Shown here piece after piece: positions 1 through 32,000 of a stretch of DNA of 32,000 nt. The stretch is from an uncultured Chloroflexia bacterium (GTDB taxonomy: Bacteria > Chloroflexota > Ktedonobacteria > Ktedonobacterales > JADMIN01). A program made the translations under genes and the position numbers. Location: positions 1-32,000 of the forward strand of contig CAVRAI010000007.1 of assembly GCA_963718915.1 (NCBI GenBank), written 5' to 3'. Under the pieces are notes generated by a model. That model was not told the origin of the DNA. It did not search any database and worked only from the letters and a program-made list of their open reading frames with translations. Position 1 is the stretch's first letter; every line of letters begins with the position of its first letter.

Positions 1-256
1 TGAGCGGTGGTCTCCGTGGGCCACGCTGTTGCAGACAGTTCACGCCTACAACAGTATACAGCGGGCCACGCGGCGCTGCCTACGCCGACTGTAAGCCCAT
101 TCGATCCGCCAGCGTCATTTCAGGCGAATCGACCGTGCCATGATGCAATCCAGCGCAACGATCCCACGGTCATGTGGGGCACGCCTGGTAGCTATCGGTT
201 ACAATAGAGATAACCGCCGGGCCTTTGTCGTCCTCTTGCCATCAGGTGTAAAAAGG

Positions 257-2206
257 ATGCCACCGATGCTGAACAGTCCACCGCAACTCTATCTGAGCGC
301 TTCGGGCCAGGATCGCCTGTTTGTCGATGGTTTGTGCGAGCGCCTGCGATCACGCGGTTTGGTGGTTCACGAAGGCGGCGATCTGAGCGGGCCAGCGACA
401 CGCGATGAAAGACAGCGCGACATCGACTCCTGCCAGGTCGTCCTTGTCGTCATTTCACACGCCAGCATGCGCTCCGCTGAGGTGACGGCGGATTATCAGT
501 ATGCGCTGGCCCACAACCAGCAGGTCATGCCAGTGATTGTCTCGTCGGCCAACGATCTGCCTGCCGATGTGAGCCATCTCCAGGCGATTGACTTTTCCGC
601 GGGCGAGCAGGCTGGCTGGGCGGCGCTGCTGATCGCGCTCGATACGCTGGGTATCGCCCGTTACCCGATTGCGACGCCACCTGATCTTGATGCCGAGGTC
701 GTGCTGGCCCGCGCGCGTTCCGGCATCACGCCTCCGGCATGGTATGTGAGCCGACTTCCGGTTCGCGCCGGTCGGCGGCTCTCGCGCTGGACCATCTATG
801 GGGCGACGATCACCGTCATCCTAACCATTCTGACGTATTTTGCCACCGGCCAAAATCTGCTCGTCGTGGCGCCAGCCCTCTACATCATTTATCAGCTCTA
901 TATCAAATACAGCCCTGCGGCGCTCCGTTCGCTGAAGAACAGTCCGATGGTGATATTGACGCCGGATGGCTTTGTCGTGACGACCAAAACCGGCGGGGCG
1001 GTCTCGGCGGCGTTCCGCGACGCGACTACTGACGTCCCGGTTGCGCAGACGCGCACGAGCGACGTGCATCTGAAGGTGGACCCCAGAAACGGGCGACCAT
1101 TCGTCGCAATGACGCTGAGCAAGTTTCCGGGCGAGGGCATACTGGGGCAGCAGGCGCTCGCGCAGTACCAGGCATACGTCGCGCGCTATCTGTCTGGTGA
1201 ACCAGGCCTGACGCCCACGGTTGCGGCGGCTCCGCTGCTCTTTATCAGCTACTCGCGCAAGGATGCCAGCATCGTAGACCGGCTTGAGTTGAGCTTGCGG
1301 CAGGCAGGATACAACGTCTGGGTGGATCGCAGCAATCTGCGGGCCGGGCAGGCCTGGTCGGCGCAGGTGGGCCAGGCGATTGATCAATGCGCCGCGCTGG
1401 TCGTCGCGCTCTCGCCAGCCGTGCTCCGGTCGGCGGCCGTCAGGAACGAATATCAGCACGCACTGAAAGCTGGCAAGCCGGTACTCGTCGCCAAGATTCG
1501 CACGACCCGCCAGCCTCCGTCCGAGCTTCGCCAGTGCCCGCGTAGCGACCTGCGCGACAACCTCTTGCTTGGCGTCCTGAACCTGGCCGAGGCGCTCGAT
1601 CAGGCGGGCGCGCATCCAGCGGCGACCTTCGGCGCGCTGCCCGGTGGGCGTCTGCCGCGGAGCTCCACGCTGGTCATGGCGCAGGCGCTTCGTGGGATAA
1701 CTCCGCCCGATGGCGCCGTCTACCGGGCGAGTCTGCCAGCGCGTTTCATCTATTCGACGATTATTCTGCTGGCGGTTGCGGCGTTTGGCGTTCTGTTCGC
1801 GCTGGCGATTGGCAATCTCTATCCCCTCTTCATTGCCAGCGTGCTGCTGTTTGGTATCGGCGTGCCGAACCTGCTCTTTACGCGCCGCCGGTTACGCTAT
1901 CCAGACACTATCATCACAGTGCCCGAAGGCTATATCACCTTTTTTAACTCCGCACGTCTGTCTGAGCATCCCTACGATTCGCTGAGCACGGTGACGATCA
2001 CGGCGTCTGACGCCTTCAGCGGCATCACGCTTGCCAATAGCGGGATCGGGTCGAGCAAGCCCTATGCCGTCCAGATTCGTCCAGGGTTTCACCAGAGCCG
2101 CGACATCGCCGAACGGATCATCTCCGATTTCAGCCACTACAAGCGCTTGAGCGTAGAGCAGTCCTCCAGCGATGCCAACGCGCTGGATATCGACACGACT
2201 TGCTGA
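257..2206 (+). CDS. Membrane protein with two tandem modules, each TIR-like domain + GITPP linker + 2 TM helices + PH-like (bPH/YdbS-like) domain
   Basis: Long ORF 140..2206. The likely start is ATG 257 or ATG 266, with AAAGGA at 252-257 serving as SD for 266. The second module has the TIR signature LLFISYSRKD...WVDR...ALSPAVLRSAAVRNEYQHAL. The first module aligns to it (LYLSASGQD...VISHASMRSAEVTADYQYAL). Hydrophobic helix pairs lie at nt ~788-910 and ~1745-1879. Confidence 0.8.
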   Translation: MPPMLNSPPQLYLSASGQDRLFVDGLCERLRSRGLVVHEGGDLSGPATRDERQRDIDSCQVVLVVISHASMRSAEVTADYQYALAHNQQVMPVIVSSANDLPADVSHLQAIDFSAGEQAGWAALLIALDTLGIARYPIATPPDLDAEVVLARARSGITPPAWYVSRLPVRAGRRLSRWTIYGATITVILTILTYFATGQNLLVVAPALYIIYQLYIKYSPAALRSLKNSPMVILTPDGFVVTTKTGGAVSAAFRDATTDVPVAQTRTSDVHLKVDPRNGRPFVAMTLSKFPGEGILGQQALAQYQAYVARYLSGEPGLTPTVAAAPLLFISYSRKDASIVDRLELSLRQAGYNVWVDRSNLRAGQAWSAQVGQAIDQCAALVVALSPAVLRSAAVRNEYQHALKAGKPVLVAKIRTTRQPPSELRQCPRSDLRDNLLLGVLNLAEALDQAGAHPAATFGALPGGRLPRSSTLVMAQALRGITPPDGAVYRASLPARFIYSTIILLAVAAFGVLFALAIGNLYPLFIASVLLFGIGVPNLLFTRRRLRYPDTIITVPEGYITFFNSARLSEHPYDSLSTVTITASDAFSGITLANSGIGSSKPYAVQIRPGFHQSRDIAERIISDFSHYKRLSVEQSSSDANALDIDTTC

Positions 2207-2500
2207 ACGGGATCTGACTCAACAGCGAGGGGCCGTGCGGTTCTGGCCGTTCCATTTTTCGGCGAGCGTATCGAAGAGTGTCGGCATCTCGACGCATGCT
2301 ATGCACACGACCAGTAATTTGCGCAGCTGAGAAGCGTCCTTGCTTATGACACTGGTTACTCCGAGCGATCCCTATGGGTATCTTTGCAGGTTGCTGGATT
2401 CAGCATATAAGGAAGTGATACGCGCCGAGATATGAACCCGGCAACAATTGGCGTGAAACTGGCCGTGTCACTCGCGCATTGTGGCCGAATGTTTCGCCGC

Positions 2501-2529
2501 TTGACGGCATGTAACGGTAGGTCTATATT
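2501..2529 (+). promoter_or_regulatory. Sigma-70-type promoter candidate (TTGACG - 17 nt - TATATT) for the NfeD/SPFH operon
   Basis: TTGACG at 2501-2506 and TATATT at 2524-2529 are separated by exactly 17 nt. The site is ~83 nt upstream of the SD-supported start at 2612. Confidence 0.5.
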
Positions 2530-2611
2530 CAGGCTAGCGCCACCAGCAGAGATGTGTTATGGAATGTGGCGGAGAAGGCAGAGCGGCTGGTTTTGGGTAA
2601 GGAGGCTTCCT

Positions 2612-4015
2612 ATGCGCGTGGCATCCTTCTCTGCGCGAAGCGGATGGATCGTTGGCGGCATCGCGCTGTCCCTGACGCTGATTGGCGTCTGCGCTGCGGC
2701 GCTGGCGGTGGCGGCTCTGGTTGGTGGCGCGCCCACGGCGCTCGCCAATAGCCCTCACGTCGATGTGGTCTCCTTCGATCAGGAGGTAGATACCGCGTCG
2801 GCGCGCTTCTTGACTGGCGCGATACAGACGGCGCATGACGATGGGGCGGCGCTGCTCATCATCGAGATGGATACGCCCGGCGGCGATCTTGACTCCATGA
2901 AGGCTATTTCGCAGGCGATTCTGGCCAGTCCGGTGCCCGTCGCGGTCTACGTTACCCCCGCGGGCGGGAGAGCGGCCTCGGCGGGCGCGCTGATCGCCTA
3001 CTCCGCACCGATTATCGCGATGGCGCCCGGCACCCGTATTGGCGCCGCCAGCCCGGTCGATAGCTCCGGCGATAACCTGCCTTCAACGCTGGATACCAAG
3101 GTCAAAAACGACCTGCTGGCGATGGTTCGCTCGGTGCAGAAGGCGTATCACCGCACCATAGCCCCAGCGGAGCAGACGGTGACCAACGCCGCCTCCTTCA
3201 CCGACGAGGAGGCGCTCGACAACGGCCTGATCAACCTGCGCGCCACCTCCCGCGATGATCTGCTCAGCCAACTCGACGACACATCGGTGGTGATGTTCAG
3301 CGGCAAGACTATTTTATTGCGGGTCGTGGGGCTGCCAGTGACGGTGCTGGAGCCGACATTCGCCGATCAGGTGCAGGCGTTTTTCCTCGATCCCACCGTG
3401 CTCTTCCTGGTTTTCATCGTCGCGGCGGTCTGTATCTATCTCGAACTGGCGCATCCCGGAGCTATCGTGCCGGGAACCATCGGCGCGATTGCGCTGGTGC
3501 TTTTCCTGCTGGGCGCTGGAACGCTCGACCCCAACTGGGCGGGGCTGGCGCTGATGCTGCTGGCGATTGTGCTGCTGGGGATAGACGTGCGCGTGCCGAC
3601 TCATGGCGTCCTCTCGATAGGGGCATTGGTCAGCCTGGCGCTCGGCTCGTTTATCTTCTTTGACACTGGTGTGGACCGGGGCTCGCAACCACTCAGTCCA
3701 GTGATCATCGGCGGGGTGGTAATTGGCGTCGGCCTGATCGCGCTCATCGTACTGCAATTCGTGATCCGCTCGCAGCGCTGGCCGGTGCGCACTGGCAGCG
3801 CGGGACTGGTTGGCCAGCAGGCGACGGTGCTAACATCGCTAGCGCCAGAGGGCCGCGTGCGTGTCATGGGAGAGGATTGGAGCGCTCGTCTGACGCAGGT
3901 TGATGCGCCGCCCATCGAGGCGGGCGCGTCGGTTCGGGTGGTGCGCGTGGAGGGACTAAAAGTCCTGGTTGAGCCAACTTCGGATGTGGTGGGAGTGTCA
4001 CGTCGTCATAAGTAA
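2612..4015 (+). CDS. NfeD-family membrane-bound serine protease (ClpP-class N-domain, TM region, C-terminal OB/NfeD domain)
   Basis: ATG 2612 is preceded by AAGGAGG (2599-2605). The N-domain reads IIEMDTPGGDLDSMKAI...YVTPAGGRAASAGALIA. Multiple TM helices follow, and the C-terminus reads EGRVRVMGEDWSARL...VRVVRVEGLKVLVEP. The gene is paired with a downstream SPFH gene. Confidence 0.85.
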   Translation: MRVASFSARSGWIVGGIALSLTLIGVCAAALAVAALVGGAPTALANSPHVDVVSFDQEVDTASARFLTGAIQTAHDDGAALLIIEMDTPGGDLDSMKAISQAILASPVPVAVYVTPAGGRAASAGALIAYSAPIIAMAPGTRIGAASPVDSSGDNLPSTLDTKVKNDLLAMVRSVQKAYHRTIAPAEQTVTNAASFTDEEALDNGLINLRATSRDDLLSQLDDTSVVMFSGKTILLRVVGLPVTVLEPTFADQVQAFFLDPTVLFLVFIVAAVCIYLELAHPGAIVPGTIGAIALVLFLLGAGTLDPNWAGLALMLLAIVLLGIDVRVPTHGVLSIGALVSLALGSFIFFDTGVDRGSQPLSPVIIGGVVIGVGLIALIVLQFVIRSQRWPVRTGSAGLVGQQATVLTSLAPEGRVRVMGEDWSARLTQVDAPPIEAGASVRVVRVEGLKVLVEPTSDVVGVSRRHK

Positions 4016-4048
4016 CGGCGGACGTGATAACAGAAACGAGGGGACGAG

Positions 4049-4975
4049 GTGGATCCAGTTACATTAAGTGTAGCGGGCGCTATCATTGTGGTTTTGCTCC
4101 TGCTGTTCCTTCTGGCGGGGCTGCGCGTGGTGAATCAGTACGAGCGCGGTGTCATCTTTGTGCTCGGACGTCTGCGTGGCGCGAAAGGGCCAGGAGTCTT
4201 CTGGGTGCCGCCGTTCATCAGCACAATGCGCAAGATTGACCTGCGTATCGTCACCATCGAGCTACCGCCGCAAGAGGGCGTCACCCGCGATAATGTGACG
4301 GTGCGGGTGAGCGCGGTCGTTTACTTCTACGTGGTCACTCCCAACGACGCCGTCAATAACGTGCTGGACTACTACCGCGCGACGGTGCAGATTGCCCAGA
4401 CGACGCTGCGCAACGTAATGGGTCAGTCAGAACTGGATCAACTGCTGGCGAACCGCGAGGAAATCAATCGCGCGGTGCAGCAGATCATCGATGAGCATAC
4501 CGAGCGCTGGGGCATCAAAGTGACCACCGTCGAGTTGAAAGACGTCGAGCTGCCACAGACGATGCAGCGCGCGATGGCGAAACAGGCGGAAGCCGAGCGC
4601 GAGAAGCGGGCCAAAGTGCTGCTGGCGCAGGGCGAATTCCAGGCGGCGCAGACGCTCGCCGATGCGGCCCATCTGATCTCGACCGAGCCTGCGGCGCTCC
4701 AGTTGCGCTATCTGCAGACGCTGACCGAGATCGCGGTGGAAAAGAATTCAACGATCATTTTCCCCCTGCCCATTGATCTCATCGAGCCGCTACGCGAGTT
4801 ACTAACGGCGGCATCCCATCGGATCGCACCCAACGGCAATCCTCCAGCGAAACCAGCTTCCGCACCGACTTCGGGCACGCCGCCACCGGCGATCTCCGAG
4901 CCGTTTGGGCAACCACAGCCACCAACCACGCCGCTGCCTCAGGCGCCGCGCACCCTCGATCCTGATATTCAGTAG
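4049..4975 (+). CDS. SPFH/Band-7 (stomatin/slipin-like) protein with Pro-rich C-terminal tail
   Basis: GTG start at 4049 follows GAGGGGACGAG. There is an N-terminal TM helix, then VVNQYERGVIFVLGRL...IDLRIVTIELPPQEGVTRDNV...ELKDVELPQTMQRAMAKQAEAEREKRAKV. This is the classic NfeD-stomatin gene pair. Confidence 0.9.
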   Translation: MDPVTLSVAGAIIVVLLLLFLLAGLRVVNQYERGVIFVLGRLRGAKGPGVFWVPPFISTMRKIDLRIVTIELPPQEGVTRDNVTVRVSAVVYFYVVTPNDAVNNVLDYYRATVQIAQTTLRNVMGQSELDQLLANREEINRAVQQIIDEHTERWGIKVTTVELKDVELPQTMQRAMAKQAEAEREKRAKVLLAQGEFQAAQTLADAAHLISTEPAALQLRYLQTLTEIAVEKNSTIIFPLPIDLIEPLRELLTAASHRIAPNGNPPAKPASAPTSGTPPPAISEPFGQPQPPTTPLPQAPRTLDPDIQ

Positions 4976-5004
4976 TAAGTGTGAGGGTCGGCGACACCTG
5001 CGAC

Positions 5005-5050
5005 TCTGGTTCCCCTTCTCCTTCGCGGAGAGGGGGGCTGGGAATGAGGT
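5005..5050 (-). repeat. REP-like palindromic intergenic element, copy A (between convergent genes)
   Basis: The reverse complement ACCTCATTCCCAGCCCCCCTCTCCGCGAAGGAGAAGGGGAACCAGA aligns ungapped with 23699-23744, matching at about 32 of 46 positions by hand count. It contains the hairpin CCCCTCTCC-GCGAA-GGAGAAGGGG. Confidence 0.7.
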
Positions 5051-5058
5051 CAGTCCTC

Positions 5059-5724
5059 CTACTCAGCACTCGGCGCGCGCGAGGGGGCGTTGAGTTGCGC
5101 GTAGTCGACGTAGCGCTGGTAGTCGTCTGGGTCGATCAGCCCCTGTGAGGAGTAGAATTTCATCATCACCTCCAGCTTGAGGATGCTGATGAGATTGATG
5201 CTCTGCGCCTTCAGTCGCGCATGAGCGCCCATGTCGCGGTCGATCAGCACCAGCGCGTCGTGGACGACAATATCGTGTTCTTGAAGAAATTGCGCTGTCT
5301 CCAGAATATTCCTGCCGCCGGTAATCAGGTCGTCAATCAGCAGCGCGCGCGCTCCCGGCTGGAAGCGCCCCTCGATGCCGCGCGGGCCGGTGCCTTCGGG
5401 CTTGAGACGCGGATAAATCAGTGGAACCGATGATTCCAGCGAGAACGCCGTAGCGAGCAGCAAGCCACCAACCGGCACACCAGCGACGACATCGTAGGGA
5501 TGTACCCGCGCGCGCCGCAACGATTGCGCCAGCGTGACCTCCTGGTGCATCAGTTTGACCGCGACCCGAAGCGCCATTGGATTGCTAATGAGCAGCTTGG
5601 GATTGATAAAGACGGGTGAGTTAGTGGTGCTGTCGCCCAGAGTGAAATCGCCGAACGAGACAGCGCCAAGGTCGTACAATGCGCGTGCCAGCCACAGGTT
5701 ATCCAGCGCCTGATTTCTGTTCAT
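5059..5724 (-). CDS. Type I phosphoribosyltransferase, orotate phosphoribosyltransferase-like
   Basis: ATG at 5724 is preceded by GGAGGG. The PRPP-binding loop reads ALLIDDLITGGRNI, and the N-terminal region reads LGAVSFGDFTL...SPVFINP. The longer ORF reaching 5862 has no SD support. Confidence 0.75.
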   Translation of the reverse strand: MNRNQALDNLWLARALYDLGAVSFGDFTLGDSTTNSPVFINPKLLISNPMALRVAVKLMHQEVTLAQSLRRARVHPYDVVAGVPVGGLLLATAFSLESSVPLIYPRLKPEGTGPRGIEGRFQPGARALLIDDLITGGRNILETAQFLQEHDIVVHDALVLIDRDMGAHARLKAQSINLISILKLEVMMKFYSSQGLIDPDDYQRYVDYAQLNAPSRAPSAE

Positions 5725-5860
5725 GCTCAACCCTCCGGAAATCCTGTCCATTTCATCCGCGCTGGCAAGCGAACACCCATGCGCATGCGGCAATGCACAG
5801 CACTGTCCGACGGCATCGTCGAGTGGAGTACAGCGAGCGCCAGGAGAACTTTCCGCCCGC

Positions 5861-5869
5861 ATTGTACCA
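5861..5869 (-). promoter_or_regulatory. Extended -10 promoter candidate (TGGTACAAT) for the PRTase gene
   Basis: The reverse complement of 5861-5869 is TGGTACAAT, matching TGnTAnAAT. It lies ~135 nt upstream of the 5724 start. Confidence 0.35.
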
Positions 5870-5949
5870 CGTTGTCAGGCAATGGTACGCCATTCGGTTG
5901 ATATCCGTCCAGGGACGGCGCTGTCGATGTCTTGACGACGCTGGCCTAC

Positions 5950-6140
5950 GCGAATTATAGTGACAACTCCCCACAGCTAAAGCCGGGGGCTTCTAGGCCG
6001 AAGCCAGAGACTGTTGCCCCAGTCTCAAAATGTTCAAGCTAGCGTTGTAGTCGCGGTCTAACACCACCCCGCAACAGGGGCAGGTATAGGTGCGGTTAGC
6101 GAGGTCGGAGAGGGAGAGTGGTTGCCGATGGCCACACTGC
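5950..6140 (-). ncRNA. Predicted TnpB guide RNA (omega/right-end RNA) region overlapping the tnpB 3' end; extent not determined
   Basis: In IS200/IS605 elements the omega RNA is encoded across the tnpB 3' end and the RE. Here hairpins overlap the tnpB stop (5978-6005). There is no direct evidence of transcription. Confidence 0.3.
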
Positions 6141-7160
6141 GAGCAATCCTGAGACGTATACACAGGGTTCACCGCGACATACTGCCGACCGGCCCATGCT
6201 GCCTTGTAGGCGATGAGGGCTGCGAACTGACTCCACGCGGCGTCCTGGATACTCTTGGCGAGACAGTGGTTATGCACCATTCGGTTGACCGACAAGTCCT
6301 CCACCGCTATTAGGTCAAAGATGTCCACGATGCGACGACTGTGCTGATGGGTAAAATCACTGCGCCGCCAGGCGATGCGCTCATGCACGCGCGCCACCGC
6401 GTGACGATGCTTCGCCCGTTCCGGCGTACCCTTGGCAAGTTTGCTATGGGCGTGCTGGACTTTGGCCAATGCCTTCTCCTCGCCACGAAAGAAACGCGGG
6501 TTGGCGATCTCCTGTCCATCGCTCAGGGTGGCAAACGTCTTCAAGCCCATGTCTATGCCGACTCGCTGCCCCGTTTTCGGCAGTGGGCTTGGCTCCGCGC
6601 ACTCGCAGGAGAAACAGATGTACCACTTGCCCGTGTATGCCCGTGCTACTGCCCGTGCTACTGCCCGTGCTACTGCCCGTGATGGTGGCCGTCTTGGGCG
6701 TACCCTCCAGGGGCCGATGCAGGATGATCTTCACCAGCCCTACCCCATGCAGCCGCAGGCGGCGGGCCTCAGCATCAGATTCCCCATCCAACTTGCAACC
6801 GACTGGGACTTGTGGGTAGGTGATACTATCGTAGCGTCCTGTGCCGCGAAAGCGGGGATAGCCTGGCGTCTCGCCTGTGCGCACGCGCCGGAAGAACGCT
6901 TGAAAGGCCAGATCAATGCGCACCGCGACGTTCTGCAAGACTTGCGACTGCACCGTAGCTAGCGCAGGTCGAGCGGCTTTCAAGGCAGGCAACTCGGCCT
7001 GCTGGTCATAGAGACGCAGCGATTCCTGTCGTTGCTCCCAGGCGCCGCGCCGCGCAGCGAGCAATTCATTGTACAGCCAGCGGCATTCCTCAAGTTGGTG
7101 CTCCAGGAGGCGCTGTTGCTGCTTGTTCGGGTATAGGCGGTACTTGAACGTCTTACGCAT
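5993..7160 (-). pseudogene. tnpB: RNA-guided endonuclease TnpB (OrfB), frameshifted by an internal tandem-repeat expansion
   Basis: The N-terminal ORF 6444..7160 reads MRKTFKYRLYPNKQQQRLLE...GYPRFRGTGRYDSITY. The C-terminal ORF 5993..6550 has RuvC residues (GIDMG, AVEDL, DRDYNAS) and the Zn finger CSQCGH...CPCCG. The two frames join only if 46 nt (6635-6680) are removed, which gives ...TATITGKWYICFSCE... Confidence 0.85.
6623..6680. repeat. Tandem array inside tnpB: GCTACTGCCCGT x3 + GTATGCCCGT + parental CCACTTGCCCGT
   Basis: Direct reading shows TGCCCGT recurring five times at spacings of 12, 12, 12 and 10 nt. It translates as TGSS-TGSS-TGSS on the minus strand. Confidence 0.9.
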
Positions 7161-7577
7161 CTATATTTTATGTGCTTAAAGCATACGTGTTGTCAAGGCG
7201 AGAGGGCCATTCATCCCCATGCCTGAAGGCAGGGGCCTTCTGGCCGCAGAAAGGTAATTCACAACGGATGAGCGCAAGGTGGCGCAACATCAGGCTACTC
7301 GGCGGCTATCTTGCACAACCAGCGTACATGACAATCAGCGGTAGTACATGGCGATTTTCCGGCAACTCTCGATGAGCAGAGAAATACGGTCATGGTGATC
7401 TGAGCCTGTCTGGCAGTGGAGGCGAACGATAGTGGCGATTCGGGTGCTGGGCGTCGACAATATCCTGCTCGGTTCCGGCGATTTCGATGAGGCGAGGCCC
7501 GCGAGCCAGTAGGCTGATCGATCGGGCACGAATCGCGGTAGAATCAGGGGAGAAGTTTTTCTGGCAGAGAAGGGATT

Positions 7578-8341
7578 GTGGCAGATATGACGACTCCAGT
7601 GACCCCACGCCCAGCGGCGACGTGCGTGCTGATGCGACCACACGCGGGCGGCGGAGTTGAGGTATTTATGGTACGACGTCACATCCAGAGCGAGTTCGCG
7701 CCTGATGTCTACGTCTTCCCCGGTGGCTCTGTCACCGACGACGACCAGCAGACGGAGCGGACGCCAGGCCTCTGTGTTGCGGTCGAGGGCGACACATTGG
7801 GCAGCGGGTTCCGTGTGGCGGCGCTGCGCGAATGCTTCGAGGAGGCGGGTGTCTTATTAGCGCGACGCGGGGCCGAATTGCTGGCGATTGGCGAAGGAGA
7901 CGTGGCCCGTATCGCGGACTATCGCGCGGCGCTTCAGCAGCGCCAGGTGACGATGATCGCGCTGGCCGAGCGGGAGGGACTGACCTTCGCCACCGATGCG
8001 CTCACTCCCTGGGCGCACTGGATTACGCCCGAGGCTATATGCCCAAACGCTTCGATACGCGATTCTTTCTGGCGGAGATGCCCACCTCCCAGGAGGCGGC
8101 GTACGACCACCTGGAGACGACCGACGGCGTCTGGATCACACCGGAGGAGGCCAGCGCGGGCTACGAGCGCGGCGATTTCCCGCTTGTCTTCGCCCAGATT
8201 CACCAGCTCCGCGAGCTACACGGTCTGAACAGCTTCGCCGATGCCCGCGCGCGTTTCGCCGGGCATGCGCCGCGCACGATCATGCCGCGCGTCGTCGAGC
8301 GTGACGGCAAGCTGGTCATTCTCCTGCCTGACGAAGAGTGA
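7578..8341 (+). pseudogene. NUDIX hydrolase with a single -1 frame change near 8031-8038 (true pseudogene or assembly indel)
   Basis: ORF 7578..8228 carries the Nudix box FPGGSV...AALRECFEEAGVLL and ...WAHWITPE. The homology-consistent continuation YMPKRFDTRFFLAEMP...LVILLPDEE lies in ORF 7832..8341. The start is GTG 7578 or ATG 7587. Confidence 0.7.
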
Positions 8342-8358
8342 CGAAGGAGCAGTTCGCC

Positions 8359-9186
8359 ATGTCCGCTACCGTTGCGTTGCCTGTTGGCGTCACATGCATT
8401 CTCGCGCCCAACCCTTCGCTGCTGACCGGGCCGGGGACAAACACTTTCCTGGTCGCGGATGAGATCGCGGGCGAGGTGGTAGTGATCGATCCCGGCCCAG
8501 ACATCCCCGAGCATCTGCGCCACATCGCCGATACGATTGCCGAGCGTGGCAGGGCAACGGCGATTCTGGTGACGCACGGCCACCCCGACCATGCGGATGG
8601 CGCCGCCTCCCTGCGCGAGTTGCTCGGCGTGCCAGTCTATGCCTGGAGCCGCGAAGGCGTCCCCGCGAGCGATCGTCCATTGGCCGATGGCGCGGTGATC
8701 TCGGTCGGGACTCGCCGCCTGCGCGCGCTCCATACGCCAGGGCACCGCTTCGACCATCTCTGCTTTCTGCTCGAAGACTCCAGAGCGCTCTTCGCGGGCG
8801 ATCTGATCGCGGGGGTGGGCACGGTGGTGATCGCGCCACCGGAGGGCGACCTGCTGGACTATCTGGCATCGCTACGACGGCTGCAGACGCTTGACCTGCG
8901 GCTCATCCTGCCCGCGCACGGGCCATTCCTGGACGATCCAGAGGCTGTGCTCAGCTATTACATTGCCCATCGTGAGGAGCGCGAGCGGCAGGTGCTTGCG
9001 GCGCTTGCGACAGGCCCGCAAACCGTTGGGGAGCTGGTGAGTGTCATCTATGCCGATGTCAGCGCCGATCTCCACCCAATCGCCGCATACTCGGTGCTGG
9101 CGCACCTCTACAAGCTGGAGCGCGAGGGGCGCGTTCATCGCCTGCCAGTCACCGATGACCAGGAACGCTGGTCGCTCGTCGCTTGA
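8359..9186 (+). CDS. MBL-fold metallo-hydrolase (glyoxalase II/LACTB2-like) with C-terminal winged-helix-like segment
   Basis: ATG 8359 follows GAAGGAG (8343-8349). The metal-binding motif is LVTHGHPDHADG, followed by ALHTPGHRFDH and FAGD. Confidence 0.85.
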   Translation: MSATVALPVGVTCILAPNPSLLTGPGTNTFLVADEIAGEVVVIDPGPDIPEHLRHIADTIAERGRATAILVTHGHPDHADGAASLRELLGVPVYAWSREGVPASDRPLADGAVISVGTRRLRALHTPGHRFDHLCFLLEDSRALFAGDLIAGVGTVVIAPPEGDLLDYLASLRRLQTLDLRLILPAHGPFLDDPEAVLSYYIAHREERERQVLAALATGPQTVGELVSVIYADVSADLHPIAAYSVLAHLYKLEREGRVHRLPVTDDQERWSLVA

Positions 9187-9356
9187 CAACCAGTGGCCCG
9201 CGGCATACAATCGCCGGAAGACGCCCTTGCTGGCGTCCATCCGTGTTGTCTGTACAAGAGCGTCTACCCATCGTTGATATACCACCTGAATGGCAGATGG
9301 TTGCGCGCCGCCATTACAATGAACCAGCGCCGACCATGCCCGGGAGAAAGACAAGC

Positions 9357-9941
9357 ATGATTCGCAGAGATAATTCCCAGGATGCCGAGCGACCTCGCAA
9401 CTATTCCTCGTTCTGGATTGAAGTGGCGCAGGGCAAAGAGGGCGGGCAGAGCGCGGGAGCCGTGCTGAGCGATGATATCCTGGATCTGGATGTGCCCGAG
9501 GATACAGGCGACGATCTGGCCGCGCTGGCTGATCTGACGGAGCTTGCTGCTCCGGTTGCTCCGGTTGCTCCGGCAGAGCCCGCGAAGCCCGCCAGGAGCA
9601 AGGTTCCCGACAAGAAGCCCGAGTCGCCACGATCACTTAGTTCGCTGGCGGATCTCGCCAATATCGACATGCTGATGAAAAACTCAGCCGATTTGGGCGA
9701 TGAGGCAGATGTCGATCTGGCCTCGGATGAAGCCGAGGATCTGGAGGTGCCGCTGACGAGTGACTACGACTTCGCGGATACTGCCGAGGAAGAGGAGATC
9801 GAAGCGGAGTCACTCGACGAAATCGACGAGGCCGGCTTCGACGACGACGAGGAGGAAGAAGAAGAGGATGACTGGGGCGGCCGCAAAACAAAGCAGTCGA
9901 AGCCCCAGAAGCCGCGCCGCCCGGAGCGCAGGCAATTTTAG
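9357..9941 (+). CDS. Highly acidic, low-complexity hypothetical protein with basic C-terminal tail
   Basis: ATG 9357 follows GGGAGAAAG (alternative start ATG 9336). D/E-rich runs include DEAGFDDDEEEEEEDDWGG, and the C-terminus is KTKQSKPQKPRRPERRQF. A strong terminator follows the gene. Confidence 0.55.
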   Translation: MIRRDNSQDAERPRNYSSFWIEVAQGKEGGQSAGAVLSDDILDLDVPEDTGDDLAALADLTELAAPVAPVAPAEPAKPARSKVPDKKPESPRSLSSLADLANIDMLMKNSADLGDEADVDLASDEAEDLEVPLTSDYDFADTAEEEEIEAESLDEIDEAGFDDDEEEEEEDDWGGRKTKQSKPQKPRRPERRQF

Positions 9942-9968
9942 TCGGCAACAGACAAGAGGGGTGGCTCA

Positions 9969-10009
9969 TACGGAGGGTGGACGTCAGACCACCCTCCGTA
10001 CTTATTTCT
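9969..10009 (+). terminator. Rho-independent terminator
   Basis: There is a perfect 12-bp stem TACGGAGGGTGG / CCACCCTCCGTA with an 8-nt loop, followed by CTTATTTCT. Confidence 0.8.
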
Positions 10010-10103
10010 GGCGACAGACGCGGCTCAACCAGTGCGCCTTGCTCCGCGCGGTACAATGACCCTGAGAACTGGACATCAGCAGGCGGGAAATCAGGCGGCA
10101 AAG

Positions 10104-10778
10104 ATGCAGACTGAGACGACGGCGCAGGCAATACATGGGCGTCTGTGTGCCGCGCTGGTAACGGTTCGCGGACGGGTTGCGCTGGTGATTGGGGACGAGG
10201 GCCGCTGGCGGCGCGACCCAGGTTGCGTCTTCATTCCGCTGGAGCTACCCGGTGGCCTCTGGCCGGAGGGATATTCGCCTGAGGCGGCGATGGCGGCCAT
10301 CGGGCAACACTGGCTCGGTAATGCGCTCCACCCGCTGGCCGCTGAGGTTACCTATGGGCCAAGCGCTCGCCACGCGATTGATCGGCTGCCCCCGCGTGAC
10401 GCGCCCGCGCCGCTGCTCTATCTTGAACGACTTGCCCCCGCCAACCCAGAGCGCAACGAGGGTGTCCGCCCTATCGCGGTCGCGGTCTTTCGCGCCATGA
10501 CCGACAGCCCGGCTGACCCCCTGGAGCCACACGGCGAATGCGCTGGCCTGCTGCTCCTCTCATGGCAGGCGCTGCGCCAGATTCTGCGCGGGCTGCCACT
10601 GGACGACCTGCTGGCGCGTGAGGATGTCACCGTGCGTCTCCGCCCTGGCGTAACGCTGCCACCGGGGGCGCTGGTCTATCTCACCGCGGAATATGGAGAG
10701 CGCACCCTGCTCCGTGTGACGGCAAAATACGGCATGCAGGCATTAGGGAAGGACACTGATGATGGGACTGGAGTTTGA
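10104..10778 (+). CDS. Hypothetical protein, Nudix-fold-like with degenerate Nudix box
   Basis: LELPGGLWPEGYSPEAAMAAIGQHWLG keeps the PGG...G...A...G scaffold of the Nudix box but lacks the RE..EE residues. The start at ATG 10104 is chosen over ORF start 10032 and has only a weak SD. Confidence 0.5.
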   Translation: MQTETTAQAIHGRLCAALVTVRGRVALVIGDEGRWRRDPGCVFIPLELPGGLWPEGYSPEAAMAAIGQHWLGNALHPLAAEVTYGPSARHAIDRLPPRDAPAPLLYLERLAPANPERNEGVRPIAVAVFRAMTDSPADPLEPHGECAGLLLLSWQALRQILRGLPLDDLLAREDVTVRLRPGVTLPPGALVYLTAEYGERTLLRVTAKYGMQALGKDTDDGTGV

Positions 10779-12309
10779 AGCGGTGCGCGCGCCTGATCTT
10801 CAAGGCACGGCCTGGTTTAATACCCCTCAGCCATTAACGCTGAAGGGTGTGCGTGGAAGGCTGGTCTTGCTCGACTTCTGGACCTATTGCTGCATCAACT
10901 GCCTGCATGTCCTCGAAGACCTGAAATATCTCGAAGCCAAATATGCGGGCCGCCCGTTCGCTGTGATCGGCATTCATTCGCCGAAGTTCACGAATGAAGA
11001 CGATCCTGAGAGCGTGCGGCAGGCGATTGCCCGTTACGGCATTACGCACCCGGTGATGCTGGATAGCGGACGCCGCACCTGGGAGGCCTATGGTGTGCGC
11101 GGCTGGCCAACGCTGGTGTTGGTCGATCCGCGTGGTTATGTGCTGGGGCGCGTCTCGGGCGAGGGCAATCGCGACCGGCTGGACGCCGCCATCGCGCAGG
11201 CGCTCGATCTGCTCGGCCAGGCTGAGGCGCTCAATCCCAAACCGCTGCTCGTCAAGTTGGAGGCGGAGTCTGGCGCGTTCTCACCAGATTCACCGCTGCT
11301 CTATCCGGGCAAAGTGCTGGCGGATGAGGCGAGCAACAGCCTCTACATCGCCGATACCGGCCATCATCGCATCGTCCGCACCGATCTCGACGGCGGAAAC
11401 TACGTGATGATTGGCGACGGCGCGTCAGGCGCAACCGACGGCGACTACGAGACCGCGCGTTTCCGCGCGCCGCAGGGAATGGCGCTCGACGCCGCGAGGA
11501 ACTGCCTCTATGTGGCCGATACTGGCAACCACCTGTTGCGGCGGATCGACTTCGAGACGCAGTCCGTGACGACCATCGCCGGGACAGGCGAGCAGGGGCT
11601 TCGCCGGACCGAGGGCGGGCCTGCGCTGAGTGTGCCGCTCAATTCGCCCTGGGATGTCTGCCTGCTGGAGAACCAGCTCTACATTGCGATGGCCGGGTCA
11701 CACCAGATATGGGTCTACCATCCCGGCGACGAGACAGTCGCGGTCTTCGCTGGCTCTGGCGCCGAACACCGCACCGATGGCAGCGCTCTGCAGGCGGCAT
11801 TCGCCCAACCCAGCGGCATCGCCACCGATGGCGTTCACCTGTATATCGCCGATAGCGAGATTAGCTGCGTGCGCGAGATTGAGCTGGCTGGCCCAGAGCC
11901 GAAGGTGCGCACGCTGGCCGGGGGCGATCTCTTCCAGTTCGGCGACCGCGATGGCCGTGGCGACATGGCGCGCATGCAGCACCCGCTCGGCGTCACCTGG
12001 GTACCCGTCGGCGCTCCAGCTGGCGGCACGCTGTATATCGCCGATACCTACAACCACAAGGTGCGCCGACTCGACGCCGCAACTCGCGACCTCAGTAGCT
12101 TCAGCGGGAAGTCGTCCGCTGGCTTCGATGATGGCCCGCCGCTGGTGGCGCGCTTCCGCGAGCCGAGCGGTCTGAGCTACGCCCGTGGCAAGCTCTACGT
12201 CGCCGACACCAATAATTCGGCGATTCGGGTGGTCTCGCTGCCCGAAGGCTCTGTCTCGACGCTCGCACTGCCTGGTCTCTGCGCGCCGGGCATCTGCCTG
12301 CCGGGATGA
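10759..12309 (+). CDS. Thioredoxin-like (TlpA/AhpC-TSA fold) + NHL-repeat beta-propeller protein, NHLRC2-like
   Basis: FWTYCCINCLH is a CCINC redox motif as in NHLRC2. IGIHSPKF and WPTLVLVD follow. NHL repeats then recur (LYIADTGHHRIVR, LYVADTGNHLLRR, LYIADSEISCVRE, LYIADTYNHKVRR, LYVADTNNSAIRV). The gene overlaps the upstream gene by 20 nt. Confidence 0.9.
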   Translation: MMGLEFEAVRAPDLQGTAWFNTPQPLTLKGVRGRLVLLDFWTYCCINCLHVLEDLKYLEAKYAGRPFAVIGIHSPKFTNEDDPESVRQAIARYGITHPVMLDSGRRTWEAYGVRGWPTLVLVDPRGYVLGRVSGEGNRDRLDAAIAQALDLLGQAEALNPKPLLVKLEAESGAFSPDSPLLYPGKVLADEASNSLYIADTGHHRIVRTDLDGGNYVMIGDGASGATDGDYETARFRAPQGMALDAARNCLYVADTGNHLLRRIDFETQSVTTIAGTGEQGLRRTEGGPALSVPLNSPWDVCLLENQLYIAMAGSHQIWVYHPGDETVAVFAGSGAEHRTDGSALQAAFAQPSGIATDGVHLYIADSEISCVREIELAGPEPKVRTLAGGDLFQFGDRDGRGDMARMQHPLGVTWVPVGAPAGGTLYIADTYNHKVRRLDAATRDLSSFSGKSSAGFDDGPPLVARFREPSGLSYARGKLYVADTNNSAIRVVSLPEGSVSTLALPGLCAPGICLPG

Positions 12310-12335
12310 TGGGTACATGGGTACATGGGTACATG
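12309..12335. repeat. 8-bp tandem repeat (GGGTACAT x3, flanked by partial units)
   Basis: Direct reading gives ATGGGTACATGGGTACATGGGTACATG. It begins at the last base of the TGA stop of the preceding gene. Confidence 0.9.
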
Positions 12336-12369
12336 CGCCGCATATTTTCATGGAATTCTCATGAGCTTC

Positions 12370-12378
12370 TGCTATACT
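12370..12378 (+). promoter_or_regulatory. Extended -10 promoter candidate (TGCTATACT)
   Basis: The sequence matches TGnTATAaT. It lies ~80 nt upstream of ATG 12458. Confidence 0.35.
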
Positions 12379-12457
12379 GGCTGCGAGAGTGTAACGCTGC
12401 ACGGTAGTAGCATCTAAAGCCCGTGACGCGGGAATTCGGGAGGATAGTTCATCGACG

Positions 12458-12844
12458 ATGCAGAACCTGCCCAATAATGCTCCCACCTGGCCGCAAAAGA
12501 CATCACAGCACACGCCAACCGGTGGCCCCGAACGGATGCCCCCAGAGAAGGCGCGGCGACGTGCGAAAACGTTGAAACGCCTGACGCTCGCCGGAACGGC
12601 GGTGACGTTTTGCGCGCTGGCTGGGCTGGCCGCCAATCACGTGACTGGCGTCACCTCGGCGAACGCCGCGGGCGCATCGGCAACGACGACGCCATCGAAT
12701 CAGGGTGACCATGGACGATTCTTCCCAGGTGACAGGCAAGGCTCAGACGACGGCGGACAACAGAGCGGCCAGGGTGGAGGGTATAACTTCGGCTCTGGCT
12801 CCGGCAATTTCCAGCCTCCCGCCTCCACCTCCGGTGGCTCCTGA
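12458..12844 (+). CDS. Small Arg-rich/TM-anchored Gly/Ser/Thr-rich protein (possibly the detached N-terminal anchor of ApbE)
   Basis: KARRRAKTLKRLTLAGTAVTFCALAGLAANHV looks like a signal anchor. A low-complexity G/S/Q-rich tail follows. The SD GGGAGGA (12438-12444) is 13 nt from the ATG. Confidence 0.5.
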   Translation: MQNLPNNAPTWPQKTSQHTPTGGPERMPPEKARRRAKTLKRLTLAGTAVTFCALAGLAANHVTGVTSANAAGASATTTPSNQGDHGRFFPGDRQGSDDGGQQSGQGGGYNFGSGSGNFQPPASTSGGS

Positions 12845-12863
12845 CGAGCAGGCGCCCGATGGC

Positions 12864-13796
12864 ATGAGCCGCCATGTCTTCGCGGCGATGGGGACGACGG
12901 TGACGGTGCTGGCGGCTGCGGAACATGGATCGCATGCCTCCGAGGTTGTGCGGGCGCTCTTCGATGAATGGGAGCGCACCCTGAGCCGTTTTCTGCCAGA
13001 GAGCGAGCTTTCGCGCCTGAATGCGCGGGCGGGAACAGCCGTCGAGGTCAGCCCGCTTCTCTGGGATGTGCTGACCACCGCGCTTCAAGCTGCTCGCGCC
13101 ACCGATGGTCGCTATGACCCCACACTGCAGCGCCAGATGCTCTGGATCGGCTACGACCGCACCTTCGCGGACATCGATAAAGCTGGGCGCGGGACGACTC
13201 GCCCAGTCGGACAGGCGCGGACTGGCGGCGACTGGCGACTGATCCAGCTCGATCAGGCGCATCGGCGGGTGACGCTGCTCGAAGGCGCCGGCCTCGATTT
13301 TGGTGGAATCGCCAAGGGAATGGCCGTAGACGCCGCGCTCGGCCAATTGCACGCGCTGAACCTGACGCCCGCGCTGGTGAACGCTGGCGGCGATCTGGCG
13401 GTGATGGGTCAGCCGCCGGGTCAGCCTGACTGGCCAATTGCCGTCCCAGGCCGCGACCGCCACTGGGCAATCCCGCTACGTAACGGCGCCATCGCCACAT
13501 CCACCGTCACCCGCCGCAACTGGCGCCAGGGCGACACTGCCCGACACCACCTGATCGATCCAACGACCGGCGAGCCAGCGCGGAGCGATATCCTCTCGGC
13601 GACGGTGGTGGCGCCCTATTGCCGCCAGGCGGAGGTGGGCGCGAAGGCGGCGCTGCTGCTCGGCGCGGAAGCTGGCGTTCGATTCCTGGAGACACATGGG
13701 TTGGCCGGGTTGCTCATCCCGACGACGGGCGACTACTTGACGGCTGGCCCCTGGCCGCTTGGAGCGATGATGGAGATCATAGGGGAGACGCGATGA
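12864..13796 (+). CDS. apbE: FAD:protein FMN transferase (ApbE/Ftp family)
   Basis: Motifs seen are FAAMGTTVTV, DFGGIAKG, VNAGGDLAVMG and ATSTVTRRNW...HHLIDPTTGEP. The ORF is open from 12705, but no SD or signal peptide is evident. Confidence 0.85.
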   Translation: MSRHVFAAMGTTVTVLAAAEHGSHASEVVRALFDEWERTLSRFLPESELSRLNARAGTAVEVSPLLWDVLTTALQAARATDGRYDPTLQRQMLWIGYDRTFADIDKAGRGTTRPVGQARTGGDWRLIQLDQAHRRVTLLEGAGLDFGGIAKGMAVDAALGQLHALNLTPALVNAGGDLAVMGQPPGQPDWPIAVPGRDRHWAIPLRNGAIATSTVTRRNWRQGDTARHHLIDPTTGEPARSDILSATVVAPYCRQAEVGAKAALLLGAEAGVRFLETHGLAGLLIPTTGDYLTAGPWPLGAMMEIIGETR

Positions 13797-14965
13797 GCCT
13801 CTGGGAAGCCATTACCTGGAATACCGCGCGCGCTGGTGGGTTTACCGCCTATCTGCTCGTGACGATCTCAGTGCTGCTGGGGCTGGCGCTGAGCATGCGC
13901 TGGCAGGTGCGCTGGTGGCCGCGGCTCATCTCCTATGAATTGCACGTCTGGATCACCAACCTCTCGTTCGTCTTTCTCGGCATCCATATCTTCGCCAGCT
14001 GGATCGACCCCTTTACCCGCTTTGGCCTGAACGAGCTGCTGTTGCCCTTCGCCAGCCACTATCGCCCGCTCTGGATGGCGCTCGGCATCGTCGCGATGTA
14101 CCTCTCAATCGCCGTCGCGCTCAGCCTCTTCATCCGGCGGGAGATCGGCTATACCTGGTGGCTGCGCCTCCACGAGCTTTCCTTCGTCGTCTGGGCGCTG
14201 GCGACGGTTCATGGGCTGGCGACCGGCAGCGACACGCGCACGCTCTGGGGCATCGAACTCTATATTGTCTCGGCGGTGCTGGTCTGTGGATTGCTCTGCG
14301 TGCGGCTGCTCCAGCCGGTGGCGCCCGGCGGGAGGATACATCCCATATGGGCCGGAATTACCGCGGCCTCGCTCGTCGTCGCCATTCTCTGGACGGCGAC
14401 GGGGCCGCTTCGCCCTGGCTGGAATGTCATCGCGAATAATGGCAACGGGTCAGGCGGAGTCGCGCAGGCAGCGGGAAGCTCCACTGGGACGACCACGCCG
14501 ACGGCCACAGCCGCCAGCGCCGCGCCATTTAGCCAGCCATTTACCGCCGCGTTGCAGGGTACCATGAGCCACCAGACCGATACGAACACGGGTCAGCCGA
14601 TCCTTCGTCTCGATCTCACCATGGGCGGCGCGCAGCAGGGCGTCCTGCGGATTGAGCTATGGGAACAGGACAGTGGCGGGATTGGCGACGGTGGCGACGG
14701 TGGAGATGGTGGCAATGGGGGGAATGGCCAGGTGACGGCGACGAAGGTGACACTCGGCGTCGATGCGACGACACCACTCTACCAGGGGCAAATCTCGACC
14801 CTGAATGGGGGATATATGGTCGCGCAACTCGACCCTACGCAGCCTGGCCAGCCATCACTGCAACTGACAATCAACGTCCAGGCGCAGGGCGATAATGTGT
14901 CGGGCACGGTATCAGCCATGCCCCTGGCGCTTGTCCCCAGCGGTAGCGTTGCTCGCGATGGGTAG
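13793..14965 (+). CDS. Ferric-reductase-like (FRD/MsrQ-like) bis-heme transmembrane protein with Gly/Thr linker and C-terminal beta-rich domain
   Basis: The start shares an ATGA overlap with the apbE stop and has the SD AGGGGAGA. The His pairs H-x13-H (HVWITNLSFVFLGIH) and H-x12-H (HELSFVVWALATVH) match the FRD/NOX heme-ligand spacing. Confidence 0.8.
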   Translation: MSLWEAITWNTARAGGFTAYLLVTISVLLGLALSMRWQVRWWPRLISYELHVWITNLSFVFLGIHIFASWIDPFTRFGLNELLLPFASHYRPLWMALGIVAMYLSIAVALSLFIRREIGYTWWLRLHELSFVVWALATVHGLATGSDTRTLWGIELYIVSAVLVCGLLCVRLLQPVAPGGRIHPIWAGITAASLVVAILWTATGPLRPGWNVIANNGNGSGGVAQAAGSSTGTTTPTATAASAAPFSQPFTAALQGTMSHQTDTNTGQPILRLDLTMGGAQQGVLRIELWEQDSGGIGDGGDGGDGGNGGNGQVTATKVTLGVDATTPLYQGQISTLNGGYMVAQLDPTQPGQPSLQLTINVQAQGDNVSGTVSAMPLALVPSGSVARDG

Positions 14966-16651
14966 TGGGGATATGCTTCCCTTCGCGCTCCGCCCAAAGC
15001 ACGATGGCGCGCTATAGCTAATTGTCGGCGAAGCGCCAGCGGCGCCGTTTGTCGGGTTAATGGTGATCGAGTTGTTCTGCGGCAAGGAGACGAATGCGGG
15101 CGAGAAGGTCAGCGTAATGGTTCTGCTGGCGCCAGCGCCCAGCTCACCCGAACCTGGCCGCACCGTAATCACATTACCTGTGAAGTTCGGCTTTTGCGCG
15201 CTCCACCCGGTTGACTCCGGCCCCAGATTCCTCAGTGTCACCGTAAACGTCCGATCATTGCCACTGCAACCAAACTGCACGCTGGTCGGCGAGACGCGCA
15301 ACCAGTTGACGACCGGCGTAGGCGACGGTTTCGGGGTGGCCGTTGGCCATGGGGTCGCGGTTGCGTGAGGGGCAATGTTGCCTGTGTTGTTAGGGTTGAA
15401 GTTGTTGAAGAGATTCGGCAGCGAGCCACTCGCCAGCACGATGGCCATCGTCAGCAGCAACACACCCGCGGCGCCCAGCAGCGCCAGGATGCCAAGAGTG
15501 CGCGGCTGCAAGATAGGTGAGACTCCATCGCCTGAGGGTTGTGGAGCCGAGGGCCACGCGGGCGCGCCGAAGCCACCCTGTCCGCCACGATACGCGCCAT
15601 CGTAGAGCGTCGGTGCGTCTGGGCCTTCACGGAACTGTGGAAGGTCAGCATCGGTTCCACCCGAAAGCACGGGCGGAGCATACCTGGAGTTACTGCGGGA
15701 TGTTGTGGCCGCGAGCAAGGTCTGCGGCTTCGTCCGCGCGTTGACAATGCTCCCCGTGGTGGGGATGCCGGTGCTGGCCGCGTGGAGCGCGCGGGCAAAC
15801 GCGCCAGTAGAACCGGGGCGGTGCGATGGATCCTTCGCCATCGCCCAGGAGATCGCCTCATCCACGTCGCGCGAGACATCGCGTCGCATCGAACGTAGTG
15901 GCCGTGGTGTCTCGGTCAGGTGGCGCGCCAGAATCCCGTTCAGATCGTTGCCCTCGAACGGCGTGTGGCCCGCCAGCAGCGCATATGCCACGACGCCAAG
16001 CGCGTAGGTGTCGGTTGCCGCGCTGACGGCGTCGCCGCGCACCTGTTCAGGAGCCATATATTCCGGGGTGCCCATCGCCGCGCCTGAAACCGTTAGATCA
16101 CCGCCCTCGAAGACCGAGGCCACCTCAGGCAAATCCGCCATATTCAGCGGGCGAGCGATGCCGAAGTCTCCCAGCAGCAGCCTGCCATCGGGGTGCAGCA
16201 GCAAATTAGACGGCTTGACATCGCGGTGAACGATGCCATGCTGGTGGGCGTAGTCAAGCGCCGCGGCGGCCTGGTCGATGTAGGAAATCACCTGCGCCAC
16301 CGTAAGCCGGGCATCAGGCGCGAGGAAGTTCGCCAGCGAGCCATCTGAGAGATAGGGCATGACGATATAGGCCAGCTCGTCCTGTTCGCCAAACTCGTAG
16401 ATCGGGACGATATTGGCGTGATCGAGCGCAGCCGCTGCGTCAGCCTCACGGCGGAAACGCGCCAGGAATATCTGCCAGGCGTCATCGTCGGCGGCGAGTC
16501 CAGGGCGCAGCACCTTCACCGCCACATGGCGGCGCGGTCGCTCCTGGCGTGCCAGATAGACCGCGCCCATGCCGCCGATGCCGAGCGGGCGCTCGAGGAT
16601 AGATGACCCAAGCCGTCTGCCAATTAGCGCGTTTGCGTTCCATACATCCAT
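14912..16651 (-). CDS. Hanks-type Ser/Thr protein kinase with one TM helix and an extracytoplasmic Ig-like C-terminal domain
   Basis: Kinase motifs are GIGGMGAVYLA, AVKVL, HRDVKPSNLLL, DFGIA and GTPEYMAPEQ. The TM helix is ILALLGAAGVLLLTMAIVLA. The 3' end overlaps the convergent gene by 54 nt. Confidence 0.9.
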   Translation of the reverse strand: MDVWNANALIGRRLGSSILERPLGIGGMGAVYLARQERPRRHVAVKVLRPGLAADDDAWQIFLARFRREADAAAALDHANIVPIYEFGEQDELAYIVMPYLSDGSLANFLAPDARLTVAQVISYIDQAAAALDYAHQHGIVHRDVKPSNLLLHPDGRLLLGDFGIARPLNMADLPEVASVFEGGDLTVSGAAMGTPEYMAPEQVRGDAVSAATDTYALGVVAYALLAGHTPFEGNDLNGILARHLTETPRPLRSMRRDVSRDVDEAISWAMAKDPSHRPGSTGAFARALHAASTGIPTTGSIVNARTKPQTLLAATTSRSNSRYAPPVLSGGTDADLPQFREGPDAPTLYDGAYRGGQGGFGAPAWPSAPQPSGDGVSPILQPRTLGILALLGAAGVLLLTMAIVLASGSLPNLFNNFNPNNTGNIAPHATATPWPTATPKPSPTPVVNWLRVSPTSVQFGCSGNDRTFTVTLRNLGPESTGWSAQKPNFTGNVITVRPGSGELGAGASRTITLTFSPAFVSLPQNNSITINPTNGAAGASPTISYSAPSCFGRSAKGSISPLPIASNATAGDKRQGHG

Positions 16652-16681
16652 GTTGTTGTCACTTCCGCGTCGCCACTGGCG

Positions 16682-17014
16682 CTAGATCCGCTTCTCGATG
16701 GCTTTGCCAACCTCGCCGACAATGCCACCGAGATTTCCCAAATCACCTTCGACGGTCTTCTCCGCCTCTTTCACCGCCCCAATCAAAAATCGAATCACCT
16801 CGACCATCAGCACGGTCAGCCCCGCGGCGTAGGCCAGGGTGAGGCCGATCGCGGCGGCGACAATGTGGGTTACGACGGTTGGGCCGCCCTTGGTCTCAAA
16901 AAATGAGAACCCTTCAACGATGGCCGCCCCGATAAGTCCAAAAATGAGGAACCAGAGCAAGATGCGCCAAATCGCGCGCCCCAAGCCGCCTAAAAGATGC
17001 CCTACGACACCCAT
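16682..17014 (-). CDS. Small integral membrane protein (2-3 TM), upstream of and probably co-transcribed with the kinase
   Basis: ATG 17014 is preceded by GGAGGTG. Hydrophobic helices are ILLWFLIFGLIGAAIV and IVAAAIGLTLAYAAGLTVLMV. The gap to the kinase start is 30 nt. Confidence 0.6.
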   Translation of the reverse strand: MGVVGHLLGGLGRAIWRILLWFLIFGLIGAAIVEGFSFFETKGGPTVVTHIVAAAIGLTLAYAAGLTVLMVEVIRFLIGAVKEAEKTVEGDLGNLGGIVGEVGKAIEKRI

Positions 17015-17362
17015 GGTCCTGCACCTCCAGTGCGAATCGGTCTCAAGGTACCTGCGATTCGGTTTCCGCAAGTAGCGCGCCCCACGGGCGGCGTACCTAA
17101 GTGTAACATGGATAGTTGCTTGCTGCTAGCACGCTGGGAGGGAAGGCACAGCGGACCGATCTCCTCCGCAGCAACTATCACCGCGCCACATGAATACACC
17201 ATGAATGTGTATATAGAATCACCATTCGTGACGTTCCCACACGGAAAAGCCCCAAATCGGCTATCGTGACACCGCGATGGATGCGCGTCTGATGGGGGCG
17301 ACAGGCCCGATATTTCCTGGAATGTGGCCATGGGGGAGCGTGCGTCGTCAATTGACAGCCGA

Positions 17363-17371
17363 TGATACAAT
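17363..17371 (+). promoter_or_regulatory. Extended -10 promoter candidate (TGATACAAT) for nuoJKLMN
   Basis: The sequence matches TGnTAnAAT and lies 98 nt upstream of nuoJ. It sits in a ~400-nt lower-GC non-coding region. Confidence 0.4.
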
Positions 17372-17468
17372 CAGAGATGGTGACTCGCTTCGAGGCGCTT
17401 TCGTCTGCCTCAAACATCCTCAGATGAGTTGCTGCGGTCCAGCGGCCAGTTTATAGAGGAGCAACTTC

Positions 17469-18005
17469 ATGCCTGATTTGGCGACCGTGGCGTTTTACGT
17501 GATCGCGGTGCTGCTGGTAGGATCGGCGTTGGCCGTGGTGCTGCTGCGTAATATCGTGCGCGCGGCGCTGTTTCTGGCGCTGTTCTTCGGGGCGGCAGCC
17601 GGAATCTATGTGCTGCTCAACGCCGAATTTATCGCAATCGTCCAGATACTCATCTACGCGGGCGCGGTCACGGTGCTGGTGCTCTTCGCCATCATGCTGA
17701 CCCGTGACGCGATGACCTCATCCAACGCCAACCCCTTCGCGGGGCAATGGTGGCTGGCTGGCATCATCTGTGTGGTGCTGGCCGTGGGCGTTATCTACGC
17801 CGTCGGTAGCAGCACGATGGCGCTCGCCAGCGCAAACGCCTCGGCCAACCTGGCCAATGCGGGCGACGCGGGTGGCTCGGTCGTCCGGCTGGGACAGTTG
17901 CTCTATAGCCCCTTCGATTACAGCTATGTGCTGCCCTTTGAAATCGCCTCCATCGTCATACTGGTAGCGATTGTGGGCGCGATTGTGATAGGCCGGGAGG
18001 ACTAA
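17469..18005 (+). CDS. nuoJ: NADH-quinone oxidoreductase subunit J
   Basis: The SD is AGAGGAG. The sequence reads FYVIAVLLVGSALAVVLLRNIVRAALFL...AEFIAIVQILIYAGAVTVLVLFAIML. Confidence 0.9.
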   Translation: MPDLATVAFYVIAVLLVGSALAVVLLRNIVRAALFLALFFGAAAGIYVLLNAEFIAIVQILIYAGAVTVLVLFAIMLTRDAMTSSNANPFAGQWWLAGIICVVLAVGVIYAVGSSTMALASANASANLANAGDAGGSVVRLGQLLYSPFDYSYVLPFEIASIVILVAIVGAIVIGRED

Positions 18006-18010
18006 GCGCG

Positions 18011-18334
18011 ATGGTGACACTCAACGCAGTTCTGGTGCTGGGCGCGGTCATCTTCTGTATCGGCCTGTTTGGCGCGCTGAGCCGCCGCAATGCTGTCGGC
18101 ATTCTGATGAGCATCGAGATCATGCTCAACGCCGTCAACATCACGCTCGTCGGCTTCGCGTCCGCCTTCGTTCACCACGGGACGCTCGGAGGCCGCCTCA
18201 CCGGTCAGGTCTTCGCCATATTTATCATTACCGTGGCCGCCGCCGAGGCCTCAGTCGCACTGGCGATGATTATCGCCATCTATCGGCGAAGGAACACGAT
18301 TGACGTCGGCCAGATTAATTTGATGCGCTGGTAG
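18011..18334 (+). CDS. nuoK: NADH-quinone oxidoreductase subunit K
   Basis: The SD is GGGAGGA. The sequence reads FCIGLFGALSRRNAVGILMSIEIMLNAVNI...AAAEASVALAMIIAIYR. Confidence 0.9.
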   Translation: MVTLNAVLVLGAVIFCIGLFGALSRRNAVGILMSIEIMLNAVNITLVGFASAFVHHGTLGGRLTGQVFAIFIITVAAAEASVALAMIIAIYRRRNTIDVGQINLMRW

Positions 18335-18402
18335 TCGCGACGGGGTCCGGCTCCACGCCGGGCAACATCGCACGCCGACGCATACGGCAACGGAGCTGGA
18401 GT

Positions 18403-20586
18403 ATGGTACAGTTCGCCTGGTTGATTCCCGCGCTGCCTCTGGCCGCGCTCATCATCGTCCTGCTGGTGACGCGCCCGCTGGACGTTGCCGCGCGCCCGCG
18501 TGTGCCGCGCCCGGCGCCACCTGCTGGCGATGCGCATGGCGCAGCCGACGCCCACGCTGTTGCGGCGACCACAGGCCACGAGCACGAGGCCCACGCCGCG
18601 GACGATAGTGGGCATGATGATGGCGGCGGCCACGATGAGCATGGCGGCGCGACGCCGTTCTGGGCGCGGGTCGGCAGCGCCATCACGACTGTAGCGATGC
18701 TCGCCGCGTTCATCATCGCGGTCATCATCTTCTTCCAATTCCTGACCAACACTATTCCCGCTTCATTTTCTGTGCCGTGGGCAACCAAAGACCCGACTGG
18801 CGGCGGGGTAACGCTTCATCTCTACAACTGGTTCAACTTTGGCCCATTGCAATACGCGATTGACTTCCGCATAGATACGCTAACGGCGATCATGCTGGTG
18901 GTGGTGACGGGCGTCTCGATGCTGGTGCATCTCTACTCCAGCGGCTACATGGCGGGCGACCTCGGCTACTCGCGCTTCTTCATCGAACTCTCGTTCTTTA
19001 CCGTCTCGATGCTCATCCTCGTCCTCGGCGCCAACTTCCTGGTGCTCTTCATCGGCTGGGAGCTGGTGGGCCTCTCGTCCTACCTGCTGATTGGCTTCTG
19101 GTTCGATGTGGCGCCGCCCGGAGATCCCGCCGACCCCGACACCCCGCCCTATCCGCCGCCCGCCGCGCTCAAGGCGTTCGTCACGACGCGCTTCGGCGAC
19201 TTCGGCTTCCTGATAGGCATCCTGATACTCTTCTTCGGTACCCAGACGTTCGATTTCATCCAGTTGCAAACGGCGACAACGAAAATGAATATCGCGCTGC
19301 TGACGCTGGCGATGATTCTGGTCTTCGCGGGCGCGGTCGGCAAATCGGCGCAGTTCCCGCTCCACGTCTGGCTGCCGGACGCGATGGCTGGCCCGACCCC
19401 GGTGAGCGCGCTGATTCACGCGGCGACGATGGTGGCCGCTGGCGTCTATCTGGTGGCGCGGCTCTTCCCGATCTACTTGGGCGTGGCTGGCCCGCAGGCG
19501 TTGCAGGTGGTGGGCTACATCGGCGGCTTTACGGCGCTCTTCGCCGCCACCATCGCGCTGACCCAGAACGATATCAAGAAGGTGCTGGCCTACTCGACCA
19601 TCAGCCAGCTTGGCTATATGTTCGTCGGCCTCGCTGTCGCGGATACCAATGCGACCGGTATGTTCCATCTCGTCACACACGCCGCCTTCAAGGCGCTGCT
19701 CTTCCTCGGCTCTGGCTGTGTCATTCTCGCGGCGCACCATATCCAGGATATGCGCAAGATGGGCGGGATGGCGCGCTTCATGCCGATCACGGCGCTCACC
19801 ATGCTCATCGCGACGCTCTCGATCTCCGGCATTCCACCGTTCTCGGGCTTCTGGAGCAAAGACCCAATCATCGGCGCGGCCTACGACTATGGCATGGCTC
19901 ACGGCAGCTTCTGGCTCTACGGCATGACCGCCTTCACCGCCTTCCTGACCGCTTTCTACATGTTCCGCCTCTACTTCATGACCTTCGGCGGGCGTGGCGG
20001 CGGATTCGCGGGCTTCTGGGGCGGCCAGCAGCAATATCGCAGCGAGGGAGAGCCACACGAAGCGCCGTGGACGATGTGGCTGCCGCTGGCGATTCTGGCC
20101 GTGCCGACGGTGATCCTCGGCTTCTGGAGCATCAATAGCGGCTTCGCCGACTATCTGACCGGGAAGCAGATCCCCTACACGAATCCCTTCAGCGAAACGC
20201 TGACCTACACCGGCATCGCGGTCGCGGTGGTGGGTGTCGCGCTGGCATGGCTGATGTACGGCATCGAGGTGCTGCCGAAGACGCTCTTCACCGGCAACCC
20301 GGTTGGCGGGTTCATCTATCGCGTGCTATTCCACAAGTATTATCTGGACGAACTCTACGGCGCGATCATCAAGTACATCGTGCTGGGCGTGGCCAAGGGC
20401 TGCGAGCTATTCGACAAATACATCATCGACGGACTGGTCAACGGGATCGGTAGTTCCATACGCGGGCTGGCCAGTGTCTCCAAGCGATCCGAGACCGGGT
20501 TGGTGCAAAACTACGGCGCGGCCATGTTTGGTGGCGTCATCGTCATACTGGTGATTGTCTTCTTCGCGGTCGGCGCGCTGAAGTAG
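18403..20586 (+). CDS. nuoL: NADH-quinone oxidoreductase subunit L, with a His/Asp/Gly-rich insertion after TM1
   Basis: Motifs are GWELVGLSSYLLIGFW, KSAQFPLHVWLPDAMAGPTPVSALIHAATMV and ISQLGYMF. The insert lies at nt ~18475-18660. Confidence 0.9.
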   Translation: MVQFAWLIPALPLAALIIVLLVTRPLDVAARPRVPRPAPPAGDAHGAADAHAVAATTGHEHEAHAADDSGHDDGGGHDEHGGATPFWARVGSAITTVAMLAAFIIAVIIFFQFLTNTIPASFSVPWATKDPTGGGVTLHLYNWFNFGPLQYAIDFRIDTLTAIMLVVVTGVSMLVHLYSSGYMAGDLGYSRFFIELSFFTVSMLILVLGANFLVLFIGWELVGLSSYLLIGFWFDVAPPGDPADPDTPPYPPPAALKAFVTTRFGDFGFLIGILILFFGTQTFDFIQLQTATTKMNIALLTLAMILVFAGAVGKSAQFPLHVWLPDAMAGPTPVSALIHAATMVAAGVYLVARLFPIYLGVAGPQALQVVGYIGGFTALFAATIALTQNDIKKVLAYSTISQLGYMFVGLAVADTNATGMFHLVTHAAFKALLFLGSGCVILAAHHIQDMRKMGGMARFMPITALTMLIATLSISGIPPFSGFWSKDPIIGAAYDYGMAHGSFWLYGMTAFTAFLTAFYMFRLYFMTFGGRGGGFAGFWGGQQQYRSEGEPHEAPWTMWLPLAILAVPTVILGFWSINSGFADYLTGKQIPYTNPFSETLTYTGIAVAVVGVALAWLMYGIEVLPKTLFTGNPVGGFIYRVLFHKYYLDELYGAIIKYIVLGVAKGCELFDKYIIDGLVNGIGSSIRGLASVSKRSETGLVQNYGAAMFGGVIVILVIVFFAVGALK

Positions 20587-20611
20587 CGAGAGGGAAAGGA
20601 GAACACGCGCT

Positions 20612-22164
20612 ATGCTTACCGCCATTGTCTTCCTGCCCCTGCTCGCGGGCGTCATCGTGCTGCTGGCGCCGGAACGTTCGGCGCGCTGGATCGCCGCGAT
20701 CTTCACGGGGGGCGTCTTTCTGCTGAGCCTCTGGCTCTACTTCGGGCTGCTCGGCGGCAGTTTCGGCGATGTGGCGCACCCACAGTGGTATGAGCATCTC
20801 AACTGGATCAATCTCCAGGTCGGCAGCACCACCTTCCGCGTTGATTACGCGCTCGGCGTCGACGGCCTGAGCATCCTGATGCTGATCCTCAACGCCTTGC
20901 TCAGCTTCCTCGCGGTCATCGGCTCGTGGAATATTCAGCCGCGCCAGAAGTTCTACATGGCGTTGCTGCTCTTCCTGGAGACCGGCGTCGCGGGCGTCTT
21001 TGCCTCGTACGATCTCTTCCTCTTCATCTTCTTCTGGGAGGTGGAGCTGATCCCGATGTTCCTGCTGATTGGCATCTGGGGTGGCGCGCGCCGCGAATAC
21101 GCCGCGTGGAAGTTCCTGCTCTATACACTCATCGGCTCGGTCTTCACGCTCGGCGGCATCTTCCTGCTCTACTTCCAGACCGGCGGCAAGTCGGCGAACT
21201 TCCAGTATCTCTCCGTGGCCGGGCCGCGGATAACGGGCACGATTCCGTTCTTCAGCACGTCGCTCTCGCTGCCGGTGGTGATCTTCATCCTGATCTGCGT
21301 CGCCTTCGCGGTGAAGCTGCCGATGTGGCCGGTGCATACCTGGCTGCCAGACGCCCATACCGAGGCGCCGACGGCGGTCAGCGTCCTGCTGGCGGGCATC
21401 CTGCTGAAGATGGGCGCGTATGGGCTGATCCGCATTGGCTTCGGCTTCTTGCCGCAGGGACTGGAGCCTATCGCCGCCTGGCTGGGCATCATCGGCGCGA
21501 TCAGCGTGCTCTGGGGCGCGGGCGCCTCGATGGTGCAGAACGACATGAAGCGGATGATCGCCTACTCCAGCGTGAGCCACATGGGCTACATCTCGCTGGG
21601 CGTGGCGGCGGCGGCAGTGGCGACCACCGCCGGAAATCTGGACTTCCGCCAGGCGGCGCTGACCGGCGCGGCGCTCCAGATGGTGACGCATGGGCTCATT
21701 ACCGGCATGCTCTTCTTCTGCGTCGGCGTGCTCTACGACCGCGCCCATACCCGCGAGATAGACATTTTCGGCGGCATTGGCAAGGTGATGCCCTTCCTAA
21801 TGCTGCTCTACTCGTTCGCGTGTTTCACCTCGCTCGGTCTGCCGGGCGGCGCGTGGATTCGTCGCCGAGTATCTGACCTTCACCGGCTCGTATGCGACAC
21901 TGCCCGTGCAGACGATATTCGCGGTCTTCGGGGTCGTGCTGACGGCGGGCTACCTGCTGTGGATGCTGCGACGCTCGTTCTATGGCGCGCTCAACCCCAA
22001 GTGGGCCTGGCTCACCGATGCCACGCTCGCGCGAGCGGGTGATTCTGGTCTCACTCGCGCTGGTGATCCTCTTTAATTGGCATCTATCCCGGCCCATTCA
22101 TTGATTGATCACGCCAAGCCTGCATCATATGCTCGCGACGGCGCAGAGTCTGGTGGCACGATAA
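20612..22164 (+). pseudogene. nuoM: NADH-quinone oxidoreductase subunit M; last ~100 codons need four frame changes (true decay or assembly indels)
   Basis: The SD is AAAGGAGAA. The gene is intact and NuoM-like up to ...SLGLPG (~21847), including WEVELIPMFLLIGIWGG and KLPMWPVHTWLPDAHTEAPTAVSVLLAGILLKMG. The uninterrupted ORF runs to 22042 but is out of the homology frame. The homology-consistent reading ends at TAA 22162-22164. Confidence 0.8.
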
Positions 22165-22189
22165 CGCTCTAAGGCAGGAGATAGTTCCG

Positions 22190-23687
22190 ATGACATCTCA
22201 TATTGATGCGGCGCAGATATGGCTGCTCTCGCCAGAGCTGAGCGTGGTGCTGCTCTCGTTTCTCGTGCTGATGCCTGGATCTGGTGACGCGCCGCAAAAC
22301 GCTAGTCTGGGCGGTGGCGTTCTTCGGCCTGCTTGTGCCGCTGGCGCTCACGCTCTCGCTGACGTTCAACTGGTTCGGCCCGCGCCCAACCACCGGCTTC
22401 TTCGGCATGCTCACCACCGACTCCTACGCGCTCTTCTTCAACTATCTGTTCCTGGTCATCGGCTTCGGCGTGGTGCTGGTCTCCTTTCAGTATGTCGAGA
22501 AGTATCTGCGGGCGACGCCGGGTGAGTATTACGCCATCATCCTGATGTCGCTGGCGGGCATGATGCTGATGGGCGGCACGGGCGAGCTGATTACGATCTA
22601 CATCGCGCTTGAGCTGACCAGCATCCCACTCTATATCCTCGCGGGCCTTTCGCGCCGGGATGGACGTTCGGCTGAGGCAGCCATCAAGTATGTGCTGCTG
22701 GGCGCGATGTCGTCGGCGATCCTGCTCTATGGCATGGCGCTGCTCTATGGCGCGACCGGCACGACCGATCTGGCTGAGATTGCGAAGACGGTCACGACGC
22801 TGGGCAGTGGCAACCTGATGGTGCTGGCGGCGGATATCTTCATCTTTGCCGGATTCGGCTTCAAGATTTCGGCGGTGCCGTTCCACATGTGGGCGCCGGA
22901 TATCTACGAAGGCGCGCCAACGCCCGCGACGCTCTTCTTCTCGGTCGGCTCGAAGGCGGCGGGATTCGCGGCGCTGATACGGGTCTTCGTCTTCGGTGGC
23001 CTCTTCGCGCATAGCGATGTCTATCTCTGGGTTGTGCTGGCGGTTGTAGCGGCGCTGACGATGACACTGGGCAATATCGTGGCGCTGGTGCAGACGAATA
23101 TCAAGCGCATGATGGCCTATAGTAGCATCGGCCAGGCGGGATACCTGCTGCTGGGGCTGGCGGCCATTGCCATCCACGATTCAGCGGTGGGCACGACGGC
23201 GGTGTTGGTCTTCCTCGTCGTCTATGTCATCACCAATATCGGCGCGTTCGCGGGCATCATCGCCCTGGCCGACGCGACAGGCAAAGAGAACATCCGCGAC
23301 TTCGACGGCTTCGGTCGGCGCAGCCCGTGGATCGCGGCGGGCATGGCGTTCTGTCTGCTGGCGCTGGCGGGCATCCCACCGATGGCGGGCTTCCTGAGCA
23401 AGCTGTTCATCTTCTTCACGGCCTGGGGCCAGGGCAGCGCGCTGACCTTCCTCGTCATCCTTGGCCTCATCAACAGCACCATCTCCATCGTCTATTACGC
23501 CAATGTCGTCTGGCGCATGTACGCCATCGAGCCGCAGAAGAAAGAGCGCATCCAGGTGCCTGGCTCAGTCTCGCTGACGATGGCGCTCGCCGTGATCGGC
23601 ATCTTCGCGTTGACCATCGTCATCGGCGTGGTGATGTCGCAGGCGGCGGGCGGCGCGGGCAGTCTCATTCAGGTGCTTGGCCACTAG
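22190..23687 (+). CDS. nuoN: NADH-quinone oxidoreductase subunit N, with a +1 frameshift at ~22274 (longest intact ORF 22284..23687)
   Basis: ATG 22190 has the SD AGGAGA. MTSHIDAAQIWLLSPELSVVLLSFLVLM continues in the next frame as LDLVTRRKTLVWAV... Further motifs are ELTSIPLYILAG, FKISAVPFHMWAPDIYEGAPTP and MAYSSIGQAGY. Confidence 0.85.
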
Positions 23688-23698
23688 CACGACAACGA

Positions 23699-23744
23699 AC
23701 CTCACCCCCTGGCCCCCTCCCCCACGAGGAGAGGGGATATCAGA
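23699..23744 (+). repeat. REP-like palindromic intergenic element, copy B
   Basis: ACCTCACCCCCTGGCCCCCTCCCCCACGAGGAGAGGGGATATCAGA aligns to the reverse complement of 5005-5050 and to 25490-25537. Confidence 0.7.
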
Positions 23745-23747
23745 GCA

Positions 23748-23791
23748 ATACCTCGCCCCTGGTTTCTCAGCCAGAAGGGTGAGGTATTTTT
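23748..23791 (+). terminator. Rho-independent terminator of the nuo block
   Basis: The stem is ATACCTCGCCCCTGG / CCAGAAGGGTGAGGTAT, with one G-U pair and a 2-nt bulge. The loop is 8 nt and the stem is followed by TTTTTG. Confidence 0.7.
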
Positions 23792-24076
23792 GTTGGGTTG
23801 GCATACACAAAATTGCGTAACCTGCCGCGTACCCCTATAGGGTGCGCCATTGGGCCGATAGCAAGCGCCTGGTGACATGCCGAAGCTCCCATGCGCGCGA
23901 AAGACCTGTAGGATGAGAGACGATTTCGAGGGATCGATATCGAATCAGGTGTGTATAGCAGCCACTCTGATAGTCCATTGATGCTGGCGCTCCTCGCTCG
24001 CATACCCTTAACGCCAGCACGCGACACGAGCCACTTGTCTCATGTAGCCATCCCCTGTAGCCGCATCCTCGTAGCG

Positions 24077-24133
24077 CCATGCCATGCCATACCATGCCAT
24101 GCCATACCATGCCATGCCATACCATGCCATGCC
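24077..24133. repeat. Tandem repeat, 15-bp unit CCATGCCATGCCATA x3.8 (pentamer CCATR x11)
   Basis: Direct reading. It lies in a ~460-nt non-coding region, ~120 nt upstream of the 24254 start. Confidence 0.9.
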
Positions 24134-24253
24134 CGGCGGAGACCGGGATGGTGAAGGACAGTCGGCCACATCCTGTGCGCCGACCGATGATGATCAGTCC
24201 AATGCTAGTGCGACACAATGCACCAACAATTGTTCAGAAATCAGGAGGGTAGC

Positions 24254-25381
24254 ATGATACGACGGCACGTCGCCATCTCCACAATCGCGACGCTCACTGG
24301 GATTGTGGCCTTCGCGCTCGCGGTGGCCGCGCCATTGGCGCAAGCTGACGCCGGTTCCTTCATCGGAAGGTTCCACACTATTAGCACTATCGTTTCGACC
24401 GTGCCTGCCAACGGGGATATCAATCCGTATGGCACGGTGGTCGTTCCGCGCACGGTCGGCAAGCTGGTGCAAGGCAACGTTCTCGTGAGCAACTTCAACA
24501 ACAGTGCGAACTTGCAGGGTACCGGCACAACTATTGTGGAAATCACACCAGGCGGAAAAATCACCCAGTTCGCCCAGATCGATGCCAGCAAGCTGCCCGG
24601 GCCATGCCCAGGTGGAGTCGGGCTGACGACGGCGTTGGTTGCGCTCAAGAGCGGCTTTGTGATCGTCGGAAGCCTGCCAACAACGGACGGAACCTCGGCG
24701 ACGGCCCAGGCCGGATGCTTAATTGTGTTGAACAGCAGAGGCCATGTGGTCGAGACGTTCGCGGATAAGCAGATCAATGGCCCTTGGGACATGACCGCCC
24801 TTGATTTTGGCGGGTTCGCGGCGCTTTTCGTGACCAACGTGCTGAATGGTACGGTAGCTGCGGGCGGTAACGTCGTGAACGGCGGGACGGTTCTGCGCAT
24901 TGGGCTGAAGATCGGCGACGAGGATTGGAGCATACCCCGGATCATCTCCGAGACGGTCATCGGTTCTGGCTTCCCTGAGCGAACCGATCCAGCGGCGCTC
25001 GTGATTGGCCCGACAGGCGTTGGCCTGGCGAGTGACGGCACGCTGTATGTGGCTGACAGTCTGAGAAACCGCATCGCGGCGATTCCCAACGCAGTCTTCC
25101 GCGGCAGCGCTAGCCGAGGGATCACCGTTACGGCAAATGGCGCGCTGAACGACCCGCTCGGACTGACGTTGGCGCCCAATGGCCATATCCTCACCGCGAA
25201 CGGGAACGATGGTTTCATGGTTGAGACAACACCCTACGGCGCGCAGGTGGCCGCGAAGCTGGTGGATAATACCGGCAGCCCGCCTGGAGCCGGGACGCTC
25301 TTCGGTCTGGCGGTAGTCCCAGGAGGCAGCGGCGTCTACTTTGTTGATGACGGCAGCAACACGCTAAACTTGCTCCATTAG
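24254..25381 (+). CDS. Secreted NHL-repeat/beta-propeller protein
   Basis: ATG 24254 follows AGGAGGG. The signal peptide is IATLTGIVAFALAVAAPLAQA. NHL-like blades include GTLYVADSLRNRIAAIP and LNDPLGLTLAPNGHILTANGNDG. Confidence 0.8.
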   Translation: MIRRHVAISTIATLTGIVAFALAVAAPLAQADAGSFIGRFHTISTIVSTVPANGDINPYGTVVVPRTVGKLVQGNVLVSNFNNSANLQGTGTTIVEITPGGKITQFAQIDASKLPGPCPGGVGLTTALVALKSGFVIVGSLPTTDGTSATAQAGCLIVLNSRGHVVETFADKQINGPWDMTALDFGGFAALFVTNVLNGTVAAGGNVVNGGTVLRIGLKIGDEDWSIPRIISETVIGSGFPERTDPAALVIGPTGVGLASDGTLYVADSLRNRIAAIPNAVFRGSASRGITVTANGALNDPLGLTLAPNGHILTANGNDGFMVETTPYGAQVAAKLVDNTGSPPGAGTLFGLAVVPGGSGVYFVDDGSNTLNLLH

Positions 25382-25397
25382 GCCGAGATCACCACTG

Positions 25398-25422
25398 ATA
25401 TGCGCAAGGATGCGCATATTTC
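25398..25422 (+). terminator. Hairpin terminator candidate
   Basis: There is a perfect 9-bp stem ATATGCGCA / TGCGCATAT with the loop AGGA, followed by TTTC. It lies 17 nt after the stop codon. Confidence 0.5.
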
Positions 25423-25489
25423 AGGGTGGAGCAGGCGCCCTCATCCAGGTATCCGGCCACTGGCGCTCTCGGCCGGTGATACTGACCTC

Positions 25490-25537
25490 ACCTCACCCCT
25501 CGCCCCCACGTCCGTCTTCCACAGGAGAGGGTTCAGA
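25490..25537 (+). repeat. REP-like palindromic intergenic element, copy C (more degenerate)
   Basis: ACCTCACCCCTCGCCCCCACGTCCGTCTTCCACAGGAGAGGGTTCAGA shares the ACCTCACCCC...GCCCCC...GGAGAGGG...CAGA frame with copies A and B, with indels. Confidence 0.55.
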
Positions 25538-25614
25538 CACGTCGCGCATGATCTGGTTTCCGCGATGATGTATGCTCTTTCCAGGGTCTCTCTGAGCGGG
25601 TGCCGCTGGCAAGG

Positions 25615-27195
25615 ATGGAGCGCATGTCTTTCGACGCGAAACGCACGTCGTCAATCGAGATGTGGACACTGGTCGGGACGATTCTGGCGTCCAGCATGGC
25701 ATTTATCGATAGCTCGGCGCTGAATGTCGTCCTCAGCACCCTCCAGCGCGACCTTGGCGCATCTGGCGCGCAGCTGCTCTGGATTGTGAACGCCTACCTG
25801 CTGATGATGGCGGCGCTCATCCTCACTGGCGGCTCGCTAGGCGACCGCTATGGCCGGAAGCGCATCTTCAGTATGGGCATCGCGATCTTCGCCACGGCGT
25901 CGCTGGCCTGCGGTATCGCGCCGACCATCGGACTGCTGCTGGCCGGGCGGGTCATTCAGGGGATTGGCGGCGCGCTGATGGTGCCAGGGAGTCTGGCGAT
26001 CATCTCCGCGACCTTCAAGCGGCGACGACGTGGCTGGGCAATTGGTGTCTGGTCCGCAGCCAGCACGCTCACGACGATGGCGGGGCCAGCCGTAGGCGGC
26101 ATCTTCGCCAGCCTGGGGGTCTGGCGGCTCGTCTTCTTCATCAATGTGCCGCTGGCGGTCGTCGCGCTCTTCGCCCTCACCCATGTGCCCGAGACGCGCG
26201 ATGAGACTGTGACGGGCCACTTCGATGTGGCGGGAACGCTGCTGGTGGCGCTGGGGCTGTTCGGTGTCACCTTCGGCGCGATTGGCCTGGGCAACCACAG
26301 CGGCGCGGGCGTCAATCCGCTGGATGTGCTCTCGCTGATTGGGGGCGTCGCCGCGCTGGCGCTCTTTGTCGTCGTCGAGATGCGCAGCGCCCACCCGATG
26401 ATGCCGCTCTCCATCTTCCGCTCGCGCACGTTTGTGGGCACGAATGTGATGTGCGTGTTTCTCTATGGCGCGCTCTCTGGGGCATTCTTCTTCTTTCCGC
26501 TGAACCTCATCCAGATTCAGGGCTATAATCCGGCGCTGGCGGGCCTCGCCAATCTGCCGTTCTCGATCGTGCTTGCCATCCTCTCGCCGAGCATGGGGCG
26601 CATGGCCGACCGTGTTGGTCCGCGCCTGCTGCTGACGGTGGGGCCGAGCGTTGTCGCGGTGGGCTTCGTCTTGCTGGCGCTGCCGGGCATCACTATTGGG
26701 CCGGTCGCGTACTGGTGGACCTACTTTCCAGGCATCCTGGCGATAGGCGTGGGCATGGGCATCACCGTCGCGCCACTGACCACGGCGGTGATGTCGTCGG
26801 CCCCGACGGAACACTCCGGCCTCGCGTCTGGCGTCAACAACGCCGTCACGCGCTCGGCGCAGGTGCTGGCGCTTGCCATTCTCGGCGCGGTGGCGATCTT
26901 CACGTTCTCGAGCGCGCTCCAGACGCGAGCCGCCACGCTGCCACTCTCCGCACAGCAGCGCGCGACGCTGGTGGCCGACGCGGACAAGCTCGGCGAGACG
27001 CCCCCGCCGCCGGGAGTCGATCAGCAGACGGCCTCGCAGGTGACGGCGGCGGTGCAGGACTCGTTCATTAGCGTGTTCCGCCTGATCTCCCTCATCGGGG
27101 CAGGAATGGCGCTACTGAGCGCCGCGCTCGCCTGGCTGCTGGTCGAGCCGAAGCCCACCGCGATTGCCGCCTCTGTTGCGCCGAACGCTCCATGA
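25615..27195 (+). CDS. MFS transporter, DHA2 (EmrB/QacA-like, 14-TMS) drug:H+ antiporter family
   Basis: Motifs are MAFIDSSALNVVL, GGSLGDRYGRKRIF, RVIQGIGGALMVPGSLAII and ~14 hydrophobic segments. The start is ambiguous among GTG 25600, ATG 25615 and ATG 25624. Confidence 0.85.
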   Translation: MERMSFDAKRTSSIEMWTLVGTILASSMAFIDSSALNVVLSTLQRDLGASGAQLLWIVNAYLLMMAALILTGGSLGDRYGRKRIFSMGIAIFATASLACGIAPTIGLLLAGRVIQGIGGALMVPGSLAIISATFKRRRRGWAIGVWSAASTLTTMAGPAVGGIFASLGVWRLVFFINVPLAVVALFALTHVPETRDETVTGHFDVAGTLLVALGLFGVTFGAIGLGNHSGAGVNPLDVLSLIGGVAALALFVVVEMRSAHPMMPLSIFRSRTFVGTNVMCVFLYGALSGAFFFFPLNLIQIQGYNPALAGLANLPFSIVLAILSPSMGRMADRVGPRLLLTVGPSVVAVGFVLLALPGITIGPVAYWWTYFPGILAIGVGMGITVAPLTTAVMSSAPTEHSGLASGVNNAVTRSAQVLALAILGAVAIFTFSSALQTRAATLPLSAQQRATLVADADKLGETPPPPGVDQQTASQVTAAVQDSFISVFRLISLIGAGMALLSAALAWLLVEPKPTAIAASVAPNAP

Positions 27196-27240
27196 CGGGC
27201 TAAGGTACAATGCCATGGTGAGAAAGGCAGGCTCCTGGCG

Positions 27241-27714
27241 ATGCGATGGGCGAAAATACGAGGCGACCGGCGACGGGCGATCGTGGTGGTCTGTCTCCTG
27301 CTGGTGGCAGGGTTTGTCCTCTTCGAGATTGGCGTGCGACTGCTCCCGGCGGACTCGGTGCGCTATGAGATTCACGCTTTCGGGTACAAGTTTCAGGGTT
27401 CCAGACCCGTGCCCTACGATGTCACAAAAACCGGAACCATCACCGACCGGACCACCATCGCCCGTTGGCGCGCAGCCGTGATAGCAGAACCATCGGGACA
27501 ATCCCTGGTTGGCACGCTGATTGCTCAGCAGCGCGGGGAGATCACCTGCGCTGGTGGTCTGGCTGGAGTCACCGCTTCCTATGTCTTCTTCTGGCGCGGC
27601 CTGCCAATCGAGTCCGTCTCGCAACTCCCCACCTGCGATTCACGATACATGATCTCAAGCGGCGGCATCCCCGCCCCAGGAACGTATCTGATTGACCCTC
27701 TCGTCCAGCCCTAG
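27241..27714 (+). CDS. Hypothetical membrane-anchored protein
   Basis: The N-terminal anchor is RRRAIVVVCLLLVAGFVLFEIGV. No recognisable domain was seen, and the SD is weak. Confidence 0.5.
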   Translation: MRWAKIRGDRRRAIVVVCLLLVAGFVLFEIGVRLLPADSVRYEIHAFGYKFQGSRPVPYDVTKTGTITDRTTIARWRAAVIAEPSGQSLVGTLIAQQRGEITCAGGLAGVTASYVFFWRGLPIESVSQLPTCDSRYMISSGGIPAPGTYLIDPLVQP

Positions 27715-27831
27715 CACGAATCGCCTGCTGGCGCTCGCCTGGCTGCTCGTGGGGTCGTCGCGCCAGATACGGCGGGAGGCGACCTCCGAGCAAGGGTCAG
27801 CCAGAACTTCGTCCGCGGATACGTGGGCTGG

Positions 27832-28308
27832 TTAGCGCTGCATAACCGGACGAGGCGCCTCCGGCCGGGTGAGCAGCGTCCGCGTCCAGACGGCGGCGCG
27901 GCCCAGTTCTCCAGAGAGCATCGGTCCATCCTTATGCTCCACGAAGAAGCTCTCTGGCGGTACCACCAGCGTGATACCCATGCGCCCGAGAGTATCCGCC
28001 ATCCTGCGCGCAGCCGAACCAGTGAGCCAGCGAGGCTTCTGGAAGCGCGTGTCGAAGCAGGCGACAGCCCGCCCATGAAGCTGCGAGGGGATGAGGCTCG
28101 CCAGCAGCGTTTGCATCGCCACGGTGGGACGCCATCCCTGTGTGGGGCATCCCAGAATCAGGAGATCCACGCCCTCCAGATCGAGCGGGCGCGCTGGATC
28201 GACGCGAGCCAGTCGCACCTCTCCTGACGTGCGCAGGGTATCGGCGATTGCTGCGGCGATGCGTTCGGTATTGCCAAATTGCGAGTCGTAGACAACCAGG
28301 GCATACAT
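27832..28308 (-). CDS. Flavodoxin-family protein
   Basis: The SD is AAAGGAGGA. The FMN-phosphate loop is MYALVVYDSQFGNTERIA, followed by DLLILGCPTQGW. Confidence 0.8.
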   Translation of the reverse strand: MYALVVYDSQFGNTERIAAAIADTLRTSGEVRLARVDPARPLDLEGVDLLILGCPTQGWRPTVAMQTLLASLIPSQLHGRAVACFDTRFQKPRWLTGSAARRMADTLGRMGITLVVPPESFFVEHKDGPMLSGELGRAAVWTRTLLTRPEAPRPVMQR

Positions 28309-28448
28309 ATGCGTCCTCCTTTGTCTGGCTTATGGCGTGGCCGGATACCATGGTTCAACACCATCCACCAGGCAACGTAGCATGGACGCATCACCAGCGC
28401 GTCACACGGGCGGCGCGCTGGGTCACAACTGGCTCATAGCGCGGATTA

Positions 28449-28742
28449 TCAGACGCTTTGTGATGAGCGATAGTGGCGGACGCGCGGGCGATTGCTGTAG
28501 AAGCCGGAGCCATGCAAGCCCAGGTCGAAGAGCAGCCCCAGCAGCACCCAGAGCCATGCGGCCCCGTTGACGCCGTTGCCAAAGGCGTAGACGATCACAT
28601 AGGAGAGTGTGGTGATCGGCAAGAAGAGCAGGCCGAGCAGCGGCAAGATCCAGCCATCGTTGAACGCAACCTTGACAAGCGGCGTCTGTACCCAGACGAC
28701 GAGCAATCCTATACGTGCGAACAGCGCAAGCAGGCAACCCAT
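28449..28742 (-). CDS. Small hypothetical integral membrane protein (3 TM)
   Basis: The SD AGGAGG lies 7 nt upstream of ATG 28742. The hydrophobic segments are strong. Confidence 0.6.
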   Translation of the reverse strand: MGCLLALFARIGLLVVWVQTPLVKVAFNDGWILPLLGLLFLPITTLSYVIVYAFGNGVNGAAWLWVLLGLLFDLGLHGSGFYSNRPRVRHYRSSQSV

Positions 28743-28850
28743 GAAAATACCTCCTGAACAGCATCAAGGTGGCTATATCGTATGACACCATCAGCCCACC
28801 ACGCGGCGGATAAGAGACGGATACGCCACCCTGCTATCAAACCACACTTT

Positions 28851-29594
28851 TCATCGCATCGCGCCGCCCAGCTGGAAGAACCGCCTGGCAATCAAGATGT
28901 ACCAGATCATTGTGGGCACGAGCGCAACAAGCGAGAATACGATGCCGACCATGCCCGCGGACGCTGGCACGAGCGTCAGCACGCCCATCGCGAGGCCCGC
29001 GTAGCCCGTCGCTTTGCTGAATACGTTGCTACGGAGCATGACGACAGACACGATGATCGCGAACACCGCGCCCATGAAATACGCCACGTTGAACGAGGCG
29101 CCAGTCCAGTTCGCGATGATCGCCTGTCCCGCCCCCAGCAGTGAGGTTCGCTCGGCGTTGGTCGTCGCATCGGCATACCGATGGCTCAGCGAGAGCATCG
29201 AAAAGGCGGGGTTCGCCGCGATATATGCCACCATGCCGACGAAGGCGAAAGCGGTCGCCAGCGCCATGAATGGCTGGTTGACCCGCCTGAGCGCTCCATA
29301 CAAGGCGAGATAAATCACCCCCAGCAGCACGTAACTCGCCAGCATCATCAAGTCGGCGGCAAGCAGACCCCGAAGCCAGCTTTGATTGAACAGATTGAAC
29401 CAGCCAACCATAGTGGTCGGGATTGGATTGACCACTAACACGATACCCGCGATGACGATAAACACGACCGACATGAGCGCGACAACCGCGGCTATGCGAT
29501 AGAGTGGTTTCCAGGCCGCGTCTGCCTGTCCTGTACCTGGGACATTTACGCGCTGATTGATTGCGGCAACGGATTCTGTAACGTACGCGCTCAT
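28851..29594 (-). CDS. DUF4386-like integral membrane protein
   Basis: The SD is AAAGGAG. There are about 6 TM helices, with LRGLLAADLMMLASYVLLGVIYLALY and MLRSNVFSKATGYAGLAMGVL resembling the DUF4386 layout. This is pattern recognition only. Confidence 0.6.
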   Translation of the reverse strand: MSAYVTESVAAINQRVNVPGTGQADAAWKPLYRIAAVVALMSVVFIVIAGIVLVVNPIPTTMVGWFNLFNQSWLRGLLAADLMMLASYVLLGVIYLALYGALRRVNQPFMALATAFAFVGMVAYIAANPAFSMLSLSHRYADATTNAERTSLLGAGQAIIANWTGASFNVAYFMGAVFAIIVSVVMLRSNVFSKATGYAGLAMGVLTLVPASAGMVGIVFSLVALVPTMIWYILIARRFFQLGGAMR

Positions 29595-29700
29595 AGCACA
29601 GCTCCTTTCTGACGGGGACGTTTCCCTGTCAGTGGTTGCAGGCGCGCCTCACCGATTGGTCACATGTCAGGGAGGCGCGAGCACAAGCGCATCACAGAAG

Positions 29701-31293
29701 TCAGAAGCTCCCGGCTGAGCCACCACCACCGCCCGCCGCGCCGCCGCCAGAGTACCCGCCGCTGGCGCTGCCACCACTGGAGACGGGGGCCATGCTCGAA
29801 TGGAAGACGATCCAGTAAGGATAGAAGCCCGATGTTGTCGTCGCCACCCGCTGGCCATCGTTCTCGGCGTGGAACCATGCGGGAGAGTAGCCGCGCTCGC
29901 TCGCCGCCCTCAACCGCGATGAGAGTTTGCCCAGCAGTCCCATCGCGACAATATAGGGCAGGTCGGTATCGAGATTCGGCTCGTAGGCGCGATCTGAGAC
30001 GCTGGCGCGATAGCCTCGCCACGGCGCGGCGGCAATCTCGCCCTCGACGGTCGTGTTGGGGACAGAGTACGCTCCGATAAACGCGGCCACGCTAGCGAGC
30101 AGACAGATGACCATGCCAATCGCGGCCCAGCCCTCCTTCGATATCACCATCAGCAGGATAGCCACCGCCGCCAGCGCCAGCCCGACGACACCCACGATGT
30201 AGAGCGGACGACGCCGCGCGGACGCAGCCTCGGGGTCGTACCACCCGCGCTCGGTCAGTTCGCGGCGCAGTTCCGTCCTGGGTTCGCTCCACCTGAGCCG
30301 CGCTCTGGCGAGGTCATCGCCACTGAGCGTATGGTCGCCCTCGTCTGCCTGCGCCACGAGGCCATCCCAGACGCTCTGCTCGTAGCCCGTCAGGTCTTTG
30401 CCGTCGCTCAGGAGGCTCATCTGTACCTTCTTCGCGCTCACCGGCTCGATGGTGAGCAGCCCACGCCGGGCAAAGTCCAGCACCGTCGCCTCGATCTGGG
30501 CGTCGCTCACCCGCCCCTTGATGAGCGCCCCGGCAAGCGCGGGCGAGAGATCGCCGGGAGTCGCCAGCGCCAGCGGATCGAGGTGCACACCATCGCCCGC
30601 GGTGCTCAGTGGCTGTTGGCGGCGCATGCGCATGTAGAGCAGCCCCACCACGCCCGCGAAGAGCAGCGCCAGGATGTTATATGGCAGGCGTCCGAGGAAT
30701 GCGGAGACCACCTGTGATTGTGGTGGGGGTGGTGGCCCATAGACCAGATCGTGCGCCACCTGTTGCAGCCCGGCGGCGATTCCCGCGGCGGTCTGCCCGC
30801 TCGTCAGCAGCGGCGTCATCACATCGGTACGAATCCGATCCAGTTCGGCCTGTGGTAGATTCCCTTTCTGATAGTGTTTCTCGCCCGCGTAGAGCGCCAC
30901 CGTGCCGTGGTGAAGGTCGCCTGGCTTGAGATTGAAGAACATCACAAAGCCATCGCGCGCGCCGGGGTGCGACTCCACATTCCAGCGCCCCATCAGGTCG
31001 ATGGCGTCCTGTAATGTCTCGTTCGCCGTGGTGTCGCGCGCCTGCAAGTACACGATGGTGGGCGCTCCAGCGCGCTCGACCGCCGCGGCATCCTTTTCCA
31101 GCGTCGCGATCTCCGTTGTTGTGAGGAGACCCGTGCAGTCGTAGATATGCTGTCCGGCAACCGGACCGGTACAGCTATTGCGCGCCGCTGCCGAGACGCC
31201 GCTGGCTCCGGCCTGAATCATACCGACAGCCAGCAGCAGGACAACTGGCGCAAGCGCCACAGCCCACCATCTCCGCCAGTGATGTGCGTGCAT
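29701..31293 (-). CDS. Fusion of a TPM (TLP18.3/Psb32/MOLO-1-type) domain with a DUF2207-like C-terminal membrane region and a Gly-rich tail
   Basis: ATG 31293 follows GGAGGAAA. A signal/TM helix is followed by the TPM pattern YDCTGLLTTTEIATLEKDAAAVERAGAPTIVYLQ...RDGFVMFFNL...ALYAGEK. TM helices come next, then LSPALAGALIKGRVSD...VLDFARRGLL, and the tail SGGSASGGYSGGGAAGGGGGSAGSF. Confidence 0.7.
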   Translation of the reverse strand: MHAHHWRRWWAVALAPVVLLLAVGMIQAGASGVSAAARNSCTGPVAGQHIYDCTGLLTTTEIATLEKDAAAVERAGAPTIVYLQARDTTANETLQDAIDLMGRWNVESHPGARDGFVMFFNLKPGDLHHGTVALYAGEKHYQKGNLPQAELDRIRTDVMTPLLTSGQTAAGIAAGLQQVAHDLVYGPPPPPQSQVVSAFLGRLPYNILALLFAGVVGLLYMRMRRQQPLSTAGDGVHLDPLALATPGDLSPALAGALIKGRVSDAQIEATVLDFARRGLLTIEPVSAKKVQMSLLSDGKDLTGYEQSVWDGLVAQADEGDHTLSGDDLARARLRWSEPRTELRRELTERGWYDPEAASARRRPLYIVGVVGLALAAVAILLMVISKEGWAAIGMVICLLASVAAFIGAYSVPNTTVEGEIAAAPWRGYRASVSDRAYEPNLDTDLPYIVAMGLLGKLSSRLRAASERGYSPAWFHAENDGQRVATTTSGFYPYWIVFHSSMAPVSSGGSASGGYSGGGAAGGGGGSAGSF

Positions 31294-31533
31294 CAGCCGT
31301 TTCCTCCAGGATAGGAAGCGGGCAGGTTTGCTTGCCGCTCCCACGTCATCCTTACATCTACTCACCGACCCTCAAACGCATTGCGCGCCTGCCTGTAACG
31401 TATACGCAGTAGCGCGCTACTGGATGCATCGCGCCATGACGTAGCGCACATGCGCGCGCTGCTCAAGCGCCCTATGCGGCGTGAGGAATAAGGGGCGATC
31501 TGTGGGTGCTTGAGAAGGTACAGGATTGAATAA

Positions 31534-31809
31534 CTATCCACCGACCTTCTTGAATATGGCCAGGTAGTCGCCGGTCAGATTACGGTTGGCTAACCCAGGA
31601 AGCGCACCCTCTTCCTCAGGCGCCGGTTGTACTACTGCCTGAATGGTCACCAACTCCCACCCATCGGCCCAATCGCCTTTCCCGCTCCCGCGCCTCCCGC
31701 GCCGCTCACCAGACTGTTCGCTACGCCAGTATAGCGTACCCAGGCGCGCAAAGGCTACCTCTGGGGCGCGGGCGACGCCCAGCGCATACGCCGTTTGATT
31801 TAGACACAC
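31534..31809 (-). CDS. Hypothetical protein (weakly supported ORF)
   Basis: This is a 91-aa ORF with a GTG start, no SD and no recognisable motif. It is the only ORF listed in this part of the window. Confidence 0.25.
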   Translation of the reverse strand: MCLNQTAYALGVARAPEVAFARLGTLYWRSEQSGERRGRRGSGKGDWADGWELVTIQAVVQPAPEEEGALPGLANRNLTGDYLAIFKKVGG

Positions 31810-32000
31810 TGGCCAATAGGGCGGTCGAGATGTATGGTACTTCGGCCATTCCTAGCTCGCTGGTTTCCCCACTATACTTCCTCCAATCCGTCAAAAGGTC
31901 AGCTCACTGGAGAGACGCAGGCGGATTGTACGTTGGCGCGGCCACAGTAAGGCAGAAACAGCATGGCTGACATGCCAGGCAACAACCAGGCGGCAGTGCA

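What the first reader, a model, noticed from the sequence alone, without database searches (positions are those of the whole stretch)
257..2206. Internally duplicated TIR-2TM-PH-like membrane protein: candidate self-contained NAD-directed defence/abortive-infection effector
Seen in sequence: one ~650-aa ORF holds two copies of the same ~300-aa module.
- Using ORF-140 numbering, residues 49-172 and 365-490 align to each other (LYLSASGQD / LFISYSRKD; FVDGLCERLRSRGLVV / IVDRLELSLRQAGYNV; DIDSCQVVLVVISHASMRSAEVTADYQYAL / AIDQCAALVVALSPAVLRSAAVRNEYQHAL).
- Each copy is followed by a conserved linker (ARSGITPPAWYVSRLPVR / ALRGITPPDGAVYRASLPAR), a pair of hydrophobic helices (217-257 and 536-580) and a ~90-aa beta-rich segment.

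Established knowledge: the F/L-x-S-Y-S-x-x-D ... S-x-x-(W/V)-x-x-E pattern marks bacterial TIR domains. These are NAD+-cleaving or signal-generating modules in Thoeris, CBASS, Pycsar and related anti-phage systems. Two TM helices followed by a PH-like fold is the bPH (YdbS/YdbT) layout.

Inference:
- With two TM helices per module, all four soluble domains would face the cytoplasm.
- A covalent TIR pair tethered to the membrane could mimic the TIR-TIR assembly needed for NADase activation.
- No ThsA/SIR2, cyclase, STING or other known partner is present in the window, so the gene does not match a named system that I recognise.
Basis: partly seen in the sequence, partly recalled or inferred. 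Interest (0 to 1): 0.75.

Follow-up and report, generated by a model that had tools for sequence, protein, structure and literature searches.

The report
Membrane-anchored tandem TIR / pseudo-TIR protein
A soil Ktedonobacterales gene encodes a membrane protein built from two copies of a TIR–two-helix–PH-like unit, of which only one TIR keeps the catalytic residue for NAD+ cleavage; the design is undescribed, but nothing around it or its relatives links it to phage defence.

Summary
ORF 266/257..2206 (+) encodes a ~646-aa protein with two copies of one unit: a TIR domain, a helix-strand linker, a transmembrane hairpin and a PH-like beta domain. The halves match at BLASTP E=8e-14. Both hit Pfam TIR_2 above threshold. 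AlphaFold models (pLDDT 82 and 85) match solved TIRs and bacterial PH domains.

The C-terminal TIR keeps an invariant Glu (E398; nt 1448-1450) that aligns with the Glu of the SARM1 motif VHKEIVTAL. The N-terminal TIR has Asp there, and Ala/Gln/His/Lys in most distant relatives. It also lacks the WVDR..GGQ.W loop, yet it is as conserved as the active copy, so it is a pseudo-TIR.

The family is rare: 75 module hits among 1.84 billion cluster representatives. Every hit that carries an organism label is Ktedonobacterales or Chloroflexi.

The gene looks monocistronic. It sits in fixed housekeeping synteny (lpdA | gene | nfeD-SPFH) in relatives of at least 64% identity, and in five other non-defence contexts further out. 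PADLOC gives only TIR-domain-level hits.

The most likely function is a self-contained, membrane-gated NAD+-cleaving switch. A defence role remains unproven. I rate it a new variant of a known kind, of moderate interest.

The parts
266..2206 (+). Gene for the tandem TIR membrane protein (646 aa from ATG 266). ATG 257 is an alternative start, and the mechanical ORF begins at 140.
   Evidence: ORF. AAGGA at 253-257 and homologues starting MLNS. 26 full-length homologues of 39-95% identity.
278..640 (+). N-terminal pseudo-TIR domain (residues 8-128, 257-based numbering).
   Evidence: Pfam TIR_2 E=5.8e-14. The profile of this domain type hits SPARTA TIR (2.4e-6) and MyD88 (4e-4) in the PDB. It lacks the WVDR..GGQ.W loop.
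491..493 (+). Asp79 codon, at the position of the catalytic Glu.
   Evidence: Aligned D to E. Translation. This position is D/A/Q/H/K in most family members.
641..784 (+). Linker 1: a conserved helix (LDAEVVLARA) plus a short beta hairpin (WYVSRLPV) before the membrane.
   Evidence: The most conserved region (mean column identity 0.83). hhalign against linker 2 gives E=6.8e-5. Model elements H146-155 and E163-173.
785..910 (+). Transmembrane hairpin 1 (residues 177-218).
   Evidence: Hydropathy. Model helices 177-196 and 201-218. 4-residue loop and basic flanks.
911..1192 (+). PH-like beta domain 1 (residues 219-312): six strands and a C-terminal helix.
   Evidence: AlphaFold secondary structure. 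Part of the module profile A2.
1232..1579 (+). C-terminal canonical TIR domain (residues 326-441).
   Evidence: Pfam TIR_2 E=7.4e-21. Foldseek hits to SPARTA, SARM1 and MyD88 TIRs. The profile hits Cat1 (6e-11), SPARTA (6e-10) and SARM1 (4e-9).
1448..1450 (+). Glu398 codon (E437 in ORF-140 numbering), the predicted catalytic glutamate.
   Evidence: Invariant in alignments of 16, 15 and 17 sequences down to 23% identity. It aligns with the Glu of SARM1 VHKEIVTAL. Translation.
1580..1738 (+). Linker 2: helix (SSTLVMAQAL) plus a short strand (AVYRAS).
1739..1897 (+). Transmembrane hairpin 2 (residues 495-547).
   Evidence: Kyte-Doolittle hydropathy up to 2.6. Model helices 495-518 and 522-547. 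RRRLR after TM4.
1898..2191 (+). PH-like beta domain 2 (residues 548-645): six strands and a long C-terminal helix.
   Evidence: Module model with pLDDT 85.4. The top Foldseek PDB hits are bacterial PH domains 3dcx and 3hsa (E=2.4e-3, probability 1.0), followed by eukaryotic PH, PTB and FERM domains.
2231..2258 (+). Terminator-like hairpin with a T-rich tail, 25 nt after the stop codon.
   Evidence: This is a consensus match only. Together with the promoter-like site at 2501-2529 ahead of nfeD, it suggests a monocistronic gene.

Best explanation
The gene encodes a self-contained enzyme anchored on the cytoplasmic face of the membrane. It is made of two paralogous units fused in one chain.

Unit 2 is a canonical TIR with the catalytic Glu, followed by a linker, a transmembrane hairpin and a PH-like domain. 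It is the catalytic unit and most likely cleaves NAD+, like the effector TIRs it most resembles (Cat1, SPARTA TIR-APAZ, SARM1, TIR-SAVED).

Unit 1 has the same layout, but its TIR has lost the Glu and the BB-loop-like WVDR..GGQ.W motif. It is a conserved non-catalytic partner.

TIR NADases need a second TIR to complete the active site. The pseudo-TIR is therefore inferred either to hold the active TIR in an off state or to serve as the non-catalytic half of an asymmetric TIR pair.

The two YdbS-like membrane modules are inferred to set the geometry and clustering of the TIRs. A change in the membrane, or higher-order clustering of the modules, would switch on NAD+ consumption and cause growth arrest or death.

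Shown: the domain architecture, the asymmetry, the conservation, the stand-alone gene organisation and the genomic contexts.

Inferred: the NADase chemistry, the regulatory role of the pseudo-TIR, the membrane trigger, and the biological role (infection or stress response).
For: - Both TIRs pass the Pfam threshold.
- The full model has pLDDT 81.7 and pTM 0.76, and Foldseek matches it to SPARTA, SARM1 and MyD88 TIRs.
- The profile of canonical TIRs hits the NAD+-depleting effectors Cat1, SPARTA and SARM1 best, and the invariant Glu aligns with the Glu of SARM1 VHKEIVTAL.
- PADLOC's best matches are SPARTA-type and SAVED-TIR effector TIRs (about 1e-17), not ThsB (at least 0.02).
- The Glu is invariant down to 23% identity. 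The partner TIR has D/A/Q/H/K there in 14 of 16 cluster representatives.
- The pseudo-TIR is conserved as well as the active TIR: 47% against 50% identity between the window protein and P0026.
- Each TIR type stays with its own module type. In P0050, P0088 and P0090 the order of the two units is swapped, so the two units behave as a fused hetero-pair.
- The PH-like fold and predicted cytoplasmic topology are supported.
- No conserved partner gene appears in six independent contexts.
- A terminator-like site follows the gene and a promoter-like site lies ahead of nfeD.
Against: - There are no biochemical data. A catalytic Glu is necessary for NADase activity but not sufficient.
- The residue four positions before the Glu is Ala, not the Trp I recall from cADPR-forming bacterial TIRs (recollection, not tested here). 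The product therefore cannot be predicted.
- The Asp in the N-terminal TIR is invariant within the close clade (16 of 16), so some residual function at that site cannot be excluded. Two distant members (P0031, P0057) keep a Glu in both TIRs.
- There is no defence-island or mobile-element association.
- The gene shows no compositional anomaly.
Confidence: 0.45

Rival explanations
1. Dedicated anti-phage abortive-infection system. The membrane modules sense phage attack on the envelope, such as DNA injection or holin action, and the TIR depletes NAD+ to kill the infected cell.
For: - The TIR is of the effector type, closest to SPARTA, Cat1 and TIR-SAVED.
- The gene is single and self-contained, with no conserved partner.
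- It evolves faster than its neighbours: 85-86% identity against 90-95% in L005 and L007, and about 64% against 78-92% in L001.
- One distant member lies about 4 kb from an integrase/excisionase element.
- One relative carries an in-frame stop, which may indicate the gene is dispensable.
Against: - Synteny is fixed among housekeeping genes in the close clade.
- No PADLOC-recognised gene lies beside the two distant members whose neighbours were scanned or within 12 kb of the gene in the window, apart from a broken TnpB.
- The gene was not found on viral contigs.
- GC content is no different from the flanks.
- The in-frame stop could be a long-read assembly error.
Confidence: 0.3
2. A lineage-specific physiological regulator rather than a conflict system. 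It would be a membrane-state sensor tuning NAD+ or ADP-ribose pools, or triggering dormancy or programmed cell death, in filamentous spore-forming Ktedonobacteria. It might act alongside the adjacent NfeD-SPFH membrane-microdomain pair.
For: - The gene is inherited vertically and syntenically next to nfeD-SPFH in all relatives of at least 64% identity.
- All nine domains are under purifying selection.
- The family appears restricted to one bacterial lineage.
- From my recollection of the B. subtilis sigma-W literature, not tested here: YdbS/YdbT-type 2TM-PH proteins and NfeD-SPFH operons are both membrane-stress genes. Papers listed link YdbS/YdbT-type PH proteins to bacteriocin transport or immunity.
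Against: - The nfeD-SPFH neighbourhood is lost in relatives of 47%, 39%, 30% and 24% identity.
- Terminator-like and promoter-like sites separate the gene from nfeD, and the spacer varies from 167 bp to 1.5 kb.
- No known housekeeping role for bacterial TIRs came up in my searches.
Confidence: 0.2
3. A fused signal-and-effector device resembling a Thoeris system in one chain. The active TIR makes an ADPR-derived signal, the pseudo-TIR or the PH-like domains bind it, and the four transmembrane helices then breach the membrane.
For: - Newly described Thoeris types pair signalling TIRs with transmembrane effectors (bioRxiv 10.64898/2025.12.03.692087, read).
- The pseudo-TIR is conserved, as a ligand-binding module would be.
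- Modules also occur without any TIR, either alone or doubled, so they may have an activity of their own.
Against: - Similarity to ThsB is marginal (PADLOC E of at least 0.02; NCBIfam ThcB4 31 bits against a cut-off of 220).
- The TIR resembles NAD+-depleting effectors more closely.
- The hairpin loops are only 4 residues long and no pore-forming family matches. SLATT_3 matches at E=0.24 in 1 of 18 module sequences.
Confidence: 0.1
4. A non-enzymatic scaffold. Both TIRs act only as protein-protein assembly modules, as in MyD88 or TLR signalling, organising a membrane complex.
For: The pseudo-TIR profile aligns over its full length best with MyD88, a scaffold TIR. TIRs of this phylum are often fused to WD40 or STAND scaffolds.
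Against: A Glu that aligns with the SARM1 catalytic residue and is strictly invariant in the canonical TIR, across 17 cluster representatives, is hard to explain without catalysis.
Confidence: 0.07

Closest known systems
NAD+-depleting effector TIR domains (SARM1; SPARTA TIR-APAZ; CRISPR-associated Cat1; TIR-SAVED)
   Same: The C-terminal TIR shares the fold, the F-I-S-Y/H motif in the first strand, the D..L..G loop, and the Glu that aligns with the one in the SARM1 motif VHKEIVTAL. These are the best PADLOC and PDB matches.
   Different: There is no Ago/APAZ, SAVED, CARF or ARM-SAM regulatory part. Regulation would have to come from a cis pseudo-TIR and two membrane modules. None of those proteins is an integral membrane protein with this layout.
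YdbS/YdbT-type bacterial PH (bPH) membrane proteins
   Same: A transmembrane hairpin is followed by a small PH-like sandwich with a C-terminal helix, and the unit is repeated within one protein as in YdbT. The best solved structural matches are bacterial PH domains 3dcx and 3hsa.
   Different: No significant match to the Pfam bPH models (bPH_2 absent; bPH_7 E=0.022 in 2 of 18 module sequences). The module has an extra conserved helix and strand ahead of the hairpin. In 75 hits it occurs with TIRs, alone (about 195 aa) or doubled (about 400 aa).
Thoeris (ThsB TIR plus ThsA or other effector)
   Same: It contains a bacterial TIR. Some Thoeris effectors are transmembrane proteins.
   Different: There is no separate effector gene, similarity to ThsB is marginal, and curated cut-offs are not reached.
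Catalytic/pseudo-catalytic paralogue pairs in TIR signalling (scaffold TIRs such as MyD88)
   Same: One TIR lacks the catalytic Glu but is conserved. Its profile matches MyD88.
   Different: Here the two are fused in one membrane protein. No such bacterial tandem was found in the literature searched.

Membership tests
TIR domain superfamily (Pfam TIR_2, PF13676) | Profile match above the curated gathering score | tested here: met
   N-terminal half 53.1 bits and C-terminal half 75.3 bits against a cut-off of 28.
TIR domain superfamily | Flavodoxin-like TIR fold | tested here: met
   AlphaFold model with pLDDT 81.7. Foldseek against the PDB finds SPARTA TIR at 5e-6, SARM1 at 1e-4, and MyD88 with target-normalised TM-score 0.69. 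Profiles of both TIR types hit PDB TIRs.
Catalytic (NADase) TIRs | Conserved catalytic glutamate equivalent to SARM1 E642 | tested here: met
   For the C-terminal TIR only. E398 is invariant and aligns with the Glu of SARM1 VHKEIVTAL. That this SARM1 Glu is E642 is from my own knowledge.
Catalytic (NADase) TIRs | The same glutamate in the N-terminal TIR | tested here: not met
   Asp79 in the window and its clade. A/Q/H/K in most distant members, and Glu in 2 of 16.
Catalytic (NADase) TIRs | Measured NAD+ cleavage | not testable with these tools
   Needs biochemistry.
cADPR-isomer-forming bacterial TIRs (AbTir or ThsB type) | W-x-x-x-E motif (recalled from the literature, so a lead only) | tested here: not met
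   The residue four positions before E398 is Ala, and that column is variable.
Bacterial PH domain (bPH) | PH-like beta sandwich capped by a C-terminal helix | tested here: met
Bacterial PH domain (bPH) | Match to the Pfam bPH profiles (bPH_1 to bPH_7) | tested here: not met
   No bPH family at E of 1 or below for the protein or its halves. bPH_7 at E=0.022 in 2 of 18 module sequences. No match in stand-alone modules.
YdbS/YdbT layout | Two transmembrane helices directly preceding the PH domain, with cytoplasmic orientation | tested here: met
   Hydropathy, model helices and positive-inside charges. This is a prediction only.
Thoeris | ThsB-type TIR with an adjacent effector gene (SIR2/SLOG, Macro, transmembrane or other) | tested here: not met
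   ThsB models at E of at least 0.02. ThcB4 scores 31 bits against a cut-off of 220. Neighbours are nfeD, SPFH, a PRTase and a broken TnpB.
CBASS / Pycsar / type III CRISPR TIR effectors | Adjacent cyclase or CRISPR module, and a SAVED, STING or CARF sensor in the protein | tested here: not met
   Only the TIR part of the SAVED_TIR and CBASS effector models matches. No cyclase is present in the window.
SPARTA (short pAgo with TIR-APAZ) | APAZ domain and an adjacent short Argonaute | tested here: not met
   The match covers profile positions 6-87 of 430, which is the TIR only. No Ago is present in the window.
Anti-phage defence genes in general | Enrichment in defence islands, or in variable or mobile loci | tested here: not met
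   Six independent contexts were inspected. One is a fixed housekeeping synteny block. The others are different, with no recognisable defence genes; PADLOC scans of the unannotated neighbours in two of them found nothing. One locus lies near an integrase. None was found on viral contigs. The sample is small.

The most novel reading that the evidence does not exclude
The protein would be a fused hetero-pair in which a dedicated pseudo-TIR gates a catalytic TIR. Two PH-like modules, each split by a transmembrane hairpin, would convert a physical change in the membrane directly into NAD+ cleavage. That would make it a one-gene membrane-integrity sensor and suicide switch, and the first bacterial case of cis regulation of a TIR enzyme by a TIR pseudoenzyme.
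Probability: 0.2. Interest if true: 0.7.

Novelty: new variant of a known kind. Interest (0 to 1): 0.45.

Why it matters
TIR enzymes are central to immunity in bacteria, plants and animals. How their activity is switched on by assembly is an active question.

This family is a natural fusion of one catalytic and one non-catalytic TIR. The pairing is preserved through deep divergence and even through a swap of unit order. It would give a simple, genetically tractable model for asymmetric TIR-TIR activation or auto-inhibition.

It also attaches a first plausible output domain to a 2TM-PH-like module that is absent from Pfam and whose function is unknown.

If the trigger is a membrane event, the family would extend TIR signalling to direct surveillance of the membrane. 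If the role turns out to be physiological rather than defensive, it would be an unusual non-immune use of a bacterial TIR.

Tried and rejected
- Pfam, NCBIfam and PADLOC on the whole protein and on each half gave only TIR-level matches. STM3941_fam (E=0.61) and SLATT_3 (E=0.24 in 1 of 18) were treated as noise.
- The BFVD viral library gave only weak hits to uncharacterised PH-like proteins.
- The genome-contig scan returned only three close Ktedonobacterales/Chloroflexia loci, because the search patterns were narrow.
- The viral-contig scan found nothing. The module alignment was too divergent to build a search pattern.
- A second homologue search with a profile of distant members added no new family members. 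It returned only TIR-WD40, TIR-STAND and TIR-FGE-sulfatase proteins that share the TIR.
- A functional link to nfeD-SPFH was considered and rejected as a family-wide feature, because it is absent from relatives of 47% identity or less.
- Frameshifts in L001 were considered as evidence of pseudogenisation and rejected, because lpdA is also split on that contig. This suggests long-read assembly errors.
- The antisense ORF at 821-1615 (264 aa) was ignored as a by-product of high GC content.
- Literature searches for TIR combined with bPH, 2TM or Ktedonobacter found no precedent.
Full report
**1. Observation**

The window is about 62% GC and has no tRNA or Rfam hits. ORF 140..2206 (+) is the longest ORF at the left end. 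However, AAGGA at 253-257 is better spaced for ATG 266, and all homologues begin MLNS, so I take 266..2206 as the gene (646 aa). Residue numbers below count from 257.

BLASTP of residues 1-310 against 311-649 gives E=8e-14 with 27% identity over 254 aa. The alignment runs from the first TIR strand through the linker and both hydrophobic helices into the first strand after the membrane.

Taken alone, the beta-rich parts are hardly similar (hhalign E=0.027). The linkers are similar (E=6.8e-5). The duplication of the beta domain therefore rests on two things. The predicted secondary structure is parallel in both modules, with six strands and a C-terminal helix. A joint module profile also finds two stretches in each family member.

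**2. Domains**

*TIR domains.* Both halves exceed the Pfam TIR_2 gathering score. A full-length AlphaFold model built on 16 homologues has pLDDT 81.7 and pTM 0.76. Foldseek matches it to the TIRs of SPARTA, SARM1, MyD88 and BtpA.

*Membrane modules.* A model of module 2 alone has pLDDT 85.4. Its best solved matches are the bacterial PH domains 3dcx and 3hsa (E=2.4e-3, probability 1.0), followed by eukaryotic PH, PTB and FERM lobes. Pfam bPH profiles do not match significantly. The PH assignment therefore holds for fold and layout, not for family membership.

*Topology.* The transmembrane hairpins lie at residues 177-218 and 495-547. Their loops are 4 uncharged residues long and their inner ends are flanked by Arg/Lys clusters. 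All four soluble domains are thus predicted to be cytoplasmic.

**3. The two TIRs are not equivalent**

In 16 full-length homologues the C-terminal TIR has an invariant Glu in S..V..EY (E398; nt 1448-1450). The N-terminal TIR has an invariant Asp at the aligned position (D79; nt 491-493).

A profile search with the membrane module against 1.84 billion cluster representatives returned only 75 hits. Among them are roughly 18 clusters of two-unit TIR proteins down to about 23% identity.

Across these clusters the canonical TIR always keeps F-I-S-Y/H, WVDR..L.GGQ.W and the Glu. The partner TIR lacks the WVDR loop. At the Glu position it has D, A, Q, H or K in 14 of 16 representatives, and Glu in two.

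A profile of the canonical TIRs hits Cat1 (6e-11), SPARTA TIR-APAZ (6e-10) and SARM1 (4e-9). It places the family Glu on the Glu of SARM1 VHKEIVTAL, which I know as the catalytic E642. A profile of the partner TIRs still finds TIRs: SPARTA at 2e-6 and the scaffold MyD88 at 4e-4.

The partner TIR is as conserved as the catalytic one. Identity between the window protein and P0026 is 47% for the partner and 50% for the catalytic TIR. It is therefore a maintained pseudo-TIR, not decaying sequence.

**4. The units travel as units**

HMMs built separately from the two module types show a consistent pairing. The module after the pseudo-TIR is type 1 and the module after the canonical TIR is type 2, across the family. 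In P0050, P0088 and P0090 the canonical unit comes first, so the unit order is permuted. In P0050 and P0090 the module after the canonical TIR again scores as type 2, while the modules after the pseudo-TIR score ambiguously.

Other forms also exist:
- Single canonical units (P0060, confirmed on its contig).
- A module with a C-terminal TIR (P0068).
- TIR-less double modules of about 400 aa.
- Many stand-alone modules of about 195 aa, which sit in ordinary contexts.

None of these matches a Pfam family.

**5. Genomic context**

*In the window.* A terminator-like hairpin at 2231-2248 follows the gene. About 400 bp downstream come a promoter-like site at 2501-2529 and an nfeD gene whose real start is probably ATG 2612. 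An SPFH/Band_7 gene follows. Further on lie a PRTase-like gene, a frameshifted TnpB, NUDIX and MBL genes, a thioredoxin-NHL protein, ApbE, a Ser/Thr kinase, nuoJ-N and an MFS transporter. No ThsA/SIR2, cyclase, STING, Ago or SAVED gene is present.

*Close relatives.* Relatives of 64-95% identity, all labelled Ktedonobacterales or Chloroflexia where a label exists, share one block: ABC, GerE, two HtrA genes, TatA, an M16 peptidase, GNAT, lpdA | TIR gene | nfeD, SPFH. The spacer before nfeD varies from 167 bp to 1.5 kb and sometimes holds small lipoprotein-like ORFs.

The TIR protein diverges faster than its neighbours. It is 85-86% identical in L005 and L007 where NfeD, SPFH and the PRTase are 90-95%. 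In L001 it is about 64% identical where they are 78-92%.

*Distant relatives.* These sit elsewhere:
- His_Phos_1 upstream and unknown genes downstream (47% identity).
- ADH and ETF, with proS and tdk nearby (39%).
- LprAFG and MFS, with small unknown genes (30%).
- glnA (24%).
- ECF sigma factor genes about 4 kb from an integrase/excisionase element (swapped-order member).

PADLOC finds nothing in ten unannotated neighbours of the distant members P0039 and P0056. No viral contig encodes the protein. GC content is unremarkable.

**6. Interpretation**

Architecture and asymmetry are established as far as sequence and predicted structure allow.

The canonical TIR resembles NAD+-depleting effector TIRs more than ThsB-type signal producers, so NAD+ cleavage is the best guess for the chemistry. 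Known TIR NADases form their active site across two TIRs (established knowledge from SARM1, AbTir and SPARTA structures). A fused catalytic/pseudo-catalytic pair, conserved even through permutation, therefore argues that the pseudo-TIR regulates or completes the active TIR. The membrane modules are the only candidate sensor.

I propose a membrane-gated NADase switch with confidence 0.45.

Whether its purpose is phage defence (0.3) or a lineage-specific physiological role (0.2) cannot be decided from the present evidence. Single-gene systems need not sit in islands, and the gene does evolve faster than its neighbours.

A fused signal-and-effector device (0.1) and a pure scaffold (0.07) are less likely.

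**7. Novelty**

NCBI already labels these proteins as 'TIR domain-containing'. PADLOC does not recognise any system here. The module is not in Pfam. Searches of the literature found no description of a TIR-2TM-PH tandem or of a bacterial cis pseudo-TIR.

I rate it a new variant of a known kind: a TIR effector with an undescribed regulatory architecture. It is rare and lineage-restricted. Interest is moderate until function is tested.

Noticed in passing
window 5993-7160 (-): An IS605-family TnpB (OrfB) is split into two overlapping ORFs in different frames: 6444-7160 (HTH_OrfB_IS605) and 5993-6550 (OrfB_IS605 plus TNB domain). It hits PADLOC Cas12f models at 1e-43 through TnpB homology, and no Cas genes were seen nearby. 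The element is absent from the gene list of the syntenic locus L005, so it is a local insertion that is now frameshifted.
   Followed up: partly
window 14912-16651 (-): A Hanks-type Ser/Thr kinase with an Ig-like C-terminal domain scores 3e-81 against PADLOC models of the single-gene defence kinase PD-T4-6. This may be only generic kinase similarity. It lies 12.7 kb from the TIR gene.
   Followed up: no
window 2432-4015 (+): The mechanical nfeD ORF (527 aa) is about 60 codons longer than its homologues (447-484 aa). ATG 2612, preceded by GGAGG, is the likely start, and a sigma-70-like site (TTGACG, 17 nt, TATATT) sits at 2501-2529.
   Followed up: partly
between the TIR gene and nfeD: window 2207-2611; L005 11897-12062; L007 11939-13172; L001 11525-13005: The spacer length is variable (167 bp to about 1.5 kb). 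The longer versions carry minus-strand ORFs with a lipoprotein-like N-terminus (a weak DUF3558 match).
   Followed up: partly
L007 11597-11599: The orthologue on a 1.65-Mb MAG contig has an in-frame stop codon that removes the last PH-like domain. In L001 the gene is frameshifted, but lpdA is also split there, which suggests long-read assembly errors rather than decay.
   Followed up: partly
window 5059-5862 (-): A PRTase-like ORF (PRPP motif LLIDDLITGG; Pfam Pribosyltran only at E=1.2e-3) is conserved at 89-93% identity in all syntenic loci. Its true start is probably internal, giving about 223 aa.
   Followed up: partly
P0100 (L015-L017), P0070 (L018), P0058, P0064, P0054: The helix-strand-2TM-PH-like module exists without any TIR. 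It occurs as proteins of about 195 aa and as double-module proteins of about 400 aa. It matches no Pfam family, and the two stand-alone examples whose loci were examined (P0100, P0070) sit in ordinary gene contexts. In L018 an unrelated TIR-FGE-sulfatase gene lies 4 kb away.
   Followed up: partly
L014 3773-6343: The swapped-order family member P0050 lies about 4 kb downstream of an HTH_17 excisionase-like gene and a phage-type integrase, which are preceded by many small unannotated ORFs. This is the only context with a hint of a mobile element.
   Followed up: no
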